In this document: in pieces, positions 1 to 64,000 of the stretch
Layout: each line of letters begins with the position of its first letter
Position numbering within the stretch: position 1 is the stretch's first letter
From: Candidatus Saccharibacteria bacterium CPR2
GTDB taxonomy: Bacteria > Patescibacteriota > Saccharimonadia > Saccharimonadales > QWHN01
Length of the DNA stretch: 64,000 nt
Assembly: GCA_021404905.1 (NCBI GenBank)
Contig: QWHN01000001.1
Coordinates: 258,810-322,809 of the forward strand
Direction of reading: 5' to 3'
Notes under the pieces: generated by a model
Told to the model about the DNA's origin: nothing
The model's database searches: none
What the model saw: the letters and a program-made list of their open reading frames with translations, nothing else
Position numbers and translations under genes: made by a program

Positions 1-117
1 GCTCGAACAGATCAAGATTGGCATTTGATCAGCAATACACGCAAAAGAGAAATATCCCAAATTATTTTACAAGCAGAGCAGGAAACAGAAGGTCAAACAG
101 CATCAGAGTTGCTATAA
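1..117 (+). CDS. 3' end of an unidentified upstream CDS (partial, runs off the window start)
   Basis: Open frame from position 1 (…QAEQETEGQTASELL) ending at TAA 115-117. No recognisable family in 38 aa. Confidence 0.3.
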   Translation, partial: ARTDQDWHLISNTRKREISQIILQAEQETEGQTASELL

Positions 118-126
118 TTTATATAA

Positions 127-669
127 ATGAGTCAAAATCAAATTCCCAAAAAATTATTATGGATTGATCTGGAAATGACTGGGCTCAATCCCTTAAAAGA
201 CAAAATATTAGAAGTAGCAGCGATTGTGACTGATTTTGATTTTAATAGACTTGATAGCTATGAATGTGTAGTGCATCAATCTGAAGAAACAATTGCCGGT
301 TCGAATAACTGGGCAAAAAAAACTTTCACTGAATCCGGACTATTTAAAAAAGTTAGAGAGTCAAGCACGGATGAAAATGAAGTTCAGAGTAAATTAATTT
401 CCATAGTCGATAAACATTTTTCGGATTTAGCTATTCTTGCGGGTAATTCTATTCATCAGGACCGTTTATTTATTCGAAAATATTTTCCGAAACTCGAAAA
501 AAAATTACATTATAGAATGCTTGATGTTAGCTCGTTGAAAATTTTGATGCAGGGTAAATATAATATTGAATTTGAAAAAGTCGGCAAACACAGCGCCATG
601 GACGATATAAAAGAAAGCATGGTAGAACTGCGATATTATTTGGATTACTTACATGGGATTAAGTCATAA
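127..669 (+). CDS. orn: oligoribonuclease (DEDDh 3'-5' exonuclease)
   Basis: 180-aa ORF. The N-terminal LLWIDLEMTGL motif is the Exo I DEDD box of oligoribonuclease, and a C-terminal H-x4-D motif (HSAMDD) is present. A TATAAT hexamer at 113-118 sits 8 nt upstream of the ATG. Confidence 0.85.
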   Translation: MSQNQIPKKLLWIDLEMTGLNPLKDKILEVAAIVTDFDFNRLDSYECVVHQSEETIAGSNNWAKKTFTESGLFKKVRESSTDENEVQSKLISIVDKHFSDLAILAGNSIHQDRLFIRKYFPKLEKKLHYRMLDVSSLKILMQGKYNIEFEKVGKHSAMDDIKESMVELRYYLDYLHGIKS

Positions 670-1063
670 AAATTTAGAGAATTATATACTTGCAAAACCG
701 GGTGCGAAGCTTGATTATCCATTTGGCGAGGGGGTGGCAGTATATAAAATTGTTACGAGTCTAAAAAACCCTGATTTAAGTAAGGGCAAAATGTTCGCAC
801 TAATTGCAGAGAAATCTGATCCTCTACGAATAAGCTTGAAATGCGACCCGCTGCTAGCTCAAACTTTGCGTGAAAAATATGAGTCGGTAATGCCCGGATA
901 TCACTTAAATAAAAAACACTGGAACACCATAATTTGTTCCGGCCAGTTATCTGATCAAGAAATTTATGAATTTATTGATCACTCTTATACTCTTGTTTTT
1001 AACTCTTTTAGCTTTCAGGATAGGGCAAAAGTTGAAAGATTAAAAATTAACCAGCAAGCTTAA
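653..1063 (+). CDS. MmcQ/YjbR-family (DUF419-like) putative DNA-binding protein
   Basis: 136-aa ORF; length and sequence pattern match the small MmcQ/YjbR family. The start overlaps the orn stop by 17 nt. Confidence 0.55.
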   Translation: MGLSHKNLENYILAKPGAKLDYPFGEGVAVYKIVTSLKNPDLSKGKMFALIAEKSDPLRISLKCDPLLAQTLREKYESVMPGYHLNKKHWNTIICSGQLSDQEIYEFIDHSYTLVFNSFSFQDRAKVERLKINQQA

Positions 1064-1637
1064 TGAGCGTATCTTGACTCTCGTATATTTTTTCAAGTAT
1101 TTGCTTAAGATCATCTTTTTTGGTGCTGTTGTAGATTTCCGTAAGAGTATCTTTATTTTCAATAAGAAGAATTTTTATCTGCTCAAATAATTTCTCATCG
1201 AAGGCATTTGTTTGACTGGCTTTACTCAATTCATCCTCAACTTCTTGACGCAAGTACTTTTCTTGAATTTTTTTATCCAGCTTCGACTGATATTCGTTTT
1301 GAAAATATTGTTCCAATTGAGTGGAGTTACTCGTTAATATTGCCTGAGCTTCCCTTAAAAAATTCTGTCCTTTGGACGTTTGGGGCGTTTTTTCAAATTT
1401 TTTTAGTATTCTAAGGATTTCATTTTGCTGAGCAATTGCTTTTTGAATGTTAGATTTTGTACCTTCTCCGCTACTCAACATCGGTAGTATCGCAAATAAA
1501 ATAGCAAAGACAAGCAATACCCCAATAACCATCATTAGTATTTTTTGTTTTTTTGCTTGAGGGTTGGAGGGATCGGTTTGTATTAGTTGTTTGATATTGG
1601 GCAAATTCATCCTGACTATACTATAGACTAAATTCAT
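1047..1637 (-). CDS. hypothetical membrane-anchored coiled-coil protein
   Basis: 196-aa ORF with one N-terminal hydrophobic segment (ILMMVIGVLLVFAILFAILPML) followed by a K/E/Q-rich, predicted coiled-coil region. No family recognised. Confidence 0.4.
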   Translation of the reverse strand: MNLVYSIVRMNLPNIKQLIQTDPSNPQAKKQKILMMVIGVLLVFAILFAILPMLSSGEGTKSNIQKAIAQQNEILRILKKFEKTPQTSKGQNFLREAQAILTSNSTQLEQYFQNEYQSKLDKKIQEKYLRQEVEDELSKASQTNAFDEKLFEQIKILLIENKDTLTEIYNSTKKDDLKQILEKIYESQDTLIKLAG

Positions 1638-1745
1638 AAGCTTAAGAAGTATAGAACGTGTAAATGCCTAAAGTTTTTAACTAATTTCTAGTTTCTATTT
1701 CCTAATTCCTGGTCAGAGGTGCGCCTCATACTCTATACTTTAAAT

Positions 1746-3479
1746 ATGGATGTCAAAGAGGAGATTAAACAGAGGCTTAGCGTTGAAGAAGTTGTCGGAG
1801 ATTATCTGGAGTTAAAACGCTCTGGTCGTAACCTGAAGGCCCTCTCGCCTTTTACTAATGAGAAAACGCCCAGTTTTATGGTGAGCCCGGAAAAGCAAAT
1901 ATGGCATGATTTTTCTTCAAATCAAGGCGGAGATATTTTTACGTTTGTGATGCTTGTTGAAGGTGTTGACTTCAAAGGCGCCCTTGAGTTGTTAGCAAGA
2001 AAAGCAAACGTTGATCTTTCACAGTACCGCATGGATGGCGGGCTTGCCAGTAAAAAAAAGAAACTTTACGAATTACTGGAACTTGCAACCAGATACTATC
2101 AACACTGTCTTATAAAGAACTCTCATGCTCTGAAATATGTAGCAAAACAACGAGAGTACAAAAAAAGTACCGTAGTTGATTTTAGACTGGGATATGCTCC
2201 TTATACAGATAACGGTCTAACTACATTTTTGCTTAAAAAGGGTTTTAAAGCTGATGAATTAAGAATGGCTGGCATATCCGTTATGCGACGTAGTGGGTTA
2301 TCGGATATGTTCCATGGACGGATTATGATACCGCTTGCAGACGGCCAAGGTAGAACTATAGGATTTACAGCACGGATTTTACCCGGCGAGGAGTCAAACC
2401 AGGCGCCAAAATATATAAATACGCCTCAAACGATTTTGTATGACAAAAGCCGCCATGTGTTCGGTCTTCATCTTGCCAAGGAAGCAATTCGGAAACAAGA
2501 TGAAGCTATCATTGTTGAAGGTAATTTGGATGTAATCGCGTCTCATCAGGCGGGAGTAAATAACGTGGTGGCTACTGCGGGGACAGCTCTAACCCCGGGG
2601 CACTTAAAACAGGTTAATCTCTTAACTCAAAACATTTCTCTCGCGTTTGATAGTGATGATGCCGGGGTTGCCGCCACTGAACGGGCAATAGTTAGCGCTC
2701 AAGCTGCTGGAGTTAATTTAAAAATAATCGACATTGATGATGGCAAAGATCCAGATGAAATTATCAGGCAGGATCCTGAGTTATGGGAAAAAGCAATTGC
2801 GTCCGCCAGGCACGTTATGCCTTGGTTATTTGAACACTACCGGAAAAAGTTCGATTTAAAATCTGGCCCTGGAAAAGTTTCATACACGAATAAATTGCTG
2901 GATGTAATATCACAAATCGAAGATCCAGTTGAACAAGACCACTACATTAATGAGCTTGCCCAAATTGTTGATTCAACTAAGAAAGCAATAATACAGAAGC
3001 TGGAGACCAAAAAGTCTAAGCCTGTCAGGAAAAAAGTAATTATTAATTCCGCAAAACTAGAACCTGATAAATCCGCGTATAAAGATGCATATTTAGCATT
3101 AAATTTAGCTTTTAGCGGTCTTAGAGATAGTTTGAGTGATATCGAAGAAGAAATGTTTGAGAAACCTTGGAGAAGACAGGTATTCTCTTATATCATCAAA
3201 CACAACCAACCAGTAAATAATACTCCTAAAGAGTTGCAAGTTGTGGATGACTATGTCAAAATCTTGCTATTGAAAGCGCAGGAGCTTTATGGCGATTGGA
3301 CGGATCCAGACCGGCTAGTGGAAGCAGTTGGTCTAAAACATCGCCTTATTCGTGAAAATAAGCAAAAACTGAAAATAGAAATTAGAAATAAATTAAGTGA
3401 AGCCGAAGCTAAGGGCGATAATTTACGTGTTAGCGAGTTGCTTAAGAAATATCGAGAGTTATTAAGGGAGGATGCATAG
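1746..3479 (+). CDS. dnaG: DNA primase DnaG
   Basis: Primase zinc-binding/RNA-pol region (FTNEKTPSF…[16 protein letters not shown]) and TOPRIM block ([16 protein letters not shown]). It sits immediately upstream of rpoD, the classic operon. Start set at the internal ATG 1746; the track ORF begins at 1719. TATACT lies 6 nt upstream of that ATG. Confidence 0.9.
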
Positions 3480-4588
3480 TGAAACTAAGTAAGAAGAAAG
3501 TACAAGTTTCAGAGCCGGATCTTCAGGCTGTGAAGCAAAAGTTAATTGAAGATGCCAAGAAAAAAGGGAACATAGATCAAAAAGATATCTTTACAAATAT
3601 TCCTGATACCCCAGAGAATACCGAGATACTCGATGAGCTTTATACAGAACTTGTTGATATTGGCATTGAGATAGTTGGACGCGATGGGGAAAGTGAAGAA
3701 GAATGGGAAGAATATGAGGAAGAAGTTATCGAAGAAAATCCTGCGTATTTAGATGATATTGCTGATGATTCCGTAAGACTTTATTTAAGAGAAATCGGTA
3801 AAATTCCCTTGCTAACCGCTGATGAAGAAATTGAACTTGCCAACAAAGTTGCAAAGGGGGATAAGGAAGCTAAAGACAAAATGGCAGAGGCCAATATGCG
3901 TCTGGTGGTTTCCATTGCAAAACGTTATGTAGGAAGGGGTTTGGATCTTTTGGATTTGATCCAAGAAGGTAACACTGGCCTGCTGCGTGCTGTTGAGAAA
4001 TTTGACCCTTCAAAAGGATTTAAGTTTTCAACTTACGCGACTTGGTGGATCAGACAGGCGATTACGCGAGCTATTGCAGATCAGGCTAGAACCATTCGAA
4101 TCCCAGTTCATATGGTTGAAACCATAAATAAATTACTCAGAACTCAGCGTCGTCTAACCCAGGAGCTTAATCGCGAACCTTCAAACGAAGAGATTGCCGA
4201 GGCCATGGAGATGGAAGTTGAAAAAGTTGAACACATAATGAAGATCAAGCAAGATATAAGCTCGCTTGACGCCAGCGTAAGGGATGATGAAGAAGATTCG
4301 GTACTAGGTGATTTTATCGAAGACGAGGAAAGCGAGAGCCCGGACGAATCTGCTACAACCCAGTTGTTAAAAGAGCATGTAAACGATATTTTAACAATTC
4401 TTTCTGAGCGTGAGCAAAAAATACTAAAAATGCGCTTTGGCCTTGAAGACGGACGCAGTCATACGTTAGAAGAAGTTGGTAAGGAATTTAATGTTACTCG
4501 CGAGCGTATTCGACAAATTGAAGCCAAGGCTTTAACTAAATTGCGTAAGCACAAAGACGCTAAGAAGCTGCATGATTATCTGCAGTAA
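3479..4588 (+). CDS. rpoD: RNA polymerase primary sigma factor (sigma-70 family)
   Basis: Regions 2-4 are conserved ([54 protein letters not shown]; region 4 [25 protein letters not shown]). The GTG start overlaps the dnaG stop. Confidence 0.92.
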
Positions 4589-5138
4589 TTTCATCCATCA
4601 ACTCGTCGAGTTCTTTAAGCAATTCTCTAGGGGATTTAGTATTGGTTAAGCAATAGTCCGCTCGTGCGATAGGCCCGCCTTTTTCAAAATTTTCAATTTC
4701 ATCAATCTCACGATTTTTAATTTGCTCGACTGTATAGGCGCGATGAGAATCTTTACGGGAGATAACTCTTTGGTAACGAACATTTCGTGGGGTAAAAACG
4801 CAAATCACAACAAGCTCTTCCCCGTATTTCTTTTCAAGATACATATATTCCGACCAACTATATAGGCCATCAAGTATTACAGTTTTTTTCCCTTGCTTAA
4901 AATATTGATCTGCTTTTCGTGAAGCTCGTTTTGCAAGTACGCTTAATCCTTCTTTCCTTCGCATGTCCAGCCGGACAAATTTCTCATCTTTTACATTATC
5001 AAGTCCTCGTCGCTGGATTTCTTCATATACCATATTGCCAAAATGAATTACAGGGTAACCTTTGGATGCCAAATAATCCGTGCAAGTTCCCTTACCACTT
5101 CCGGGCATGCCAACAAAGGCAATAATTTTTTTACTCAT
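4560..5138 (-). CDS. P-loop nucleotide/nucleoside kinase (adenylate/dephospho-CoA kinase-like fold)
   Basis: Walker A motif at the N-terminus ([12 protein letters not shown]). Its 3' end converges on rpoD. TAGTAT lies 6 nt upstream of its ATG on the minus strand. Confidence 0.55.
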
Positions 5139-5175
5139 GGCGATATACTACATGAGGTGCGGTATACTCGTAAAT

Positions 5176-7851
5176 ATGGCTGATAAGAAAAGACTGGTGG
5201 TAATTGACGGGAAAAGCGTTTTTTATCGCGGCTATTACGCTATGCCAAACTTATCTACCAAAAATGGCACGCCGACTGGTGGCGTTTATGGTTTCGCTGT
5301 CATGGCTCTTGAAGTTATAAAAAAGATGAATCCAGACTTTGTTTGTGTTGCCTGGGACAAATCAAAAACAAACATAAGAAGGCGAAAAAAAATTTATCCA
5401 GAATATAAGGCAGGGCGCAAACCGCCTCCACCGGATTTTTATGAACAAATTCCGGTTCTGCATCGATTACTAGAAGCATTTAACTGGCCGCTTTATGAGA
5501 TTGATGATCACGAGGCTGATGACATTATGGGCACTTTTGCCAAACAAGCGGCCGGTAAAGGATATGAAACTTTGTTAATTACCAGTGATCTTGACGTGCT
5601 CCAGCTAGTTAATAGCTCTACCAAAGTGTGCGCTTTAAAACGGGGTTTGACTAACACCGAAGTGTTTGACGAGGAGCATTTTAGAGAAAAATATAGTATG
5701 CAGCCTCTCCAGTTTATTGATTTTAAAGCACTAAGGGGCGACGCCAGCGATAATGTACCCGGCGTGAAAGGCGTTGGAGAAAAAACAGCCGCTGAGTTAA
5801 TAGCAAAGTATCAAAATCTCGAAGGAGTGTACGCAAATTTGGATGAAATAAAGCCTAGTTTACGGCAAAAACTTGAAGCCGATAAGGACATAGCATTTTT
5901 ATCGAGGCAGCTTGTTACGCTCGATTTGGATATAGATCTACCTCTAGATTGGGAACACGCGAAAATGGACAACATTCATCCGGAGCAAGTTATTCAAATT
6001 CTTCAAGAACTGGAATTTCGGACATTAATCAACCAGTTGCCCGAAAGTTTACAATCATCCGTAGATGAGGCCATATCGACAGCTAGTACCAATCTGGGGC
6101 AAAAATGGATTACGGAAATAATCAGCGCGTCTGGCGAGCTTGAAAAAATTGATTTGCGGGATGATAGGCCCGTATTTATTCATGTACTTTGCAAAGGCAA
6201 ACAGGGGCAAGATTTGCAAACCTTGGCATTTAGCTGGGGAGAAAATAAAGTAACTTTAATTCACGTCAATAAAATCGCACCGAAACATCTAGTTAAATTT
6301 GTTACTAAGCTAGCGAGACATAAAATAGTTGGATATGACACGAAAAAAATAATCCAAGCGTTTTACAGGTTAGGGGCTAAAATTGAAAATGTCGAGCACG
6401 ATATATTAATTGGGGCGTTTTTACTGAATTCACTGATTCGAGATCAAAGTTTAAACGGCTTGGTTCGAGATAGCTTTGGTATAGAAACAGACAATCTGGA
6501 CTCCCCTATGCCAGATAGAATTGAAAGTGCCATGCCGTCAATCATTGATGCTGTTTTTAGGATTTATAACTTTCAGGTAGAAAAGCTAAGTAAACTACCT
6601 AAACTACAAAAATTAGCCGAACAAATTGAATGGCCATTTATTCCCGTTATCGCAAAGATGGAGCTCGATGGCATAAAGCTAGACACTAAGTATCTCAAAA
6701 AAATGGGGGACGAACTGGAAGGCATTATATCTGATACCGAGCAGCAAATTTATGGTTACGCAGAAGCTGAATTTAATATTGCGTCACCATCTCAACTAGC
6801 AGAGATTTTGTTTGGTAAGCTAAAACTCCCTGCCGACAATATCAAAAAAGGAAAAACTGGGTTTTCTACTGCTGCGAGCGAACTTAATAAGCTGAGACTT
6901 CTCCATCCGATTATTGACTTAATTTCAACATTTCGCGAGCTTACAAAACTGAAAAATACATATGTTGATGCTCTACCGAAATTAGTAGATGAAAATAATA
7001 AACTTCATACGACTTTCGCATTGACTGTGGCGCAAACTGGTCGCCTAAGTTCTCATGATCCGAATTTGCAAAATATTCCTGTGCGTTCTGAGATCGGGCA
7101 TAAAATCCGCCGGGCTTTTATCCCCGAGGAAGATAATTTGTTTGTTTCAGCTGATTATTCGCAATTTGAGCTTCGTCTGGCTGCGGCCTTGGCTGATGAT
7201 AAAGAGCTTATTCGCGAGTTTAATGAAGGCTTGGACGTACATACTCAAACCGCGGCTTTAGTCAACAATATCGACCCGAGTGAGGTTACAAAAAATCAGC
7301 GTCGCCAGGCTAAAGTTATTAATTTTGGGATTTTGTACGGGATGAGCCCCCATGGTTTGAGTGTAGCTACAGGAATGAGCCAACACGAAGCGGCTGGTTA
7401 TATAAAAAGGTATTTTGAGTATAGGGAGCCACTTCTTAAATACATTGAAAAAACTCGTTCTCAAGCCCATGAGCTTGGGTATGTAGAAACTATGTTTGGC
7501 CGCCGCCGTCCAACGCCGGATGTCAGGTCATCCAATTGGGTAGTGCGACAAGCAGCGGAACGGGCGGCCATAAATATGCCGATACAGGGAACGGAAGCCG
7601 ATATTATGAAAATGGCTATGATCAAAATCCAGCAGAAGCTGGATCAGTTTTTAGATCTTAGTTCTCAAACCTCAAACAATATAAAGCCAAGGATGCTGTT
7701 ACAAATACACGACTCTATATTGGTTGAATGTAAAAAAGAAGATGCCAAGGAGGTCGGTCAATTATTAAAAGACACTATGGAAGCTGTTTGTAGGCTTCCA
7801 GTCAAACTTGATGTTGATATCTCGGCTGGCAAGAATTGGGGCGAGCTTTGA
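5176..7851 (+). CDS. polA: DNA polymerase I
   Basis: 5'-nuclease domain, then a region lacking the DTET-type 3'-5' exo motifs, then polymerase motif A (DYSQFELR), motif B (RRQAKVINFGILYGMS) and motif C (QIHDSILVE). Start placed at MADKKRL (ATG 5176) rather than the upstream ORF start at 5080, which overlaps the divergent kinase gene. TATACT lies 7 nt upstream of the ATG. Confidence 0.92.
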   Translation: MADKKRLVVIDGKSVFYRGYYAMPNLSTKNGTPTGGVYGFAVMALEVIKKMNPDFVCVAWDKSKTNIRRRKKIYPEYKAGRKPPPPDFYEQIPVLHRLLEAFNWPLYEIDDHEADDIMGTFAKQAAGKGYETLLITSDLDVLQLVNSSTKVCALKRGLTNTEVFDEEHFREKYSMQPLQFIDFKALRGDASDNVPGVKGVGEKTAAELIAKYQNLEGVYANLDEIKPSLRQKLEADKDIAFLSRQLVTLDLDIDLPLDWEHAKMDNIHPEQVIQILQELEFRTLINQLPESLQSSVDEAISTASTNLGQKWITEIISASGELEKIDLRDDRPVFIHVLCKGKQGQDLQTLAFSWGENKVTLIHVNKIAPKHLVKFVTKLARHKIVGYDTKKIIQAFYRLGAKIENVEHDILIGAFLLNSLIRDQSLNGLVRDSFGIETDNLDSPMPDRIESAMPSIIDAVFRIYNFQVEKLSKLPKLQKLAEQIEWPFIPVIAKMELDGIKLDTKYLKKMGDELEGIISDTEQQIYGYAEAEFNIASPSQLAEILFGKLKLPADNIKKGKTGFSTAASELNKLRLLHPIIDLISTFRELTKLKNTYVDALPKLVDENNKLHTTFALTVAQTGRLSSHDPNLQNIPVRSEIGHKIRRAFIPEEDNLFVSADYSQFELRLAAALADDKELIREFNEGLDVHTQTAALVNNIDPSEVTKNQRRQAKVINFGILYGMSPHGLSVATGMSQHEAAGYIKRYFEYREPLLKYIEKTRSQAHELGYVETMFGRRRPTPDVRSSNWVVRQAAERAAINMPIQGTEADIMKMAMIKIQQKLDQFLDLSSQTSNNIKPRMLLQIHDSILVECKKEDAKEVGQLLKDTMEAVCRLPVKLDVDISAGKNWGEL

Positions 7852-8234
7852 TCAAAGCCATCATTTTTGATTTTTATGGGGTGATATTTAGAGATGGTAA
7901 ATTGGATAATGAGGTTTTAGAACTGATTGGAAAACTTCGGGGGAAATATAAGCTGGCAGTTGTTTCAAATATCAATCGTATTGTATTTGATGAAATGATG
8001 GATAGTAAAACTCAGGCTAAATTTAATGCCCTTTTGCTTAGTTCGGAAACTGGATACTATAAACCGGGGGAAGGGGCGTTTATAAATGCCGCAAAAATGC
8101 TCAATTTGAAACCAGAAGAATGCTTACTTATTGATGACTTGCAGCAAAATATTAACGGTGCGGTCCAAACGGGGATGCTCGGTGTTTTATACAAAAATCC
8201 GGAACAACTAAAATCTGAACTGAATAAAATTTAA
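7836..8234 (+). CDS. HAD-superfamily hydrolase (short, C-terminal-type)
   Basis: AIIFDFYGVI N-terminal HAD motif-I-like sequence and a downstream LIDD motif. TTG start overlaps the polA end; the alternative start at 7848 is equally plausible. Confidence 0.55.
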   Translation: MGRALIKAIIFDFYGVIFRDGKLDNEVLELIGKLRGKYKLAVVSNINRIVFDEMMDSKTQAKFNALLLSSETGYYKPGEGAFINAAKMLNLKPEECLLIDDLQQNINGAVQTGMLGVLYKNPEQLKSELNKI

Positions 8235-8289
8235 GTACTTTCCTATATTGTACTAGATACTCTATACGCCATACGTCATACTAATTTGT

Positions 8290-9192
8290 ATGCCAGAATT
8301 GCCAGAAGTAGAGACTATAAAAAGAGGCTTAAAAACCAGGGTTGTCGGCAAAGCGATTCGAAGCATAAAAGTACTTGAGCCAAAAAGTGCTTTTTTCAAT
8401 AAAGAAGACGAAAAATTTGCGATCAGTGAGATAAGTAAGATTAAAAGACGCGGCAAAGTATTAATTTTAAATCTTGCTAATGGATATTCTTTAATGTTTC
8501 ATTTAAAAATGACAGGTCAGATTGTGTTCGATGGCGCTAAACAGGAAAAAGAAATAAGAAGAAATAGGGAATATGAAATCCGTTTTGCGGGTGGACACCC
8601 GACTAGCAGTATGGCAGGCGAGCTGCCGGATAAAAGCACCCGTGTAATCTTTGAGCTTGATGATGGTTCGAAGCTGTTCTTTAATGATCAGCGCAAATTC
8701 GGATGGGTCAAAATAGTGCCTACAAAAGAAATAGTTAAGGACTCGTTGATAAAAAAGATGGGTCCGGAACCGGAAAAATTAACTGATAAACAAGTAAAAT
8801 CCTTGGTGAAAAACAAAATAAAAAACAGTTCAAGGATGATAAAATCCATAATTTTAGATCAAAATATCATTGCTGGCGTAGGTAATATTTATGCAGATGA
8901 GGCGCTTTTTTTCGCTCGAATACACCCAGAAACCAGAGGTAGAGACTTAACTGAATACAAAATTGATTCACTGTTGGATGCAGTAACGAGTGTGCTGAAA
9001 ACTGCTACTGGGCATGGCGGCACCAGTTTTACAAATTATGTAAAAGTTGATGGAGCGAAAGGCAGGTATCTTGAAAAAGCCTGGGTGTTTAGGCGAGAAG
9101 GTAACCCATGTAAAAGGTGTGGAGCGACTATTAAAAAAATACGGGTTGGAGCCAGAGGAACACATTATTGCCCGAATTGCCAAATTAAATAA
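8290..9192 (+). CDS. mutM: formamidopyrimidine-DNA glycosylase (Fpg/MutM)
   Basis: N-terminal MPELPEVE catalytic signature (Pro2/Glu3), H2TH region and C-terminal zinc finger (CKRCG…HYCPNCQ). About 30 aa longer than typical Fpg. Confidence 0.9.
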   Translation: MPELPEVETIKRGLKTRVVGKAIRSIKVLEPKSAFFNKEDEKFAISEISKIKRRGKVLILNLANGYSLMFHLKMTGQIVFDGAKQEKEIRRNREYEIRFAGGHPTSSMAGELPDKSTRVIFELDDGSKLFFNDQRKFGWVKIVPTKEIVKDSLIKKMGPEPEKLTDKQVKSLVKNKIKNSSRMIKSIILDQNIIAGVGNIYADEALFFARIHPETRGRDLTEYKIDSLLDAVTSVLKTATGHGGTSFTNYVKVDGAKGRYLEKAWVFRREGNPCKRCGATIKKIRVGARGTHYCPNCQIK

Positions 9193-9213
9193 AAAAGGCT
9201 GTAAAATATAGGT

Positions 9214-10137
9214 ATGGTAATTGGGTTAATCGGTCCAAATAGTTATGCCCTTTTCGAATCAGTTAGTTCTACAATCAGAGATTTTACTAGCAAGCATGGG
9301 CAAGGCAGCGTCATTAAAATGAATGCTGATGAAATTGAAGTGCCTGATCTAATATCTGCTTGCATGGAACAATCTCTATTCGCGAGCAAGCAACTAGTTG
9401 TGCTAAGAGATGTTTCGCAGAACAGTATTTTAAAAACAAAACTCAGCGAGATCATCGAAACTTTGCCAAACTCAACCACTCTTTTAATTTATGATTCTAG
9501 CCTCAAAAAAACCGACAAGTTAGCTAAACAAATAGAGAAAACAGGAGAACTTATATATCGGCCCTTGCCATCTCCATATGAACTGAAAACCTGGGCCAAA
9601 TCTCAAGCCAAAGAAAATAACGCTCAAATTGAAAGTGATGCAGTTGACGAATTAATAAAAAGGGTAGGAGAAGATCAATGGCGAATAAAAGAAGAGATTA
9701 AGAAACTGTCTTTGTATGATCAAAATATTAATAGAAAAAACGTGGCTAAACTTGTAGAAATAACCCCTCAAGAAAATATTTTTCATATGCTTGATTGTAT
9801 ATTAAAGGGAGATTATAAAACCGCGCTAAAAAAATATGAACTTTTAAGAGAGATGAAGCTTGAAGCTCAATATGTGTTTTCCATGCTAATCTGGCAAGCG
9901 CATAATGCCGCGTTGGTTGCCTATGCCGATAACAAAAATACGCAAGAAATTTCTGAAGAGGCCGGTGTTTCTTCGTATATCGCTCAGAAGATTAAACAAA
10001 TGCTCAGCAAAGAGCCAAAAAATAAGATCAGACAGATTATTAATAAACTTATAGAAGCAGATATTTTACTTAAGAAAACGGCAAATAATCCGGATCAGGT
10101 TGTAAAAAACGTGATCCTGAGAGTTTGCAGGATTTAG
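9214..10137 (+). CDS. holA: DNA polymerase III delta subunit (HolA-like)
   Basis: 307-aa ORF whose N-terminus (LIGPNSYALFESV) resembles HolA; size and an AAA+ lid-like C-terminus fit. The assignment rests on weak pattern similarity only. TAAAAT lies 6 nt upstream of the ATG. Confidence 0.5.
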   Translation: MVIGLIGPNSYALFESVSSTIRDFTSKHGQGSVIKMNADEIEVPDLISACMEQSLFASKQLVVLRDVSQNSILKTKLSEIIETLPNSTTLLIYDSSLKKTDKLAKQIEKTGELIYRPLPSPYELKTWAKSQAKENNAQIESDAVDELIKRVGEDQWRIKEEIKKLSLYDQNINRKNVAKLVEITPQENIFHMLDCILKGDYKTALKKYELLREMKLEAQYVFSMLIWQAHNAALVAYADNKNTQEISEEAGVSSYIAQKIKQMLSKEPKNKIRQIINKLIEADILLKKTANNPDQVVKNVILRVCRI

Positions 10138-10143
10138 GCGAAT

Positions 10144-10470
10144 TTAATTCTTAGTTTTTGCTTTCGCAGTTTTCTTAGGAGCAGATTTTTTTGTCGCCGG
10201 AGATTTTCCGACAACTTCGCGGGTAATTTTTGTGTATTTTGCTTTCATCCGAGCCGTTTTATTCTTGTGATAGAGGTTTCTCTTGACTGCTTTATCTAAA
10301 ACACTATATACGGATTTAAGATTTTCCTCAGTTTTTTTCTTGTCTTTGGCTGCAACGTTAGCCTGAAGCGACTTGACTGCTTGCCGTACTTCACGCTTAA
10401 GCCGCACATTTCTGGTTGTGCGTTTTTGCTGTTGTTTAACTCGTTTTATGGCTGATTTAATTATCGGCAT
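10144..10470 (-). CDS. rpsT: 30S ribosomal protein S20
   Basis: MPIIKSAIKRVKQ…LYHKNKTARMKAK matches S20. Start set at the internal ATG (MPIIKS). It carries a Lys-rich C-terminal extension. Confidence 0.85.
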   Translation of the reverse strand: MPIIKSAIKRVKQQQKRTTRNVRLKREVRQAVKSLQANVAAKDKKKTEENLKSVYSVLDKAVKRNLYHKNKTARMKAKYTKITREVVGKSPATKKSAPKKTAKAKTKN

Positions 10471-10708
10471 AACTAACAGATGCAAACTATACCGCAACAT
10501 CCGTAATATGTAAAGGGTTATCAAGTGGAAATATTTAAAAGACCATATTATTAACATAATCCTCTTGAATATATGGGGTATGTATGGTAATGTATTTGGT
10601 GAACATCACTACAAAAATAAACAGATGTCAAAAATAAAAATCATTGGTTTAAATTCGCATAAGAGCAAAGTCGTTGCTTTAGTTAAACGCGGGAAACATT
10701 ATTAAAAA

Positions 10709-12379
10709 GTGGAACAAAACCCTAAGCAACAAGTTGTAGAATCGCTAAAGAACGCATCTAATGTGCTGGTAACGGTTAGTCGTGATCCAAACGTAGATGC
10801 ATTGTCGGCTGCGCTTGGTTTCACTTTGATGCTCAACAAACTAGACAAACACACGACAGCTTTAGTTAGCGGTAAGGTGCCCCACACGATGGAGTTTATG
10901 GATCCTCAGAAAACATTTGAGAATTCAGTGGATTCTTTGCGTGATTTCATTATCTCTCTCGATAAAAATAAAGCCGACAAGCTTCGTTATAAGGTTGAAG
11001 ATGATGTAGTTAAGATTTACGTAACCCCTTATAAAACTCAAATTACCAAAGAAGACATTCAATTTAGCCAAGGGGATTACAACGTTGATGTAGTAGTTGC
11101 TCTGGGCGTTGAAAAAAGAGAGGATCTTGATGAGGCGCTAAAAGTTCATGGCCGAATTTTGCATGATGCAACTATTTTGACGATTAATTCTGGTGATAGA
11201 CAAAGCGGTATTGGATCTATAAATTGGCAAGATCCTCAAGCAAGTTCTATTTGTGAAATGCTGGTTAGCATATCTGAAGCATTTCAGGGCGGTTTGCTTG
11301 ATGAACAAATAAGTACAGCCTTTCTTACTGGAATAATTGCTGCAACTAACAGATTTAGCAGTCAAAATACGACCCCAAAAATAATGACAATGGCTGCCCA
11401 GCTAATGGCGACTGGAGCCAATCAACAGTTAATTGCTAATAATCTTCAAACTAGTGATTTACCAACCAATATTAATAGCGAATCTAAGCTTGCTGGCGTG
11501 GGCTCCTCCAGTGCTAAACCGGAAGAGATAAAGCTTGTTCATGACGAGGGGGTTAAAGAAAGTAAAACTGAGAGCACACCACAATCAGTGAGTGAGGTTA
11601 TTCAATCTAAAATATCCGGTAGTGAACCAAATATTGAATATACTTCTTCTGAAGAAAAACCAGTAATGACACCCCTGAAAGAAGACGAAGCTCTAACTGA
11701 CCAAAAAATAACAGAACTTGAAGAGCAATTGCATGCTCATCAACCAGATGACACCTTAGATAACAATAAGTCCGCTCTAATCAGCAAGCCAAAAGGTTTT
11801 GGGCCTCAAGACATTGCGCCATCTCCACTTCTGGGCGGTACTTTTAACGCGACGGCTGCAGCGGCTCAAAACGCTAATGAAGAAGAGAAAACCAGTCCTC
11901 TAAATAAAACAGTTTTATCTCATAGCAACACCAGTCTTAGCGAAACAGATCAACAAGAAAAAGCCTTACCAGCAGCATCTGCGCCTGTGTTTAATGATCT
12001 TAATCAGAGCATGGTGGCAAAGGAGCCTGAGCCAAGTCCAGGTAAGCTCGAACAAACTAATGAAACTAATAGTTCTACAATGGACTTAGACTCAATAAGA
12101 AAAGAAGTTGAAGCTGCAACAAGCGGTGCGCAGCCGCAAGTTCCGTCTTTTCCTGAACCGTCCGTAACCCCAACTCCGCCATCTCCTGAATCAGGGATGA
12201 CTTTGAATATTCCTTCTCTCCCGCCTCAACCGCAACAAAATACAGATACTTTGCAAAATCAAGCGTTCCAGCTTCCCCCTCAACCTCCAACTACCAACCT
12301 AACTTCTCAACCAACTCTTGATAATAATCAAACAAACACCAATCCACCCCCAATAAGCACACCTCCGCCAACGTTTTGA
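10709..12379 (+). CDS. DHH/DHHA1-fold (NrnA-like) protein with degenerate catalytic motifs and a ~300-aa P/T/Q-rich disordered tail
   Basis: The N-terminal ~240 aa align in pattern with NrnA (RDPNVDALSA vs R-PDPDAYGS; GIIAATNRF vs GIVGDTGRF), but the DHH triad and GGGH motif are replaced (TINSGD; FQGGLL). The C-terminal half is low-complexity (…PQPPTTNLTSQPTLDNNQTNTNPPPISTPPPTF). GTG start. Confidence 0.55.
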   Translation: MEQNPKQQVVESLKNASNVLVTVSRDPNVDALSAALGFTLMLNKLDKHTTALVSGKVPHTMEFMDPQKTFENSVDSLRDFIISLDKNKADKLRYKVEDDVVKIYVTPYKTQITKEDIQFSQGDYNVDVVVALGVEKREDLDEALKVHGRILHDATILTINSGDRQSGIGSINWQDPQASSICEMLVSISEAFQGGLLDEQISTAFLTGIIAATNRFSSQNTTPKIMTMAAQLMATGANQQLIANNLQTSDLPTNINSESKLAGVGSSSAKPEEIKLVHDEGVKESKTESTPQSVSEVIQSKISGSEPNIEYTSSEEKPVMTPLKEDEALTDQKITELEEQLHAHQPDDTLDNNKSALISKPKGFGPQDIAPSPLLGGTFNATAAAAQNANEEEKTSPLNKTVLSHSNTSLSETDQQEKALPAASAPVFNDLNQSMVAKEPEPSPGKLEQTNETNSSTMDLDSIRKEVEAATSGAQPQVPSFPEPSVTPTPPSPESGMTLNIPSLPPQPQQNTDTLQNQAFQLPPQPPTTNLTSQPTLDNNQTNTNPPPISTPPPTF

Positions 12380-12391
12380 TTAGCAACTGGA

Positions 12392-12423
12392 AAATAGCAA
12401 TTCCCAATTCCCAATTGCTATTT
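12392..12423. repeat. perfect 11-bp inverted repeat (AAATAGCAATT / AATTGCTATTT) with a 10-nt CCCAATTCCC loop
   Basis: Read directly from the sequence. It lies between the stop of the DHH-like gene and truB, inside a TTCCCAATT-type repeat spacer. Confidence 0.5.
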
Positions 12424-12461
12424 CCCAATCATACTTCAACCCTTGCGTTATACTTGCAAAG

Positions 12462-13109
12462 ATGAATGAGATTGTATTAATAGACAAGCCAGTTGGATGG
12501 ACGTCTTTCGATGTGGTGGCAAAAATGAGAAATGAACTCAAAAAAAAGACTGGCAAGAAAGTAAAGATTGGCCATGCAGGCACCCTTGATCCGTTAGCAA
12601 GTGGATTATTGATCGTTCTTATCGGAGATGCTACTAAAAAGCAATTTGAGTTTATGAAACTCGACAAAACATATCAAGTTGAAGCAAAGCTGGGAGAAGT
12701 TAGTAGCACGGGAGACGAAGAGGGAAAGAAAGAATTTGTTTCAAATTTAATTCCTACCGAAGAACAAATAAAGCAAGTAATAAAAAAATTTACGGGTGAA
12801 ATCATGCAAAAACCTCCGGTATTTTCGGCGATAAAGATCAACGGAAAACGTGCCTATGAGTTGGCGAGGAGCGGTAAACAAGTAAAGTTAAAACCGCGAG
12901 CGGTTAAGATATATGAGTTTGATGATGTAATTTATAAGTATCCAAACTTATCTTTTACAGTTAGTGTTTCAAGTGGAACCTATATTCGCTCATTGGTCGA
13001 GGACATTGGCGACTATATTAAAACGGGTGCGTATACAAAATCTTTAAGGAGAATTTCGATAGGCAAATATAGAGTTGAAGATGCCAAGCCAATTAATGAA
13101 AAGTATTGA
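12462..13109 (+). CDS. truB: tRNA pseudouridine-55 synthase
   Basis: [14 protein letters not shown] catalytic-Asp motif. truB-rpsO-pnp synteny. TATACT lies 7 nt upstream of the ATG. Confidence 0.9.
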
Positions 13110-13144
13110 TTAATAGGGGTGATCCTGCTATAGTAGTGGCTCGT

Positions 13145-13411
13145 ATGCTAAAAGGTGAAGAAAAAAGCAAGATAATTGCTGGTTTAGGTCAGCACAAGAA
13201 AGACACTGGTTCAACAGAGGTCCAGATTGGTATTTTGAGCAGAAGAATTCAGGAACTTACTGAACATTTGAAGCAACACAAGAAAGATCATCATTCGCGA
13301 AGAGGTCTACTCCAAATGGTTGGGAAGCGTAAGAGGCTAATAGCTTATCTTAAAAAACGTGATTTTTCAGCATACCAGGCTTTGATTCAGAAATTAGGCC
13401 TTCGTTCTTAA
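13145..13411 (+). CDS. rpsO: 30S ribosomal protein S15
   Basis: …[48 protein letters not shown]… matches S15. Start set at the internal ATG (MLKGEEK). Confidence 0.9.
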
Positions 13412-13579
13412 ATTTGTGAACGGTTGAGGGTTGTATCTCAAGCATCTTATAAAAAGAGTAGTTTTGGTGTAGAATGCTCTAATAAGGTAAAAATCTTGAG
13501 TGGCGAGGCATCAGATATTTCCAAGTAAGTAGGGAGATATTTGCACCTTGTTACTCAAGAAGAAAGGAATTGCCAGTTA

Positions 13580-15709
13580 ATGAGCAACATAAAAAATCCA
13601 ATGGGAAAACCCATTATTAAAGTTGAGACAGAATTTTGTTCTCGCAAACTTTCTTTAGAAATTAATAGGGTTGGTTTTAGAACCAGCGCGTCAGTCATAG
13701 CAAGATATGGCGATACAGTTGTACTCGGAACTGCTATGGTTAGCGATAAGCCGGCAGAAAATTGCGATTATTTTCCCCTAAGTGTTGATTATGAAGAAAA
13801 AATGTATGCGGCCGGTAAAATTTCCGGTAGTCGCTTTATTAAAAGAGAAGGTCGGCCTAGCGACGAAGCAATTCTAATTGGCAGATTGATAGATCGGCCC
13901 ATTAGACCCCTTTGGCCAAAAGGATATCGTAATGAAGTCCAGGGGGTAGCAACTGTTCTTAGCATGGATCCAGAATTCCGTCCGGACATGATAGCCATGA
14001 TTGCTTTAAGTACGGCCTTTATGCTAACAGGCGCGCCTTTTGATGGGCCCGTTGCTGGTTTAAGGGTTGGCATGAACTCTGATGGTAAGTTTGAAGCATT
14101 TCTTTCTTCTGAAGAAATAAAAAACAGCAAACTAGACTTAGTCGTTGCTGGTAAAGACGGTGCCATAATGATGGTTGAAGCCGGGGCCAGCGAAGTTGGC
14201 GAAGAAGACATTACAGGAGCTTTGGAATATGCGCTAAAAACTATGAAACCGGCTCTTGATTTGCAAAAAGAGCTGGTGGAAAAAGCTCAGGTTAAAAAAC
14301 AAGAGTATGAATTAGCACTTCCAGATAAAGCTATACAGTCACAAGTTGAGTCTTGGGTTGAAGGGAAATTGGGTGAAAAACTGCGAGTAAATTTACCGGA
14401 AAGAAACGAACTGATTAATGAACTCGAAAAACAAATGGAAGAATTTTTCCTGGATAAACTCGGCGAAGAAGATTTCTTAGTAAAAAAGAAAGACTTAAAA
14501 GAAGCGTTTGCTCTTGCGGCACATAAAGACGTAAGACAAGGAATTGTTAAATCTCAGGCAAGGCCGGACGGAAGAAAATTTGATGAAATCAGGCCACTAT
14601 CCAGTGAAGTCGGGTTGTTACCTAGAGCGCACGGCTCAAGTTTATTTACCAGGGGTGTTACCCAGGCGCTAAACGTGGTGACGCTTGCGCCCCTAAGCTA
14701 TGCTCAGGTTGTAGATACAATGGAGCACGAAGGCGAGAGACGCTATATGCATCACTACAACGCTCCAGGCTATACAGTTGGAGAAGTGCGCAGACTAGGT
14801 TCTCCTGGCCGTCGAGAAATAGGGCACGGCTACCTAGCAGAACGGGCAATCGCGCCAGTTTTGCCGGAAGAATCTGATTTTCCTTATACGATTCGCTCGG
14901 TAACGGAGATAATGAGCCAGAACGGTAGCACTAGCATGGCCGCGACTTGCTCGAGCTGTATGGCATTAATGGATGCCGGAGTGCCAATAAAAAGTCCGGT
15001 GAGCGGTATCGCGATGGGCTTGATTATGGAAGACGCCAAACCCTATATACTGAGTGATATTGCTGATGCTGAAGATTTTGCAGGAGACATGGATTTCAAA
15101 GTTGCTGGTACCACTAACGGAATCACGGCTCTTCAGATGGATATGAAAGTTCATGGACTTCCCATAGAAGTTCTAAAAATAGCTCTTGATAAGGCAAAAA
15201 TCGGCAGAGCAAAAATTCTTGAGCACATGCTTTCTGTAATCGAAAAACCACGCAGCGAAATCAGTCCTTACGCTCCTAGAGTTGAGTCGATAAAAATTAA
15301 TCCAGATAAAATTCGAGAGGTAATAGGTAAGGGCGGAGAGACAATTAACAAGATCATCAAAGAAACCGGCGCTGAAATTGATATCGATGATGATGGAACA
15401 ATTGCCGTATCTGCAATAGATAAAACCTCAATAGATAATGCGATTGCTTATATCAAACGGTTAACAGCCGAACCTGAGGTAGGAAAAATATATGATGGTA
15501 AAGTTGTAAAAGTAGTTGATTTTGGAGCTTTTGTTGAAATTATGCCCGGGAAAGAAGGCCTTGTGCATATATCAGAAATGGCTGATGAGAGAGTAAAAAA
15601 TAGCAGCGATGTAGCCAAACTAGGCGACACCGTAAAAGTTAAACTAACTACGATAGATGACCAAAATCGTCTAGTGTTATCCATGAAACGAGCAAACGGG
15701 AAAGATTAA
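13580..15709 (+). CDS. pnp: polynucleotide phosphorylase (PNPase)
   Basis: Two RNase PH domains, KH (IREVIGKGGETINKI) and S1 (GKVVKVVDFGAFVE) domains. Start set at MSNIKNP, which has an SD-like GAAAGGA upstream. Confidence 0.95.
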   Translation: MSNIKNPMGKPIIKVETEFCSRKLSLEINRVGFRTSASVIARYGDTVVLGTAMVSDKPAENCDYFPLSVDYEEKMYAAGKISGSRFIKREGRPSDEAILIGRLIDRPIRPLWPKGYRNEVQGVATVLSMDPEFRPDMIAMIALSTAFMLTGAPFDGPVAGLRVGMNSDGKFEAFLSSEEIKNSKLDLVVAGKDGAIMMVEAGASEVGEEDITGALEYALKTMKPALDLQKELVEKAQVKKQEYELALPDKAIQSQVESWVEGKLGEKLRVNLPERNELINELEKQMEEFFLDKLGEEDFLVKKKDLKEAFALAAHKDVRQGIVKSQARPDGRKFDEIRPLSSEVGLLPRAHGSSLFTRGVTQALNVVTLAPLSYAQVVDTMEHEGERRYMHHYNAPGYTVGEVRRLGSPGRREIGHGYLAERAIAPVLPEESDFPYTIRSVTEIMSQNGSTSMAATCSSCMALMDAGVPIKSPVSGIAMGLIMEDAKPYILSDIADAEDFAGDMDFKVAGTTNGITALQMDMKVHGLPIEVLKIALDKAKIGRAKILEHMLSVIEKPRSEISPYAPRVESIKINPDKIREVIGKGGETINKIIKETGAEIDIDDDGTIAVSAIDKTSIDNAIAYIKRLTAEPEVGKIYDGKVVKVVDFGAFVEIMPGKEGLVHISEMADERVKNSSDVAKLGDTVKVKLTTIDDQNRLVLSMKRANGKD

Positions 15710-15756
15710 GTATTAAAGAAAAGCCTCAGGCTAAGTGAGTAAATAAATTAGGTAAA

Positions 15757-16386
15757 ATGCCGCAGAATAAGTCAGAGATTTTGGCTCAAATCGAAGCAGA
15801 TATTATAAGCGATAATATCTGCGAAAATTTGGCCCAAACAGCCAAGAACCTTGTCATGGGCGAGGGTAGCTTAGATGCTCGAATTATGTTTATTGGTGAG
15901 GCTCCGGGGAAGACTGAAGACGAGCTTGGTCGGCCATTTGTAGGTGCTGCTGGTAAATTTCTTGATGAAATGCTCGATATGATAGACATGAAACGTAGTG
16001 ATGTCTACATAACCAATATAGTTAAATATCGCCCGCCTAATAATCGAGATCCAGAACCAGTAGAAAAACGTGCCTTTTTGCCATATCTGGTTAGACAAAT
16101 AGAAGTCATTCAACCAAAAGTTGTCGCTACGCTCGGAAAACATTCAATGAATCTATTTTTACCGGATATGCAGGTCTCAAAAATTCACGGTCAACCCAAG
16201 AGAATCAAGCTTCACTTGACTAATAAAGAGCAAGAAACAGGAAATAAGGACAACCAAAATACATTGGTCATCCTACCCTTGTATCACCCGGCGGCTGCAC
16301 TATATAACGGCGCAATGCGCTCTACGCTCTTAGAAGATTTTAAAAAGATCCCAAAAATTTTAGAAATTATCAACAAAAATAATTAA
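15757..16386 (+). CDS. uracil-DNA glycosylase, family 4
   Basis: GEAPG motif (MFIGEAPGKTEDELGRPFVGAAGKFL) and YITNIVKYRPP motif. Confidence 0.8.
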   Translation: MPQNKSEILAQIEADIISDNICENLAQTAKNLVMGEGSLDARIMFIGEAPGKTEDELGRPFVGAAGKFLDEMLDMIDMKRSDVYITNIVKYRPPNNRDPEPVEKRAFLPYLVRQIEVIQPKVVATLGKHSMNLFLPDMQVSKIHGQPKRIKLHLTNKEQETGNKDNQNTLVILPLYHPAAALYNGAMRSTLLEDFKKIPKILEIINKNN

Positions 16387-16404
16387 AAAGAAAGGAAATA
16401 ACGA

Positions 16405-18387
16405 ATGAACAAACAAGGCAATCAAAATAACAGACAACCAGATTCTAAAAACAATAAGAATCAACCAAAAGTTTTATTACAAACTAACGCACGGCGCGGT
16501 GAAGTGCAAGCGGCCTCTCGTCGTAATAGTGAGCTAGTTAACAAAAAAGCCTCGCAGCACATTATCGATATTCCTGTCAACAAATCGCCATTTAATGGTC
16601 TGGAAGGACGGCAATTCTCAGCTAGTGATCAAAAAAGAGTCATCACACTGCCAATCAAGCGAGAAAAAACTCTGAAAATAATTCCTATGGGCGGGCTTGG
16701 CGAAATGGGGATTGGTAAAAATATGACCGCAATTCAGTATGAAGACGAAATTATAGTCATAGATATGGGCATGTTATTTCCTGGCTCAGATTACCCCGGA
16801 ATTAATTACATTATTCCGGATACAAAATGGCTTGAAGAGCGTAAGAGTCAAGTGAAGGCTTTATTATTCACTCACGGGCATCTTGATCATATCGGCGCCT
16901 TTAAACACATTGTGCAAAAATTGAATGCGCCGGTTTACAGTACAAAATTTACTAACAATATGATGGAGCGGCAGCTTAAAGAAATTGAAGGTAGCGTAAA
17001 ACCATTCTTCAATAATGTAAACCCCGATACGCACGAAAAGATAAGAGTTGGGAAGCACTTTAGTATTGAATTTGTTAGAGTCAACCACTCCATACCGGAT
17101 AGTACAGCTATTATTATCCGGACCCCAATAGGGAATGTACTGCATAGTGGAGACTGGCGTTTTGAGAGAGATCCTATCGATGAAAAGCAATTTGATAAAA
17201 CCAGACTGAGCGAGGTTGCAGCCAAGGAAGGTTTCCTTGTAATGCTCAATGAAAGCACAAACTGTGAAGTAGAAGGTAGAAACGACCACTCGGAGAAAGA
17301 AATTGGAGAATCTTTCGACCAGCTTATGAAAAGGGAAGGTAGAATAATTATTTCATCTTTTTCTTCTCAGCTTCATCGTATTCAATCAATTCTTGAAGCT
17401 GCAAAGAAGAATGGCAGAAAAGTAGCCTTTAGTGGTCATAGTATGATACAGAACCTGGAAGTTGCCCTGAGAAGTAACGTTATACGGGTACCAAGCGATG
17501 TCATTATGAAAATGGAAGATATTATCAAACTGCCTGACAGACAAGTTACGGTTGTTTGTACCGGTTCTCAGGGTGAATTCGATGCGGTATTGGCGCGCAT
17601 GATTACAGGAAATCACAAGCACATTAAAGTAAAGAATACAGATACGATTGTACTAAGTTCTAACCCAATCCCCGGCAATGAACAATTTGTTGTTCGTACT
17701 GTTGATGGGTTGATGCGCGAGGGTTCTGATGTGGTTCAAAACAGGACAAGGCACCTCGATGATTGTGGTTTATTGCACATGTCCGGCCATGGAAGTTATG
17801 ATGACCATGTCGAATTAATTGAAATTGTAAATCCAAAATACTACGTTCCAATCCACGGTGAATTCCATATGCTTAATCATAATGCTGAGCTTGCCGTTAA
17901 TAGTGCCCGTATTGCGAAAAACCATGTCTTTGTTCTAGATAATGGTGACATTTTGGAATTAACTAAAAATGATGCTGCTCGTACTGGCAGAATCCCAGTC
18001 GGCGGGGTTATGTATGACCGAGCTGGCAGCGAAGTATCTGAAGTAGTACTCAAAGACAGAATTCATATGTCCCACGAGGGTATGTTTATAGTTGTATTGA
18101 CGGTTAGTAAAAAAACTGGACGTCTGCTAACGAGCCCAGATATTATTTCTCGAGGTTTTATCTATCTGCGAGATAGCGAAGAGATTATTAACACTATTCG
18201 TACATATTTAAGGCAGAAAATTACTCAGGAATATGCCGCCAAACCAAAAGTAGATATTGATGACCTTAAGAAATCTGTCAGAGAAGATGTTGCGCACATA
18301 TTGTTTGATAAAACTTCAAGAACCCCAATAGTCATTCCAGTCATTAATGAAATAGAAACGTCTTTACAATCCAAGCCCGCGAGTTAA
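16405..18387 (+). CDS. rnj: ribonuclease J (metallo-beta-lactamase/beta-CASP)
   Basis: HGHLDHIG motif, beta-CASP region and C-terminal domain. It has a ~90-aa N/K/Q-rich N-terminal extension. An SD (AAAGGAAA) is present. Confidence 0.9.
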   Translation: MNKQGNQNNRQPDSKNNKNQPKVLLQTNARRGEVQAASRRNSELVNKKASQHIIDIPVNKSPFNGLEGRQFSASDQKRVITLPIKREKTLKIIPMGGLGEMGIGKNMTAIQYEDEIIVIDMGMLFPGSDYPGINYIIPDTKWLEERKSQVKALLFTHGHLDHIGAFKHIVQKLNAPVYSTKFTNNMMERQLKEIEGSVKPFFNNVNPDTHEKIRVGKHFSIEFVRVNHSIPDSTAIIIRTPIGNVLHSGDWRFERDPIDEKQFDKTRLSEVAAKEGFLVMLNESTNCEVEGRNDHSEKEIGESFDQLMKREGRIIISSFSSQLHRIQSILEAAKKNGRKVAFSGHSMIQNLEVALRSNVIRVPSDVIMKMEDIIKLPDRQVTVVCTGSQGEFDAVLARMITGNHKHIKVKNTDTIVLSSNPIPGNEQFVVRTVDGLMREGSDVVQNRTRHLDDCGLLHMSGHGSYDDHVELIEIVNPKYYVPIHGEFHMLNHNAELAVNSARIAKNHVFVLDNGDILELTKNDAARTGRIPVGGVMYDRAGSEVSEVVLKDRIHMSHEGMFIVVLTVSKKTGRLLTSPDIISRGFIYLRDSEEIINTIRTYLRQKITQEYAAKPKVDIDDLKKSVREDVAHILFDKTSRTPIVIPVINEIETSLQSKPAS

Positions 18388-18389
18388 CG

Positions 18390-18656
18390 TTACGCATAGA
18401 GTATAGATGTTAGGAAACAGCAATTAGGAAATAGGAATTAGTTTTTAAAAATATACTATTTTCTATTTCCCAATTGCTAGTTTCTAGTTGCTAATTCCCA
18501 ACTTCTAGTTTTCAATTTTCATTCGCTTGGTAGCGAATCAATTTCCAAATTCTTTTTGCTAGTTTCCTAATTTCTAATTTCTAGTTGCCAATTCCTAATT
18601 GCCAATTGCTATTTTCCAGTTGCTAGTTACTAATTCCTGGCCCAATACTCTATACT
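18390..18656. repeat. AT-rich intergenic spacer built from reiterated short oligomers (TTCCYAATT, TTCTAGTT, TTGCYARTT)
   Basis: 267 bp of visibly reiterated 7-9-mers between RNase J and ftsK. It ends in AATACTCTATACTGTGCTT-ATG. Confidence 0.6.
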
Positions 18657-18662
18657 GTGCTT

Positions 18663-20831
18663 ATGGCGAAGAAAAGGAAGTCGCGAAAAGCTAAGCAGGA
18701 TAAGGGCAAAAAAGAGCAAACTTCAAAACCTGCTCATATATTACCCGACGGATTTTGGCCTCAAGCTGTTGCATTTATTCTAGGCGTAGTTGTGGCCCCA
18801 GTTTTGATATTCGCAATGTTTGGTTTAGGCGGTAATTTGCCCGAGACACTGCTTATTGCTGCTCGATGGTTAATCGGGTTTGCTGCTTTCCTCTTGCCCT
18901 TGGTTTTTGTCTTTGTCGCCGTAAAAATATTTACGTCTGAGGATGCTAAACTTCCTGGCGTGCTGGTAGTAGCAATAATAGTGTTTTTAACGTCTATCTC
19001 GGGATTTTTCCATCTTTTTGTAGATAAAGCTGCTTCTCTTAATGAGGCTTATAGTGGCAACGGAGGTGGGGTTGTTGGCCATTTGATAACTACTGGTTTA
19101 CTAACTTTAATCGCACCTTATATCGCTGGAATTATTCTTATATGTATCGCATTTATTGCGTTATTATTTATCTTAAGAATTGAAGTAAAAACAGTTTTAA
19201 AACCGCTACTGAATAGATTTAGTAAAGAGACTGGCGACGAGGATCTTGAAAAAGCAACAAGTATTGCTGAGGAAAATAAAGAATTTCAACTTAATGAGAA
19301 TGTTCCGGTACAAAAACATTCAAAATTTGGAAGTGTTGTTGCCAGTGAAGGCCAAAATGACGACCATGATGCTCTAACAAGCGTAAAAGATCCTGACTGG
19401 GAATTCCCTAGCCTGGACTTGCTGAATAAGAAAGAGGGTAAGGCAGATGCGGGCGACGTTAAGCACAACGCCAAGATAATCAAAGATACTTTGGCGGATT
19501 TTGGAATAGACGTGGCCATGGAAGGAGCGAACATAGGCCCTCGAGTAACTCAATATATGCTGCGACCGCCAAACGGTGTGCGATTAACTAAAATTACAGC
19601 TCTAGAGAATAATCTGGCCTTAAATCTGGCGGCTCAAACTATTAGAATTGAGGCTCCAATACCCGGCAAAAGAGCGGTAGGCGTGGAAGTACCAAACGAA
19701 GTGCCGGCATTGGTGCGAATGTATGGGATTCTGGAGTCCAAAAACTGGCAAAATTCTAATTCTCCACTTTCGTTTACAATCGGCAAGGACATCGCGGGAG
19801 ACCCGATAATTGGCGAGCTTGATAAAATGCCTCATCTTCTTATTGCTGGAGCTACCGGTTCGGGTAAGTCCGTTATGATAAATTCACTTCTTACCAGCTT
19901 TATGTTTAAAAATTCTCCTGCGGATTTAAGGTTAATTTTAGTTGACCCAAAGCAAGTTGAGCTAACACCGTATAATAATATTCCGCACTTACTAACACCG
20001 GTGATTACTGAACCGGAAAAGTGTATTTCTGCGCTAAAATGGGCGGTTGCTGAGATGGAACGTCGATACTCATTGCTTGCTGAAGCTGGTAAGCGCAATA
20101 TTGCCGAATATAATCGTATCAAAGGCAATGAGGGTATGCCTTATATTGTTATTGTAATTGATGAGCTTGCGGATATTATGATGGTAGCAGCCAGAGACGT
20201 TGAAGCGCTAATTGTGCGCTTAGCTCAAAAAGCAAGAGCTGTTGGCGTACATCTGGTGGTTGCTACGCAAAGGCCGTCAGTAGATGTGATAACCGGCTTA
20301 ATTAAAGCAAATATTCCAGCACGTTTGGCCTTTACGGTCACTAGCCAGGTCGATTCAAGAACAATTATTGACCAAATTGGCGCAGAAAAATTGCTTGGTC
20401 AAGGGGATATGTTGATGTCAACTTCCGACCTACCAAAACCTCGTCGCGTCCAAGGGGTTATGATTACTGAGAAAGAAGTTAATACAGTTTCAGATCATGT
20501 TCGCATGCAAAGGCCTCCAGAGTATGATGATGAGATAATCACGCAACCGGTACAAATTGGTGCTCGTGGAGGGATAGTTGCTGATATAGATATGGCGGAT
20601 GACAAAATGTATAAAGACGCGGTGCGTGTAGTCGTAGAAAGCGGCAAGGCCTCTGCTTCACTTTTGCAGAGAAGATTAAGAGTTGGATACGCCAGGGCGG
20701 CACGCTTGATAGAAGCTATGGAAGAGCAAGGGATTATTAGCCAAGCCGATGGAGCGAGGCCCAGAGACGTACTCGTGACCAGTATGGACGATGTATTTTC
20801 AAATGATGAACCAGCAGAAACAGAGCAATAA
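18663..20831 (+). CDS. ftsK: DNA translocase FtsK/SpoIIIE
   Basis: N-terminal TM segments, Walker A (LLIAGATGSGKSVMINSLLTS), Walker B (VIVIDELAD) and a C-terminal gamma wHTH domain. ATG 18663 lies 6 nt after TATACT; a GTG at 18657 is also in frame. Confidence 0.9.
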   Translation: MAKKRKSRKAKQDKGKKEQTSKPAHILPDGFWPQAVAFILGVVVAPVLIFAMFGLGGNLPETLLIAARWLIGFAAFLLPLVFVFVAVKIFTSEDAKLPGVLVVAIIVFLTSISGFFHLFVDKAASLNEAYSGNGGGVVGHLITTGLLTLIAPYIAGIILICIAFIALLFILRIEVKTVLKPLLNRFSKETGDEDLEKATSIAEENKEFQLNENVPVQKHSKFGSVVASEGQNDDHDALTSVKDPDWEFPSLDLLNKKEGKADAGDVKHNAKIIKDTLADFGIDVAMEGANIGPRVTQYMLRPPNGVRLTKITALENNLALNLAAQTIRIEAPIPGKRAVGVEVPNEVPALVRMYGILESKNWQNSNSPLSFTIGKDIAGDPIIGELDKMPHLLIAGATGSGKSVMINSLLTSFMFKNSPADLRLILVDPKQVELTPYNNIPHLLTPVITEPEKCISALKWAVAEMERRYSLLAEAGKRNIAEYNRIKGNEGMPYIVIVIDELADIMMVAARDVEALIVRLAQKARAVGVHLVVATQRPSVDVITGLIKANIPARLAFTVTSQVDSRTIIDQIGAEKLLGQGDMLMSTSDLPKPRRVQGVMITEKEVNTVSDHVRMQRPPEYDDEIITQPVQIGARGGIVADIDMADDKMYKDAVRVVVESGKASASLLQRRLRVGYARAARLIEAMEEQGIISQADGARPRDVLVTSMDDVFSNDEPAETEQ

Positions 20832-21483
20832 AAATGAGTTTAAATTGCCAGTATCTAGTCCCGGCAGTACGCTTAAAGACGAACGTTTATTAAAGCGCAT
20901 TTCACTTTCAAAGGCTTCCTCCAGTTTAAAAATTTCTAAAAAACAAATTCAGCAAATTGAGTCCTGGGATCTAGAAAATCTACCCAAGGGTATTTATTTG
21001 GAAGGTATTATTAAGAGATACGCTAAATTTCTATCTATAGATCCAGTGCCTCTCCTAGAGCGGATCAATGAATCTGACCATGAAAAAAAACTTTCCGGCA
21101 ACCTCAACAAAACTAATGTATTTAAGTCCAAAAGATATTTTGTTTTAAGCAAAGCAACAATAATCACCATTCTCTTAATTGTAGTTTTGTCTGCCTTTGG
21201 TTATATTGCCTGGCAAGGCGCTGTATTTACGGCTAAGCCACGTTTAGTAGTACATAGTCCAAAAAATGGTGAAAAAGTTAATTCGGAAATAGTCTCGGTG
21301 TCTGGCAATGTTTCTCAAAGTACCCAGGTGTATATAAACGGCGTGCCGGTTTTAGTTGAGCCAAACGGTGCATTTTCAGACGAAGTTGTATTGCAAAGAG
21401 GATCGAATAATATAGAGATATCGGCAATAAATAACATTTCGCGAGAATCAAAAATCCAGCGAGTGGTTATATTCGAGCCTTAA
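20803..21483 (+). CDS. RodZ-like cytoskeleton protein (HTH + TM + DUF4115-like C-terminal domain)
   Basis: N-terminal HTH resembling RodZ (…ENLPKGIYLEGIIKRYAKFLSIDP), a single TM (IITILLIVVLSAFGYIAW) and a beta-rich C-terminus. Start uncertain (20791-20806); it overlaps the ftsK 3' end. Confidence 0.5.
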   Translation: MMNQQKQSNKNEFKLPVSSPGSTLKDERLLKRISLSKASSSLKISKKQIQQIESWDLENLPKGIYLEGIIKRYAKFLSIDPVPLLERINESDHEKKLSGNLNKTNVFKSKRYFVLSKATIITILLIVVLSAFGYIAWQGAVFTAKPRLVVHSPKNGEKVNSEIVSVSGNVSQSTQVYINGVPVLVEPNGAFSDEVVLQRGSNNIEISAINNISRESKIQRVVIFEP

Positions 21484-21607
21484 GGGGCCGCCAGATATTG
21501 ACTAACAGGGGTTAGTGTTGTAGTGTATTAGTAATTAATATTTAAATTCCAGCTTGCGTGAAATAGCGTGAGCACCATCATAAGATGGAGCCAGAAAGGA
21601 AGATTAC

Positions 21608-21991
21608 ATGAAAGATTATGAGTTAGTAGTTCTCATACACCCGGATCTTGAGATAGATCTGGAAAAGCCGCTTAATAAAATTAAAAAAATTATCACAGAT
21701 AATAAAGGCAAAATCATAAAAGAGGACAATTGGGGTAAACGCAAACTTGCTTATCCTATCAAAAAGGAAGAGTTTGCAATTTATGTATACTATGACATTC
21801 AGCTCCCCGGCGATGCCGTAGAAAAAGTATCATCAACCTTTAATATTACTGACGAGGTACTTAGGTATTTAATAACACTTCCAGTTCCAAAACAGCATGA
21901 AGAAGATTCAGAGAAAGATAAAAAGTCGGAACCTGAAGTGGGAACAAAAAAAGCAGCGGATGCTAAAATAAAGAAAGTAAAGGGGGAGTAA
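21608..21991 (+). CDS. rpsF: 30S ribosomal protein S6
   Basis: MKDYELVVLIHPDL…KRKLAYPIKK…AIYVYYD matches S6. SD AAAGGAAG. Confidence 0.9.
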   Translation: MKDYELVVLIHPDLEIDLEKPLNKIKKIITDNKGKIIKEDNWGKRKLAYPIKKEEFAIYVYYDIQLPGDAVEKVSSTFNITDEVLRYLITLPVPKQHEEDSEKDKKSEPEVGTKKAADAKIKKVKGE

Positions 21992-21992
21992 T

Positions 21993-22466
21993 ATGGCAAA
22001 AGGATTCAACCAAGTCGTACTTATGGGTAACTTAACTCGCGACCCCGAGCTTAGAACTACTCCAAAAGGCCAATCAGTTTGTTCGTTTTCTGTGGCAGTG
22101 AATCGATCTTGGTCAAACGCACAGGGTGAAGCCCAGGACTCAGTTGATTATTTTGATATTGTAGCGTGGGCAAAACTAGCCGAGCTCGTTAACCAGTATT
22201 TACAAAAAGGCCGACGTGTTCTTGTGGTTGGCAGATTGCAAAATCAGACTTGGGAACAGGATGGTCAAAAACGCAAGCGAACTGAAATAGTGGCCAGCGA
22301 CATTACATTCCTAGATAGTGGTAGCGGGTCTGGGTCTTCTTTTGCGGATAATGATTCGCAGGCTTCGAGTGAGAGTAAAAGCAAAAAGAATAGCGCTGAT
22401 ACATCGGATGTAGTAATAGAAGACATTGACGATAAACCAGTTGATCTTAGCGACATCCCGTTTTAA
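21993..22466 (+). CDS. ssb: single-stranded DNA-binding protein
   Basis: OB-fold N-terminus (VVLMGNLTRDPELRTTPKGQSVCSFSVAVNRSW), Gly/Ser-rich linker and acidic C-terminal tip DIPF. Confidence 0.9.
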   Translation: MAKGFNQVVLMGNLTRDPELRTTPKGQSVCSFSVAVNRSWSNAQGEAQDSVDYFDIVAWAKLAELVNQYLQKGRRVLVVGRLQNQTWEQDGQKRKRTEIVASDITFLDSGSGSGSSFADNDSQASSESKSKKNSADTSDVVIEDIDDKPVDLSDIPF

Positions 22467-22493
22467 CAAATTTTTTTAAGGAGAAAATTATTC

Positions 22494-22682
22494 ATGAGTA
22501 AAGAAAAAATTGCAAAGGTGTTTGACTATAAGGATTTTAAAACTCTGCAGCGTTACGTTAATCCTTATGGGCAAATCGAAACCCGCAAGAAAACCAATCT
22601 TAGCGCTAAGCAACAGCGTCAACTTGCGGTGGCCATCAAGCGCGCCCGACACATAGCATTGCTGCCGTTTGTAGTGAAATAG
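22494..22682 (+). CDS. rpsR: 30S ribosomal protein S18
   Basis: [48 protein letters not shown] matches S18. rpsF-ssb-rpsR synteny. Confidence 0.9.
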
Positions 22683-22726
22683 ATTCTTGAATCTAGGAGC
22701 TCGATATTAGAAGACAAACAACACCT

Positions 22727-23098
22727 ATTAGTAAAATTAAGTCATTCACTGATTTAGTTTCATGGCAACACAGCCACCGGCTTGCCGTTGATGTATATGA
22801 GATTTCCAGAAAATTTCCCGAGAAAGACAAGTTTGGGCTTACTTCTCAGGTAAGAAGGAGTTCTTTATCAGTTACCAGCAACTTAGCTGAAGGGTTTGGC
22901 AGAAGATCCTCCAAAGAAAAAACACAATTTTATTATTTGGCCGCTGGATCTCTAACGGAATTACAAAACCAACTTCTTCTAGCCAGAGATGTGGGTATTA
23001 TAGACGATGAAACATTTAGACAATTAGCCAATCAGTCTATTGAGGCACTTAAATTAATACATGGATTGATAAGGTCTAACAAGGAAAGGAGAGTCTAG
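22727..23098 (+). CDS. four-helix-bundle protein (TIGR02436-like, '23S rRNA intervening-sequence protein' family)
   Basis: Open frame 22697-23098 encodes …IKSFTDLVSWQHSHRLAVDVYEISRKFPEKDKFGLTSQVRRSSLSVTSNLAEGFGRRSSKEKTQFYYLAAGSLTELQNQLLLARDVGII…, matching the family signature. A paralog lies at 38610-38975. No in-frame ATG/GTG/TTG exists, so the start was set tentatively at the ATT codon 22727. This is why it is missing from the ORF track. Confidence 0.5.
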   Translation: MSKIKSFTDLVSWQHSHRLAVDVYEISRKFPEKDKFGLTSQVRRSSLSVTSNLAEGFGRRSSKEKTQFYYLAAGSLTELQNQLLLARDVGIIDDETFRQLANQSIEALKLIHGLIRSNKERRV

Positions 23099-23128
23099 AA
23101 TCTAACATCTAGAATCAAAGATCTTGTT

Positions 23129-23692
23129 ATGTATAGCATTACTGATCTAAAAAAAGACACACTCATTCAGCTCGATGGTGTTCCGTATCGTGTTATTGAA
23201 TATGCTCAAAAACAAATGGGCAGGGGTGGATCCATTGTGAATACAAAATTAAAAAATTTGCTCGATGATAGTGTTATCCCTAAGACTTTTAAGGGCAGTG
23301 ACAAGATCGAACCAGCCCAAGTCTTAAATCAATCCGTGCAATTTCTTTATTCAGAGGGCGACAATTATTTTTTTATGGATGAAAAAACTTTTGATCAGTT
23401 TGAAGTCGAAAGAAGCATTGTGGGCAATGCATCGAATTATTTAAAAGAAGGCGATGCGGTTGTCGCTCAATTTTTTCAAAATCGGGTGATTAATATAGAA
23501 ATGCCAATTAAAACTACACTAAAAGTTGTTGAAGCAGATCCAGGTATAAAAGGCGACACAGTTGGCAGTGCTATGAAATCATGCATTTTAGAAACTGGCA
23601 TGCGAGTTATGGTTCCTTTATTTATTAATACTGGGGATGAAGTCGTTATAGATACAAGAGATGGCAGCTACGTTGAGCGTAAAAAATCCTGA
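23129..23692 (+). CDS. efp: elongation factor P
   Basis: MYSITDLKKDTLIQLDGVPYRVIEYAQKQMGRGGSIVNTKLKNLL matches EF-P, with the KOW-like and OB domains. Confidence 0.92.
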   Translation: MYSITDLKKDTLIQLDGVPYRVIEYAQKQMGRGGSIVNTKLKNLLDDSVIPKTFKGSDKIEPAQVLNQSVQFLYSEGDNYFFMDEKTFDQFEVERSIVGNASNYLKEGDAVVAQFFQNRVINIEMPIKTTLKVVEADPGIKGDTVGSAMKSCILETGMRVMVPLFINTGDEVVIDTRDGSYVERKKS

Positions 23693-23747
23693 GATATTTT
23701 ATTGAATAGTTAAAGCTTAGTCGATATAGTATCCACTATAAAAAGGA

Positions 23748-25265
23748 ATGAAAATGCCAGCAAAAGTTAAGTCGATGTGGCGGGTTAATCTTGTCTCTAT
23801 ATCTGTTTTTATGTTGGCTGGTGTAGTTGCTGGTTTACTATTACTGCGTAGCTTTGCAGCAGGTTCGGCGGCGCTATACGTTTCTCCTTCTAGCGCTACG
23901 GTTGACGTCAATTCAAACTTTACCGTTAATGTAATGGTAAATACAAATGGTTCTTCCGTATCGGCTGTGGATGTTAAAGTAACTTATGATACTGCCAAAC
24001 TACAGCTTGTTTCCAAAGATTACTCCAGCTCTGCTTTTACAGATTATGTTTCTTCGCCAAGCACTTCTGCTGGGACAGTTCAGTTTTTGCATGCTCAGTT
24101 TAGCCCTTTAAACGGGGATTTGTTAATAGGTCGCATTACATTTAAAGCTATAGCAGGGTCAGGATCAACTTCCTTATCATTTACGGGAGACTCTGAGGCA
24201 GCGTTTGAGGGTTCATCAATTGTCGGCTCAAGAACTGGCGCAACCATTAATTTAAATACTCCAGCAAGCACTCCGCCCCCGTCATCAGGCGGCGGGTCGA
24301 CTCAGCAAACCAACAATACAGGTTCATCGTCTGGTAGCAATTCGAGTAACAGCTCGGGGTCGAGCACCACGACTAATTCAGGCTCATCGAATACAACCAC
24401 TGGTTCTGAACCAACGACTAGCGCTTCACCCGAAAATCCTGAAGGCCCGTCTATTACAAATCTGGAAACTATTGAGGTAGGGTTTAAAAAAGCGATAATA
24501 AAGTTCAATACATCAAAGCCTGCAACCGCAACTGTTGAATATGGAGAAAGCCAGGATCTTGGCAGTGTTGCCGAATCAAAAGAAGCAAAACAAGAGCATT
24601 CTGTTTCACTAACTAATTCGCTTCTAAAGCCAGGCACAACACACTACTATAAGGTGACAGTGTCAGACGCAGATGGGAATAAAGCAACCAGCGATGTTCT
24701 TAAATTTACTACTCGAGGATACTACTTAATTATTAAACTGTCTCAACCTGACGGGAAACCGCTTGCGAAGGTTCCCGTACAACTTTTTTCAGAACCAAGA
24801 GAGGGCACGACTGATGACATAGGCCAAGTTGAGTTTGATAATGTGGCGTTCGGGGAACATACAATAAAGTACAATCATAATGGCAAAGATTATGAGCAGA
24901 AACTTGAAGTTAGCGATGTTCTTTCTCTTGCTAATGTCGATGTGGCAGATGACACCGAGGTGAATCCGCAAGTTTACCAAGTGTTTGCTGTAAAATCTAC
25001 TAGTTTCTCGAGCAAGACAGGATACCTAACGACTATCGCAATTGTCTTAATAATCGGCATGATCGGCTTTGGGGTGACATTATTCATAAAAAATCGTAAG
25101 TTAAGCTTGAATACTATCAGCTCTGGGGTCGGTGAAGTATCCGTTGGCGGAGTAGGCATAAAGCCAAAAATAAATGCTCAAAAAGACTCTGGGCAGAAAC
25201 AAGAAGATGATCCCATAAAGAGGCTTCTTGAAAGCGAAGACGATAAACCAAATAAATCACTTTAG
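23748..25265 (+). CDS. cell-surface protein: signal/anchor, cohesin-like domain, S/T/G/N-rich linker, FN3-like and prealbumin-like domains, C-terminal TM anchor
   Basis: An N-terminal hydrophobic segment is followed by a ~130-aa block with the cohesin beta-sandwich pattern (…ALYVSPSSATVDVNSNFTVNVMVNTNGSSVSAVDVKVTYDTAKLQLVSK…LLIGRITFKAIAGSGSTSLSFTG). A low-complexity linker runs 24280-24420. The C-terminal TM is IAIVLIIGMIGFGVTLFI, then a charged tail. SD AAGGAA. Confidence 0.6.
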   Translation: MKMPAKVKSMWRVNLVSISVFMLAGVVAGLLLLRSFAAGSAALYVSPSSATVDVNSNFTVNVMVNTNGSSVSAVDVKVTYDTAKLQLVSKDYSSSAFTDYVSSPSTSAGTVQFLHAQFSPLNGDLLIGRITFKAIAGSGSTSLSFTGDSEAAFEGSSIVGSRTGATINLNTPASTPPPSSGGGSTQQTNNTGSSSGSNSSNSSGSSTTTNSGSSNTTTGSEPTTSASPENPEGPSITNLETIEVGFKKAIIKFNTSKPATATVEYGESQDLGSVAESKEAKQEHSVSLTNSLLKPGTTHYYKVTVSDADGNKATSDVLKFTTRGYYLIIKLSQPDGKPLAKVPVQLFSEPREGTTDDIGQVEFDNVAFGEHTIKYNHNGKDYEQKLEVSDVLSLANVDVADDTEVNPQVYQVFAVKSTSFSSKTGYLTTIAIVLIIGMIGFGVTLFIKNRKLSLNTISSGVGEVSVGGVGIKPKINAQKDSGQKQEDDPIKRLLESEDDKPNKSL

Positions 25266-25291
25266 AACTCATTCGTATTAAAATTATTGAA

Positions 25292-26050
25292 ATGAAGCGT
25301 TTAGATTTATATTTGTTTGAAAAGGGCAAGGCAGCTACACGTTCCCAGGCGGAATCTCTGATTCGCATGGGGGCAGTTTTTGTAAATGGAGAGAAAGCAA
25401 CAAAGCCGGGTGCGCAGCTAAGAGATAACGATAAAGTCACCCTTTCTACTAAACAACAGTATGTTTCTCGTGGTGGTTACAAACTAGAGTCTGTTTCTAG
25501 ACGCTTTAAGCTCGATTTGCAGAATAAAATTGTTCTGGATGTGGGTTCCTCAACAGGTGGATTTACGGATTTTGCTCTGCAAAACGGAGCGAAAAAAGTG
25601 ATTGCCGTCGATGTTGGTACAAATCAAATGCATCCTGCGCTCCGAAACGACCCGCGAGTGGAATTACATGAAAAAACCAATATTTTAGAATTTGGACCTT
25701 CGACCGCAGAAATTGGAAGAAATAATTCTAAATTCAAAGATCTAACTTCTATGGTCGATGTTATCCTCATTGACCTTTCATTTACGTCAATCAGACCGGC
25801 TTTAAAACATATAATTTCTCTTTCCGACAAGGCAACCGAGATTGTTGCGATGGTAAAGCCACAGTTCGAGGCGGGGGACAAATACAAACACAAGGGTGTA
25901 ATAAAAAATGAAAGAATCAGGCGTGACATACTAAAAAATTTTGAAGAGTGGATAAAGCAATATTATGTAATTGTAAATAAGGCCGATTCTCAAATAACCG
26001 GCGAAAAAGGCAATAAAGAACGGTTTTATTTGCTAAGATTAAAACCATGA
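25292..26050 (+). CDS. tlyA: TlyA-family rRNA 2'-O-methyltransferase (S4 domain + FtsJ-like MTase)
   Basis: S4 domain (RLDLYLFEKGKAATRSQAESLIRMGAVFVNG) and SAM-binding motif VLDVGSSTGGFTDF. Confidence 0.85.
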   Translation: MKRLDLYLFEKGKAATRSQAESLIRMGAVFVNGEKATKPGAQLRDNDKVTLSTKQQYVSRGGYKLESVSRRFKLDLQNKIVLDVGSSTGGFTDFALQNGAKKVIAVDVGTNQMHPALRNDPRVELHEKTNILEFGPSTAEIGRNNSKFKDLTSMVDVILIDLSFTSIRPALKHIISLSDKATEIVAMVKPQFEAGDKYKHKGVIKNERIRRDILKNFEEWIKQYYVIVNKADSQITGEKGNKERFYLLRLKP

Positions 26051-26607
26051 AAATCTATTTTGTTACATCTAGTGACAATAAAGTCAATGAAATTGCCAAG
26101 ACACTTCATGGAACTTGTAAAGTCCAGCAGTTGAAAGCAGATTTATCAGAAATTCAATCTTTAGATCTACACGATATTATTCGTGCTAAATTGGAAAATG
26201 CTAAAGATTCACATCCAGAAAAAACCTTGATGGTAGAAGATACTTCTTTTGAAATTGATGTTTTGGGGGGCCTACCGGGGACTTTTATAAAATTCTTTGA
26301 ACAACAGGTAGATGACCAAGGCATATATGAGATGGCGCGCGGGAGGCAACCCTATGGTAATCTTTCGGCTCGTGCAAAAGTTTGTATAGGGCTGCTTCAT
26401 AATAATTCTGTAAATTTCTTTGACGGTACTTTAGAAGGAAAAGTAGTGGAACAAGAAGGTGATGGTTGGGGCTTTGATAGGATATTTATTCCCCATGGCT
26501 ATAACGAGAGGCTTGGCACACTTGGCATGGAGGTAAAATCTGCGATTAGCCACAGAGCACGTGCGGTGGAAAGTTTAAATAATTTTTTAGATTCGATTAA
26601 ACATTAA
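26047..26607 (+). CDS. rdgB: non-canonical purine NTP pyrophosphatase (RdgB/Ham1 family)
   Basis: Ham1 pattern (IYFVTSSDNKVNEI…EDTSFEIDVLGGLPGTFIKFF…SHRARAV). The start overlaps the tlyA stop. Confidence 0.8.
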   Translation: MKIYFVTSSDNKVNEIAKTLHGTCKVQQLKADLSEIQSLDLHDIIRAKLENAKDSHPEKTLMVEDTSFEIDVLGGLPGTFIKFFEQQVDDQGIYEMARGRQPYGNLSARAKVCIGLLHNNSVNFFDGTLEGKVVEQEGDGWGFDRIFIPHGYNERLGTLGMEVKSAISHRARAVESLNNFLDSIKH

Positions 26608-27664
26608 ACCTAAATTCAACGACATCATCAGGTTGCATCACGTAAGTCTTGCCCTCTGTTCGGACTTTGCCGTCGCTTTTTGCTTCAGAACGAGAACCGT
26701 ATTTTATTAAATTTTTATAATCTATAACCTCCGCCGCAATAAAACCCTTTTCAAAATCCCCATGAATCACACCGGCAGCTTGAGGAGCCGTAGAACCTTT
26801 TTTAATAGTCCAGGCACGTACTTCCTTATCTCCCGCGGTTAAATAACTCTGTAGCCCTAAAGTTTTATAAGCGGCATGGATGAGCTGGACTAGGCCTGAT
26901 TTATTTTGGCCTAAACCTTCAAGCAACTCTTTTGCTTCATGTTCGCTCAGCTCCTGCAATTCTTGTTCGACTTTCGCGCTCACAAAAACAGATTCTGATG
27001 GTTCGACTAATTTGGATAATTCTTGTTTTTTAGCTTTGTTGCCCAAGTCACTTTCACTGATATTAAACATATAAATAACTGGTTTTGTAGAGAGTAGTTG
27101 TGAAGATATGTCTGACAATTTTTTGGTATGATTTGGTAATTTTCCACTCTCAAGAGAGTTTTTAATAGATTCAAGTTCTTCAATTTCTTCTTTAATCTTT
27201 GGGTTGGCTTTTGCTTCTTTCTGCTTTTTGGGTAATACTTTCTCGAGCGTTTGCAAATCGGCAAGCATGAGCTCGGTATTTATAATTTCTATGTCTTCTT
27301 TGGGGTGGACGCGGTTTGCTACATGAACCACGTTCCCATCGTCAAAAGCCCGAACTACGTGGCAAATTGCTTGACAGTTTCTAACGTTTGCTAAGAATTG
27401 ATTTCCCAAGCCCTCGCCCTTGCTGGCACCGGCAACTAAGCCAGCAATGTCTACAAAAGTGACTGTCGCTGGTTTTATTGGTGCATTATTGTATATCTCT
27501 GATAACTTTTCTAATCGAGAATCAGGTATTGGAACAATACCAGTGTTTGGCTCAATCGTGGCAAAAGGATAATTTGCCATTAAAATGTTATTTTTAGTCA
27601 GGGCATTAAAGAGGGTAGACTTGCCAACATTGGGCAAGCCAACAATACCGATACTTAAACTCAT
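26597..27664 (-). CDS. ychF: ribosome-binding ATPase YchF (Obg family) with C-terminal TGS domain
   Basis: G1 motif IGIVGLPNVGKSTLFNALT, G3 DIAGLV, and the YchF coiled-coil insert. Confidence 0.92.
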   Translation of the reverse strand: MSLSIGIVGLPNVGKSTLFNALTKNNILMANYPFATIEPNTGIVPIPDSRLEKLSEIYNNAPIKPATVTFVDIAGLVAGASKGEGLGNQFLANVRNCQAICHVVRAFDDGNVVHVANRVHPKEDIEIINTELMLADLQTLEKVLPKKQKEAKANPKIKEEIEELESIKNSLESGKLPNHTKKLSDISSQLLSTKPVIYMFNISESDLGNKAKKQELSKLVEPSESVFVSAKVEQELQELSEHEAKELLEGLGQNKSGLVQLIHAAYKTLGLQSYLTAGDKEVRAWTIKKGSTAPQAAGVIHGDFEKGFIAAEVIDYKNLIKYGSRSEAKSDGKVRTEGKTYVMQPDDVVEFRFNV

Positions 27665-27743
27665 ACTCGACTCATTGTAATAGAGAAAAAAGATATTTAC
27701 TATTCTCTCTGTTTTTTAAGCAGAGAATCACGAAGCCCGTTTT

Positions 27744-27775
27744 TGTGTCCGATCGGACAAGAAACTGGGCAAATT
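27744..27775. promoter_or_regulatory. palindromic element TGTCCGATCGGACA followed by CTGGGCAAAT (copy a of three)
   Basis: A 14-bp perfect palindrome read directly from the sequence. Copies b and c flank the gene at 39880-40383. This copy lies in the divergent ychF / 27825 intergenic region. Confidence 0.5.
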
Positions 27776-27824
27776 AGTGGGCTCCAAATTGACAAAGCGC
27801 TTATGAATTAACTATGCTTAAACT

Positions 27825-28493
27825 GTGAAAAAGGCTAAAGATGAGGATGGGATAATAAAAGGTAGTGCAAAGACCTCAATTTTTAGGCTTAAATCACTAC
27901 CCAAGAGTTCTAAGATCAAGAGTCAAGAAGATAAAGATGTAAAAATTCAACCAAAACAAAATAGTAGAAAAAACAAATCAAAAGCTAACCCAAAGCAAAC
28001 TGTTTATAAATTGATATTTTCAGTATTGTTAGTTGCAATATTAATTACTGTTTTCTTAGTAATATTAAATTCCCAAAAACCTCAGCCATCACATGTTACA
28101 GACGCATATATCTATGAAGAAAATTTTCGAGACGCCAGATCACTTAGCATATCAGGTAAATATTCAGAAGCTGAAGAAAAAATAAGTTATATGCTTTCAA
28201 AAGAAAACGATGCAAATCGCAAAAAAGAGTTGCTTAGTCTGTTGGGGGCTAACCAAGCTAATAACAAAGAATATGATAAGGCTATTGAATCATATCGCCA
28301 GGTGGAGCAGCTAGAAGTAACACCCAGTTATGCAACTTTGTCCTCTATTGCGAAAACTGCCGAATTAAGCGGCAACAAAGATCTGGCAATACAATATTAC
28401 GGGAAGGTAATAGACCAACTAGATACAAACAGCTCTATGTACTTGGAAGAAAAAGCTTACTACGAAGATAAAATTAAAGAGTTACAGCAATGA
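27825..28493 (+). CDS. hypothetical membrane-anchored protein with TPR-like C-terminal region
   Basis: Lys-rich N-terminus, one TM (LIFSVLLVAILITVFLVIL) and helical repeats. Start ambiguous (GTG 27825 or ATG 27841). Confidence 0.4.
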   Translation: MKKAKDEDGIIKGSAKTSIFRLKSLPKSSKIKSQEDKDVKIQPKQNSRKNKSKANPKQTVYKLIFSVLLVAILITVFLVILNSQKPQPSHVTDAYIYEENFRDARSLSISGKYSEAEEKISYMLSKENDANRKKELLSLLGANQANNKEYDKAIESYRQVEQLEVTPSYATLSSIAKTAELSGNKDLAIQYYGKVIDQLDTNSSMYLEEKAYYEDKIKELQQ

Positions 28494-30400
28494 AGAAGTT
28501 AACTATTAGTTCGAATCTTGTAAGTATGCTTGTTTTATTTTCTATTTCATTCTTAGCAATTTCAATCAATATGGCTGTCAACCCATCCAGAGTGGAAGCA
28601 GCCGGTCATAGAGTTTGGGCATGTGGATTTTACCCAAATAGCATTGATGAGTTTATAGGAACAATATATGACAGGTTGTATAACGGTGATAATAATGTGG
28701 GGGGCGATTGTGGTACCGGTTATTCAACCGATGAACAATACATGTCTGGTGCAGCATTCATAATGTTGAATATGCTCAACGGCAAGTCTGATCATATAAC
28801 TGTGGCAAATGTCCCTGAAGCTAGGGAACGATTTGCTGAGTGGGAGGCAAAAGTTCGATATGTGGCATCTATAGGAGGAGTTAACCTAAATTGGGTAAAT
28901 TATGGGTATGGAGAAAATAGCCTTTGGGATGATGCGACTCTTGAAGACAGATATTATGGTGAAAATGGTAGTGCTGATTCTATAGTCTTTGACTTGCCTG
29001 GCATAATGCATATAGCTATAAAAAAGTATTGTGCTAACTTGGTTGCTGTAGCTGGTCGGCTTCCCGAGCCTGGTAACTTTGATCTAACACCAACCATCAA
29101 TAATATGCCAGCAACTGCAGTACGCGGACAAAATATAGATGTTGCTTCGTACGTAACAAATAACGGCAGTGGCCCATCTATACTTTCGGACAGATTAGGT
29201 GTGCTGGTAGCACGCTTTGTCGGTTATGCTGGCTCTGAAGTATTGAACCCTAATCCTATGTGGAGTAACCAAGTTATTCCGCAAGGAGCAACTTGGTCAT
29301 TTGGCGGACCCATTACAATACCATCTAATGCTACTTTGGGCAGCACATTTTGTGTAGTTTTACGTGTAAATCCTGGTGCGGGCCAGACTTATGGGCCGCG
29401 TACAGACAATTTAAGATGGGATGCTGCCTGCACCCGCATTGTCGACAAACCCTTCGTCCACGTAAATGATGGAGACGTATTCTCTGGAGCCAGGTTTAAT
29501 GTGGATTCTAACGGTTGCTCTAAAACAAGCTCGACTGTTGGCCTCATAAAATCTCAAAACTATAATATTGGTGGCAATATATTTGGCAGTAAAGATGAGT
29601 ACGCTCTTACTGCATTGGGTGCAATAGATAATTTTGGTTCAGCTAATAACCCAACCAGTGGCTTACTAAAATTTGCCAATAATCCTTCTCCCGAAGGTTT
29701 CTTCGATAATTTAGCCAATAGACAATGCTTGCCAGACTATTATGACAAGTTTGATGATGGTGCAACTGAAATTACTGCTAACGACTTTAATAATGGCATA
29801 CAAAGCATCACAACTTCTGGCATATATAAACTAACAGGCGGAACAGTAAAAATAAGCAACTTCCCATCTCCATCAGGTGCGACTCCATATAGAGGACAAG
29901 TCATTATGTTGGTAGATGCTGGTGATCTTATTCTCGATACTGATATGCAATATGCAGATATCTATGGCATTACCGATCCCAGCCAGATTCCATACTTCAT
30001 GGTAATAGTCAAAGGCGGTAATATTATTGTTAAGGACAGTATCACTAATATTGACGGTATTTTCATCACTATGCCGAGGGATAAAGATAATGATGGTGAT
30101 ATTGACGATTCAAATGAAGGCGGATACTTCAATACATGCGGTGTACCCTCCAGCTTCGCTACTCCACTACGACTTAGTACCAGTACTTGCAACCAACCTC
30201 TCACAATTAACGGGGCTGTCATGGCGCACAAAATACTGCTTAACAGAACCAGGATAGATGGTCCACCAAACTACCAACCAGCTGAAATAATTAACTTGCA
30301 TCCGGAAATGTATTTTTCAAGTCCGCTATTCAATCAACAGACTGAAACTAAGGGGCTTGGTCCCACCCGATCTGTCAGAGATCTGCCGCCAGTGTACTAG
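28490..30400 (+). CDS. large secreted protein of unknown function (signal peptide; beta-rich, CARDB-like segment)
   Basis: N-terminal signal peptide (MKKLTISSNLVSMLVLFSISFLAISINMAVNPSRVEAAG). No catalytic motif recognised. Its stop codon abuts the heptamer repeat and the IS30. Confidence 0.45.
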   Translation: MKKLTISSNLVSMLVLFSISFLAISINMAVNPSRVEAAGHRVWACGFYPNSIDEFIGTIYDRLYNGDNNVGGDCGTGYSTDEQYMSGAAFIMLNMLNGKSDHITVANVPEARERFAEWEAKVRYVASIGGVNLNWVNYGYGENSLWDDATLEDRYYGENGSADSIVFDLPGIMHIAIKKYCANLVAVAGRLPEPGNFDLTPTINNMPATAVRGQNIDVASYVTNNGSGPSILSDRLGVLVARFVGYAGSEVLNPNPMWSNQVIPQGATWSFGGPITIPSNATLGSTFCVVLRVNPGAGQTYGPRTDNLRWDAACTRIVDKPFVHVNDGDVFSGARFNVDSNGCSKTSSTVGLIKSQNYNIGGNIFGSKDEYALTALGAIDNFGSANNPTSGLLKFANNPSPEGFFDNLANRQCLPDYYDKFDDGATEITANDFNNGIQSITTSGIYKLTGGTVKISNFPSPSGATPYRGQVIMLVDAGDLILDTDMQYADIYGITDPSQIPYFMVIVKGGNIIVKDSITNIDGIFITMPRDKDNDGDIDDSNEGGYFNTCGVPSSFATPLRLSTSTCNQPLTINGAVMAHKILLNRTRIDGPPNYQPAEIINLHPEMYFSSPLFNQQTETKGLGPTRSVRDLPPVY

Positions 30401-30441
30401 TATGCGTATGGAGTATAGAGTATGAAGTATAGCGTATAATC
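30399..30441. repeat. tandem heptanucleotide repeat (TATRRNG) x6
   Basis: TAT recurs at offsets 6, 7, 7, 7 and 7 immediately after the TAG stop at 30398-30400: TATGCG TATGGAG TATAGAG TATGAAG TATAGCG TATAATC. The reverse complement (ATACTCTATACTCCATACGCATACT) nearly matches the element upstream of mutM at 8255-8282. Confidence 0.6.
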
Positions 30442-30496
30442 TGATGAACTTTTAACTAATTCCAAATTCCAGTTTCTAGCTTCTGATTGCTGGGCT

Positions 30497-31572
30497 CCCT
30501 AAATTCTAGAACCAAACGCAACCTGCGTTAAGTCTAGCGGTTGGTCGGGGTGTTGGACAAGCCAATCGTAAACTTCCTGCGGCGTGTGCCAGTTCAGGCG
30601 CCGTCTTGGCTTGTTGTTTAACTCCCAGGCTATGTTGTCGAGTTCTTTCTGGGTAAGGTTGCGTATGTCGCTGCGTTTTGGTAGATAGGCTCTAAGCTGG
30701 CGATTGCTGTTTTCATTGGCGCCGCGTTGCCAGGAGCTATACGGATCAGCAAAGTACACGCTTACACCAAGTACTTCGGTCATCTGACCATGCAAGGTAA
30801 ATTCGCTGCCATTGTCAAAGGTAATGGTGTGGGCTACGAGTGGCCGGAGCTTGGCAATAACCGCTTGGGCAGTTTGGACGGCCGTCTTCTGGGTGAGTTT
30901 GGTAAAAGCCACCAAGCTGCTTAAGCGCTCATTAACAGTGTTAATGGCGTGCTTGTGGGTGTAGGTAACACTGTCACCCTCCCAGTCGCCAACTCGGGAT
31001 TTTTCATCTACCACAGTTGGCCGCTCATGGATAGATACCCGATTCGGTATCTTAGATCTCTGAGACGAGCGGCCGGTATGTTTGGTGCGTCGTTTCTTGC
31101 CTTGGCGCAAGTATTGATACAGCTTTTCGGCAATAGCGTAGGCACTGTGGTAAATCCAGTCATAGACTGTTTCAGCACAGACGACCAGTTTAAAGCCCTC
31201 GGCTTTCAAGCGGCCGCAGATCATGCTCGGATCCCAGCCTTTCTGTAGACAAGCGACAATATGCGAGCGTAAGTGCCAGTTGGCTGGATGGTCTAGTTTT
31301 GGTATCTGCTTGCAACGTTTTCGGTTGGTTTCATAGGCTACCTGAGCTACCCAGGCTCGGTAGGTACCAGATCCATCCATACCTTTTTTAATCTCCCGAC
31401 TGATGGTACTTGGATCTTTACCGAGTCGCCTGGCTATCTCTTTGTTTGTATACTTCTCTTGGAGCAATGTTTCAATATTGCCCCGCTGCGCAGCCGTTAG
31501 GTGCTTCATCTTAACCTCCTAAGTTATTGATGATGTTATTCTAACGGTTGCGTTTGATGTTGGAACTTAAGC
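30497..31572 (-). mobile_element. IS30-family insertion sequence (~1.07 kb)
   Basis: A single DDE transposase ORF fills the element. Imperfect terminal inverted repeats share the core CAAACGCAACC (left ~30500-30530, right ~31543-31570). It is visibly GC-richer than the flanks. Boundaries are ±10 bp. Confidence 0.75.
30499..31509 (-). CDS. IS30-family DDE transposase
   Basis: N-terminal HTH, then the IS30 hallmarks GDWEGDSV, FDNGSEF and YFADPYSSWQRGANENSNRQLRAYLPK. Confidence 0.9.
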   Translation of the reverse strand: MKHLTAAQRGNIETLLQEKYTNKEIARRLGKDPSTISREIKKGMDGSGTYRAWVAQVAYETNRKRCKQIPKLDHPANWHLRSHIVACLQKGWDPSMICGRLKAEGFKLVVCAETVYDWIYHSAYAIAEKLYQYLRQGKKRRTKHTGRSSQRSKIPNRVSIHERPTVVDEKSRVGDWEGDSVTYTHKHAINTVNERLSSLVAFTKLTQKTAVQTAQAVIAKLRPLVAHTITFDNGSEFTLHGQMTEVLGVSVYFADPYSSWQRGANENSNRQLRAYLPKRSDIRNLTQKELDNIAWELNNKPRRRLNWHTPQEVYDWLVQHPDQPLDLTQVAFGSRI

Positions 31573-31629
31573 TCTATACACATTAGAAAAGCTTATGCTA
31601 AACTCTAAACAGAAATGTAAACAGAAAAT

Positions 31630-32667
31630 ATGAGCATATTAAGTCCAGGAAATTTTTTTGCAATAGATATAGGCACTACTGCGATTCGCGTAGTTGAGCT
31701 TAGAGGTGGCGGTGGATCCAAAGCCTTGGTTCGTTATGGCAGCATTCCAGTTGATTATAAAACTGCGCAAAGTGATTCGGCCGCTGACAGAACACATCTT
31801 TTAGAAGCACTTACCAAGTTAATTAACTCGGTCGGAGTCTCCACTAGAAACGTAGTCGTTGGTGTGCCGTCTAGCAGGATGTTTGCCACGATTGTTGATA
31901 TGCCAAAACTTGATAAGCCTGAGCTGGATAAAACGATTCAATACCAGGCTGAACAATATATTCCTATGTCTCTTGACGAAGCTGAAATTGACTGGCAGGT
32001 ACTAGGCGACAGCCCTGTAGCTGGTGATAAATCGGAAGTATTGCTGGTAAGTTCTACCAAGAAATTTACTGAGAGCAGACTGGATTTGCTTGAATCGATA
32101 GGGCTAAATGTTGTAGCCCTAGAACCAGACCCGTTAGCTCTTACCAGAGCACTACTTCCTTTTGGAAGTACCGGAGCAGTTATGCTTCTTGACATTGGCA
32201 ACCAGTCTACTGATCTAATTGTGGCAATTGACACAGCACCTAGATTGATAAGATCTATCCCGACTGGTGGAGCATCTTTTGTGCGCTCTGCTATGCAAAA
32301 CTTAAATGTGGATGAGAAGCAAGCTGAACAATTTGTATTTAAATTTGGCTTGAATCAACAAAAACTGGAAGGCCAAGTTTTCAAAGCGATAGAATCTACG
32401 GTTGATGGATTGGTTGCTGAAGTACAAAAATCAGTCAAATTCTTCACTAATAGGTATAAGAATGTTGCTATAGAAAAAATCGTTGTGAGTGGCGGAGCTT
32501 CTACATTACCAGAATTTCCTTTATATATTGCAAATAAGTTGAATATGCAAGTTGAGATTGGCAATTCTTGGCAAAATGTGAGTTATCCAAGCAACCTCAA
32601 CAATGATTTACTGGCAATATCTAGCAGGTTTGGAGTAGCTGTGGGTTTGGCGGAGAGAGAACAATGA
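31630..32667 (+). CDS. pilM: type IV pilus assembly protein PilM (actin-like ATPase)
   Basis: FFAIDIGTTAIRVVEL N-terminal actin-fold phosphate-1 motif. It is followed by PilN- and PilO-like genes with 4-nt overlaps. Confidence 0.85.
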   Translation: MSILSPGNFFAIDIGTTAIRVVELRGGGGSKALVRYGSIPVDYKTAQSDSAADRTHLLEALTKLINSVGVSTRNVVVGVPSSRMFATIVDMPKLDKPELDKTIQYQAEQYIPMSLDEAEIDWQVLGDSPVAGDKSEVLLVSSTKKFTESRLDLLESIGLNVVALEPDPLALTRALLPFGSTGAVMLLDIGNQSTDLIVAIDTAPRLIRSIPTGGASFVRSAMQNLNVDEKQAEQFVFKFGLNQQKLEGQVFKAIESTVDGLVAEVQKSVKFFTNRYKNVAIEKIVVSGGASTLPEFPLYIANKLNMQVEIGNSWQNVSYPSNLNNDLLAISSRFGVAVGLAEREQ

Positions 32668-33404
32668 GCATGGTACAGCTAAATCTATTACCTCGGATAA
32701 AAAAGGAATTTATTAAAGCTCAGCGAACTAAGCGCCTATTCATAGTAGGGTCTATATTAGTATCAGGCGTATTTGTCGGGCTTGTAGTATTGCTGCTTAT
32801 GTACACAATCACTCAGCGGGTGCTTATATCAAACCTTCAGACCAGTATTGATAAAAATGTAAAGACTCTTCAGGATGAAAAAGACCTGGATAAAATCTTG
32901 ACAGTACAAAACCAATTAAATTCCTTGCCGGAGCTTTATAAGCAAAAACCGACAACTGAGAGAGTATTCAGTTTTATTAATAGACTTGTTCCCTCTGGGG
33001 TTGAACTGCATGAATTTCAGCTTAATTTCAGTGAGTCTAAAATGACAATTAAAGGTGGAGCCATTACTATAAAAAACATTAATGTCTTCACCGACACAAT
33101 CAAATACGCTAAGTACAGGCTAAAAGATGGCAGTGATGATAATAAGAGCGAGAATGAATTACCGGCAGCGTTTTCTAACTTAGTATCAAACATAACCGCA
33201 AATGATAGATCTAACAGCGCATCAGAATCAGATGAAGGAGCCTCGTTTGAACTAACATTGAATTACGACGTGGCACTTTTTGATATTAACAAGCCAAATC
33301 TTGAATTGCTTATACCAGCCATAGAGAGCACAACTTCAGCTACTGAAAGACCAGGCGGAGTATTTAACGATCAGTTTGTACCCGAAGAAGGAGAAAGTCA
33401 ATGA
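32664..33404 (+). CDS. pilN: PilN-like pilus assembly protein
   Basis: Short cytoplasmic N-terminus, single TM (LFIVGSILVSGVFVGLVVLLLMY) and periplasmic coiled-coil. Translationally coupled to pilM. Confidence 0.7.
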   Translation: MSMVQLNLLPRIKKEFIKAQRTKRLFIVGSILVSGVFVGLVVLLLMYTITQRVLISNLQTSIDKNVKTLQDEKDLDKILTVQNQLNSLPELYKQKPTTERVFSFINRLVPSGVELHEFQLNFSESKMTIKGGAITIKNINVFTDTIKYAKYRLKDGSDDNKSENELPAAFSNLVSNITANDRSNSASESDEGASFELTLNYDVALFDINKPNLELLIPAIESTTSATERPGGVFNDQFVPEEGESQ

Positions 33405-34036
33405 AAGATAAAGGCACGGTAATAGTTGGGAAAAAGGCTTTAATCAAAAAAGCAGGAAGCCAGGTATTCATTGCTGTGGTAATAGGATCTATCGTTGTTT
33501 CTTTCTCAGTGATATTTATTAAGTTTCTGTGGGGGATAAAAGTTCATAATGATCATGTTTGGGCAGAAAAAAATACCGCGAAAATTGCGCTTGAGAATAA
33601 TGTTAAAAATCTGGATGAATTAAAAAGAAGTTATCTGCTGCTTGATAATAATGAAAGCGTAAATGCCCGCACAATTTTGGATGCTTTGCCCAGTAAATAT
33701 GACTATCCTGCATTAGCCACCAGTGTTGAAAACTTGGTTACAAAAGGATCTTCACCCGTAGTATTAACTGGTTTTACTGGGACGGATCAACAATTAGAGG
33801 CGCAACAAAAATCTTCTAACCCTCAACCAGTAGAAGTTCCGTTTACGGTTACCGTCAAAGGTTCTTATGATAACATCAAGGGATTTATTGAAAGATTACA
33901 GAAATCTATCAGGCCAATGAAAGTTGCGAATTTGTCACTCTCGGGCAATAACGCGGATATGGAAGCTACAATTGATGTAGTTACTTACTATCAGCCGGCG
34001 CAAGACTTAACAATTGAGACAAGGACAGTAGAATGA
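33401..34036 (+). CDS. pilO: PilO-like pilus assembly protein
   Basis: Single TM (VFIAVVIGSIVVSFSVIFI) plus periplasmic domain. The position in the pilMNO array supports the call. Confidence 0.6.
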   Translation: MKDKGTVIVGKKALIKKAGSQVFIAVVIGSIVVSFSVIFIKFLWGIKVHNDHVWAEKNTAKIALENNVKNLDELKRSYLLLDNNESVNARTILDALPSKYDYPALATSVENLVTKGSSPVVLTGFTGTDQQLEAQQKSSNPQPVEVPFTVTVKGSYDNIKGFIERLQKSIRPMKVANLSLSGNNADMEATIDVVTYYQPAQDLTIETRTVE

Positions 34037-34317
34037 AACAAAGTGATGTAGCATTATTAATAATTGTTATAGCAATAAGCTTGGCTGCTTCGTACTTAAT
34101 AGGAGGCAAAGTTATAAATAAACCAGAGAATCGCCAGACTCAAGTAGAAGTGGTAAGAGAGTATTCAACCTCTTTTCCAAGCCCTAATGAAGACCCTTTA
34201 AGCGAATCAGCAGATATTATCTATAATAGGATTTTTACAAAAGACGCCGTAAATCCAACCGAAACCATACAAATTGGCCCTGGACAAAACACAGATCCCT
34301 TTACGAATACCGAGTAA
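34033..34317 (+). CDS. small membrane protein of the pilus operon (unknown)
   Basis: 94 aa with one TM (ALLIIVIAISLAASYLIGG), coupled to the pilO stop. No family recognised. Confidence 0.35.
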   Translation: MKQSDVALLIIVIAISLAASYLIGGKVINKPENRQTQVEVVREYSTSFPSPNEDPLSESADIIYNRIFTKDAVNPTETIQIGPGQNTDPFTNTE

Positions 34318-34331
34318 CGAGGGTCTAGACC

Positions 34332-36116
34332 TTGAGTGTCTTAGTTAGCGAAAATCAAAATCAAGTTGAGAAGCTGTTAGTTGACGATGGTCTTATTTCA
34401 AATGTAGATCTGAAAAAATACCGCGATGAAGCCGCAAAAAAGAAACAGCCTTTGATGGCTTATCTTTTAGAAAATAAAGTTATTAATGATGAACAACTTA
34501 CCAAAGCAATTGCTAAAGTAGCAAAGATTCCTTATGTGAATCTTTCTCAAACTATCGTAAAAGCCGATATACTAAAGCTTCTTCCTAAAGAACATGCTGA
34601 GCGTTTTTTGGCTGTTCCTCTTGGGGAAATGGATGATCGGCTTGTGGTCGCAATGCTGGATGCCGACAATGTTCAGGCAGTAGACTTTCTGTCGAGTAAA
34701 ATTGGCCGCCCACTTAAAGTCTATATGGCTTCGGAACAAGGCATAAAACATGTTATTAGCCAGTATAAAGCAGATTTGGCTGAGGTAACGGCATTTGAAG
34801 AGGAGCAATCCAGGCAGGAAATAGAGGAATCCAAGGGTTCTAAAAAACCTGAAGCAGATATCAATTCTATAGTTGCTGATTCCCCAGTAAGCAAAGCGCT
34901 GAGCACCATACTTGAATATGCCGTAACGTCCAGAGCATCAGATATTCACATCGAACCTCTTGAGAATGAAGTTAAAATTCGCTGTCGAATAGATGGAGTC
35001 CTGCGAGAAATTATGAGACTGCCAAAATCAGTTGAGCCGGCACTCGTTTCGCGTATTAAAATTCTTGCCAGACTAAAGATTGACGAACACAGGAAGCCCC
35101 AGGATGGTGAGTTTGTCATTAAGGCTGCCGGACGTGAAGTTGATTTAAGAATAGCTATATCTCCCGTAGTTTGGGGCGAGCAAGTTGTAATTAGAATTTT
35201 GGATAAATCTGGGATGAGTCTTAAACTTGAAGATTTGGGTTACGCAGGGAGAGCCCTAAGATTAATAAGAGAAGGGCTGGCCAAACCAAATGGAATGATT
35301 CTAACCAGTGGCCCAACCGGATCTGGCAAATCAACTTCACTATATTCACTGATTCAGGAAATAGCAACTGATGAAATTAATATTGTTACTTTAGAAGACC
35401 CAGTTGAATATAAAATGCCAGGAGTTAATCAAATCCAGGTAAATGCAGATGTGGGTTTAACTTTCGCGTCGGGGTTACGTTCTATTTTGCGCCAAGATCC
35501 AGATGTAGTAATGGTAGGTGAAATGCGAGATCACGAAACTGCCAGGCTTGGCGTCCAAGCTGCGCTTACCGGCCATCTTGTATTTTCGACATTGCATACA
35601 AATTCTGCTGCTGGAGTATTACCCAGATTGCTCGACATGGAAATTGAACCGTTTTTAATTGCATCCACAGTCAACACCGTCATTGGCCAAAGACTAGTGC
35701 GAAGAATTTCAGAAAACAAAGAGCCTTATGAAACTGATGAAGTAACTACTAAAACTATTATCGATACAGTCGGACATCTGCTGCCCAAGAACAAAGAAGA
35801 AGCCGAAAAAGTTAGTAAAGAACTGGGTTATGAAAACTTGCCGTTGACGGGCCAAAAAGCTTATACTTTGTACAAGGGTGTAAGCGACAGCCAGGCACCT
35901 GGTGGTTATAAAGGGCGCATTGGCGTGTATGAAGTGTTTGATGTAAATGAGGAAATGGAAAAATTAATCCTCAAGAGGTCAACAAGCACCGAAATACAAA
36001 ACTTGGCGCAAAAGCAAGGTATGATATCAATGCGCGAAGACGGATATTTAAAAGCACTTAGCGGGTTGACTACTCTCGATGAAGTAAATAGAGTAGCGGC
36101 ACCGGATAGTGCGTAA
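34332..36116 (+). CDS. pilB: type IV pilus assembly ATPase PilB (GspE family)
   Basis: N-terminal GSPII_E_N domain, Walker A (GPTGSGKSTSLYSL), Asp/His boxes and a zinc-binding-like region. TTG start with SD GAGGG 8 nt upstream. Confidence 0.9.
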   Translation: MSVLVSENQNQVEKLLVDDGLISNVDLKKYRDEAAKKKQPLMAYLLENKVINDEQLTKAIAKVAKIPYVNLSQTIVKADILKLLPKEHAERFLAVPLGEMDDRLVVAMLDADNVQAVDFLSSKIGRPLKVYMASEQGIKHVISQYKADLAEVTAFEEEQSRQEIEESKGSKKPEADINSIVADSPVSKALSTILEYAVTSRASDIHIEPLENEVKIRCRIDGVLREIMRLPKSVEPALVSRIKILARLKIDEHRKPQDGEFVIKAAGREVDLRIAISPVVWGEQVVIRILDKSGMSLKLEDLGYAGRALRLIREGLAKPNGMILTSGPTGSGKSTSLYSLIQEIATDEINIVTLEDPVEYKMPGVNQIQVNADVGLTFASGLRSILRQDPDVVMVGEMRDHETARLGVQAALTGHLVFSTLHTNSAAGVLPRLLDMEIEPFLIASTVNTVIGQRLVRRISENKEPYETDEVTTKTIIDTVGHLLPKNKEEAEKVSKELGYENLPLTGQKAYTLYKGVSDSQAPGGYKGRIGVYEVFDVNEEMEKLILKRSTSTEIQNLAQKQGMISMREDGYLKALSGLTTLDEVNRVAAPDSA

Positions 36117-36129
36117 AAAGGGTGGGAAA

Positions 36130-37197
36130 ATGGCAACACAATTAAGAATAGAGTTACTGCTAGAAGAAGTTATTAAAAAGGATGCTTCGGATTTGCATCT
36201 TCAAGTTGCACTTCCTCCTATGATCCGAATTGATGGAGCTTTGTCTCCCATACCGAACACTGAAGTTTTAGACGAAGAAGCCGTTGAGGCACTGGTATTT
36301 TCAATACTTGATGAGGACCAAAAGCAGATTTTACTAAAAGATAAAGAATTTGATTTTTCTTTCGCGTTTGGGGATCTTGGTCGTTTTCGCGTCAATGCTT
36401 TTCATGAAAGAGGGAATCTGGCGGCAGCACTTCGCTTAATTCCAAATAAAATTAGAACCGTTGAGGAACTTGGTCTTCCCAAAATCGTAAATTCATTCGC
36501 TGAATATCCAAGGGGGCTTGTGTTAGTAACCGGCCCGACAGGTTCAGGCAAGTCTACAACTTTGGCAGCTTTAATAGACAGGGTGAATAATGACCGTCCG
36601 GCTCATATTATTACTATTGAGGACCCAATAGAGTATACCCACAAGTCCAAAAAAGGTGTCATAGTCCAACGCGAACTCCACTACGACACTTACTCGTTTT
36701 CTGCAGCTCTGCGTTCCAGTTTGCGTCAGGATCCAGATGTAGTTTTAATAGGTGAAATGCGCGATTTGGAGACTATAGCGGCGGCTATAACAATTGCAGA
36801 AACAGGTCACTTAGTTTTCGCTACGCTTCACACTAACTCGGCAGCCCAATCAATAGATCGCATGATTGATGTATTTCCGCCACACCAACAGCCGCAAATT
36901 CGAGCTCAGCTTGGCAATATGCTTATGGCAATAGCTTCTCAAAGACTAATTCCGGCAATAGGAGGAGGTAGGGTTGCTGCTGCGGAAATTTTAGTGGCTA
37001 CCCCAGCGGTCCGCAATATTATTCGTGAAGGAAAATCTCATCAACTGGATGCAGTTATACAAACTGGGGCAGAACATGGCATGCAGTCCATGGATAAAAC
37101 TTTAGTTCAGCTTATTCACAATGGCACGATAACTTATGACGAAGCCCGCAATTACGCCGTAGATCTTGAAGAGCTTGATAGGTTAATGAGAGGCTAA
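36130..37197 (+). CDS. pilT: twitching-motility retraction ATPase PilT
   Basis: MATQLRIELLLEEVIKKDASDLHL…, Walker A GPTGSGKSTTLAAL, and AIRNIIREGK. SD AAGGGTGGG. Confidence 0.9.
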   Translation: MATQLRIELLLEEVIKKDASDLHLQVALPPMIRIDGALSPIPNTEVLDEEAVEALVFSILDEDQKQILLKDKEFDFSFAFGDLGRFRVNAFHERGNLAAALRLIPNKIRTVEELGLPKIVNSFAEYPRGLVLVTGPTGSGKSTTLAALIDRVNNDRPAHIITIEDPIEYTHKSKKGVIVQRELHYDTYSFSAALRSSLRQDPDVVLIGEMRDLETIAAAITIAETGHLVFATLHTNSAAQSIDRMIDVFPPHQQPQIRAQLGNMLMAIASQRLIPAIGGGRVAAAEILVATPAVRNIIREGKSHQLDAVIQTGAEHGMQSMDKTLVQLIHNGTITYDEARNYAVDLEELDRLMRG

Positions 37198-37345
37198 AAA
37201 TGAGAATTCTCAAGTATCAAGTATCAGTTTTCAAAAAATACAAAAATAATCAATTCCAAATATTTGGAAATTGGAAACTGAGAACTGAAAACTCGCAAAC
37301 CGGCTTGCCCCTCGAAGCTTTAGCGAAGTGGGGAGGTTTGTGCCA

Positions 37346-38563
37346 GTGTTGACCTACAACTACAAGGCGCGTGATATGCAAACTGGTAAAGTTATTAGCT
37401 CTACAGTACAGGCAGAGTCGGAATCTGCTGCTGCTAAACTTATTAGTAAAGAAGGTCTTGCGCCAGTTGATATTAAACTTCAAGGCGGTGATGGCTCCGG
37501 TCTGTTGAGTAATTTCACGAATAGGGTACGAACAAAAGATAAAGTTCTGTTTTCCCGCCAGTTATCCACCCTTATTAATGCCGGTTTACCTCTTGCCCAG
37601 GCTTTAAGGACAGTAGCGGAACAAGCGCGCTCTAAACAGTTGAAATTAATTGTTAATCAAGTCATTGCAGATGTGGAGGCCGGCCGACCGCTCTCTGAAG
37701 CCTTTTCGCGTCACCCGGATACTTTCGATAACGTCTTTATCAGCCTCATAGCAGCCGGTGAAACCTCAGGTACTCTCGACCAGGCTCTGCTTCGGATAGC
37801 CAACCAGCAGGAAAAAGATGCTGATATAAAATCTAAAATCCGTGGTGCGATGGTATATCCGGCAATAGTTTTGGTTGTTATCACTGGTGTAATTATTTTT
37901 ATGATGACAACAGTACTGCCTCAGGTAGAAATTCTCTATAACGACCTCAATAAATCATTGCCTTGGTATACGGCGGGGTTAATGTTTGTGTCTAGAATTC
38001 TCATAAGATTCTGGTATTTGTTTATAATCAGCTTTTTTGTTGGAATATATTTCCTTGTCAGATATGGAAAAACTGAGGCAGGAAGGTCAACTTACGATAG
38101 TCTTAAGCTAAATACGCCCTTGTTTGGTAAACTTTTTCGTAAAATGTATATGGCAAGATTCTCTAGGACCGGACAAACCCTAATGTCTACCGGAGTACAA
38201 ATGCTAGAAACTTTAAAAATTACCTCTAAAGCAGTCAATAATGTTCACGTGGAGCAGAATATAATTAAAGCCTCGGAGAAAGTAAAAGGGGGCAAAGCGC
38301 TTTCTGATGGGTTGAAAGATCAGCCGTATATTGAATCGCTAGTTCCTCAAATGATAGCGATTGGAGAAAAATCTGGAGGTATAGACGAAATGATGGGTAA
38401 AACAGCGGATTATTACGAAAAAGAGTTGGATGCGCAGATAAAGGCCTTATCTACCACCATAGAGCCTGTTTTGATGGTAGTTTTGGCTGCTGTAGCAGCA
38501 TTTATGGTCGCCGCAATATTATTGCCGGTTTACGGACTGGTCGGCCAAAGCCTGGCTTTATAA
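37346..38563 (+). CDS. pilC: type IV pilus platform protein PilC (GspF family)
   Basis: Two GspF repeats, three TM segments, and a conserved N-terminus (LTYNYKARDMQTGKV). Start set at GTG 37346, 9 nt after SD GGGAGG. The track ORF starts at GTG 37328, which would overlap that SD. Confidence 0.85.
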   Translation: MLTYNYKARDMQTGKVISSTVQAESESAAAKLISKEGLAPVDIKLQGGDGSGLLSNFTNRVRTKDKVLFSRQLSTLINAGLPLAQALRTVAEQARSKQLKLIVNQVIADVEAGRPLSEAFSRHPDTFDNVFISLIAAGETSGTLDQALLRIANQQEKDADIKSKIRGAMVYPAIVLVVITGVIIFMMTTVLPQVEILYNDLNKSLPWYTAGLMFVSRILIRFWYLFIISFFVGIYFLVRYGKTEAGRSTYDSLKLNTPLFGKLFRKMYMARFSRTGQTLMSTGVQMLETLKITSKAVNNVHVEQNIIKASEKVKGGKALSDGLKDQPYIESLVPQMIAIGEKSGGIDEMMGKTADYYEKELDAQIKALSTTIEPVLMVVLAAVAAFMVAAILLPVYGLVGQSLAL

Positions 38564-38586
38564 AATAAACAAATTTTCAGTTATCA

Positions 38587-38611
38587 TCCGCTGGCCAGCG
38601 GACCAGTTTTC
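38587..38611 (+). terminator. GC-rich perfect palindrome TCCGCTGGCCAGCGGA + T-run (putative pilC terminator)
   Basis: A 16-bp perfect palindrome followed by ACCAGTTTTC. A near-identical palindrome (TCCACTGGCCAGTGGA) lies after the GT2 gene at 57410-57425. Confidence 0.4.
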
Positions 38612-38975
38612 AAACAATTGTCGATTTCATATTATCAGAATTAATTTTGCGAGTTATAGCCTGTAGTATTAGCAATATTTCCTTGCATTCAAGTAAACAG
38701 TTATCTATTAGTTTATTATTTGGTTCACATGTTTTTAATATTTTTAACCAGTATGTAGTTTCTTGTGCTTCTTTCTTTGCAATATATATTTTGTTTCGAA
38801 AATCTTTTTTAGAACTGGCATTGTTCGCTTCTGCATAGTTAGCGCCAATACTTGTACCCGAACGAATTAATTGAGTAACTATTGGACGGCTAATAATATC
38901 TATTTTTGCAGACCTACACAGTGTGATGATATCTTGCCCGAACTTTATAGTTCTATCTTCAAGTTGATACTTCAT
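38610..38975 (-). CDS. four-helix-bundle protein (TIGR02436-like)
   Basis: LIRSGTSIGANYAEANNASSKKDFRNKIYIAKKEAQETTYWLKIL matches the family signature. Paralog of the ORF at 22727-23098. Confidence 0.75.
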   Translation of the reverse strand: MKYQLEDRTIKFGQDIITLCRSAKIDIISRPIVTQLIRSGTSIGANYAEANNASSKKDFRNKIYIAKKEAQETTYWLKILKTCEPNNKLIDNCLLECKEILLILQAITRKINSDNMKSTIV

Positions 38976-39071
38976 TTAAAGGTAATATACGCAAATATTA
39001 ATATTTATACACAAGAATTATGTTTGAAAACTGAAAACTGATTCTTGAAAACTATTATCATATTTTCCCTA

Positions 39072-39101
39072 TTGACGTCCTCATAACTACTCAAGTACAA
39101 T
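39072..39101 (+). promoter_or_regulatory. sigma-70-type promoter for the major pilin (TTGACG-N18-TACAAT)
   Basis: Hexamers and spacing read from the sequence. It is followed by a ~45-nt leader with SD AAAGGGTG before ATG 39149. Confidence 0.5.
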
Positions 39102-39148
39102 TTCAACCATAAGCATATAATGCATAAATTTAGAAAGGGTGTGGCATT

Positions 39149-39667
39149 ATGTATAAAAATCTAAAATCTAAAGAAGAAGGCTTTACTATCATCGAGGTAG
39201 TCTTAGTGCTTGCCATAGCAGCCTTGATATTCCTGATTGTGTTTCTAGCCCTGCCTGCGTTACAAAGATCACGACGCGACACTCAACGTAAGGACGATGC
39301 GGGTAAAATCGTATCGTCACTAGAGACTTATGCCTCGGCGAATAATGGTGATTATCCTGCGGCGGCCACGGGTAATGCTAATACAAACTTCGGTACGAAC
39401 GGTGCTGGTAACTCATTTTGGGAACGGTATGTTGATATTGACGATACCGTAAGAGATCCATCTACAGGTAATCCGTATACTATAGAAGTAGGAGTAAATA
39501 ATGGAGATGCGTCAGCTGATTTTGCTGCTCCGAGGGGGAATGAAGTTGTTTATGGTCTCAATGCTCGATGCAACGGTGAATTTATGCAAGCTGGTGGTGG
39601 CAACAGGGAAGTGGCCGTTGTTGTAGAGATGGAAAACGGACAAGCGTTTTGCCAAGACAACAGATAG
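39149..39667 (+). CDS. pilA: type IV (major) pilin
   Basis: Class III signal with prepilin cleavage/methylation motif (KSKEEG|FTIIEVVLVLAIAALIFLIV) and Glu+5. It has its own strong promoter and terminator, and a C-terminal Cys pair (C…C). Confidence 0.8.
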   Translation: MYKNLKSKEEGFTIIEVVLVLAIAALIFLIVFLALPALQRSRRDTQRKDDAGKIVSSLETYASANNGDYPAAATGNANTNFGTNGAGNSFWERYVDIDDTVRDPSTGNPYTIEVGVNNGDASADFAAPRGNEVVYGLNARCNGEFMQAGGGNREVAVVVEMENGQAFCQDNR

Positions 39668-39686
39668 TCTAGTCCTGGATGGTTAA

Positions 39687-39722
39687 GGAGCCTGGTGTTG
39701 AAACTGGGCTCTTTTCTTTTCA
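39687..39722 (+). terminator. rho-independent terminator after the pilin gene
   Basis: GAGCC-N13-GGCTC stem followed by TTTTCTTTT. Confidence 0.65.
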
Positions 39723-39829
39723 TTCTTTAGTATTACTCTGCGCCAATCGTTCCCTCACACCAATTCAAGCCTAATAATAACCAGCTCAATAATCAACCTA
39801 TATCAAACACGCGCTACCTTGCCCATTTA

Positions 39830-39861
39830 CTTGTCCGATCGGACACAAAACCGGGCAATAT
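39830..39861. promoter_or_regulatory. palindromic element TTGCCC-N6-TGTCCGATCGGACA-N6-GGGCAA (copy b)
   Basis: 14-bp perfect palindrome plus an outer inverted TTGCCC/GGGCAA pair. It lies just 3' of the gene at 39880-40383. Confidence 0.5.
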
Positions 39862-39879
39862 AAAAAGAAATTAAACTAG

Positions 39880-40383
39880 CTATTTCTTGTAAATATCAAG
39901 TTTATGGGCTTCATATACATCTATGTAGTCTTCAAGACCTAGCTCTTTAATCTCTGATAAAAGTAGCGTCCTAAAGTCATATTTACTTATCCATACGCTC
40001 TTTTGGGCTTGCGAAAAACGAAATTCCCTAAGTACAGCCCTAAATCTTCGTCTTTTCCATCTTTCAGACTCTGGAATGTCAAATGTTACCATAAGGCATA
40101 CATTCTCTTTTAGCAATTTTGGTTTATAAATCTTTGCTTTTTGCAGTCCTTTATTAGTTAGTCTAGGTATGCCTTCACGATCCAGCTCAACTAGTCCACG
40201 TTTTATGGCTTGATAATAGGAGTTCTTAATTGTTTTTGATTTACGTTTAGATATTTTTTCAAGATCATAGAAGAATTTACTTGGCACAAATGCCAGCTTT
40301 AAATTAGCTTCAGTGTAGGGAATAAGTGCGGATAAAACATAGGTCAAAGCTGATTTACTTCTAGGCTTGTTGTTGTGGCTCAT
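39880..40383 (-). CDS. PaaX-like protein: N-terminal winged-HTH-like region + C-terminal Cas2-like (ferredoxin-fold) domain
   Basis: The C-terminal ~90 aa follow the Cas2 core pattern (LMVTFDIPESERWKRRRFRAVLREFRFSQAQKSVWIS … EDYIDVYEA, compare LVLVTYDV…[25 protein letters not shown] … EDSIRIY). No CRISPR array or cas1 is in the window. It is flanked by palindrome copies b and c. TACTAT lies 6 nt upstream of its ATG. Confidence 0.55.
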   Translation of the reverse strand: MSHNNKPRSKSALTYVLSALIPYTEANLKLAFVPSKFFYDLEKISKRKSKTIKNSYYQAIKRGLVELDREGIPRLTNKGLQKAKIYKPKLLKENVCLMVTFDIPESERWKRRRFRAVLREFRFSQAQKSVWISKYDFRTLLLSEIKELGLEDYIDVYEAHKLDIYKK

Positions 40384-40402
40384 AAAAACATAGTAACACT
40401 TT

Positions 40403-40434
40403 TATGTCCGATCGGACATAAAAGTGGGCAAAGT
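40403..40434. promoter_or_regulatory. 28-bp perfect palindrome ACTTTTATGTCCGATCGGACATAAAAGT followed by GGGCAAAG (copy c)
   Basis: Read directly from the sequence. It overlaps the -35 region of the Cas2-like gene's promoter, in the divergent region shared with pilD. Confidence 0.55.
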
Positions 40435-40508
40435 AACTGTTAGTTACTAGGGTTGTAGATAGATTATAAAATGGTTCGTTACGGGGCATTATGCTAACAT
40501 AATAGCTA

Positions 40509-41360
40509 ATGGAATTTGTTGTACTCATAGTTTTGGGGCTATGTGCTGGCAGTTTTGCCAACGCTGCCATTTGGCGAATCCACGAGCAAAGCAAATTAAA
40601 GTCAAAAAAACCTGCAAATTGGTCCGCTGACCAGCGGATGAAAACTGAAAACTTGAGCGTCCTGAGGGGCCGTTCCATGTGCCCAAACTGTAAGCACCAG
40701 TTAGCCGCAAAAGACTTAGTGCCAGTTCTTAGCTGGGTATCTCTTGGCGGAAAGTGTCGATATTGCAAAAAGCCGATATCGATCCAATATCCATTGGTAG
40801 AGATAACAGGAGCATTATTGTTTCTTGCAAGCTATATCTGGTGGCCATTTGGTTTGAGCGGTTTTGTGGATTACGCAAGATTTGGCATTTGGCTAGTTGT
40901 GCTTACCGGACTTTTAATACTGTTTATCTATGATTTAAAGTGGCTGATTTTGCCCGATGCCGTTACTTTGCCCCTGATAGCCTTGGTTGTCTTTGAAATA
41001 GCGTTCCGCGGTATATTTCAGGAAGGCCCGGAAGCTGTTCGCGGTGCGATATTAGGAATGCTAACCATCGGCGGTTTCTTCTATGTTTTATTTGTTGTAT
41101 CAAAAGGAAAATGGATAGGCGGAGGCGATGTAAAACTTGGCATCTTACTGGGGCTTTTACTGGGCTGGCCGGCAGCTCTCGTTGGTATGGCCATTGGTTT
41201 TTACAGCGCAACTATAATAGTGATTGTATTAATGCTTCTAAGGGTTGTAAAACGCTCTCAGCACATTCCTTTTGGGCCATTTCTGATAGTTGGAGCAATA
41301 ATAGCTATGCTCTTTAGCGAGCAAATAATCGGGCTATACTACGAATTACTCTTGTACTAA
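40509..41360 (+). CDS. pilD: prepilin peptidase / N-methyltransferase PilD (A24 family)
   Basis: N-terminal TM, tetracysteine motif (CPNCKHQ…CRYCKKPI) and polytopic membrane domain with conserved Asp residues (LILFIYDLKW; GGGDVKLG). Confidence 0.88.
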   Translation: MEFVVLIVLGLCAGSFANAAIWRIHEQSKLKSKKPANWSADQRMKTENLSVLRGRSMCPNCKHQLAAKDLVPVLSWVSLGGKCRYCKKPISIQYPLVEITGALLFLASYIWWPFGLSGFVDYARFGIWLVVLTGLLILFIYDLKWLILPDAVTLPLIALVVFEIAFRGIFQEGPEAVRGAILGMLTIGGFFYVLFVVSKGKWIGGGDVKLGILLGLLLGWPAALVGMAIGFYSATIIVIVLMLLRVVKRSQHIPFGPFLIVGAIIAMLFSEQIIGLYYELLLY

Positions 41361-41542
41361 TAGCAAAGTTTTCAAAAATCAGTTTTCATTTTTCAAACTA
41401 TTTATAGATTTTAATTAGCAGTAAATATTTGAAAACCTACCTGCCGGTAGGCAGGCTGGAACTTGAAACTTGGAAACTGCATTCTGTTTACAACAGAATG
41501 CTTATGCTATAATTCCTATAAGATGAAAAGAGGTTTTTAGGG

Positions 41543-42172
41543 GTGTTGGAAAACCAAAAAGGCTTTACTCTTACTGAAGTTATGTTGTTCTTGGCTGTAT
41601 CGGGTTTTTTAATTATGATCGCCTTCGCCGGCCTCAGCGGGCGAATTAACAGAGTAAGATTTGCAGATTCCATGCGAAATTTGGAGAGTTTTTTTGAGAG
41701 TGAAGAGTCCAAAGTTCGTAATGGCGTATTTGGACCCATACCTGGCGACTGTAACGGTGGCGCTGTGGTTAGTGGAGAGTGTGTATTGTTGGGTAGACGG
41801 ATTACGTTTACGAATGTACCTCCTGATTCTTCCATAGCAAGAATAGATAATATTGTTGGTGAACGTCTACGCACAAACAGTGCTGTTCCTACAACAATAA
41901 ATGATGCTTTAAATGCTTCAAACTTAACGTATTCAAGTGCTAGTACGTATAATCTTGATTGGGGGGTGCGTTTGATAAATTCAACTGGTAGTAACATGGT
42001 TGGCTATATAAGGGATCCAAGAGCTTCTGTTATATTGCCATTTACAGGTGATCCGCCGGGAATTTCAACCTCTACTACTTTGTGTTTTAGCGATCCGGAT
42101 AATAACAACAAGGCTACCATCACCTTTAGTCCCAACGCTCAGGGCGTGGATCTAAGGTTCGAGGATTGTTAG
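41543..42172 (+). CDS. minor pilin / pseudopilin (prepilin-type N-terminus)
   Basis: QKG|FTLTEVMLFLAVSGFLIMIAFA class III signal. GTG start 9 nt after the AAGAGG SD. Confidence 0.65.
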   Translation: MLENQKGFTLTEVMLFLAVSGFLIMIAFAGLSGRINRVRFADSMRNLESFFESEESKVRNGVFGPIPGDCNGGAVVSGECVLLGRRITFTNVPPDSSIARIDNIVGERLRTNSAVPTTINDALNASNLTYSSASTYNLDWGVRLINSTGSNMVGYIRDPRASVILPFTGDPPGISTSTTLCFSDPDNNNKATITFSPNAQGVDLRFEDC

Positions 42173-42178
42173 TAGAAG

Positions 42179-42694
42179 ATGAAAATAATTAACCATTTTC
42201 AACTGAAAGAAAAAGGCGACACAATGGTGGAAGTTATGCTGGGCGTGGTAATACTCTCGATTGTTCTTGCTGCTGCTTATACTCTGGGAAATCGTGCTAC
42301 GCGAATTGGCGGAGATGCTTCGGAAAAAACTATGGTCGCTAATCTACTTCAGGAACAAGTAGAGAGAATAAAAGCAGCAAAGAAAGATGAGACATTTTGG
42401 ACAAATAATATCAATAGTAATTTATATCCGTCACCGGGCTCACCAAATTTTAACACGTGTAGCCCACCCGCAAGTGGCACTAGTGCTGGTAACCCTTTTA
42501 GACTCAATGACGGCCCGTTAAGTGTCGAAATCGTCAATGCGGGGAATCTTAGATTAAGTAACTTTTATGACGTTTGGATTGAAGGTTACCAGTATGCAGG
42601 ATATGCAGATTTCTATGTTCGCGCATGCTGGCAAAGCAGAGGAGGGGGCACAGTAGAAAAACGCGCCGACATGTTTATTAGGGTGAATCTATGA
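42179..42694 (+). CDS. minor pilin-like protein (variant prepilin N-terminus)
   Basis: EKG|DTMVEVMLGVVILSIVLAAAY. The hydrophobic N-terminal helix has Glu at +5, but Asp replaces Phe/Met at +1. Confidence 0.5.
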   Translation: MKIINHFQLKEKGDTMVEVMLGVVILSIVLAAAYTLGNRATRIGGDASEKTMVANLLQEQVERIKAAKKDETFWTNNINSNLYPSPGSPNFNTCSPPASGTSAGNPFRLNDGPLSVEIVNAGNLRLSNFYDVWIEGYQYAGYADFYVRACWQSRGGGTVEKRADMFIRVNL

Positions 42695-43284
42695 ATATAA
42701 AAAAATTCATAAAACAACAAAGCGGATTTACTATAATTGAACTTCTTTTAGCGATGGCGGTTTTTTCATTTGTGTTGATGATAACCGTAGCAGGCTTTAT
42801 TCAAGTAAATAGATCATATACTAAAGGGATAACTGTCCGCAGGGCGCAAGATTCTGCCAGAACTATCGTCGAACAACTTTCGCGCGAAATCAGGATTAGC
42901 AAAAAGGTTGCCTACGATTCTGCTTCGCGAAAATTATGCATAGATGGTGGTATTTTATATGAATGGAGCTTGGTTAACCCCGGAGTGACAATTACTGGAA
43001 CCCCAGGTACTCGTTTGGTCAGATCTGAGGGTCTAAGTTCAGATTGTAATACGGGGCCAGCTACTAATCAAACAGAGTTAATGGTTCCTAATACCTATTT
43101 AAACTCGTTTAATGTTGACGTGTCCTTGCCAGGAGATAATCTTTATAATATATCTCTCACAATAGTAGTTGAGTCAGATAACAATTTAATAAATGGCAAT
43201 TTTATGAACAACTGCTCAACTAACCCCGCAGATTCAGCGTTTTGTTATTTTGTGAGTTACTCTACAAGTGTTAATTCATTCTAA
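42691..43284 (+). CDS. minor pilin (PilW/PilV-like)
   Basis: QSG|FTIIELLLAMAVFSFVLMITVAGF prepilin motif. Coupled to the upstream gene by a 4-nt overlap. Confidence 0.65.
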   Translation: MNIKKFIKQQSGFTIIELLLAMAVFSFVLMITVAGFIQVNRSYTKGITVRRAQDSARTIVEQLSREIRISKKVAYDSASRKLCIDGGILYEWSLVNPGVTITGTPGTRLVRSEGLSSDCNTGPATNQTELMVPNTYLNSFNVDVSLPGDNLYNISLTIVVESDNNLINGNFMNNCSTNPADSAFCYFVSYSTSVNSF

Positions 43285-43321
43285 GTAGTTTAAGTGATAA
43301 AAAAATGCTAACATAACCAAT

Positions 43322-44878
43322 ATGTGTACAAGAGAGCGAAGAATGGGAGAGAAGGGCGCAGTTGCTTTCTTAACTGTTATAGTAATATCGTTAATTCTTA
43401 CCACAATTACTCTTGGATTTATCCGATTGATGACTAGCGAACAACGCCAGGCAACTGATGATGAACTTACAAAACGTGCATATTATGCAGCTGAATCTGG
43501 CATTGAAGATGCCAAGCGTGCTATTCAAGAATATTTAACTGATCCGACCGCTTATCCTAGATCAAACCTAACGGAAAATGATTGCGACCCCGCTGTGGGT
43601 TACAATCGAATTTTGTCGGCGGACTTAGATATTGAGTATGAATGTCAGCTAATTAACTTAGATGGGCTATACTACACTGCCAAATTAGGAGAGCGTGAAA
43701 CAGCTTTTTTGAAATTAAAGGTTGCCCCATCAGCAACTCAGCCGATAGCCAGTGTAAGAATTTCTTGGCATGATAAAGCTGCCGTTACTGATGGTGGCAA
43801 TGGTGCTGTTACGGGTTCCCCTAGACCAAATAACACTTTCCCTCCTCATGCTAGTTGGGGCACGAATGTGTCATTATTACGAGCGGAATTTGTAGCGCAC
43901 AATAGTCCAATAACCAGGGGGGGGATAGAAAATCTAGCAGGCTTTATTGTGCCCAGAAACTCTGGAAATATGAATTTGGGGGCTTTAAATCAAAATGTTA
44001 ACGGAGCAAGCAGTTGTGATTATTCAGCTGTAAATTCAGGTTATGCATGTCAGATAACGATAAATAATTTAGGCTCATGGAGGCAGAGCGATGAAAGATA
44101 TCTTAGACTTACCCCAGTTTATGCTGGAACAAATGTTCAAGTTGAACTTCTTGATGCCGGTGGAAGTCCAATATTAATGACAGAAGCCCAAGCGGTTATA
44201 GATGTTACCGGTAGGGCAACTGATGTTTATAGAAGGGTTGAATCCAGAATAGACATATTAAGTGAAGCAGAATTCATAAGTCCTGCAGCGATGGTTGCAG
44301 ATGAAATATGTAAAAAATTTTATATAACCAATAACGATGTTGATTTTAATAATGAATGCTATCCAGCTGCCACAACAGATCCATCCGGCAATCCAACTGG
44401 AGGTATCCCCGGCGCTGGCGGCAGCGTAGCAGGTAACGCTGCAATAGGTAATTTTGGCGGAGGGGGGGTAGTTAACGGTCCAGTAAGGCACTGGATGAGA
44501 TCATGGCCGAACGCTTCTGTTTATAATGATCCGAATACAATAAGAGGTTGCAAGTGGGAATTTGGACATAACGGACAAAATGTAGGAACTCCTCCGGGGT
44601 TTCAACTTCCAGACAATCCTGTTATAGATAGGAGTAATTCAGGTCCTGTTTCACCATGTAGAAATGGCGATAGAATGAGTCATGAATTCCCAATTATTTG
44701 TACTGGGGCAGGAGGTACGTTTAGCTCCCAAGATTCAAGAGCTTATACAATTAGATTAACAATGTATTATACCAATGGTGCTACCGTTACGGATCAAAGA
44801 ACAGAGTGGATACCTCGTCACACTTCTCAACATTCTCCTCTTTCGACTTTGCCTTGCAGAAGAGAACAAATGCCCTAG
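43322..44878 (+). CDS. large PilX-like minor pilin / pilus-tip protein
   Basis: PilX_N-like N-terminus (GAVAFLTVIVISLILTTITLGFIRLMTSEQRQATDDELTKRAYYAAESGIEDAKRAI), then a ~450-aa Gly/Asn-rich beta region. Confidence 0.5.
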   Translation: MCTRERRMGEKGAVAFLTVIVISLILTTITLGFIRLMTSEQRQATDDELTKRAYYAAESGIEDAKRAIQEYLTDPTAYPRSNLTENDCDPAVGYNRILSADLDIEYECQLINLDGLYYTAKLGERETAFLKLKVAPSATQPIASVRISWHDKAAVTDGGNGAVTGSPRPNNTFPPHASWGTNVSLLRAEFVAHNSPITRGGIENLAGFIVPRNSGNMNLGALNQNVNGASSCDYSAVNSGYACQITINNLGSWRQSDERYLRLTPVYAGTNVQVELLDAGGSPILMTEAQAVIDVTGRATDVYRRVESRIDILSEAEFISPAAMVADEICKKFYITNNDVDFNNECYPAATTDPSGNPTGGIPGAGGSVAGNAAIGNFGGGGVVNGPVRHWMRSWPNASVYNDPNTIRGCKWEFGHNGQNVGTPPGFQLPDNPVIDRSNSGPVSPCRNGDRMSHEFPIICTGAGGTFSSQDSRAYTIRLTMYYTNGATVTDQRTEWIPRHTSQHSPLSTLPCRREQMP

Positions 44879-44883
44879 CAACT

Positions 44884-45804
44884 CTACTTAGATCTATGAA
44901 ATTTTTGATGTACCTCTTTAAGATGAGGGTCTGTTATATGGGTGTAGATTTGAGTTGTAGCAATATTGCTATGCCCAAGCATAGATTGAACAGAGCGAAT
45001 GTCAGCCCCATTCATTAATAAATCCGTGGCGAACGAGTGCCTCAACGTATGGGGAGATACTTTTTTAGTGATGCCAGCTTTGCGTGCATAATTACTGATG
45101 AGCCTCTGGATACTACGTGCCGTAAGCCTCATGTATTCTCCGTCATTTGTTATGTCTTGCGATCCCGAATAGCGAATAAAAAGAGGCTGAATATTATCCG
45201 TTCTTTTTGACAGATATTCTGACACCCAGTTTGCGGCTAAATCATCAATAAATACTGGCCGGTCTTTTTGACCTTTGCCGCGTACCATAAATTCTTTTCG
45301 TTTAAGATTAATATGATCTCTGTTAAGGTTTACAAGCTCAGATATCCGAAGTCCGCTGGAAAATAAAAGCTCCAGGATCGCGCGGTCTCTTAGGCCAGTT
45401 AATGTGTTTGTGTCCGGTTGTTCAAATAATCTCTTAAGCTCATTTGGGCTCAGGAAAGTAACTTGTTTACGCCGGACTTTAGCAAGTTCAATTTTGTCAG
45501 CTGAAAGTGAGGTAATATCGCGTTTTGCCAAGTACCTCAAGAAGCTTCTGAGTGCTATTAAGTGGTAATTTTGCGTGGTTTTGGAGATTTCTTTTCCTTG
45601 CTCATCTTCGTAGCGATTTAACCAAAGGCGCCATTTTCGAACAAGCTCATTATCTATTTTGTTTATATCAACGTCATCAGCAAATTCAACTAAACGCATT
45701 AGATAAAGATGGTAGTTTGAAATAGTTTTTTGCGATCTGTTTTGCTCGACTTCCAGATATTCGAGGAAGTCAACAATGGCATCAGACAGGTAGTAACTGC
45801 TCAT
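44884..45804 (-). CDS. xerC: tyrosine site-specific recombinase (XerC/XerD family)
   Basis: N-terminal SAM-like core-binding domain. Catalytic R…HxxR…Y pattern present (LRHSFATDLLMNGADIRSVQSMLGHSNIATTQIYTHI). TACAAT lies 6 nt upstream of its ATG. Confidence 0.85.
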   Translation of the reverse strand: MSSYYLSDAIVDFLEYLEVEQNRSQKTISNYHLYLMRLVEFADDVDINKIDNELVRKWRLWLNRYEDEQGKEISKTTQNYHLIALRSFLRYLAKRDITSLSADKIELAKVRRKQVTFLSPNELKRLFEQPDTNTLTGLRDRAILELLFSSGLRISELVNLNRDHINLKRKEFMVRGKGQKDRPVFIDDLAANWVSEYLSKRTDNIQPLFIRYSGSQDITNDGEYMRLTARSIQRLISNYARKAGITKKVSPHTLRHSFATDLLMNGADIRSVQSMLGHSNIATTQIYTHITDPHLKEVHQKFHRSK

Positions 45805-45923
45805 GGATATATTGTAACAGCTAAAAAAATAAAGTTTTCAAATACCATTTTCTGTATGAACAAATCAATTTTCAAACTTTTAGTAAACTTAAAAATTACC
45901 GTTTATGTTTATCAATTTTTAGA

Positions 45924-46139
45924 TTATGAGATATTGATTTTTAAATGCTTAATATCTAATTCTTGATCTCGAACAACCTTTTCTAGTACTTGAAGCCTGT
46001 TATTGACTTGGTCAACCTTAATGTGTACTTGATTTAAATCCGATCTTATTGATGGGACATCTTTAACACACCCTTGAATTGCTTTAAGTTCATCCATAAT
46101 TGCTTCGCCTAGTACGAGTTTTCTAATTGCGTCATCCAT
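45924..46139 (-). CDS. small hypothetical coiled-coil protein
   Basis: 71 aa, heptad-rich, located upstream of xerC. TACAAT lies 6 nt upstream of the ATG. No family recognised. Confidence 0.3.
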   Translation of the reverse strand: MDDAIRKLVLGEAIMDELKAIQGCVKDVPSIRSDLNQVHIKVDQVNNRLQVLEKVVRDQELDIKHLKINIS

Positions 46140-46220
46140 GCCAGTATTGTATACAAAACGTTTGAAAACTGAAAACTGAAAAAAATGAAAATTTAACAGT
46201 ATCTAGGTATAATTATTCTT

Positions 46221-47006
46221 ATGGAAATAATTGATGCCCTGGTACTTGGGCTAGTGCAGGGTCTCACTGAGTTTATTCCGGTTTCCAGCTCTGGACACTT
46301 AGTAATATTAGATGCCTTCACCCCCATTAGAAGTGAATTTGATTTTGACGTCTTAATTAATATTGGGACTTTGGTCGCACTGATTTTATATTTTAGGTTA
46401 ACAATTGGAGAAATAATTACTCATATTACTAGGGAGCGTGACTATAAGTTGCTACGGAACATAATTTTATCTACGATTCCGGCAGTGATTGTAGGTGGTT
46501 TATGGTCGGGATATTTGGAAAATATAAGAGTAGGGGAAGTCACCATAGCTATGTTGTTGTTTGTGGGCTTAATTATGGTCATTCTTCCCAAAATAAAATT
46601 ACCTGAACAATATTCCAAAACAAGTGATTTACCATATATCCGCGCAATTTGGATCGGTTGTGCTCAAGCCATTGCTTTAATACCTGGCACTTCAAGATCT
46701 GGTGCTACGATAATCGCAGGGCGTCTTGCCGGGTTTAGTTATAAACGGGCTGCCGAGTACAGTTTCATAATAGCAATTCCGGTTTTATTTGGAGCAATAA
46801 TGCGTACGTTGCTTACTATGGAAGGACAAACTTTTGTTCTCAACAATCTTACTCCTTTAATTCTTGGGAATATTGTTGCGTTTGCCAGCAGCTACTTTGC
46901 CATTAATTTTATGATTGGATATTTACAGAATAAAGGTTTGGCTATCTTCGGGTGGTATAGAATAGCACTTGCCTTGATGTTAATATTGGTGATAATAGTC
47001 AAATAA
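46221..47006 (+). CDS. uppP: undecaprenyl-diphosphate phosphatase (UppP/BacA)
   Basis: GLVQGLTEFIPVSSSGHL and PGTSRSGATI motifs, with 7-8 TM segments. TATAAT lies 7 nt upstream of the ATG. Confidence 0.88.
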   Translation: MEIIDALVLGLVQGLTEFIPVSSSGHLVILDAFTPIRSEFDFDVLINIGTLVALILYFRLTIGEIITHITRERDYKLLRNIILSTIPAVIVGGLWSGYLENIRVGEVTIAMLLFVGLIMVILPKIKLPEQYSKTSDLPYIRAIWIGCAQAIALIPGTSRSGATIIAGRLAGFSYKRAAEYSFIIAIPVLFGAIMRTLLTMEGQTFVLNNLTPLILGNIVAFASSYFAINFMIGYLQNKGLAIFGWYRIALALMLILVIIVK

Positions 47007-47026
47007 ATTATAAAAGAGGAGTATCT

Positions 47027-47536
47027 ATGGAAAGGACTTTAGTTGTTTTAAAACCAGATGCTGTAAAAAGAGGTATTGTAGGCGAAATTATTATGCGTTT
47101 TGAAAAAGCTGGGATGAAAATGATTGGCATTAAAATGCTGCATCCTAATCAAGAGCATTATCATAAGCATTACGAAGGTATTAGTAAAATGATCAGCCGT
47201 CGTGGCCAGAAAGCCTTTGATCTTACTTTAAAATTTATGATGGAAGGCCCGGTAATTGCTATAGTTTTGGAAGGTGTTGAGGCGGTTTCTCAAGTCAGAA
47301 AAATGGTTGGCGCAACCGCTCCAAAAGACGCAAGTCCGGGTACAATTCGAGGTGACTATGCTCATATGAGTTTTGATTATGCGGATAAAATTGACACTGG
47401 TGTGCCTAATCTAATTCATGCGTCGGGCGATACCAAAGAAGCTGAAAAAGAAATTTGGCATTGGTTTAATGAAGATGAACTGTTTGACTACCAAACCGTT
47501 CACGAATATTTTATAGTGGGTAAAAACAAAAACTAG
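47027..47536 (+). CDS. ndk: nucleoside diphosphate kinase
   Basis: TLVVLKPDAVKRGIVGEII…, an active-site His region (NLIHASGD), and a ~25-aa insertion. SD AAGAGGAG. Confidence 0.9.
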   Translation: MERTLVVLKPDAVKRGIVGEIIMRFEKAGMKMIGIKMLHPNQEHYHKHYEGISKMISRRGQKAFDLTLKFMMEGPVIAIVLEGVEAVSQVRKMVGATAPKDASPGTIRGDYAHMSFDYADKIDTGVPNLIHASGDTKEAEKEIWHWFNEDELFDYQTVHEYFIVGKNKN

Positions 47537-47562
47537 CTTGAGTGCTGATAGTACTCCGACGC

Positions 47563-47637
47563 GCCCCCATAGTTTAATGGATAAAATACCTCCGTCCTAA
47601 GGAGTAGCTCCTCGTTCGAGTCGAGGTGGGGGCGCCA
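47563..47637 (+). tRNA. tRNA-Arg (anticodon CCU)
   Basis: Hand-folded cloverleaf: acceptor GCCCCCA/UGGGGGC, anticodon loop GUCCUAA, T-arm CCUCG-UUCGAGU-CGAGG, encoded CCA. There is one C·U mismatch at the base of the anticodon stem. Confidence 0.75.
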
Positions 47638-47707
47638 TCTGAAAATTTTCCATAAAAAACTATTGTAAAATATTACGTTTAAGCTTATCTTTATTCTAGA
47701 TAGATAA

Positions 47708-48748
47708 ATGTCTAATAGACAGAGACATAATGTGATAAAAAAAATTAAAAGCCAATTTAATGTAAACAAGGTAGCACTTGTACTAACAATTGTTTCATTT
47801 GGTGCCATCGGATATGTTCTACTTCGAGGTTCATTAGCAGCTGATTCTATAGTTGATGTACAGGCAGAAAATATGACTGCTACTGGAGGTGCAAGTACTG
47901 GGAGTGATACGAATGCATCAAGTGGGCAATACTTTAAGTTTGGTAGCGCCAGTGGCAGTTTAGAGCCGATTCTACCCAATTTTACAGGAACGTGTCCTAC
48001 CATAAAGTCTGGTCAGGTTAGTTTTCCTTCTGATAGTAATCGTGTTGTCCATTTTCGGATGGACAGTAATGCAAGCACCAAAGGTCCTCTTATATTTCTC
48101 TGGCATGGCCAACAAACAGCCGACACTACTGATTCAGAAGCTAATTCCATTGGTAATAATTTACTAGGAAGTACTACAGTTACAAATTTAGTTAATGCTG
48201 GCGCGGTATTAGCAATAATGAAAATGCATACTGCTAGCACTTGGGATAATGCTAGTAGTTGGAGTACATCAAATCGTGACTTAAATTTAGTAGATGCTGT
48301 AACTGCTTGCGCAAACAACCAAGGACACATTGATAGTAAAAGAATACACTCCATAGGTATGAGTTGGGGTGGTTACCAAACCTCTCATTTGGCATTTCTA
48401 AGAGCAAACTATATAGCAAGTGCGGTAGTAATGTCGGGTGGTTTTACTGGAAGTCCTCCTTCAAGTGCCATTCAGCGACCAGAAAATAAGTTTGCAACAA
48501 TTACTACATTAGGTTCTACTTCTGCGGGTGAGCTACAGGTTGTTGTATCACCATTACAAGGGTATCGCGATTATGCAAAATCTGCCGGACATTTCGTAGT
48601 ACATTGTCAACACAGTGGAGGGCACATACCTATTTCTGGTGGTGGTCCGATGCATCAAAGATTTTTCCAAGATCATTATTATGGAGTTCCCAAAGCATAT
48701 ACGACACTTCCTGTACCTCCATTCTTAAGTTCCTGTTCAATTTATTAA
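47708..48748 (+). CDS. secreted alpha/beta-hydrolase (esterase/depolymerase-like)
   Basis: Signal-anchor (VALVLTIVSFGAIGYVLL), an N-terminal beta-rich segment, and a GxSxG nucleophile elbow (GMSWGG) with downstream His. Confidence 0.55.
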   Translation: MSNRQRHNVIKKIKSQFNVNKVALVLTIVSFGAIGYVLLRGSLAADSIVDVQAENMTATGGASTGSDTNASSGQYFKFGSASGSLEPILPNFTGTCPTIKSGQVSFPSDSNRVVHFRMDSNASTKGPLIFLWHGQQTADTTDSEANSIGNNLLGSTTVTNLVNAGAVLAIMKMHTASTWDNASSWSTSNRDLNLVDAVTACANNQGHIDSKRIHSIGMSWGGYQTSHLAFLRANYIASAVVMSGGFTGSPPSSAIQRPENKFATITTLGSTSAGELQVVVSPLQGYRDYAKSAGHFVVHCQHSGGHIPISGGGPMHQRFFQDHYYGVPKAYTTLPVPPFLSSCSIY

Positions 48749-48775
48749 ATGGAGTAATAAGGAATTACATAAAAT

Positions 48776-51073
48776 ATGAATATCCAAAAATTATCAACAA
48801 AAAACTTAGTTCGATTGCTTTGGGTAATATTTGTCTTGGCTTTGTTTGCTACTGCATTTGTATTTCAGAACAGGCTTGATGTAAACGCCGCATGTGCTGG
48901 TTCTAACTATGGCAGTGGTACAACGCAAATAAATGTTAGCGGAAGTGGTACGCATAGGGTTTGGGCAAGAGTTATGCCATCAACATCTACCGGCAATTCG
49001 TTCTTTATGCAAATAGATAGCGGTACGTGTATTGAAGTTGGTACGAACAATTCGGTAACTGCTAACCAATGGACTTGGATAGATTATAAAAATAGTAATG
49101 AATCCACCAAAAACGATGTTAGTTTAAGCACTGGTAATCATACACTCAGTATTTATGGCAAAACAGCAAATCTAAAAATTGATAGGATAATAATGACAAG
49201 TAGCACATCTTGTGTTCCGACAGATAAAGGTGATAATTGTGTATCCGTGACTCCTCCACCTGTTAGCGGAGATTCAAGTGAAGTTTGTGGAACCTGGGTG
49301 ATCCAACAAGTTTCAAGTGTATCAGAGTTAAATAGTCTAGAGTCTAAGATTAAAGACGCATTAGATTTGCCGGGAGTTGTTGGTTTCTCTGTTAGGTTTC
49401 CTTGGAACGCAGCTGATATATCCGGTTCTGCTACTACTCATCCTCTACTTGATAAGGCAAAACAAATTGCCGATAGCAAAGGGAAAGCCCTTTCAATTCG
49501 TTTTATGGCAGGCCGCCACGTGCCGACAAGAGTATTTGATGCCGGGGCTAAATACTATCTCTTTAATAATCAAAAAGTTGGTATACCCTGGGATTCAAGC
49601 GACCCTAATATATACCGCAAAAATCAGATCTGGTTAGACGAATTCGACAAATATACAGCCAAACTTGTTAACTGGTCTAAACAAAATAATGTCAAGCTTA
49701 TTCATCTTTCATGGTGGGCCCAAGATTGGGCGGAATTAAATCATGGCAAGGAGGTCCGCGCTTTGCCTGGGTATTCAAAAAGCAACTGGCTTTCAGGCCA
49801 CAAAGAAATAATTGATATTGGTGCAAAGTATGCAAACGATGCTTCTAGTGGCGTAATTATGGAATTGCCGATGTCTGGTTATGGTCCTGTTGCCACGGAC
49901 ATGTCACCTGCTTTAGCGGATCATATTGTATCTAAGGTTGGTCAAAATACCGACAAATTTTTCATCCAGGCCAATGGTTGGAGCAACTCTCAGGAATGGG
50001 GAGCACCGGATACTACAACTGAAGCGTCATTTGATCAAATTTGGGCTAAGCCTGTAAAACGGGGCTTGCAGGCGATCCAACCAGATGGGTATGATTGGAC
50101 AGCAGCCTATGCGCGCCTCGGTGACCCATCAAAATTACCAACGCAGTCTAGTAAAGATTCAGTAAACGCGACTTATGCTGAAGTTTATCTACCAAGCTTT
50201 TGGCAAATACCAGGCCCTATGGGGAATAACACCCAAGTTAAAATAGACCAATTAAAATCTGAAATCGCAAAGTTTGGGCAAAAATGTCCAACCGGACAAC
50301 CGCCACAAGACACTACACCCCCAAACATTTCGCTTTCAGCCAATCCCACTACTGTGACTGTTGGTAGCAACGTCTCGCTAAACGCTACGGCGTCAGATAA
50401 CATAGGTGTGACTAACGTTGAATTTTATGATGAAAGCACGTTGATTGGCAGCGACTCTTCATCTCCATATACGCTTACCTGGAATACTACAGGCGCGTCA
50501 ACCGGAGCCCATAGTATGACCGCTAAAGCGTTTGATATGGCCGGAAACACAAAAACCAGCACGGCGGTGTTCGTAACCGTACAAAACTCTACGCCTTCGG
50601 ACACAACGGCTCCGAGCGTAGCACTTACTAGTCCTTCTGCCGGCGCGACTGTTTACACCGGCAGCGCTCAGACGCTAACGGCAACCGCTTCGGATAATAC
50701 AGGTGTAACCAAAGTTGAGTTCTATAGAGCAGGACAATATCTACTCGGTACGGCTACCAGAAGCTCGGGTACGGCGCAGAACGGTACCTGGACAGCCAGT
50801 TGGTCACCAACTACCGCGGGCTCAGCGCCATTGACAGCCAAAGCCTACGATGCGGCCGGTAATGTTACCGATTCATCTATTGTTACTGTTACTATATCTG
50901 ATCAACCCCCACTAGTTCCTGCAGATTTGAATAATGACGGTAAAGTAGATATCTTTGATCTTTCAATACTGCTATCTAAATGGAATACGAGCGACCAAAC
51001 CGCGGATATTAACAATGACGACAAGGTTGACGTGTTTGATCTTTCCATCATGCTGTCGAGCTGGTCTTCGTAA
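48776..51073 (+). CDS. secreted multidomain protein: CBM-like beta-sandwich + TIM-barrel-like (putative glycoside hydrolase) region + two Ig-like repeats + C-terminal dockerin
   Basis: Signal peptide present. Two ~95-aa tandem Ig-like repeats (…ASDNIGVTNVEFYDES… / …ASDNTGVTKVEFYRAG…). The C-terminal pair of Ca-binding dockerin segments reads DLNNDGKVDIFDLSILLSKW and DINNDDKVDVFDLSIMLSSW. Confidence 0.6.
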   Translation: MNIQKLSTKNLVRLLWVIFVLALFATAFVFQNRLDVNAACAGSNYGSGTTQINVSGSGTHRVWARVMPSTSTGNSFFMQIDSGTCIEVGTNNSVTANQWTWIDYKNSNESTKNDVSLSTGNHTLSIYGKTANLKIDRIIMTSSTSCVPTDKGDNCVSVTPPPVSGDSSEVCGTWVIQQVSSVSELNSLESKIKDALDLPGVVGFSVRFPWNAADISGSATTHPLLDKAKQIADSKGKALSIRFMAGRHVPTRVFDAGAKYYLFNNQKVGIPWDSSDPNIYRKNQIWLDEFDKYTAKLVNWSKQNNVKLIHLSWWAQDWAELNHGKEVRALPGYSKSNWLSGHKEIIDIGAKYANDASSGVIMELPMSGYGPVATDMSPALADHIVSKVGQNTDKFFIQANGWSNSQEWGAPDTTTEASFDQIWAKPVKRGLQAIQPDGYDWTAAYARLGDPSKLPTQSSKDSVNATYAEVYLPSFWQIPGPMGNNTQVKIDQLKSEIAKFGQKCPTGQPPQDTTPPNISLSANPTTVTVGSNVSLNATASDNIGVTNVEFYDESTLIGSDSSSPYTLTWNTTGASTGAHSMTAKAFDMAGNTKTSTAVFVTVQNSTPSDTTAPSVALTSPSAGATVYTGSAQTLTATASDNTGVTKVEFYRAGQYLLGTATRSSGTAQNGTWTASWSPTTAGSAPLTAKAYDAAGNVTDSSIVTVTISDQPPLVPADLNNDGKVDIFDLSILLSKWNTSDQTADINNDDKVDVFDLSIMLSSWSS

Positions 51074-51114
51074 TTTTAATATCTGCATTCAAACATAATT
51101 CAATCTGATAAAAT

Positions 51115-51639
51115 ATGCTTATGGCAGAAAAACTGTTCGAAGGTCAGCATGATGACGAAGAAGTTCTTTTTGATTTCCGACAGCATCCAATAGTAATGAG
51201 AAAAGGCCTTTTGGCTTTGCTGATTTTTCTGCTTATATCTATGATTCCAACTGCAATCTGGCCCGAAAAACTGTGGCTGCTCTGGTTTGTACTCGTTGGT
51301 CTAGTATTGGGCATGATAGCCATGTTTCATTCGTGGATAAGCTGGTATTTTAGTATTTTTATAGTTACGGATCAAAGATTCATCAAAATAAAGCAGGTCG
51401 GGCTGTTTAAGCGCAGCGTAGTTGATTTGGGGCTAGGCAAGATACTCAGTATTAACTATCAAATAGAAGGCATTCAACAAACCGCCCTTGGATTTGGTAC
51501 AATAATTATGCAAACTTATGTCGGTGACTTAGTGCTGAATAACATTTATCATCCAGCTAAGACACACGCTAAACTTGTAAAGGTTATAAAAGATTGTGGA
51601 TATGATCTCAAGACGCCCGAGACGGACTCAGGCGTATAA
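51115..51639 (+). CDS. membrane protein with bacterial PH-like (bPH_2/YdbS-type) domain
   Basis: Two TM helices followed by a short beta-rich domain; pattern similarity only. Confidence 0.45.
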   Translation: MLMAEKLFEGQHDDEEVLFDFRQHPIVMRKGLLALLIFLLISMIPTAIWPEKLWLLWFVLVGLVLGMIAMFHSWISWYFSIFIVTDQRFIKIKQVGLFKRSVVDLGLGKILSINYQIEGIQQTALGFGTIIMQTYVGDLVLNNIYHPAKTHAKLVKVIKDCGYDLKTPETDSGV

Positions 51640-52738
51640 AAAAAAGACATTAAAGGCGAAATCTGCCGCTTTGACTACCAAAGCAAAAACGCTGATTAAG
51701 GGTGACGATAAAGCTCCGATAGAAAATGCCAGCGGCCGCATTACAAATGAGACTGTAGCTAAGCATAGAGAAGAAGTGTTAAAAGGGGCAAAGCGCTTCA
51801 TTTATCCATTGCAACATTCAAAACACAGGATTGCTATTATATCCACCGCTATCGCTGTCTTGGCTCTAGTGAGCCTAGTGATATACATTAGTTTAATTCT
51901 ATATAGATACCAACACACAGGAATATTTGCCTATAATTTAACAAAAATTATTCCCTTGCCAGTTGCGCGCGTAGATGGACAATTTGTTTCATATGAGGAT
52001 TATCTGTTTGAATTGCGCCACAGTATGCATTTTCAGAGAACACAGGAAGCTGTAGATTTTTCCACTGAGGAAGGACAAAAAATGCTTGTTTACCTAAAAC
52101 AACAAGCGTTGGAACGCGCAAAAGACAACACAGTTGTTCGTGAGCTGGCAAAACAAAATAACATTAAAATAACTGAACAAGAAATTAATGCACAAATGGA
52201 TCTGATATTAAAACAAGGCACAAGTGGCCAATCTTTAGATGCGATCGAGAAAACTTTAGCTGAGTTTTATGGTTGGTCGATTAAAGATTGGAAAAGAGTA
52301 TTAAAGATGCAATTAATGAAACAGCGGCTAATTCCAAATCTGGACACAGAAACTACTCAAAAGGGAGATAATATCCTTAATCAATTAACAGGCGGCGCTA
52401 GTTTTGCTGATTTGGCTAAACTCAATTCTCAAGATGATCTTAGTAAGGATAAAGGTGGCTCCTTGGGTATTATAAATATAGATAACACAAATTTGCCCCA
52501 GAGTTTTATAGATGTAGCTTTTAACTTAAATGAAGGCGAATATTCTAATTTGGTTGAATCAACAATAAAGGATGAAAAGGGTAAAAATATTCTTGTAGTT
52601 CAAATAATTAGAGCCGATAAGGTTATAAACGACAAAGAAAGAGAGATATCGCATATTTTATTAAAGTATAAAAATATCGATGAAAAAATTAATCAATATA
52701 AAACTGACTATGGGGTTACTAACTATATAAAAGTTTAG
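51596..52738 (+). CDS. membrane-anchored parvulin-type peptidyl-prolyl isomerase (PrsA/SurA-like)
   Basis: N-terminal TM (IAIISTAIAVLALVSLVIYISLILY), chaperone-like helical region and PpiC domain (ASFADLAKLNSQD…GGSLGII…FNLNEGEYSNLVES). Start uncertain; it overlaps the upstream ORF end. Confidence 0.65.
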   Translation: MDMISRRPRRTQAYKKKTLKAKSAALTTKAKTLIKGDDKAPIENASGRITNETVAKHREEVLKGAKRFIYPLQHSKHRIAIISTAIAVLALVSLVIYISLILYRYQHTGIFAYNLTKIIPLPVARVDGQFVSYEDYLFELRHSMHFQRTQEAVDFSTEEGQKMLVYLKQQALERAKDNTVVRELAKQNNIKITEQEINAQMDLILKQGTSGQSLDAIEKTLAEFYGWSIKDWKRVLKMQLMKQRLIPNLDTETTQKGDNILNQLTGGASFADLAKLNSQDDLSKDKGGSLGIINIDNTNLPQSFIDVAFNLNEGEYSNLVESTIKDEKGKNILVVQIIRADKVINDKEREISHILLKYKNIDEKINQYKTDYGVTNYIKV

Positions 52739-52799
52739 TCTAAACTTGAAAAGCAAAGTCTGAATTGTATAATAAAACCATAAAAACTAAAAAACAAAA

Positions 52800-54068
52800 A
52801 TGAAAATTACTAAAACCATTGGATCCGTTAATGCTGTTACTTTAGCGGATATTTTGTTTCATAAAACAAAAAGGACTGAGCTATTCTTACAGTTGCCTCA
52901 AGACCAGAGGATAGAATTATTAGGCGCCGTTACTAAGCATGTAAAAAAAGAGATACTTACTCACTCTCCAGATGAAGACCTTATAAATATATTGGAAGCC
53001 GTTGGTCCAGATGAAGCAACTGATATGTTGCAGCTTCTGTCGCGTCATAAACGCGAACATGTTTTGCAGCTTCTAAGCAAAGATGTAAAAGATTCACTTT
53101 CCGTACTCCTTGAGTTTGATCCAGATACAGCGGCCGGGCTAATGACATTGGATTATATCCAGGTGGATGCTTCAGATAATATTGCAAACGTTGCAAAAAA
53201 ATTTAGACAACATGAAAAAAAGACTGGCAGACCACCGATAATTTTAGTTATGAGGGAAAACAAACTTGCTGGTTTTTTGCCTGGACACGAACTGGGGTTT
53301 GCCGCTAAAAGCGAGTTGATAGGCAAATATGTGAAACGGATTCCATCTATTTCATACGCTGCCTCACACGATGAAGTTATTCAACTGTTCAAGGCTCATC
53401 CTCATGGCAAAGTAGCTGTCCTAAACGATGCGAATGATGTATTGGGAATAATATATTCTGATGATGTACTGAGAATTATGCATGATCAAGGCGCCTCATC
53501 CCTTTATGATTTTGCTGGTGTTAGTGCAGAAGAAAGTGTTACCGATGGAGCAAAAACCAAAGTAAAGTTCCGTTATAAGTGGTTGATAATAAACCTTGCA
53601 ACCGGATTTTTGGCGGCTTTTACTGTTGGACAGTTTGAAAGTACGATCTCAAAATACGTGCTTTTAGCTGTTTATATGCCTATTGTTGCTGGGATGGGGG
53701 GTAATGCTGCTACCCAAACCCTGGCTGTTTTGGTGCGAGGTATAGCGCTTAAGCAAATTAGCCTTGGTACGGCACTTAAAACTCTAAAGAATGAGGTGGG
53801 AGCTGGGTTTGTGAACGGACTGCTTAATGGTTTTTTAGTTGCATTTATAGTTTTAATTAAAGATGGAGATGCAAAAATTGCTTTCATCTTGGCCACTGCC
53901 ATGATAATTAATCTTATAGTCGCAGCTATTTTTGGTACTATGGTGCCTCTGGTAATGCAAAAACTCGGTAAAGACCCAGCCGCTTCTGCTACTATATTCA
54001 TAACCACAGCTACAGATGTGCTCGGCTTTATGGCTTTCCTTGGGATAGCAACACTAATTCTAACCTAG
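52800..54068 (+). CDS. mgtE: magnesium transporter MgtE
   Basis: MgtE_N domain, tandem CBS domains and TM domain with the hallmark PIVAGMGGNAATQTLAV. Confidence 0.9.
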   Translation: MKITKTIGSVNAVTLADILFHKTKRTELFLQLPQDQRIELLGAVTKHVKKEILTHSPDEDLINILEAVGPDEATDMLQLLSRHKREHVLQLLSKDVKDSLSVLLEFDPDTAAGLMTLDYIQVDASDNIANVAKKFRQHEKKTGRPPIILVMRENKLAGFLPGHELGFAAKSELIGKYVKRIPSISYAASHDEVIQLFKAHPHGKVAVLNDANDVLGIIYSDDVLRIMHDQGASSLYDFAGVSAEESVTDGAKTKVKFRYKWLIINLATGFLAAFTVGQFESTISKYVLLAVYMPIVAGMGGNAATQTLAVLVRGIALKQISLGTALKTLKNEVGAGFVNGLLNGFLVAFIVLIKDGDAKIAFILATAMIINLIVAAIFGTMVPLVMQKLGKDPAASATIFITTATDVLGFMAFLGIATLILT

Positions 54069-54077
54069 TTGCTGTTT

Positions 54078-54566
54078 TTAAAACCTAGAACCACTCTGTG
54101 TGACACCGTGAAATTCATTATATGCTTGCTCGGCCTTATATTCTTCAGGTACTTTTTTTACCTTTGAATAAAAGTCGCGAAGTTCTTCAAAACTGACTGA
54201 ATCAACCTTCCGTGCAACTGTAGAAGAGGGTTGAGATTCACTACCTATAGGTCGCCATATTCGCTCGAGCTCGCTACTGCCTTCTGTCCATCTTACACCT
54301 CTAACGGCGCCTTCCTGATGGTATGATATTTCATAGAACTCATAGCTTTTGTTGCCCTCTGCATCAGTTTTCTCTATTAGCTTAACAGCGATGGGATCTA
54401 TACTATTCCGAAACGTAGTTTCTACACTTTTTTCACTACTGCTATCATCAAGCTGTACGGGTTCAATGCCACACTCACTAAAAGCTACCTGCATTGCTGT
54501 ACTCATAGCTCCAATAATTTTTTCTGGGCTGTCTACTGTTTCTGGTTGTTGTATTGATTCTGCCAT
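54078..54566 (-). CDS. hypothetical acidic protein
   Basis: 162 aa with no recognised motif. Confidence 0.3.
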   Translation of the reverse strand: MAESIQQPETVDSPEKIIGAMSTAMQVAFSECGIEPVQLDDSSSEKSVETTFRNSIDPIAVKLIEKTDAEGNKSYEFYEISYHQEGAVRGVRWTEGSSELERIWRPIGSESQPSSTVARKVDSVSFEELRDFYSKVKKVPEEYKAEQAYNEFHGVTQSGSRF

Positions 54567-54603
54567 AAAACCACACTAACATAAATATAAATATTTGTCA
54601 ATT

Positions 54604-54899
54604 TGGCGGGCCCGACCCTCCTTCGCTAAAGCTTCGGGAGGGCAGACCGGATGCGCTTCGCTTGCACGGACTTCACTTATCGATGCAAGCATCTGCACGC
54701 TCAGTCCTGTACGAACCGGCGATCTCATTCACTTCGTTCATGGATCGCCTCGTTTGAACCGAGTAAGACCGGATATCGCGTTCTCCGCCTCTTGGCGGAT
54801 CACACTCCTTCCTGCGATGCTCGGTAAAAACATGTGAACACGTTTTTAACCTGCGCTTCTCGTCCGCCGAACCTCCGGTTCTCATCCGGGACGGTGCAC
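54604..54899. other. GC-rich non-coding island (candidate structured RNA or remnant of a tRNA-targeted integrative element)
   Basis: About 300 bp, visibly above 50% GC in a genome of roughly 38% GC, with multiple local hairpins. It begins with TGGCGGGCCCGACC (54604-54617), an exact 14-nt copy of the tRNA-Asp 3' end at 54940-54953. Only Arg/Ser-rich ORFs lie within it. Confidence 0.4.
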
Positions 54900-54939
54900 A
54901 AAATAAAAAATGAGCTGCCAATAAGGCAACTCACTTTTT
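54900..54939 (-). terminator. rho-independent terminator immediately 3' of tRNA-Asp (bidirectional geometry)
   Basis: GAGCTGCC-AATAA-GGCAACTC stem-loop, flanked by an A-run on one side and a T-run on the other. Confidence 0.6.
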
Positions 54940-55017
54940 ATGGCGGGCCCGACCGGATTCGAACCGGCGATCTCCTCCGTGACAGGGAGGCGTGATAGGC
55001 CAACTTCACTACGAGCC
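54940..55017 (-). tRNA. tRNA-Asp (anticodon GUC)
   Basis: Hand-folded: acceptor GGGCUCG/CGGGCCC, D-stem GUGA/UCAC, anticodon stem CCUCC/GGAGG with loop CUGUCAC, T-arm GCCGG-UUCGAAU-CCGGU, discriminator G, encoded CCA. A 10-bp perfect hairpin (CAGATAGAGG…CCTCTATCTG) abuts the 5' end at 55018-55044. Confidence 0.85.
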
Positions 55018-55190
55018 CAGATAGAGGCTTCGCCTCTATCTGGGCGAGCCATCATTCGTCTCAACGAGGATTCTGTTTCGACTTGGTAAATACTAGCAAT
55101 AATTGCCTCTGTTTGCAATCTGCCAAGTCTGTTAAAATTATCTCGCGCGGTATGCTACCTTAGCTCAGTTGGCTAAACCTACTCGCCATT

Positions 55191-55266
55191 TGCCGGAGTA
55201 ACTCAGTTGGTAGAGTAGCTGTTTCGTAAATAGCAAGTCGTGGGTTCGAGTCCCATCTCCGGCTCC
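55191..55266 (+). tRNA. tRNA-Thr (anticodon CGU)
   Basis: Hand-folded: acceptor GCCGGAG/CUCCGGC, D-stem ACUC/GAGU, anticodon stem GCUGU/AUAGC with loop UUCGUAA, T-arm GUGGG-UUCGAGU-CCCAU, encoded CCA. Confidence 0.88.
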
Positions 55267-55270
55267 ATAA

Positions 55271-55344
55271 CGCGAGTATAGTTTAATGGCAGAATGCAAC
55301 CTTCCCAAGGTTGAGGTGAGGGTTCGATTCCCTCTACTCGCACC
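55271..55344 (+). tRNA. tRNA-Gly (anticodon CCC)
   Basis: Hand-folded: acceptor GCGAGUA/UACUCGC, anticodon stem CAACC/GGUUG with loop UUCCCAA, T-arm GAGGG-UUCGAUU-CCCUC, encoded CCA. It lies 4 nt after tRNA-Thr. Confidence 0.85.
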
Positions 55345-55393
55345 AAGAAGTCAATTTGCTGCTATAATAATTACGAACTGTTAATCATATCTC

Positions 55394-55756
55394 ATGCTTG
55401 CATTTATTTTCAAAAGAACATTTTTTAGTGACAAATATGCTGTAATTTTACTAGTTGGATTTTTACTTTTTACTGTGGCTAATATATTACTGGTTTTGCT
55501 CATGTTATCTAGCCGTAATTACCAAATTCCGATACGTTTTTCGGGCTATGAAGGCATTGGGGTGTTTGAGCGCGGTCAGTGGTACTATCTCTATGTTCTA
55601 CCAGTTTTTTCATTTGTAGTTTTTGCCGTTAACTCAGTGCTGTCTATAAAAATACATCAGCTTCGGAGGGAGTATTCAATAGCAATTCTTGTGTTGTCAT
55701 ATCTAGTAGCGACATTTAATATGGTTGTTAGTTATGCTTTTATGCGTGCTGCGTAA
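55394..55756 (+). CDS. small integral membrane protein (3 predicted TM)
   Basis: Hydrophobic profile only. Immediately upstream of the GT2 gene with a 4-nt gap. Confidence 0.4.
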   Translation: MLAFIFKRTFFSDKYAVILLVGFLLFTVANILLVLLMLSSRNYQIPIRFSGYEGIGVFERGQWYYLYVLPVFSFVVFAVNSVLSIKIHQLRREYSIAILVLSYLVATFNMVVSYAFMRAA

Positions 55757-55760
55757 ATAG

Positions 55761-57383
55761 ATGAAAAACATAGAAATACCCATAGAAAATAAAACCAAAA
55801 CTTATCGTTTTTTTGAAATTTTGCCGGGCACTATGAGCTGGCTGATTTTGTTTTTGCCGATAATCTTAAGCGTCATCAATCCATCACTTGCGGCATATTT
55901 CATCATTATGTATATGGTTACCTGGCTTTTAAGGGCTGCGGTGATGTCGTTTAGAATTTTTCAAGCCTATCACAAGATGCAATGGCGCCAGGGCCTTAAT
56001 TGGCAGAAAATGCTTAGTGATATAGAGAATTTTGATAAAGCTATATGTGAATTGCACAATAAAAAACGCGATAGATTTGAAAGATGGCATTATGAGAATT
56101 TGCTGAGTTATAAGATAAGCGATCAAGAGAAGGTGAAGCCATCGGATCTTTTTCACGCGATTATAATAGCTATTTACAATGAAAGTATTGAAATCGTAGA
56201 ACCAACCGTGAAAGCCGTTATAAATTCTAATTACGATACTTCAAAAATCATTTTGTACCTTGCCTATGAAGAAAGAGGTGGCGCTCAAACCGAGGAAGTT
56301 GCCAGTAGGCTTAAAAGTAAATATGGCGATAAATTTTTTATTATGAAGACCACAAAACATCCTAAGGACATACCAGGTGAGGTAATAGGTAAAGGTGGCA
56401 ACATAACCTATGCTGGTCTGGATCTTAAGAAAGAGATTGAGAAGCGTAACATCGATCCAATTAATGTATTGGTCACGACTTTGGATGCAGACAATCAGCC
56501 GCACGAAAATTACCTCGCGTCGATAGCATATGCGTATTTAACAGAAGAAAATCGGCAGTATAAATCGTTTCAACCAATACCTATGTACACAAATAACATT
56601 TGGGATGCGCCAGCACCTATGAGGCTAATAGCTGTAGGGAGCTCGTTTTGGTGGTCCATTCAATCAGTTCGCCCGCATTTACTGAGAAATTTTAGCTCTC
56701 ATGCGCAGGGGCTAAGGGCTCTAATTGACACGGATTTTTGGAGTACCAGAACTATTGTAGAAGATGGTCATCAGTTTTGGCGCACATATTTTAGATATGA
56801 CGGCAAACATGAGGTAATACCAACGTTCGTACCTATTTACCAGGATGCGGTTTTATCTGATACTTACGTGCGAACATTTAAAGCTCAATTCGTTCAGCTT
56901 AGGAGATGGGCTTGGGGAGCAACAGATGTTGCGTATGTCGCGACCAAAAGCATGGAGGAAGCTTGCAATGCGCCAGCCTGGGACAGAATATTTAAATTCT
57001 TTAGACTTCTCGATAGCCATGTCAGTTGGGCTACAGCGCCTTTGATACTAGCCGGAGCAGCTTGGGCCCCAATTCTTTTTAGCCCTGTGGGCAGGGAAAG
57101 TATCGTTGCCCACCAGTTGCCTTCTATAGCCAGTTTCTTGCAAACCGTTGCCTTGTTCGGAATTCCGGCGATGATTTATCTCAGCTTCCAAATGCTGCCT
57201 CCAAGGCCAAAGCACTACAAAAGAAGAAGAAGCTTACTAATGCTTGTACAGTGGATCTTAACACCAGTGGTCAGCATACTCTATGGGGCGTTTTCGGCAC
57301 TTTACTCTCAAACCCGCCTTATGTTTGGGAAGTACTATGGTCAATTTGATGTCACAAAGAAGGTAAAAAAAGGCACAAGCTAA
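55761..57383 (+). CDS. family 2 glycosyltransferase, processive synthase type (membrane-embedded)
   Basis: N- and C-terminal TM segments, DxD motif (TLDADNQP), and the Q-x-x-R-W motif (QLRRWAWG) typical of cellulose/chitin/hyaluronan-synthase-like enzymes. Confidence 0.75.
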   Translation: MKNIEIPIENKTKTYRFFEILPGTMSWLILFLPIILSVINPSLAAYFIIMYMVTWLLRAAVMSFRIFQAYHKMQWRQGLNWQKMLSDIENFDKAICELHNKKRDRFERWHYENLLSYKISDQEKVKPSDLFHAIIIAIYNESIEIVEPTVKAVINSNYDTSKIILYLAYEERGGAQTEEVASRLKSKYGDKFFIMKTTKHPKDIPGEVIGKGGNITYAGLDLKKEIEKRNIDPINVLVTTLDADNQPHENYLASIAYAYLTEENRQYKSFQPIPMYTNNIWDAPAPMRLIAVGSSFWWSIQSVRPHLLRNFSSHAQGLRALIDTDFWSTRTIVEDGHQFWRTYFRYDGKHEVIPTFVPIYQDAVLSDTYVRTFKAQFVQLRRWAWGATDVAYVATKSMEEACNAPAWDRIFKFFRLLDSHVSWATAPLILAGAAWAPILFSPVGRESIVAHQLPSIASFLQTVALFGIPAMIYLSFQMLPPRPKHYKRRRSLLMLVQWILTPVVSILYGAFSALYSQTRLMFGKYYGQFDVTKKVKKGTS

Positions 57384-57478
57384 ATCTTGCATAAGTGTTT
57401 TTTCATCAATCCACTGGCCAGTGGAGCCAAATGCCTAAAAATAGGAAATAGCAACCAGGAATTAGGAATAAGTTTTTA

Positions 57479-57916
57479 CTAAAGCCTCTTCTTAAGAGAC
57501 CGCTTATCCAATTGCTCTTGATAAGAAAGATATTTAACGTATGCGCTCATGTCGAACTTCTTTAGAACGCCTAAGCAGGTATTGGCTATGTCTCTTGAGG
57601 TAATAATATCGGCATAACTAGCGCCGATAAGATTTATTTCGACAGTATCCGTTAGGGCGCCAGCCAGCTCAGAACTGTTTTGCATGTGGTCGAGCGACTT
57701 GAGCAAACTAATGAGGATTTTACTTTTCAAATAGGGTTCTAACTCACTATTAAATTTCCTAACACGAAAAACACCCGATAAATCAATTATCTCTCGGGTT
57801 GTTATAGTATTTTGGCATGTCGTACAATTACGCCTCCTCCAAACCTGATTGTTGCGCTTAACGGGGCGAGAGTTAGTAACTTGAAGTTTTTTTGAACCGC
57901 ATTTTGGGCAAACCAT
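57479..57916 (-). CDS. nrdR: transcriptional repressor NrdR (zinc ribbon + ATP-cone)
   Basis: MVCPKCGSKK…NCTTCQ zinc ribbon followed by an ATP-cone domain. Confidence 0.85.
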   Translation of the reverse strand: MVCPKCGSKKLQVTNSRPVKRNNQVWRRRNCTTCQNTITTREIIDLSGVFRVRKFNSELEPYLKSKILISLLKSLDHMQNSSELAGALTDTVEINLIGASYADIITSRDIANTCLGVLKKFDMSAYVKYLSYQEQLDKRSLKKRL

Positions 57917-57988
57917 GTCTATATATTGTCATCACGCTATGAAAAAAGCTAGTGGAAAAGCGGCCAAATATTGTGGGGGAATAAACTG

Positions 57989-58246
57989 CTACTTGTTTTT
58001 GCGGTGCCGATGTATACGCTTAACGGGGAGAATAGGGGATTTTTCCTGTGCTTCTAAAAATTCTTCAGATAAACGCTCATGAGGAGCTTCTTTAGGAAGT
58101 TCCTCAAAGAAAAGTCGAAATGTTTGCAGTTTTGATTTTTGAGCCGCATTACTCATACGATTATTATAACCATAAACAACAAAAAAAGTCAATAAAGACA
58201 AAAACTGTTTATACATCATATATGTTATAAGATATGTCATAGGCAA
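57989..58246 (-). CDS. small hypothetical protein
   Basis: 85-aa ORF between nrdR and tRNA-Val, with a hydrophobic N-terminus and basic tail. Weak support. Confidence 0.25.
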   Translation of the reverse strand: MPMTYLITYMMYKQFLSLLTFFVVYGYNNRMSNAAQKSKLQTFRLFFEELPKEAPHERLSEEFLEAQEKSPILPVKRIHRHRKNK

Positions 58247-58276
58247 AATAAAAAACCCTTATTACCCCAGGGTTTC

Positions 58277-58353
58277 TGGTGGGCGATGAGGGATTCGAAC
58301 CCCCGACCTCATCAACGTCAATGATGCGCTCTAGCCAACTGAGCTAATCGCCC
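58277..58353 (-). tRNA. tRNA-Val (anticodon GAC)
   Basis: Hand-folded: acceptor GGGCGAU/AUCGCCC, D-arm GCUC-AGUUGGCUA-GAGC, anticodon stem CAUCA/UGAUG with loop UUGACGU, T-arm GGGGG-UUCGAAU-CCCUC, encoded CCA. Confidence 0.88.
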
Positions 58354-58535
58354 TTCAACTTATATTACAGATGAAACTCCGCAATAAACTTCCTGGCACC
58401 AGTACAATATAGTAAATTGAACGGAGTAGGGCAAGTTTTCCAGATAAAAAGGTAACTAAAGGCTAGTATTATAATACCAGTTTAGTATGGCCAAAGGTTT
58501 TGATATAGTAGTAATCAAGTTTTGGAGACAAAAGA

Positions 58536-60389
58536 TTGAACGATCAGCAAGATAATTTATATGCAAAGAGACATAGCTTGGCTCATATTATGGCGAGCTC
58601 CATAAAACGAAAGTGGCCGGAAGTTAAATTCGGTGTAGGTCCAGTGGTAGAAAATGGCTTTTATTATGATGTTGATGTCCCAAACCACACCTTGGGGGTA
58701 GATGACCTGTCCGATATAGAAGCTGAAATGAAAAATATAATCAAAGAAAATCAAACATTCGAACAGTTTAATAAACCTATAGATGAAGCTATCTCTTGGG
58801 CAAAAGAAAATAATCAGCCCTATAAAGAAGAGTTACTTAATGATTTAAAGCGTGAAGGCACCACTGTTGCAAAAGATCTGGATGCCGCAGAGCTTGGATT
58901 GAGCACTGACACCGGAAGTAAGGTAGAGGAGGTATCTTTTTATAAAAATGGTGACTTTACTGATCTATGCCGGGGTCCTCACGTAGAGTCAACTTCTCAA
59001 GTTGGGCCGTTTAAGTTGCTAAGAGTGTCCGGAGCGTATTGGAGGGGAAACGAGAGCAACCCCCAGATGCAAAGGATCTATGGAGTCGCATTTAATACCC
59101 AAGAAGAACTAGACCAACATCTAAACGCTTTAGAAGAGGCAAGAAATCGCGATCATAGAAAATTGGGTAAAGATCTGGATTTGTTTGTATTTTCCGATTT
59201 AGTAGGATCCGGGTTGCCTCTTTGGACTCCTAGGGGTACTTATCTGCGCGGTAAACTGGACAGTTTTGTTCAGGATCTAAGAAATGAATATGAATTTGCG
59301 GAAGTGACAATTCCTCATATTACAAAAAAGGATTTATACGAAAAAAGCGGTCATTGGCAAAAGTTTGAAGATGAACTTTTCAAGATCACTACTAGAGAGG
59401 ACCATGAATTTGCCATGAAACCCATGAATTGTCCCCACCACGCCCAGATTTATGCTTCAAGGCTAAGAAGTTACAGAGAATTGCCTATAAGATATCGTGA
59501 GACCACAATGGTTTATCGAGATGAACAAACGGGGGAGCTTGGGGGGTTGGCGCGCGTTCGTTCAATTACTCAGGATGATGCCCATGTTTTTTGCAGAGAA
59601 AACCAAATAGTTAATGAAGTAAAAAATATCTGGCAAATTATAAGAGATTTTTATGGCAGATTTGACTTGCCGTTGAGCTTGAGACTATCTCGTCATGATC
59701 CGGCTAATATGAATAAATACGCAGGTAGCGAGGAAATGTGGCAAAAAGCAGAAAAACAGTTGAGAGAAGTCATTGATCAACAACTGGACGTAAAAATAGA
59801 GGAAGACGCCATCGGCGAAGCCGCGTTTTATGGGCCAAAACTGGATTTTATCGCTAAAGATTCCTTGGGGCGTCTCTGGCAGGTAGCTACCATCCAACTT
59901 GATTTTGCTCAGCCTGAAAGCCTGGATCTTTATTATATTGATGAATCAGGAGGCAAAAAACGCCCGGTTATGATCCACTGTGCAATCATGGGTTCTCTTG
60001 AGCGTTTTATCGCGATTCTTATAGAGCATACTGCAGGTAGATTCCCGATCTGGCTTGCGCCAGAACAAGTAAGAGTAGCCACTATCAATCAAGAACAGGA
60101 GATTCTGGAATTTTCAGATAAAATCAAGGTAAGAGCAAAAGAGTTGGGAGTAAGGGTTTTTGTTGATGACAACAATGAGTCTATAGGCAAGAAAATCAGA
60201 TCTGCTGAGATGATGAAAGTTCCTTACACTTTGGTCATTGGCAACAAAGAAGTCCGCAGAGGTGTAGTTCAACCCAGGATTCGTCAAGATTTGGCAGTTG
60301 TTGCAGCTCATCCGGAGCTTGGGGTTGAGGAATTCCTGAAAACTGTTGTCAATGAAACAAAAAGTCGTGCATCAAAAACATCTTTATAA
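58536..60389 (+). CDS. thrS: threonyl-tRNA synthetase (lacking the N-terminal TGS domain)
   Basis: It starts directly in the editing domain (RHSLAHIMASSIKRKWPEVKFGVGPVVENGFYYDVD), followed by class II motifs 1-3 (…FRDE…; GAFYGPKLDF) and an anticodon-binding domain. TTG start. Confidence 0.92.
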   Translation: MNDQQDNLYAKRHSLAHIMASSIKRKWPEVKFGVGPVVENGFYYDVDVPNHTLGVDDLSDIEAEMKNIIKENQTFEQFNKPIDEAISWAKENNQPYKEELLNDLKREGTTVAKDLDAAELGLSTDTGSKVEEVSFYKNGDFTDLCRGPHVESTSQVGPFKLLRVSGAYWRGNESNPQMQRIYGVAFNTQEELDQHLNALEEARNRDHRKLGKDLDLFVFSDLVGSGLPLWTPRGTYLRGKLDSFVQDLRNEYEFAEVTIPHITKKDLYEKSGHWQKFEDELFKITTREDHEFAMKPMNCPHHAQIYASRLRSYRELPIRYRETTMVYRDEQTGELGGLARVRSITQDDAHVFCRENQIVNEVKNIWQIIRDFYGRFDLPLSLRLSRHDPANMNKYAGSEEMWQKAEKQLREVIDQQLDVKIEEDAIGEAAFYGPKLDFIAKDSLGRLWQVATIQLDFAQPESLDLYYIDESGGKKRPVMIHCAIMGSLERFIAILIEHTAGRFPIWLAPEQVRVATINQEQEILEFSDKIKVRAKELGVRVFVDDNNESIGKKIRSAEMMKVPYTLVIGNKEVRRGVVQPRIRQDLAVVAAHPELGVEEFLKTVVNETKSRASKTSL

Positions 60390-60442
60390 TTGCGAGTCAG
60401 CAAGAGCTGGAAAGCATCGAGATAAATATAGATGAAAAGTGA

Positions 60443-60826
60443 TTGATAAATTTCATGTCAAGCCAGAACGAGAAATTTAAATTAAAGGTTTACGATTTAG
60501 TAAGTACAATTCCGAGAGGCAGGATTATGACCTATGGGCAAATTGCCACACTTTGCGGTAGGCCGAGAGCTGCTCGAATCGTTGGTGGTATAGCCCATTA
60601 CGGTCCATCAGACTTACCGTGGCAGAGAGTGGTAAAGAAATCAGGGGATCTGGCAAGTGGTTTTCCAGGTGGTAGAGAAAATCATAAACTTATGCTTGAG
60701 AACGATGGTGTTAAAGTGGCAGATAATTACACTGTTGATGTTGAAGAACTAATATGGTGGCCCTCCTCCGCTAAAGCTTCGGAGAGTAGGCCAAAGCCAG
60801 CCAAACCGGCAGAAAATAGTAAATAG
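60443..60826 (+). CDS. alkyltransferase-like protein (ATL; MGMT-fold with Cys-to-Trp active site)
   Basis: O6-alkylguanine-DNA-alkyltransferase DNA-binding domain with PWQRVV in place of the catalytic PCHRVV motif. Confidence 0.7.
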   Translation: MINFMSSQNEKFKLKVYDLVSTIPRGRIMTYGQIATLCGRPRAARIVGGIAHYGPSDLPWQRVVKKSGDLASGFPGGRENHKLMLENDGVKVADNYTVDVEELIWWPSSAKASESRPKPAKPAENSK

Positions 60827-60856
60827 GAACCAAAAATAGAATGTTGTAAAATTATT

Positions 60857-61771
60857 ATGAATTTAAAAGAACAAATTTCTAATTCCAAATTTCCAGTTTC
60901 CCGACAACCACTAGTTGTTGTCGTTGGTGAAACAGCTAGTGGTAAGTCTGATCTCGGCATGAAAATCGCCAAAGAATTTAAGGGTGAAATTATCGCAGCA
61001 GATTCCAGAACGGTTTACAGAGGCATGGATATCGGCACAGCGAAACCTATGCCTCAAGATCAAAAACAAATTCCTCATCATCTAATTGACGTTGTAGAAC
61101 CGAACCAACAATTCACCGCAGCGGACTTTAAAAAGCTTGCGAATCAGGCAATTAAAGATATTCGCTCTCGCGGCAATTTGCCTGTTATAGTTGGGGGTAC
61201 TGGGCTATATGTGGATTCAGTTATTTTTGATTTTAATTTTGCTCCCAAGGCCAATCAAAAAATTAGATCCCATCTGGAGAAATTGAGCGAAGAAGAATTA
61301 AAAAATGAGGTTTTGGAAAGGGGTGGAGCAGAAGTGGATCTCAACAATCGGCGCCATATGATTAGATATCTGGAAACTGGTGGTACGCCAAAAAATAACA
61401 CCAAGCTTATACCCAATATTTTATTGATTGGCCTAAGATTACCTCGTCAAGAGTTGCGAGAAAGAATAAATTCTAGGGTAGAGAAAATGTTTAGAACTGG
61501 TCTTAGAAAAGAAATTGATGATTTAGTTGAGAAATACGGATGGGACGCTCCTGGTATGGAGGGGATTATTTATAAACTCTTTAGGCAGTATAAGGATAAG
61601 AAAATCAGTATGGGGGAAGTAAAACGACAGTTTGCTCAAAAAGATTATCTGTTAGCAAAGCGTCAACGGACTTGGTTCAAACGAAACCCGAATATAGAGT
61701 GGTTTGATAATCCTAATGATGCTTTAAATTATGCCAGGGAAAAGTTACGCTGCGCTAAAGACGGCGCTTAG
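60857..61771 (+). CDS. miaA: tRNA dimethylallyltransferase
   Basis: P-loop VVVVGETASGKSDL, and DSRTVYRGMDIGTAKP. Confidence 0.9.
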   Translation: MNLKEQISNSKFPVSRQPLVVVVGETASGKSDLGMKIAKEFKGEIIAADSRTVYRGMDIGTAKPMPQDQKQIPHHLIDVVEPNQQFTAADFKKLANQAIKDIRSRGNLPVIVGGTGLYVDSVIFDFNFAPKANQKIRSHLEKLSEEELKNEVLERGGAEVDLNNRRHMIRYLETGGTPKNNTKLIPNILLIGLRLPRQELRERINSRVEKMFRTGLRKEIDDLVEKYGWDAPGMEGIIYKLFRQYKDKKISMGEVKRQFAQKDYLLAKRQRTWFKRNPNIEWFDNPNDALNYAREKLRCAKDGA

Positions 61772-61788
61772 TTATATAATTATGATTA

Positions 61789-63078
61789 ATGAAGCTAGCA
61801 GTAATTTTACTCGTCAAAATTATAATTAAAATTAGTCGACTGTTCGGGCACAATGGCTCGGCGCTACCTGGTTTAATTGCAGAAAAACTTTATCCTAATT
61901 TGCTCAAAGATACTCTTATTGGTTTGAAATCAGGAATTATTGTGGTAACTGGAACAAACGGCAAAACGACCACTACAAAAATTATTTCTGAACTCTTATC
62001 TGCGAGCGATAAAAAAGTTTTAACTAACAGGAGCGGGAGTAATTTTACCAGAGGCATATTGTCTACCGTAATAGAAAAATCAACGTTAACCGGTGAATTG
62101 CCATATGACATTGGGGTATTTGAATTAGATGAAGCGTATGCTCGTTTGTTTACCAAGGAAGTGAAGCCTAGAATTTTAGTAGCTCTGAATGTTTTAAGAG
62201 ATCAGCTAGATAGATATGGGGAAATTACCAAAACAGCTGATCTTATAGGCGAGGCTGCGAAAAGTGCAGACTATGTAGTACTGAACGCTGATGATCCACC
62301 CATATCTAATTTAAGTAAAAAGCTTTCTTTCAGTAGAACTAAATTTTTTGGGATGAGTTCTGACTTGAAGCTGCATCTACCCTCTGATGATGAACTGCAT
62401 GGTTCTGTAGCCACAAAAAATAGTAATCAAAAAGTTGATTTAAAGTTGATCGCAGCCGAAGATCTTGGATCAAATCAAAAGATAACATTACAGGCAGGTA
62501 AAGAGAAATTTTTAACCAATTTTAATCTAAAAGGAATCTATAACGCTGTTAATGCGGCGGCTGCTATTCTTACAGTAAAAACAGCTTTTCCAGAAACATC
62601 TTACAGCAATGTTGCCTGCAAATTGAGTCAAATTCAGCCTGCATTTGGCAGGGGTGAAGTCATTGACGTCGAAGGGAGAAAAATAGTTTTGGGGTTAATT
62701 AAGAATCCAGCTGGCTTTAATCAAAATATAAGATCATTTATAGACAGTGATGTAGATGCTATTTTGATAGTAATAAACGATAAATATGCGGATGGCCGTG
62801 ATGTCTCTTGGTTGTGGGACGTTAACGTAGATAAATTAGCAAAAGTTTCCCATATTCACACTAGCGGCATTAGGACATATGATATGGCGCTGCGGCTAAA
62901 GTATTCAGATATTGATATTAATCCAGATTTTATTGACCAAGATATAAACAGAAGCTTAAAAAAAATAATTAACCTAACCAAACCAGGGGACAAAATAGTG
63001 ATTTTTCCAACTTATACTGCCATGCTTAAGATAAGAAAAATTTTTTCTAAAAATGTTAAGGTGGATTCAATATGGTAG
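61789..63078 (+). CDS. murT: Mur-ligase-family lipid II isoglutaminyl synthase subunit MurT
   Basis: Mur ligase central domain P-loop (VTGTNGKTTTTKIISELL) plus a C-terminal DUF1727-like region. It is immediately followed by an overlapping gatD-like gene. Confidence 0.7.
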   Translation: MKLAVILLVKIIIKISRLFGHNGSALPGLIAEKLYPNLLKDTLIGLKSGIIVVTGTNGKTTTTKIISELLSASDKKVLTNRSGSNFTRGILSTVIEKSTLTGELPYDIGVFELDEAYARLFTKEVKPRILVALNVLRDQLDRYGEITKTADLIGEAAKSADYVVLNADDPPISNLSKKLSFSRTKFFGMSSDLKLHLPSDDELHGSVATKNSNQKVDLKLIAAEDLGSNQKITLQAGKEKFLTNFNLKGIYNAVNAAAAILTVKTAFPETSYSNVACKLSQIQPAFGRGEVIDVEGRKIVLGLIKNPAGFNQNIRSFIDSDVDAILIVINDKYADGRDVSWLWDVNVDKLAKVSHIHTSGIRTYDMALRLKYSDIDINPDFIDQDINRSLKKIINLTKPGDKIVIFPTYTAMLKIRKIFSKNVKVDSIW

Positions 63079-63739
63079 GTTCGAAATTCATTACCATTGC
63101 TCAGCTCTATGGTCAGGATATGAATATTTATGGCGACAATGGCAATATTTTAACGTTAGTTAAACGTCTTGAGTGGAGAGGATATAAAACTAAGCTTGTC
63201 CACCTTGAGGTGGGCAGTAAATTACCAGTTGATGTCGACATTATTGTGGGGGGTGGAGGTCAGGACGCAGGACAGGATAAGGTCAAGGTTGACTTAAAAA
63301 GAAAAAAAGACGAACTTACGACTGCTGCGAATAATGGCGTCGTAATGCTCATGATATGTGGTATGTATCAGCTTTTTGGGCATAAATTTATTACGTCGGA
63401 AAATGTGACGATTGAAGGCATATCTATCTTTGACATGATCACCAAAGCCGGGAATAAACGCATAATAGGTAATGTTGTTGTTAGGACTGATGAATTTGGG
63501 AAATTAGTCGGTTTTGAAAGGGCGAGGGTAATAATGACGGGACAAATGAAGAGGGTGCGGTAACAAATAATGTGTTCGGGACTTACCTCCATGGTCCGGT
63601 GCTGCCTAAGAACCCACTTTTTGCTGACGGCTTAATCAAGAGAGCTTTGCAGAGAAAATATGGGGTAGATAATATACATGATATTGATGACAAAATTGCA
63701 ACGAAAGCTTCCAAAATAGCGATGAAAAGACCCAGATAA
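63072..63739 (+). pseudogene. gatD: GatD (glutamine amidotransferase partner of MurT) interrupted by a frameshift at an A-run near 63516-63520
   Basis: The N-terminal part is in frame 63072-63563 (catalytic Cys in MICGMYQLFG). The conserved C-terminal part (GEGNNDGTNEEGAVTNNVFGTYLHGPVLPKNPLFADGLI…) is in the -1 frame, up to TAA 63737-63739. Restoring one A in GAAAGGG would rejoin the frames. Confidence 0.65.
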
Positions 63740-63801
63740 ATAGTTTGTTCATTGCGTTATTATTGGTACAATAGCTATATAAGGGGTGTTAGATACTTTC
63801 T

Positions 63802-64000
63802 ATGATTGACCAGTTATTTGGTTCAAAAACCAGAGTTAAACTACTTCATTTATTCATGAACAATCCAAACCGTTCATTCTATGTGCGCGAGATTACTAGG
63901 AAAATTGATGAACAAATTAATTCAGTAAGACGCGAGCTTTCGAACATGCTTTCCATCGGCATCATATCTTCAGATACTGCAGAAAACAAGCTATACTATG
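63802..64000 (+). CDS. putative winged-helix transcriptional regulator (5' part; runs off the window end)
   Basis: MIDQLFGSKTRVKLLHLFMNNPNRSFYVREITRKIDEQINSVRRELSNMLSIGII has a wHTH-like pattern. Partial. Confidence 0.35.
   Translation, partial: MIDQLFGSKTRVKLLHLFMNNPNRSFYVREITRKIDEQINSVRRELSNMLSIGIISSDTAENKLYY

Follow-up and report, generated by a model that had tools for sequence, protein, structure and literature searches.

In the genome of Candidatus Saccharibacteria bacterium CPR2 a protein is encoded whose N-terminal module was confirmed as a genuine cohesin. It probably acts as a cell-surface "anchoring scaffoldin" with a single cohesin that captures secreted dockerin proteins, and the likeliest client encoded in the window (the whole stretch of DNA that was analysed, 64 kb in length) is the product of the gene at 48776-51073, hereafter the 48776 protein. 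A first-pass annotation made from the DNA letters alone had assumed a CPR-type genome, in agreement with the source organism, and had postulated that the two proteins form a matched pair. The idea of such a pair gains support from gene order in other Saccharibacteria, in which homologues of the cohesin and dockerin genes lie side by side, overlap or are fused.

Gene, domain architecture and identity of the cohesin module

The open reading frame lies exactly where the first-pass annotation had placed it, and all three peptide blocks quoted there are present in the translation (Table 1). Translation more likely starts at the ATG at position 23754, giving 503 residues, than at the first codon of the 505-residue form, because the spacing of an AAGGA motif fits this codon. 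The 503-residue form is recorded at NCBI as MCE7936458.1 (labelled "hypothetical protein DYH10_01530") and was found identically on at least 24 metagenome contigs; no exact record was found for the 505-residue product.

Table 1. Positions in the window of the cohesin gene, its encoded domains and the candidate partner genes
Feature	Position	Strand	Basis
Cohesin-protein gene, whole	23748..25265	+	ORF, 505 aa; 503 aa if start is ATG 23754
Signal peptide or signal anchor (aa 1-37)	23748..23858	+	Hydropathy scan
Cohesin module, type-I-like (aa 35-175)	23850..24272	+	Pfam, PDB profile, AF2, Foldseek
S/T/G/N/P linker, low-complexity (aa 176-235)	24273..24452	+	Composition
FN3-like beta-sandwich (aa 236-322)	24453..24713	+	Sub-threshold Pfam matches
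Transthyretin / CarboxypepD_reg / MG4-like beta-sandwich (aa 323-400)	24714..24947	+	Pfam
C-terminal TM helix (aa 427-447, LTTIAIVLIIGMIGFGVTLFI)	25026..25088	+	Hydropathy maximum 2.62; then KNRK
Putative cytoplasmic tail, ~58 aa, K/D/E-rich	25089..25262	+	Sequence; topology from positive-inside rule
Secreted alpha/beta-hydrolase (PHA/PHB-depolymerase-like esterase) adjoining dockerin gene	47708..48748	+	NCBIfam matches below cut-off
Candidate partner, 765-aa secreted dockerin protein	48776..51073	+	ORF, Pfam
Dockerin module (aa 714-765)	50915..51070	+	Pfam Dockerin_1 (PF00404) 26.3 bits, GA 22.9

From the N- to the C-terminus the protein is composed of a signal peptide, the cohesin, a linker rich in Ser, Thr, Gly and Asn, an FN3-like domain, a transthyretin-like domain, a TM helix and a cytoplasmic tail. 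The signal region shows a K/R-rich n-region and a hydrophobic core (aa 13-33) followed by S-F-A|A, a putative signal peptidase I site at which cleavage would be expected from the A-x-A-like motif. Among the 60 residues of the linker are 20 S, 11 T, 9 G, 7 P and 7 N, and it is predicted to be disordered, with pLDDT values below 50 in an AF2 model of a cohesin-dockerin chimera. The FN3-like domain reaches 28.1 bits with Pfam Pur_ac_phosph_N, which is below the gathering cut-off (GA) of 30, and DUF7800 is likewise below cut-off; the region of the homologue P0005 that aligns to this domain passes Pur_ac_phosph_N. The transthyretin-like domain passes MG4 (28.4 bits, GA 24.7), and its matches to CarboxypepD_reg and SpaA are below cut-off in the cohesin protein and in its orthologues alike. 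Both domains had been overlooked when the cohesin was described as being tethered by a linker and a C-terminal TM helix; the linker and the helix, with the positive-inside KNRK behind it, stand as described, and the two beta-sandwiches have to be placed in between.

The cohesin is overlooked if the protein is scanned as a whole. Full-length scans with Pfam (at E<=1) and NCBIfam returned no cohesin match, whereas the isolated module matches Pfam PF00963 (Cohesin) with 35.9 bits (E 1e-8; gathering cut-off 24.1), so that the Pfam check suggested in the first-pass annotation succeeds for the module and fails for the full-length protein. We infer that the miss is caused by the low-complexity linker; it fits the label under which the protein is recorded at NCBI. 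In the orthologues P0002, P0003 and P0004 the same region passes the Cohesin GA, the orthologue scores amounting to 25.4, 32.4, 27.9, 33.9 and 29.4 bits, and Pfam Cohesin is matched by 26 of 29 family members. In a phmmer search of the PDB with the single sequence, cohesins came out on top, yet merely with E-values of 0.2-0.3. With a profile of the 29 family members cohesins constitute the top ~22 sequence matches in the PDB, the best of them with an E-value of 4.3e-8 over profile positions 6-141.

The AF2 model of the module (pLDDT 93.6, pTM 0.87) is all-beta, and DSSP assigned no helix throughout its 141 residues. In a Foldseek search of the PDB the 50 top matches were cohesins without exception (E down to 1.5e-9). 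The best were type I cohesins, which superimpose over the full module with TM-scores of 0.78-0.79 and an rmsd of 2.4-2.8 A, and the closest folds include type I cohesins that were solved in complex with a dockerin (6kgf, 2vn5, 2vn6). By AF2 and Foldseek the module shows the fold that characterises cohesins, i.e., a nine-stranded flattened beta-sandwich of jelly-roll topology that superimposes on solved cohesins. TM-scores normalised by target length are 0.7-0.78 for type I and ~0.5 for type II/III cohesins, the latter targets being longer. With ~140 residues and devoid of the alpha-helix or beta-flap insertions of types II and III, the modelled module would be type I-like by size and shape, as had been proposed from the sequence.

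Alternatively, the protein might be a generic structural surface or S-layer-like protein of the Ig/FN3 type with a superficial likeness to cohesins, a reading that could draw on the full-length Pfam scan without a cohesin match and on the remaining ectodomain, which is made up of generic beta-sandwich domains. This reading was rejected and is scarcely credible, since the isolated module exceeds the curated Pfam Cohesin cut-off, the top 50 structural matches of the model are exclusively cohesins at a TM-score of 0.78 across the full module, and the profile search against the PDB is cohesin-specific. A generic Ig/FN3 fold lacking a Cohesin hit had been named in the first-pass annotation as the outcome that would speak against its proposal, and what was found instead is a cohesin by sequence and by predicted fold.

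The candidate dockerin partner and linked loci in other Saccharibacteria

As counterpart of the cohesin a dockerin-bearing secreted enzyme 25 kb downstream had been put forward. The dockerin proved to be canonical, with two repeats; the distance is 23.5 kb, and the genes are not co-transcribed in CPR2; and for the enzyme no support was found, as no catalytic domain (GH, CE, PL) was recognisable in the 48776 protein by Pfam, NCBIfam, PDB phmmer or a PDB profile. The protein comprises a signal peptide, a GH115_C-like CBM-type module (aa 38-158), a 350-residue core (aa 162-510), two Big_7 Ig domains and the dockerin. For the core, to which the metagenome scan yielded a single relative, no fold was matched in Pfam, NCBIfam, PDB phmmer or a two-sequence PDB profile, and the term "hydrolase" is therefore unproven for this protein. 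Dockerins are recognised by two repeats of ~22 residues, each with a loop of the form D-x-[ND]-x-D-G-x-x-[DN]-x-x-D and a helix. The 48776 protein carries two nearly identical repeats of a Ca-loop and a helix, DLNNDGKVDIFDLSILLSKW and DINNDDKVDVFDLSIMLSSW, with the loops at aa 718 and aa 745 and the helices predicted at residues 210-218 and 237-245 of the chimera (pLDDT 91-96). Exactly one cohesin and one dockerin motif are present in the 64 kb of the window, a count that refers to part of a genome measuring 390 kb or more, so that further dockerins or cohesins may exist.

A word-indexed search for homologues, for which the N-terminal 172 residues served as query, returned no relatives, an exhaustive search yielded 2135 cluster representatives, and the related loci were retrieved with a seven-sequence alignment. 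Among the genomes sampled the family is centred on Saccharibacteria, and all members that carry a source name are labelled "hypothetical protein". About 106 of 155 relatives share the layout of signal peptide, cohesin and TM helix, with the helix in the same place. Another 19 relatives combine one or more cohesins with a C-terminal dockerin and lack the TM helix, and these look like adaptors. Relatives with several cohesins occur outside the window, P0007 having nine. The mixture of TM anchors and cohesin-dockerin adaptors is as expected of a working cohesin-dockerin system.

At six of nine independent loci (L005, L006, L007, L008, L010 and L014) a dockerin ORF abuts the cohesin gene or is fused to it, and across the 260 kb examined seven of the eight two-loop dockerin ORFs adjoin a cohesin. 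The cohesin proteins of L006 and L008 have the same full architecture as the window protein; at both loci the downstream dockerin gene overlaps the cohesin-anchor gene and encodes a protein homologous at both ends to the 48776 protein (E 4e-33 and 2e-44 for the two ends at L008). Moreover, at L008 the homologues of the cohesin anchor, the dockerin protein and the esterase form one contiguous cluster, in which the cohesin-dockerin pair is followed directly by the esterase homologue (52% identical), and the esterase gene of the window probably belongs to the same ancestral cluster as the dockerin gene. The nearest relative of the window cohesin and that of the window dockerin are members of one linked pair, at L005. 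With both modules present in the window and a functional tie suggested by the linkage and by the L008 synteny, the two proteins would represent a non-cellulosomal cohesin-dockerin pair.

It has to be considered whether the cohesin does bind dockerins while its real client or clients are encoded outside the window and the 48776 protein docks elsewhere or nowhere. This is conceivable, as the 64 kb were examined out of a contig that is at least 389.7 kb long and the two genes are not adjacent in CPR2. Also, the L005 cohesin is flanked by two different dockerin proteins, by which it appears normal in this family that one cohesin serves several clients. The dockerin class differs between orthologous pairs as well: the partners of the L006 and L008 anchors show VN[AF]LDF...Y and the window dockerin VDIFDLSILL..W, which implies that the specificity diverged and is not simply transferable. 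A mirror-tree test for co-divergence of cohesins and dockerins did not reach significance (r 0.38, p 0.085). However, the window holds a single cohesin and a single dockerin, the 48776 protein is homologous to the dockerin proteins whose genes overlap the cohesin-anchor gene at L006 and L008, and the linked L005 pair is nearest to both window modules, which makes a client encoded elsewhere unlikely.

The cohesin fold might also serve as an adhesin or ligand binder independent of dockerins, e.g., for a glycan or protein of the host cell, and it would then co-occur with dockerins simply because both act at the surface. A dockerin partner has reportedly not been demonstrated for many of the cohesin-like modules outside cellulosomes, and L009 and L013 carry cohesin genes in tandem without a dockerin in the neighbourhood. 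Furthermore, AF2 showed no confident docking in a single-chain cohesin-dockerin chimera: both modules were modelled confidently, and the pTM of 0.56, judged together with pLDDT rather than from coordinates or PAE, is about the value expected when the relative placement of two modules is not confident. Nevertheless, adjacency, overlap or fusion at six of the nine loci would be difficult to account for if no direct functional link existed, architectures that unite cohesin and dockerin exist within the same family, and the fold is nearest to type I cohesins that bind dockerins in the solved complexes. A dockerin-independent adhesin is therefore regarded as improbable.

Proposed surface display and comparison with known systems

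CPR bacteria, Saccharibacteria among them, live as attached partners of host bacteria, and how host-directed proteins are arranged on their cell surface is, to our knowledge, little understood. As an anchoring scaffoldin the cohesin protein would leave the cell by Sec export, its signal peptide probably being cleaved, and the C-terminal helix would hold it in the cytoplasmic membrane with the short tail inside. The transthyretin-like and FN3-like domains together with the 60-residue Ser/Thr-rich linker would form a stalk that keeps the cohesin off the cell. We infer a physical interaction in which the cohesin grips the calcium-dependent C-terminal dockerin of secreted proteins, resulting in their retention on the cell surface, with the 765-residue 48776 protein as likeliest client from the window. 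Given the near identity of the two repeats in its dockerin, two alternative binding orientations would be open to this protein. Presumably, host- or polymer-directed proteins are presented in this way at the surface of the epibiont.

The anchoring scaffoldins of Firmicutes, such as SdbA, OlpB, OlpA and OlpC of C. thermocellum and ScaE of R. flavefaciens, likewise expose a cohesin on the surface for dockerin-tagged secreted proteins and keep it at a distance by means of a long linker rich in Ser, Thr and Pro, and the modelled window cohesin superimposes on the cohesins of OlpA/OlpC (3ul4, 4dh2) and ScaE (2zf9). In contrast to these scaffoldins, which are attached by SLH repeats or a sortase LPXTG motif, the window protein ends in a TM helix and a cytoplasmic tail, and Pfam gave no SLH match; it has a single cohesin, no match to a CBM including CBM3, and a stalk with FN3-like and transthyretin-like domains. 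The host is a reduced-genome epibiont and not a cellulolytic organism, and the client shows no recognisable GH domain of a cellulase or of any other kind, unlike cellulosomal clients. None of the hallmarks of a cellulosome was found in the window, i.e., a primary scaffoldin with tandem cohesins and CBM3, dockerins on glycoside hydrolases or other CAZymes, and SLH or LPXTG attachment.

By sequence profile as well as by structure the closest matches are the mesophilic clostridial type I cohesins CohA2 of C. acetobutylicum CipA (6kg8/6kge/6kgf) and Coh1 of C. cellulolyticum CipC (1g1k/2vn5/2vn6), with profile E-values of 4e-8 to 1e-7, a TM-score of 0.78 and an rmsd of 2.4-2.8 A. They share with the window module the length of ~140 residues, the all-beta fold and the lack of type II/III insertions, and the two symmetric repeats of the window dockerin resemble the C. 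cellulolyticum dockerin with its dual binding mode. The identity is merely 14-21%, and the clostridial modules stand in a tandem array on a secreted primary scaffoldin, whereas the window module is single and sits on a membrane-anchored protein.

The first-pass annotation had regarded cohesin-dockerin scaffolding as characteristic of cellulosomal Firmicutes. It is not confined there: such modules are known outside cellulosomes from numerous phyla (Peer et al., 2009, cited in PMC10066038), by which their finding in a CPR bacterium is less exotic than had been implied. The window protein is an unannotated addition to this known kind, with which it shares that the organism has no cellulosome and that the modules presumably tether or assemble non-cellulolytic proteins. 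The cohesin of Archaeoglobus fulgidus (2xdh) is matched with a TM-score of 0.75 and those of toxins and glycosidases of Clostridium perfringens (2jh2, 2ozn, 2w1n, 2vo8) with 0.65-0.70. While the C. perfringens cohesins are attached to the enzymes themselves, the window cohesin is located on a dedicated TM-anchored display protein with conserved linkage to dockerins.

That the protein had stayed without annotation is due to the domain going undetected when Pfam is run on the whole protein. This points to a systematic annotation gap, and Ser/Thr-rich surface proteins with embedded cohesins need domain-wise scanning. In the literature searched no description of a saccharibacterial cohesin was found. 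Membrane-anchored single-cohesin proteins, whose genes show linkage to those of dockerins in a number of Saccharibacteria, constitute a candidate partner class for the dockerin proteins of these organisms, and they raise the directly testable hypothesis that secreted proteins are tethered via cohesin and dockerin at the epibiont surface. As a more far-reaching and tentative idea, which we consider possible and rather doubtful, the TM-anchored cohesins might be the missing receptor of saccharibacterial dockerin proteins and form with the adaptors and with dockerin-tagged cell-wall-active enzymes a minimal membrane-anchored complex for host attachment or feeding. If so, this complex would be functionally distinct from cellulosomes. 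The enzymes meant are deacetylases and glycosylhydrolase-like proteins; L010 carries a polysaccharide deacetylase and L005 an F510_1955-like glycosylhydrolase or BNR propeller.

In the cultivated Saccharibacterium Southlakia epibionticum the dockerin-domain envelope protein SEML1_0315 was found to be essential by Tn-seq; no cohesin partner is named for it in that study, and the supplementary tables contain no cohesin-type structural match for the terms used (Wang et al., 2023, PMC10633639). By its description SEML1_0315 has in common with the 48776 protein that it is an envelope protein of Saccharibacteria in which a dockerin is combined with Ig-like domains. The gene of an alpha/beta-hydrolase adjoins SEML1_0315, just as the esterase gene adjoins the dockerin gene of the window.

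Identity and architecture of the cohesin protein

The first-pass annotation had described the product of the window ORF 23748-25265 as a surface-displayed cohesin tethered by a linker and a C-terminal transmembrane (TM) helix, and both the placement of the ORF and the quoted peptide blocks were recovered in translation. The full-length protein gave no Cohesin match in Pfam even at E≤1, the only match being MG4 (aa 325-363), whereas the isolated module scored 35.9 bits (E 1e-8) at a Pfam Cohesin (PF00963) cut-off of 24.1 bits; the composition of the Ser/Thr-rich linker may account for the whole-protein miss. Among the full-length homologues, P0002 (54% identity, 100% coverage), P0003 and P0004 exceed the PF00963 gathering cut-off in the region corresponding to the module, and Pfam detects a Cohesin match in 26 of the 29 aligned family members. 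As a side observation, the discrepancy between whole-protein and isolated-module searches points to systematic under-annotation of cohesins in Ser/Thr-rich surface proteins.

A profile built from the same 29 sequences was compared with all PDB sequences and its top approximately 22 matches were cohesins, covering profile positions 6-141 of 142, with C. acetobutylicum CohA2 as best match (6kg8, 4.3e-8) and the C. cellulolyticum CipC cohesin among the best (2vn5, 5.5e-8; 1g1k, 1.1e-7). The AlphaFold2 model of the module, built on this alignment, is all-beta with a mean pLDDT of 93.6 and a pTM of 0.87. In a Foldseek search of the PDB, all of the best 50 matches were cohesins, the list being headed by type I modules (6kgf/6kge, 1g1k, 2vn6; TM 0.78-0.79, rmsd 2.4-2.8 Å), while the larger type II/III cohesins reached a TM of only about 0.5, normalised by target length. 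The model also resembles the non-cellulosomal A. fulgidus cohesin 2xdh (TM 0.75). The alternative, a generic Ig/FN3 sandwich with no Cohesin match, is therefore at odds with the Pfam score and with the profile and Foldseek matches, and the protein is almost certainly membrane-anchored with a genuine type-I-like cohesin.

The earlier picture of surface display holds but had left out two stalk domains, FN3-like and transthyretin-like, between linker and TM helix; for the former, the aligned region of homologue P0005 passes the Pur_ac_phosph_N cut-off. The C-terminal tail of ~58 residues would be cytoplasmic according to the positive-inside rule.

Features of the cohesin and dockerin proteins, their surroundings and related loci
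Feature	Locus	Coordinates	Strand	Basis or remark
Cohesin protein	window	23748-25265	+	505 aa; translation
Signal peptide or signal anchor	window	aa 13-33		hydropathy; K/R residues before, S-F-A/A after
Cohesin	window	aa 35-175 (23850-24272)	+	Pfam PF00963, PDB profile, AlphaFold2, Foldseek
Linker	window	60 residues between cohesin and FN3-like domain		20 S, 11 T, 9 G, 7 P, 7 N; predicted disordered
FN3-like domain	window	aa 236-322		Pur_ac_phosph_N 28.1 bits, slightly below GA 30
Transthyretin/CarboxypepD_reg/MG4-like domain	window	aa 323-400		Pfam
Second hydrophobic segment, C-terminal TM helix	window	aa 427-447		hydropathy; followed by KNRK
Type IV pilus cluster	window	31630-37197		PilM, PilO-like, PilB/T2SSE ATPase and neighbours
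Secreted PHA/PHB-depolymerase-like alpha/beta-hydrolase (esterase) gene	window	47708-48748		immediately upstream of dockerin gene
Dockerin protein	window	48776-51073	+	765 aa; Dockerin_1 26.3 bits, cut-off 22.9
GH115_C-like, CBM-type module	window	aa 38-158		19.6 bits
350-aa core	window	aa 162-510 (49259-50305)		
Stand-alone relative of core	L011	79-1029		316 aa, 58% identical
Esterase homologue	L008	13355-14113		52% identical
Polysaccharide deacetylase with CBM_4_9	L010	8259-9878		94 bits; cohesin-linked dockerin protein
BNR/Sortilin propeller protein and FN3 protein	L005	4826-9873		cohesin-linked dockerin proteins
ORF stretch 'ESYWHQ'	L005	4826-7348		by eye reminiscent of lytic transglycosylases
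Three small cohesin genes in tandem and CBM60 ORF	L013	8001-10192		
Giant ORF, then dockerin ORF, then two cohesin genes	L014	1-8771		giant ORF >4697 aa

The dockerin protein and linkage in related loci

The candidate partner carries a signal peptide, two Big_7 Ig domains (Pfam) and, at its C-terminus, two repeats, DLNNDGKVDIFDLSILLSKW and DINNDDKVDVFDLSIMLSSW, each with a canonical Ca-loop and a helix. It contains the sole dockerin of the 64-kb window in a six-frame scan, and the cohesin protein is the sole cohesin found there by hmmsearch with the family profile. Its GH115_C-like module scores higher in L006 and L008 (22.6-25.5 bits), two related loci whose homologues do not contain the 350-aa core. 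For this core, no match was found in Pfam, NCBIfam or the PDB, even with a two-sequence profile, so that the former label 'secreted enzyme' is unproven for this protein. The sole detected relative of the core lies on a soil-metagenome contig with 68% G+C, compared with 40% for the window, which suggests horizontal transfer of the domain, with a high-G+C organism as donor.

The strongest new evidence for a cohesin-dockerin pairing is comparative linkage. The cohesin gene is immediately adjoined or overlapped by a dockerin ORF in L005, L006, L008, L010 and L014, and both modules are found within one ORF in L007, i.e., in 6 of 9 independent cohesin loci. The linked dockerins pass the Pfam cut-off in all of these loci except L014, where the dockerin was identified by motif only. 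In the 260 kb examined, seven of eight two-loop dockerin ORFs adjoin a cohesin, the window's being the only separated one; its gene lies downstream, as had been noted, at a distance of 23.5 kb rather than 25 kb. The cohesin proteins of L006 and L008 (529 aa) have the full architecture of the window protein, that of L008 aligning over aa 37-391 (E 2e-38), and the dockerin proteins encoded by the overlapping downstream genes share homology with both terminal parts of the window's dockerin protein (aa 1-161, E 4e-33; aa 512-763, E 2e-44). The esterase homologue directly follows the pair in L008, where cohesin anchor, dockerin protein and esterase therefore form one cluster; in the window, esterase and dockerin genes are still adjacent. 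Furthermore, homologues of the genes flanking the window dockerin locus are found just upstream of the fusion in L007.

Cohesin-linked dockerin proteins of other Saccharibacteria do carry catalytic or binding modules (L010, L005); the L005 propeller resembles an F510_1955-family glycosylhydrolase (75.9 bits, below cut-off).

Putative pairing and specificity

A single-chain chimera of window segments only, with cohesin, its native linker and dockerin, was modelled with AlphaFold2 on an alignment backed by 11 natural cohesin-to-dockerin substrings of verified register. Both modules were predicted with confidence, the cohesin at a pLDDT of about 95 and the dockerin, which forms two helices, at 91-96; the linker came out disordered. 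The pTM, from which alone the relative placement was judged, was 0.56; by our own estimate, confident placement of the 141-residue cohesin alone would give ~0.55 and a rigid complex ~0.70. For six linked pairs, a mirror-tree analysis found a correlation of r 0.38 (exact permutation p 0.085), which is not significant and confounded by phylogeny. The L005 pair is the nearest neighbour of the window for both cohesin (49%) and dockerin (60%), and this and the mirror-tree result are consistent with pairing.

Two classes of dockerin helices were distinguished, V[DN]IFDLSILL..W and VN[AF]LDF[SL]L....Y. The window and L005 belong to the former (V/I-D-I-F-D-L-S-I-L-L), while L006, L007 and L008 belong to the latter (VN[AF]LDF...Y), which argues that specificities have diverged. 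This implies a putative specificity switch within the family, as the second class would be the partner of the architecture-orthologous anchors of L006 and L008, and the first that of the window's anchor. Taken as a whole, the cohesin protein probably functions with dockerin-bearing secreted proteins, and the protein encoded at 48776 is favoured, with less assurance, as its client.

Family, known systems and gene context

When 1.84 billion cluster representatives were searched exhaustively by HMMER for relatives of the module, 2135 proteins passed a threshold of E≤1e-3, and 246 one of E≤1e-10. Among the best 155 relatives, about 106 show the layout signal peptide, cohesin(s) and C-terminal TM helix, and 19 contain at least one cohesin and a C-terminal two-repeat dockerin without TM helix and look adaptor-like, with P0034 and P0094 as minimal signal peptide-cohesin-dockerin proteins of about 220 aa. 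Some relatives look scaffoldin-like, such as P0007 (2276 aa) with nine cohesin modules and C-terminal dockerin repeats. All six confirmed matches in GTDB species-representative genomes belong to Candidatus Saccharibacteria or Saccharimonadales MAGs. L013, a 60% G+C contig encoding citrate synthase, aldehyde dehydrogenase and succinyl-CoA ligase, also carries cohesin relatives; the family is therefore not strictly confined to Saccharibacteria and extends beyond CPR-type genomes. Every family member whose source name could be retrieved is named 'hypothetical protein'.

The cohesin protein would work like an anchoring scaffoldin. Cellulosomes are defined by tandem cohesins with CBM3, dockerin-borne cellulases and SLH or sortase anchoring, and as none of these features was found here, a role as cellulosome component was rejected. 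Non-cellulosomal cohesin and dockerin modules are described from all three domains of life (Peer et al., 2009, as cited in PMC10066038), so that the kind of system is already known; the protein is added to it as a new member that had not been annotated before. A literature search on cohesin and Saccharibacteria found no work on a saccharibacterial cohesin. In Southlakia epibionticum, the dockerin-domain envelope protein SEML1_0315 is essential, with host-glycan targeting speculated, and is adjoined by the alpha/beta hydrolase SEML1_0314 (Wang et al., 2023, PMC10633639), a hydrolase-beside-dockerin arrangement that resembles the window by gene order. The word 'cohesin' is absent from the text and supplementary tables searched of that study, and no cohesin-type structural match was found in these tables under the terms tried. 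With the window protein, the dockerin proteins of Saccharibacteria gain a specific candidate receptor, a hypothesis that is directly testable.

The 505-aa form is deposited at NCBI as MCE7936458.1, 'hypothetical protein DYH10_01530 [Candidatus Saccharibacteria bacterium CPR2]', on a 389,717-bp contig. An AAGGA Shine-Dalgarno-like element touches the first ATG (23748) and lies 6 nt ahead of the second (23754); the latter is probably the true start, as the gene is called in its 503-aa form in metagenomes. Its position among housekeeping genes (FtsK-HTH-S6-SSB-S18-EF-P-[cohesin]-TlyA/FtsJ-Ham1-YchF) is conserved, both in the window's own population and in L012, the locus of the 54% orthologue. 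Downstream of the cohesin gene, at a distance of 6 kb, is the type IV pilus cluster, assigned from the Pfam annotation precomputed for the identical contig L001.

Follow-up and report, generated by a model that had tools for sequence, protein, structure and literature searches.

An ORF with an ATG start, located at 39880..40383 on the minus strand of the 64,000-nucleotide stretch of DNA that was analysed (hereafter called the window), encodes a PaaX-like minimal protein of 167 aa. This assignment is based on a match to the Pfam family PF20803 and on a fold match to PDB entry 8a39, both of which are discussed below. Its sequence is that of DYH10_01610 from Ca. Saccharibacteria bacterium CPR2, and no second member of its family is encoded within the window. 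The neighbours of the gene are a type IV pilin gene (39149-39667), recognizable by an N_methyl motif, on one side and pilD (40509-41360), which encodes the prepilin peptidase, on the other. The core motifs of Cas2 that had been noticed in the original prediction were all found in the deduced amino-acid sequence, i.e., FDIPE (aa 101-105), KRRRFR (aa 110-115), QKSVW (aa 127-131) and EDYIDVYEA (aa 151-159). The original prediction had also stated that the 64 kb contain no CRISPR array and, indeed, no CRISPR-like array was detected in the window with TRF. The known RNA families in the window are tRNAs only.

The protein consists of two parts. Its Cas2-like domain (aa 95-160; 39904..40101, minus strand), a beta-alpha-beta-beta-alpha-beta domain, was delineated by Pfam, AlphaFold, sequence alignment and Foldseek. 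PF20803 (PaaX_M, "PaaX protein central Cas2-like domain") matches aa 98-161 with an E value of 5.9e-15 and 55.6 bits vs. a cut-off of 24, and it also matches the more distant family members of loci L081 and L090 and nearly all other homologues. The Cas2-likeness of the middle domain of PaaX is thus already recorded in Pfam. The N-terminal winged-helix part (40138..40356, minus strand) was recognized from the secondary structure in the AlphaFold model and from Foldseek matches to PaaX, MarR and PadR chains; for aa 1-95, no Pfam match was found at E ≤ 10, also not to the N-terminal model of PaaX. Four helices and a beta wing, i.e., a helix-turn-helix plus wing, precede the beta-alpha-beta-beta-alpha-beta domain in the AlphaFold model, which was built on 42 homologues and has a pLDDT of 85. 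The top match of this model in a Foldseek search against the PDB was PaaX of E. coli W (8a39), which was aligned over both domains in 180 columns. Next came Rv0674 (3kfw), also over both domains, followed by dozens of Cas2 chains and VapD. Thus, the proposal that the protein is PaaX-like and has a Cas2 fold was borne out by both the profile and the fold searches. Homology to PaaX_C, for which a test had been proposed, was not found: Pfam gives no match to this effector domain, and the protein ends 7 residues past the Cas2-like domain. Hence, the effector-binding PaaX_C domain is absent.

The Cas2-like domain probably makes a dimer. Invariant residues in the family are D102, E105, R111, R115, Q127, S129, W131 and E158. 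D102, which is retained in 42 out of 42 sequences, aligns with the Asp in the YDV motif of Cas2, at the end of strand beta-1. Thus, the Asp of Cas2 is kept. As regards CRISPR adaptation, the protein does not qualify as a Cas2, since the window has no array, no cas gene is found adjacent to the gene in any of the neighbourhood tables of the homologues, and the scores with Cas2 models stay just below their cut-offs, i.e., 22.8 vs. 23.8 for PF09827 and 23.2 vs. 24.5 for TIGR01573. Membership of a defence system was also considered, and was rejected as a PADLOC scan yielded weak Cas2 models only.

The gene is bracketed by two copies of a palindrome, TGTCCGATCGGACA, which, as originally described, occurs exactly three times in the window, at 27746, 39832 and 40405. 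When up to two mismatches were allowed, four matches were found vs. 0.09 expected, and none of 100 shuffles reached four; the fourth match, at 50285 with two mismatches, lies inside an ORF of 765 aa. The window contains four CGATCG hexamers, three of which are located within the TGTCCGATCGGACA sites. GGGCAA follows in all three exact copies, as had been noticed, but the spacing is exactly 7 nt rather than "within about 8 nt". A 36-nt inverted repeat with 83% complementarity also flanks the gene. A scan of genome contigs, among which the source genome was not included, for TGTCCGATCGGACAN7GGGCAA gave one match at chance level, in a MAG of the Actinomycetes.

The three sites, for which no strand is assigned, differ in their positions relative to genes. 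The upstream site (copy c; 40392..40431) contains a perfect palindrome around CGATCG, CACTTTTATGTCCGATCGGACATAAAAGTG, which measures 30 bp (40397-40426) and not 28 bp as first reported. Its distal outer arm is GGGCAA (40426-40431), and a -10 box takes the place of the proximal one or is fused with it. This -10-like hexamer, TACTAT (40390..40395, minus strand; ATAGTA on the plus strand), was read from the sequence and is located 6 nt before the start codon (40381-40383); it overlaps the proximal arm of the site. The TACTAT-N6-ATG arrangement of a leaderless-type predicted promoter, as proposed earlier, is therefore present. The centre of copy c is located 28 bp before the ATG, the mode in the family being 29 bp. 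The downstream site (copy b; 39819..39858) is a full dyad, TTGCCC-N7-TGTCCGATCGGACA-N7-GGGCAA, which shows that the unit of the site is about 40 bp long. It begins 22 bp past the stop codon in the gap between the convergent regulator and pilin genes, beyond the terminator of the latter (39685-39714), and it is conserved in the related loci L001 and L093. In this position, it is not a promoter operator. The solo site (copy a; 27733..27772), AAGCCC-N7-TGTCCGATCGGACA-N7-GGGCAA, is located between the divergent ychF gene (ATG at 27664) and a gene for a TPR protein (GTG at 27825), and a TTGACA -35-like hexamer follows 17 bp past its right edge. It is also present in the relative L091, but there it is embedded in 730 bp that are 100% identical, whilst the surroundings show 85-90% identity. 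The conservation of copy a, therefore, says nothing about selection.

The family to which the protein belongs is large. A word-based search yielded 129 relatives, nearly all of 150-200 aa and mostly labelled Saccharibacteria, and a full profile search in clusters of 50% identity gave 82 clusters when E < 1e-30 was required, 1,796 with E < 1e-10, and 4,925 with E < 1e-3. The flanks of the homologues were surveyed in 80 metagenome loci and six further contigs, and most homologues in this set are flanked on either side by a palindrome with CGATCG or CGGCCG at its centre. In a test in which symmetry was no criterion for selection and unique genes were counted, a CGRYCG sequence was present within 100 bp upstream of 58 of 69 homologues and within 100 bp downstream of 60 of 70, the background density elsewhere being 0.10 per 100 bp. 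The arms vary by lineage and include TGTCCGATCGGACA, TCACCGATCGGTGA, TGACGATCGTCA, TGTCCGGCCGGACA, GACGGCCGTC, CGCGCGGCCGCGCG, CTTCCGATCGGAAG and others. L001, a 90%-identical relative, has the pilus neighbourhood and both sites as in the window. A 56%-identical homologue, which is found in a purine operon with the order purE, purC, purB, guaA, gene, purA, has CACGATCGTG upstream and TTGCCCC-N7-TCACGATCGTGA-N7-GGGG downstream. Distant members are bracketed too: the gene for a paralogue of 190 aa in L081 lies between copies of a motif of its own, CACAATT-ACGCGATCGCGT-AATTGTG, and the protein of 181 aa in L090 is encoded between perfect palindromes of 36 bp. In L081, two such bracketed paralogues flank a gene for a tyrosine recombinase. 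The bracket is, therefore, a hallmark of the family and not a peculiarity of the locus in the window. As homologues in unrelated neighbourhoods carry their own variant on both flanks, the sequences support the notion that the palindrome is tied to the gene. Solo sites are rare, with about one per 20-60 kb. Those in L033, in a convergent gap, and in L057, just after bacA, are located away from promoters, which does not agree with a general role of solo sites at promoters.

The neighbourhoods of the homologues differ by lineage and include pilus, purine, ATP synthase, murL/prfA, GGDEF/ychF and uvrA/exoI loci; no paa genes were found next to any locus examined. The pilus neighbourhood is kept only in relatives with a pilD that is at least 80% identical, i.e., L001 and L093, whilst homologues with at most 56% identity are located in non-pilus loci. 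Co-occurrence of the palindrome with the gene in relatives was thus confirmed, but its co-occurrence with pilus genes does not extend beyond L001 and L093. L093, the pilD of which is 80% identical, has the full site-gene-site unit. In the syntenic pilus locus of L094, where pilD is 50% identical, a pilin gene is directly followed by pilD, and the 68-bp gap between them contains no regulator gene and no palindrome. The comparison of these two loci indicates that the unit has been gained or lost as a block. Since the neighbourhoods differ and L094 has neither the gene nor the sites, the link with the pilus is confined to the lineage of the window.

Signs of recent mobility were not detected. Gene pairs with at least 98% identity all have the same flanks, and genes with as little as about 75% nucleotide identity are still found in the same neighbourhood. 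No phage or plasmid carrying a relative was matched, and carriage on such elements was rejected on this ground. A target-site duplication was not seen either. Of the earlier suggestion that the two copies delimit a mobile or cassette-like unit, the part that stands is, therefore, the presence or absence of the unit as a block, whilst the shared flanks and the lack of phage and plasmid matches give no sign of recent movement of this unit. Recombination boundaries were also considered near the sites, but the whole region is mosaic and, hence, coincidences between boundaries and sites are not compelling.

When the sites of the family are compared, they have a composite anatomy, consisting of a CGATCG or CGGCCG centre, lineage-specific inner arms, an A/T spacer, and lineage-specific outer arms at ±13-17 from the centre. 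The centre is CGATCG in about 70% and CGGCCG in about 20-27% of the sites, and a few have asymmetric variants. The fraction of complementary positions is 0.66-0.81 at ±4-7, drops to 0.45 at ±8, is about 0.6 at ±9-12, where almost only A/T is found, rises again to 0.78-0.90 at ±13-15, and is about 0.3 beyond ±20. For control CGRYCG sequences elsewhere in the same loci, it is about 0.25 throughout. The outer arms carry little information family-wide and are, nevertheless, symmetric within each site, which identifies them as lineage-specific. They are separated by about 24-28 bp, in agreement with the spacing in the operator of E. coli PaaX (PMC9493321), and are common to the upstream and the downstream site of one locus. 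The upstream centre is located 20-34 bp before the ATG, with the mode at 29, and the downstream centre mostly 16-31 bp after the stop codon. As in the window, the proximal arm overlaps a TAnnnT hexamer in many homologues too. A specificity code between protein and DNA was also sought, and was rejected: the distances between proteins correlate weakly with those between inner or outer arms (r 0.1-0.2), and the correlation is not clearly stronger for the recognition helix. There is an anecdotal grouping of proteins with NAYWRAQ and sites with TGCAAT arms.

Another property of the sites is an excess of perfect palindromes of 30-50 bp. Of the 29 sites in which both the inner and the outer arms are symmetric, 13 show full symmetry in the spacer as well, whilst 0.6-3 would be expected, and the distribution is bimodal. 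Contacts with the protein alone do not predict this excess. A comparison of the upstream sites of the window and L001 revealed six changes in 18 spacer positions vs. one in the adjacent 65 nt of intergenic DNA, and these spacer changes yield the perfect palindrome in the window. Judging from the sequences, their clustering looks like hairpin-templated conversion.

The reading that best accounts for these data, and one that we hold to be somewhat better than an even bet, is that the gene encodes a minimal, autorepressing factor of the PaaX-like type, with an operator on either flank and a few additional solo sites. We infer that the factor binds these sites, that its two domains divide the labour between them, and that binding results in repression. 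In a minimal PaaX-type protein, the winged helix would read the DNA and the Cas2-like domain would dimerize. The cognate site would be a composite dyad of about 40 bp, in which the two winged helices of the dimer would read the outer arms, here GGGCAA, centred at about ±15 bp, with the CGATCG-centred inner palindrome lying under the Cas2-like dimer. In this way, the variable winged helix would be paired with the variable outer arms and the conserved Cas2-like dimer with the conserved centre. The upstream site would extend over the -10 and -35 elements of the leaderless promoter in front of the gene, and its location over the core promoter implies that occupancy would repress the gene. The downstream site may be an auxiliary second site, serving either as a partner in looping or as a roadblock shielding the unit against transcription from its neighbours, and the few solo sites, e.g., the one at 27733-27772, may be further targets. 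Autoregulation, which was already part of the original prediction and which fits the predicted overlap of the upstream copy with the core promoter, is favoured because the family is an autorepressing one, because the geometry over the gene's own promoter is of the type known from this family, and because the site variants travel with the gene. In E. coli, the operator of PaaX is TGATTC-N27-GAATCA, and PaaX autorepresses Px by blocking RNA polymerase (PMC9493321). Against an autorepressor stands that an operator at the promoter leaves unexplained the second site, 16-31 bp past the stop codon in about 86% of the members, as well as the non-promoter solo sites in L033 and L057, that protein and DNA distances covary only weakly, and that the N-terminal half has no PaaX match in Pfam. 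Indeed, the conserved downstream site and the excess of perfect palindromes both fall outside ordinary operator logic.

By analogy with known elements, the site-gene-site arrangement could also be, or descend from, a selfish or recombination module, the ends of which would act as hairpins or cruciforms. In that case, the protein, possibly a nuclease via D102, would recognize or process the ends, and the solo sites would be footprints or targets. Inverted repeats around the gene in nearly all members and unrelated housekeeping loci as neighbourhoods are what such a module might produce, but near-identical gene pairs have common flanks and remain in one neighbourhood down to about 75% nucleotide identity. 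As a block, the unit is either there or missing, as exemplified by L094 without the gene and both sites, but this empty site contains no footprint palindrome, and target-site duplications are not seen. Although solo copies occur in non-promoter gaps, they number only about one per 20-60 kb, and the window has a single copy of the gene. The variation of the stems around a near-universal "loop", CGRYCG, the excess of perfect palindromes, and the clustering of substitutions (6 in 18 spacer positions vs. 1 in 65 nt) would all suit hairpin ends; however, template switching, a mutational process of general occurrence, converts quasi-palindromes without any need for an element. The invariant Cas2 Asp and the tyrosine recombinase gene between the two bracketed paralogues of L081 may also be quoted in favour, whilst the lack of phage and plasmid matches argues against. 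On balance, we consider this explanation unlikely. A broader conception, which we regard as a long shot, is that winged-helix plus Cas2-like proteins of the CPR are structure-specific readers of hairpins or cruciforms and that their units represent a new kind of self-contained module that moves or recombines over long time-scales. If true, the proteins might be nucleases via the invariant Cas2 Asp, and the unit would be an analogue of REP/RAYT in the Cas2 family, leaving solo palindromes behind.

Two further explanations were considered. The downstream palindrome might function mainly as RNA, i.e., as a 3' stem-loop of the gene's own transcript with a role in end formation or stabilization, or as a target of the Cas2/VapD-like domain, in which case the upstream copy alone would be a DNA operator. 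At the non-complementary symmetric positions of downstream sites, G/T outnumber A/C on the sense strand by 54 to 19; the G/T fraction is 0.257 vs. 0.190 ± 0.013 in shuffles, none of 2,000 of which reached 0.257, and no such bias exists at upstream sites. This excess indicates that the downstream site is transcribed and that it may matter as an RNA stem-loop, but a mutation bias linked to transcription could also generate it. The distance from the stop codon varies little (16-31 bp), strong RNA folding of the sites is seen in z-scores of -2.3 to -11.5, and Cas2 and VapD relatives are called RNases in the titles of PDB entries. However, the hairpin is not followed by a consistent U-tract, the spacers on the sense strand being A/T in 13, T/A in 15 and T/T in 10 cases. 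An intrinsic terminator was rejected, because the terminator scan gives no call and the orientation of the spacers is inconsistent. Moreover, the upstream and downstream sites are alike in their outer arms and their anatomy, which speaks for a single reader of both as DNA. A main role as RNA appears rather improbable. The original prediction held that, via the divergent region, the protein controls pilD and the minor-pilin operon, with a small regulon via the site at ychF. The upstream site is indeed located in the divergent region between the gene and pilD, with its centre 97 bp before the ATG of pilD, and this arrangement is kept in L001 and L093. Besides, the regulator gene is oriented opposite to all of the pilus genes, so that bound sites could block read-through from the pilin gene into pilD. 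Yet, homologues of at most 56% identity are found in other loci, and a pilus locus without the unit exists in L094. The TATGCT -10-like hexamer of pilD and its surroundings (TATGCTAA...GCTAATG) are common to this unit-free locus and are positioned well outside the site. A pilus regulon is therefore very unlikely, the pilus context being limited to L001 and L093.

An autorepressing minimal PaaX-like factor remains the preferred reading, and the layout, which almost every relative has in common, points to a widespread, self-controlling gene unit that was previously undescribed, rather than to a pilus-specific regulator. What is new here is that the two-sided bracket extends to the whole family. 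In a literature search, no paper was found that describes the small winged-helix plus Cas2-like family, nor one that mentions both PaaX and Cas2. To our knowledge, few recognizable regulators, and almost none with a known site, are available in genomes of CPR and Saccharibacteria. The family would provide a large group of regulators in the CPR for which the predicted cognate site can be read from each gene's own flanks and, thereby, natural pairs of protein and site that are ready for testing DNA recognition by the PaaX-type fold. It also gives an indication that the Cas2-like domain of PaaX occurs in a minimal form, which has kept the Cas2 Asp and has no effector domain; this bears on the relation between Cas2, VapD and PaaX.

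Of the known systems, PaaX (8a39; Rv0674, 3kfw; COG3327) has an N-terminal winged helix followed by a Cas2-like middle domain, and so would the protein described here, judging from the fold match over both domains. In true PaaX, phenylacetyl-CoA is sensed by the C-terminal domain. In contrast, the 167-aa protein is half the size of PaaX and lacks PaaX_C, and the loci examined in the small family have no paa catabolic genes nearby. The operator of PaaX, with two short inverted arms about 27 bp apart (PMC9493321), has a counterpart in the putative operator TTGCCC-N28-GGGCAA at 39819-39858 and in the symmetry peak at ±13-17 in the family. Unlike in PaaX, however, there is a conserved CGRYCG palindrome between the arms and a second site after the stop codon. 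With Cas2 (PF09827, TIGR01573) and VapD, the protein shares the beta-alpha-beta-beta-alpha-beta fold, as evidenced by many Foldseek matches. The segment FDIPE...R..R...QKSVW aligns with YDV...QRSAF of Cas2, including the Asp, and the model scores come within about 1 bit of the curated cut-offs. In contrast to Cas2 and VapD, the domain is fused here to a DNA-binding domain, and there is no array in the window and no adjacent cas gene. Members of the Lrp/AsnC (feast/famine) family are similar in length, about 160 aa, and also combine a winged helix with a beta-alpha-beta-beta-alpha-beta oligomerization domain; one of them, MtbAldR (4pcq), is among the Foldseek matches. However, there is no match to this family at the sequence level, and the C-terminal domain here is of the Cas2/PaaX_M and not of the RAM type. 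In REPtrons, where REP sequences surround RAYT genes, and in pdif modules, a gene is bracketed by inverted palindromic repeats, and solo copies are found in intergenic regions; the palindromic hairpin ends of IS200/IS605 elements offer a further analogy. A single gene between inverted palindromes with extra intergenic solo sites may be likened to these systems, but here there is no Y1 transposase and there are no Xer arms, the copies are very few, and no recent movement is seen. Judged by its sequences, the small family is, therefore, best filed as a PaaX-type factor of minimal form that lacks an effector domain and has a putative operator of composite structure, plus a second, conserved site past the stop codon.

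The gene for the PaaX-like protein, which combines a winged helix with a Cas2-like domain (39880-40383, minus strand), is 85.6% identical over its whole length between the window and L001, the locus of a close relative with the same pilus neighbourhood, and is more diverged than its flanks (91-94%). This divergence is distributed very unevenly. Whereas the Cas2-like half (39888-40087) is 86-100% identical in 50-nt windows, the winged-helix half (40088-40383) is far more diverged, with only 62-86% identity in windows of the same size.

The comparison with L001 also revealed a variable pilin segment at 39257-39815: here, the stretch encoding the pilin C-terminus, together with the 3' region of the pilin gene, does not align, although the DNA on either side is ~95.5% identical. 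BLAST homology to L001 restarts at 39816, i.e., at the outer arm of the palindrome downstream of the PaaX-like gene, but this may be a coincidence, since the entire locus is mosaic. Between pilC and the pilin gene, the pilus locus also contains, on the opposite strand, a gene of the 23S rRNA-intervening-sequence-protein family (38610-38975, minus strand; PF05635, E 2e-17).

Near ychF, where a solo copy of the palindrome is located (27733-27772), the window is 100% identical to another relative, L091, over ~730 bp (27071-27800), whilst the DNA around this tract is only 80-93% identical. The tract covers the 5' half of ychF and the intergenic region carrying the solo palindrome, and ends ~30 bp past the latter. 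Such perfect identity within more diverged surroundings gives it the appearance of a recent recombination tract. A further copy of the core, with two mismatches (TGTCCAACCGGACA), is found at 50270-50298 within an ORF of 765 aa (48776-51073). It is preceded by GGGCAAA, at a different spacing, and is probably due to chance. Elsewhere in the window, Tandem Repeats Finder detected a block of short tandem repeats (18410-18638) with nested periods of 7, 14, 21, 28, and 35 nt and a unit of approximately TTCCTAATTGCCAA.

Across 51 homologue loci, the symmetric positions that are mismatched in the downstream sites are G/T on the sense strand in 54 cases and A/C in 19, an excess of G/T not seen at the upstream sites (22 vs. 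32). The bias implies that transcription covers the downstream palindrome.

In two other loci, the family is represented by a pair of paralogues. In L081 (8253-10495), and likewise in L083, these are located one on each side of a gene for a XerC/D-like tyrosine recombinase (8894-9832 in L081). Each paralogue is bracketed on both flanks by its own distinct palindrome, and upstream of the main paralogue, its site is present in two copies. A tyrosine recombinase gene also terminates the pilus locus of L001, of L093, which contains the full unit, and of L094, which lacks both the PaaX-like gene and the palindromes.

Follow-up and report, generated by a model that had tools for sequence, protein, structure and literature searches.

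The ORF at 48776..51073 (+ strand, 765 aa; NCBI MCE7936485.1, annotated "hypothetical protein", Candidatus Saccharibacteria bacterium CPR2) encodes a protein built of five regions, namely a signal peptide followed by a probable beta-sandwich, a (beta/alpha)8 barrel, two Big_7 domains and a compact C-terminal dockerin. Together with the esterase gene just upstream it is best read as a cell-surface-tethered two-enzyme glycan-degrading unit, in which the dockerin would be held by a cohesin protein encoded in the same window (the whole stretch of DNA analysed, 64 kb of a 389,717 bp NCBI contig); the probability of this reading was put at roughly 0.55. It draws on the observed domain architecture, fold, family conservation and conserved gene pairing and on the presence of both a cohesin and a dockerin, and the glycosidase chemistry, catalytic residues and substrate of the barrel protein, the pairing of cohesin and dockerin and the co-transcription of the two genes are what it proposes beyond these.

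Gene pair and domain architecture

The coordinates given for the ORF in an earlier note were confirmed exactly, and the domain order proposed there was essentially right, with a signal peptide, a beta-sandwich-like domain (seen by sub-threshold GH115_C matches only), a TIM barrel, two Ig domains and a dockerin (Table 1). As a whole, the observation in that note was confirmed and its interpretation was partly supported.

Table 1. Positions of the features in the window and in the encoded proteins
Feature	Position	Strand	Details
Candidate anchor MCE7936458.1	23748..25265	+	505 aa; Pfam Cohesin, TM helix
Cohesin domain of the candidate anchor	23883..24188	+	aa 46-147; Pfam
TM helix of the candidate anchor	25026..25088	+	aa 427-447; C-terminal
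tRNA-Arg(CCT)	47563..47637	+	directly upstream of the esterase gene
Secreted serine alpha/beta hydrolase (esterase)	47708..48748	+	346 aa; NCBI version MCE7936484.1, 338 aa
Signal peptide or N-terminal anchor	48776..48892	+	aa 1-39; hydrophobic core LLWVIFVLALFATAFVF; ending ...VNA, followed by AC; read from translation
N-terminal CBM-like domain, probably beta-sandwich	48893..49246	+	aa 40-157, four Cys; GH115_C sub-threshold
Linker and (beta/alpha)8 barrel (TIM-A)	49247..50299	+	aa 158-508, barrel about aa 170-505; homologues, AF2
Big_7 Ig-like domain 1	50300..50590	+	aa 509-605; Pfam, PDB sequence matches
Big_7 Ig-like domain 2	50591..50911	+	aa 606-712; Pfam, PDB sequence matches
Compact dockerin	50912..51073	+	aa 713-765; Pfam Dockerin_1, motif positions

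For the N-terminal domain, GH115_C (PF17829) was the top match in the target protein and in two orthologues, in identical register in all three, scoring 19.6, 20.1 and 17.3 bits (cutoff 24.1; E 8e-4, 6e-4 and 4e-3, respectively), and the domain is probably a CBM-like beta-sandwich. It was 70-72% identical to the same domain of the syntenic proteins of loci L048 and L049, and a word-index search returned no homologues beyond these. The two tandem Ig-like repeats that had been proposed were recovered as two copies of Big_7 (PF17957; 105.9 bits, cutoff 24.1; E 1.6e-30 for both copies together), which are 40% identical to one another (42 of 105 aligned columns) and match PDB sequences 3pdd and 9x9r. 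Ig1 shares 63-65% identity with the Ig domain present in the syntenic orthologues, and the second Big_7 is absent from them; its coding sequence has a G+C content of 0.54 versus 0.40 for the window, the rest of the locus being not anomalous in G+C.

The syntenic orthologues retain the N-terminal domain and Ig1 but bear a different barrel, and they end in an Fn3 domain and a "CDWFIWWFCK" tail in place of the second Big_7 and the dockerin. The target gene is thus a domain mosaic, and its C-terminal module (second Big_7 and dockerin) behaves as a swappable unit; the in-place swap of barrel and anchor module among close relatives is a natural experiment on how reduced genomes retool surface enzymes. 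The tRNA-Arg(CCT) gene also flanks the gene pair in relatives, but on a side that varies between genomes. A tRNA-associated insertion was considered; no integrase was found directly adjacent, and the XerC-like gene is a syntenic housekeeping gene. The C-terminal tail of the orthologues is undescribed, and a full-text literature search with the motifs WAELNHG and DWFIWWF returned nothing.

The upstream gene had been described as coding for a signal-bearing hydrolase with a GMSWGG nucleophile elbow, and this description held. An N-terminal signal or anchor is followed by a motif region of roughly 35 aa (EAE..SD.NASGG..F) and a catalytic domain with GMSWGG (Ser219) and GGH (His306); serine and histidine are invariant in all 14 close homologues, the only ones found. 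The AlphaFold2 model (pLDDT 73.7 overall, core blocks mostly 80-94) has the alpha/beta-hydrolase fold, so that predicted fold, G-x-S-x-G elbow and histidine are together those of an alpha/beta hydrolase serine esterase. Foldseek placed an oxidised polyvinyl-alcohol (PVA) hydrolase first (3wla, E 3.5e-7), followed by cutinases and PETases, and the modelled product is an alpha/beta hydrolase closest to esterases that are secreted and act on polymers, the oxidised-PVA hydrolase and cutinases. It resembles these enzymes and the PHB-depolymerase esterases in fold, elbow and predicted export. In contrast to them, it has no acidic residue between Ser219 and His306 that is invariant in the 14 homologues, and the PHB/PHA-depolymerase profiles (TIGR01840, NF050057) scored far below their cutoffs (33.2/270, 28.3/150 and 21.3/107.85 bits); abhydrolase matches were likewise weak and below cutoff. 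The fused chlorophyllase-like hydrolase of P0190, tried as a further homologue, was not homologous.

Esterase and barrel genes are separated by a gap of 27 bp that contains an AAGGA ribosome-binding site and no terminator-like site, and the pair recurs in at least three further contigs of Saccharimonadales type (L046, L047/48 and L049/50). The two genes probably form a co-transcribed unit.

Fold and family of the barrel

The barrel belongs to a family, here called TIM-A, that neither Pfam nor NCBIfam names. None of 223 homologues carried a Pfam domain on the barrel, and an exhaustive HMM search returned 191 clusters (50% identity) at E<1e-30; TIM-A thus comprises at least 190 clusters at 50% identity, every one of them annotated "hypothetical". 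It occurs in Saccharimonadales as well as in Actinomycetota, Planctomycetota and other free-living phyla, and mostly as plain secreted single-domain proteins. Fusions were seen to SASA acetylesterase, Laminin_G_3, Rha78A Ig and CWB2 domains and, in P0193, to a GH42-like second domain, and sulfatases lie within 8 kb of TIM-A genes in five Planctomycetota loci; the fusions and neighbours of the family are glycan-related.

AlphaFold2 modelling from a 111-homologue alignment predicted a well-folded (beta/alpha)8 barrel of eight beta/alpha units (pLDDT 92.9, pTM 0.92). Invariant polar residues in the 111-sequence alignment are R207, R242, H310, E320, N322, E363, Q398, N400, E416, Q432, Q435, E469 and Y471 (full-length numbering), together with 10 invariant Trp. 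When mapped on the model, R207, R242, H310, E320, N322, E363, N400, Q432 and E469 fall at strand ends or in loops, and such a set of strand-end and loop residues, together with the Trp, is typical of an enzyme that binds sugars in a cleft. By DSSP of the model, strand 4 closes on His310 and Glu320 follows 10 residues further, strand 7 carries Gln432 and Gln435, and the other conserved glutamates lie on strand 5 (E363) and strand 8 (E469). In clan GH-A the acid/base Glu, part of an N-E motif, closes strand 4 and the nucleophile Glu closes strand 7; neither the alignment nor the model shows this arrangement. Candidate catalytic residues are Glu320, in the loop after strand 4, and Glu469, on strand 8, which are the two Glu kept across three paralogous barrel types; this pair was picked on sequence conservation alone.

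Nearest among solved folds by Foldseek were glycosidases of GH14 (E 2.5e-9), GH35 (E about 1e-6) and GH113, with TM of only about 0.56 and 10-12% identity; top fold matches were glycosidases in two libraries and include phage GH5 and hexosaminidases. TIM-A shares the (beta/alpha)8 fold with GH14, GH35 and GH42, which are among its best Foldseek matches, and on our reading of the sequences its Glu about 10 residues after strand 4 is placed like the general acid of beta-amylase, Glu186. Strand 7 sets it apart from all three: an invariant Gln takes the place of their second catalytic Glu, and in TIM-A the other conserved Glu is on strand 8. The barrel had no Pfam, NCBIfam or PDB sequence-family match: at E<=1 Pfam matched the barrel region in 0 of 111 family members, and in a search of the family profile against PDB sequences only the Fn3 appendages of some members were matched, the barrel itself not at all. 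Because there is no profile match and the fold matches are generic, "glycoside hydrolase" is here an inference and not a family assignment. Of the earlier proposal of a TIM-barrel glycoside hydrolase, the barrel fold stood, and the glycosidase part, which found no family match and no GH-A layout, is plausible but unproven.

Membership of GH14 was rejected. The family profile aligned with soybean beta-amylase (sequence verified against PDB entries) at an hhalign probability of 0.3%, and beta-amylase Glu380 aligns by strand position with an invariant Gln of the barrel, which speaks against GH14. A motif of the paralogous barrel TIM-B, QVTGPSARWEEL, resembles EVGLGPAGELRYP of beta-amylase by eye, and hhalign found no relationship. 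Divergent and multi-domain family members were examined for a bridge to Pfam, and the one GH42 match, in P0193, covers aa 802-840, separate from and downstream of the family domain (aa 452-749), and so marks a fusion and not a bridge. Paralogous Saccharimonadales barrels gave sub-threshold GH42 matches (E 0.01 and 0.028), and the paralogous barrel TIM-C gave no match against PDB sequences. TIM-A is without a solved relative; one characterised member would annotate all and might define a new CAZy family.

Dockerin and cohesin

At the C-terminus, the two calcium-binding segments of a dockerin noted earlier were borne out by Pfam Dockerin_1 (PF00404), which matched aa 716-759 and scored 26.3 bits, above its gathering cutoff of 22.9 (E 8.6e-6); NCBIfam dockerin_GC matched with E 4.7e-6, yet below its own cutoff. 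The segments are DLNNDGKVDIFDLSILLSKW (aa 717-736) and DINNDDKVDVFDLSIMLSSW (aa 744-763), with F-hands spanning aa 717-738 and 744-765, and each has a Ca loop of 12 residues in which positions 1, 3, 5, 9 and 12 are D/N, followed by a predicted helix. Loops and predicted helices (DLNNDGKVDIFD followed by LSILLSKWNT, and DINNDDKVDVFD followed by LSIMLSSWSS) have 15 of 22 positions in common. A strict regular expression for the Ca loop, applied to six frames of the 64 kb window, found these two sites alone. The spacing of 33 aa reported before was incorrect; the segment starts are 27 aa apart, with a 7-aa linker. More broadly, the linker measures about 5-7 aa, and the Dockerin_1 profile alignment skips about 7 positions there. 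Linkers between the segments of type I dockerins are typically about 8-17 aa long. Of the usual duplicated F-hand layout that had been claimed, both segments follow the consensus, but the linker is shorter than is typical. Best PDB sequence matches were all dockerins, with that of Clostridium perfringens NagH first (2jnk, E 1.4e-3) and those of C. thermocellum and C. cellulolyticum next. The protein terminates directly after the second predicted dockerin helix.

The cohesin protein to which the earlier note had pointed was recovered with Pfam Cohesin (PF00963), which gave 35.3 bits (cutoff 24.1; E 1.5e-8) in a scan restricted to aa 1-174; in the whole-protein scan at E<=0.01 Cohesin was not listed, and among PDB cohesins the best E was only 0.19. 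In order, the protein consists of a signal peptide, the cohesin, a Ser/Thr/Gly-rich linker, two Ig-like/prealbumin-like domains, a TM helix and a charged tail; MG4, DUF7800 and SpaA matches were also found in it. It is the single cohesin-like ORF of the 64 kb window, to which the census of dockerins and cohesins applies, and it is the candidate partner of the target dockerin.

Among the closest parallels is non-cellulosomal enzyme tethering by cohesin and dockerin, as in the NagH/NagJ glycosidase toxin complexes of C. perfringens (dockerin structures 2jnk, 2ozn), in which a short duplicated F-hand dockerin likewise ends a multi-domain exported enzyme of an organism that, like CPR2, is not a cellulosome producer; the target dockerin aligns with that of NagH with one one-residue gap, and the short linker is similar. 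In contrast to NagH/NagJ, the proposed partner is a single cohesin on a membrane-anchored stalk, the organism is a reduced-genome Saccharibacterium and the catalytic domain is in no named glycoside hydrolase family. With the C. thermocellum-type cellulosome the locus shares the combination of a dockerin enzyme and a cell-bound cohesin protein, and its dockerin shares the D-x-N-x-D-G-x-V-D-x-x-D loop followed by a predicted helix, twice. It differs from that type in linker length (see above), in having I/V-F and not S-T at dockerin positions 10 and 11, in the anchor, which is a TM helix and not SLH or sortase, and in the inventory of the 64 kb, which holds one dockerin, one cohesin and no cellulase family. 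Within the same phylum, SEML1_0315 of Southlakia epibionticum is an exported dockerin envelope protein, likened here by description, that was essential in Tn-seq (Wang et al. 2023, PMC10633639).

Proposed function and alternative readings

Cultivated Saccharibacteria live attached to Actinomycetota, and their effect on the host surface is little known. In the preferred reading, the two genes would encode two exported enzymes of a Saccharibacterium. The barrel protein would be exported, its signal peptide probably being removed; the N-terminal beta-sandwich module probably binds a glycan, the most likely role of the (beta/alpha)8 barrel is to hydrolyse a polymer at a glycosidic bond, and the two Ig domains may serve as spacers. 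The dockerin, presumably Ca-dependent, would plug into the single cohesin at the tip of the stalked, C-terminally membrane-anchored protein, and the enzyme, being held there, would stay on the cell surface without diffusing away. The esterase would act on this same polymer, either stripping it of acyl substituents or breaking its ester links. Since Saccharibacteria are epibionts of Actinomycetota, the polymer could be an envelope or matrix glycan of the host. For the essential dockerin-domain envelope protein of the Saccharibacterium Southlakia epibionticum, host-glycan targeting was proposed by the authors (PMC10633639). The locus would then be a defined surface unit of a one-cohesin anchor, a dockerin-bearing enzyme and a conserved partner esterase. 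More speculatively, and rather doubtful at present, TIM-A could found an unclassified glycoside hydrolase family (strand-4-loop Glu, strand-8 Glu, strand-7 Gln) that came from Actinomycetota and is deployed at the surface on host glycan, with barrel and anchor as exchangeable cassettes; if true, the locus at the side of tRNA-Arg(CCT), with its swapped barrel and anchor (dockerin or Fn3 and tail), would be a determinant of host range or nutrient range.

How the dockerin is engaged is the part of this reading with the strongest competitor. The dockerin could bind a partner other than the cohesin described here, found on the host or encoded by another part of the genome, or be a stand-alone Ca-binding module, and we regard this as somewhat unlikely: the dockerin and cohesin genes are not neighbours but lie 25 kb from each other, the survey comprised 64 kb of the genome, many non-cellulosomal dockerins have, to our knowledge, no known partner, and the linker is unusually short, but the window holds exactly one dockerin and one cohesin, and the cohesin protein is laid out as an anchoring scaffoldin with a distal cohesin on a stalk and a C-terminal TM helix. 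As to the chemistry, the barrel may be an enzyme other than a glycosidase, for example a sugar isomerase/epimerase-like, lyase or phosphodiesterase-type TIM barrel acting on a cell-envelope polymer. Aldolase and xylose isomerase barrels scored close to GH35 in Foldseek (E about 3e-6), a phage IolE-like isomerase was among the viral fold matches, the Glu pattern (strand-4 loop, strand 5, strand 8) is unlike clan GH-A and no glycoside hydrolase profile is matched. However, the best fold match is still a glycosidase, with an E-value some 2.5 orders of magnitude better, many Trp and Tyr of the barrel are invariant and it shows no conserved His/Asp-type metal-ligand pattern, the protein is exported with CBM-like, Ig and dockerin modules, and the family is fused to or near a GH42-like domain, esterases and sulfatases, so that another chemistry appears improbable.

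Non-catalytic TIM-barrel lectins exist and offer a precedent for a protein that is mainly an adhesin, in which barrel and N-terminal sandwich would bind host glycan without cleaving it and the dockerin-cohesin contact would fasten the Saccharibacterium to the host cell. A type IV pilus cluster (34-45 kb) ends shortly upstream of the gene pair, and the synteny of the two is conserved. A lectin does not, however, readily account for the invariance of the charged strand-end residues across Actinomycetota, Planctomycetota and other free-living phyla, most members of the family are simply secreted proteins of one domain, and the presence of a conserved esterase partner speaks for catalysis. Adhesion was weighed besides degradation by Wang et al. 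(PMC10633639) for the dockerin protein of Southlakia; for the protein described here we consider it very unlikely as the main role. Action of the gene pair on the own envelope, by autolysin-like remodelling or turnover of the own exopolysaccharide, would suit a locus amid housekeeping and envelope genes (UppP, PpiC/SurA-like and MgtE) with conserved synteny, and close barrel homologues are carried by Actinomycetota themselves. Against it, close relatives swap the catalytic cassette but keep the domains on either side of it, a behaviour more in line with adaptation to an external target that varies than with housekeeping, and we hold action on the own envelope to be of low probability. The barrel family is also absent from most genomes, which likewise argues against a role in the own envelope: a scan of 185,579 species genomes with two conserved peptide patterns returned 37 TIM-A loci.

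Domain architecture and predicted cohesin partner

The open reading frame of the protein under study (the target) was translated into 765 aa and identified by exact-sequence look-up as MCE7936485.1 ("hypothetical protein DYH10_01670", Candidatus Saccharibacteria bacterium CPR2); seven contigs assembled from several sequencing runs encode the identical protein. The window (G+C ~40%) is ordinary Saccharibacteria chromosome, with a type IV pilus cluster and genes for DNA polymerase I, PNPase, RNase J, FtsK, EF-P, UppP, NDK, MgtE, a XerC-like recombinase and a PpiC/SurA-like protein. Two further large ORFs (636 and 540 aa) were without a Pfam family, the second giving weak GT2-like matches (E ~0.01).

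The observation made in the earlier note is real and its proposed domain architecture was largely correct. The two tandem Ig-like domains were recovered as Big_7 (Pfam, E 1.6e-30), and the C-terminal dockerin as a Dockerin_1 match on aa 716–759 (26.3 bits, cutoff 22.9) with the expected duplication, namely two Ca-loop-plus-helix segments having 15 of 22 positions in common; these start at aa 717 and aa 744, so that their spacing is 27 aa and the 33 aa previously given was wrong. When the last 60 residues were compared with PDB sequences, the best matches were all dockerins, headed by that of C. perfringens NagH (E 1.4e-3), which is compact and non-cellulosomal. A six-frame search of the whole window with the strict Ca-loop pattern returned no site beyond the dockerin's own. 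The N-terminal domain (aa 40–157) gave only a sub-threshold match to GH115_C, which was also the top match, in the same register, for two orthologous N-terminal domains, and is likely to be a beta-sandwich. G+C of the second Ig domain was 0.54 versus 0.40 for the window (0.49 in the first, 0.38–0.43 in the rest of the gene), which could result from its Ala/Gly/Thr-rich composition or from a different origin.

The suggested cohesin protein was likewise recovered, Pfam Cohesin matching its first 174 residues at 35.3 bits (cutoff 24.1). The cohesin is followed by a Ser/Thr/Gly-rich linker, Ig-like or prealbumin-like domains and, in the C-terminal part, a TM helix (aa 427–447) and a charged tail, a predicted layout that is that of a one-cohesin anchoring scaffoldin. 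No other ORF of the window is cohesin-like, and pairing of its cohesin with the target dockerin is a reasonable inference.

Locations of features (window coordinates unless a relative's locus or a residue number is given)
Feature	Location	Remark
Target	48776..51073 (+)	
Second Ig domain	50591-50911	
Esterase	47708-48748	
Alternative esterase starts	47708-47731	
~35-aa motif, esterase	47830-47950	aa 42-82
~35-aa motif, P0001	L046 ~200-330	aa 40-80
Antisense ORF	47533-48003 (-)	156 aa
Antisense ORF	48013-48354 (-)	113 aa
tRNA-Arg(CCT)	47563-47637; L048 5843-5917; L049 9475-9551	
Cohesin protein	23748-25265	
Type IV pilus cluster	~34-45 kb	
Large ORFs	28490-30400; 55761-57383	
Syntenic proteins	L048 7070-9238; L049 7072-9255	722 aa; 727 aa
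C-terminal tail	L006 9771-9803, 11840-11872; L014 3837-3872, 5677-5709	
C-terminal tail	L047 9205; L048 9206; L049 9223; L050 5939	
Tandem TIM-C/TIM-A genes	L006 8001-11872; L014 1803-5709	
R207	strand 2	invariant
R242	strand 3	invariant
H310	end of strand 4	invariant
E320, N322	loop after strand 4	invariant
E363	strand 5	invariant
Q398, N400	strand 6	invariant
E416	start of helix 6	invariant
Q432, Q435	strand 7	invariant
E469, Y471	strand 8	invariant

Predicted function of the barrel and its esterase neighbour

The central region (aa 158–508), judged earlier to be compatible with a TIM-barrel glycoside hydrolase, had no match in Pfam, NCBIfam or PDB sequences. Its homologues numbered 223 (identity up to 59% by BLASTP, 63% in the MAFFT alignment); those with a name were all "hypothetical" and none carried a Pfam domain on the barrel region. 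When 1.84 billion representatives were searched exhaustively with the family profile, 191 clusters were recovered at E<1e-30. The AlphaFold2 model, built on a 111-sequence alignment, had eight strand-helix units (pLDDT 92.9, pTM 0.92) and established, at the level of prediction, the (beta/alpha)8 part of the proposal. Foldseek comparison with the PDB ranked soybean beta-amylase first (GH14, E 2.5e-9), then GH35 beta-galactosidases and GH113 mannanase, all glycosidase matches being at TM ~0.56 and 10–12% identity, and glycosidases were again on top when viral models were used; an aldolase and a xylose isomerase also matched the fold (E ~3e-6). Membership in GH14 was rejected upon profile comparison with beta-amylase (sequence checked first against PDB entries), which gave no relationship, and specific features that define GH-A and GH14 were absent from the barrel. 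The modelled fold is regarded as established and a glycosidase as the favoured function; the comparisons placed the barrel in no known family.

The invariant polar residues listed in the table are placed as in TIM-barrel active sites, and ten Trp were invariant in the 111-sequence alignment. Among 54 more divergent representatives the equivalents of E469 and Q432 were still invariant and that of E320 was kept in at least 90%. By our own reading of the alignments, E320 and E469 also have equivalents in two paralogous barrel types of other Saccharimonadales, TIM-B ('ARWEELCLP' and 'SYMEVYDED') and TIM-C ('IHGEPY' and 'SYIEVHQP'), and the two glutamates are put forward, with low confidence, as the candidate catalytic pair. 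The motif 'W.DLEP..G.Y.F' is present in TIM-C, which also matches GH42 below threshold (E 0.01).

The neighbouring gene encodes, as had been noticed, an exported alpha/beta-hydrolase with GMSWGG (the esterase, 346 aa). The modelled fold (pLDDT 73.7 overall, higher in the core, low at aa 1–18 and 40–82) was nearest to oxidised polyvinyl-alcohol hydrolase, cutinases and PETases (E 3.5e-7), and PHA/PHB-depolymerase profiles matched far under their cutoffs. Ser219 and His306 were kept in 14 homologues, with no invariant acidic residue between them. The esterase gene is separated from the target gene by 27 bp, in which an AAGGA ribosome-binding site but nothing resembling a terminator was seen. Pairing with a barrel protein recurs elsewhere: two related MAGs share the arrangement pilins, XerC, NDK, esterase, multi-domain barrel protein, bPH and PpiC, and on a further Saccharimonadales-type contig (L046) a barrel gene of the target's own family (TIM-A) overlaps the start of an esterase homologue.

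Several minor features were recorded around the esterase. The NCBI version (MCE7936484.1, 338 aa) is 8 codons shorter at its start than that of the Logan gene calls, which begin at the first ATG (346 aa). A ~35-aa motif after the signal anchor, '(E/Q)(A/P)E....G.A....D..AS.G....F', was present in 14 of 14 esterase homologues and also in P0001, the barrel protein of L046; although similar to the beginning of a CBM6/35-like module, it is far too short for one and has low pLDDT. Both antisense ORFs opposite the esterase, the first of which also overlaps tRNA-Arg, are most likely spurious. tRNA-Arg(CCT) lies beside the esterase-barrel pair in three of three genomes, upstream in the window and L048 and downstream in L049; either the cassette or the tRNA gene has moved.

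Cohesin-dockerin tethering is known outside cellulosomes, and the locus is best explained, at a probability of about 0.55, as a polymer-degrading module docked on the cohesin. The system would work like a known kind; its catalytic core is uncharacterised, and the locus is a good experimental entry point. What is new here is the domain combination, the unnamed barrel family and the cassette-like exchange of modules. In another Saccharibacterium, Southlakia epibionticum, a dockerin-domain envelope protein is essential (PMC10633639), host-glycan targeting by it being the authors' speculation (PMC10633639).

Module exchange and distribution of the barrel family

The target was compared region by region with the syntenic proteins of two relatives (L048 and L049). 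Identity was 70–72% in the N-terminal domain and 63–65% in the first Ig domain versus 22–28%, over partial alignments, in the barrel; the former two regions are orthologous and the barrel there is a different paralogue. The target barrel was 56–60% identical to the TIM-A proteins (its own, unnamed family) of L006, L014 and L046. In place of the target's second Big_7 and dockerin, the syntenic proteins carry an Fn3-like domain and terminate with the tail 'GRCDWFIWWFCK*'. These regional identities and differing C-termini indicate that the catalytic and C-terminal modules were both exchanged at a conserved locus.

The tail followed an Fn3-like domain in eight exported multi-domain Saccharimonadales proteins among the loci fetched, identical in all save one with an extra S. 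The 64 kb window lacks it, and searching the literature for the motif gave no match; it possibly acts as a sorting or anchoring signal not described so far. A looser variant, 'QCFWFFCSVR*', was seen in L036.

Scanning of one genome per species with two conserved peptide patterns gave 37 barrel-family loci, in Nocardioides and other Actinomycetota (55–58% identity to the target), Saccharimonadales (56–57%), many Planctomycetota, Verrucomicrobiota, Sumerlaeota and Archangiaceae. A signal peptide and the barrel make up most members; among the modules attached in others are Big_7, Fn3, a GH42-like second domain, SASA esterase, Laminin_G_3 and CWB2, and a dockerin in just 1 of 54 representatives. 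An NHL-repeat beta-propeller/Big_7 protein (~970 aa) was encoded within 8 kb of the barrel gene at nine Actinomycetota loci (L005, L007, L009–L012, L016, L017 and L037), directly after it in L005 and L007, which were inspected. A sulfatase lay within 8 kb at five Planctomycetota loci, a weak link since Planctomycetota encode many sulfatases.

In a rough NJ tree carrying no statistical support (L009–L045), Saccharimonadales TIM-A barrels nested inside the Actinomycetota diversity, even though G+C of the TIM-A loci was 0.44–0.48 versus 0.70–0.75, ~25 points apart; the nesting suggests an old transfer between epibiont and host phylum (Actinomycetota), with the latter as the source. L046 (G+C 0.48) sat with the Actinomycetota branch and, given this placement, transfer may have occurred more than once. 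In L006 and L014, TIM-C and TIM-A barrel proteins are encoded in tandem, in varying order, and both end in Big_7, Fn3 and the tail.
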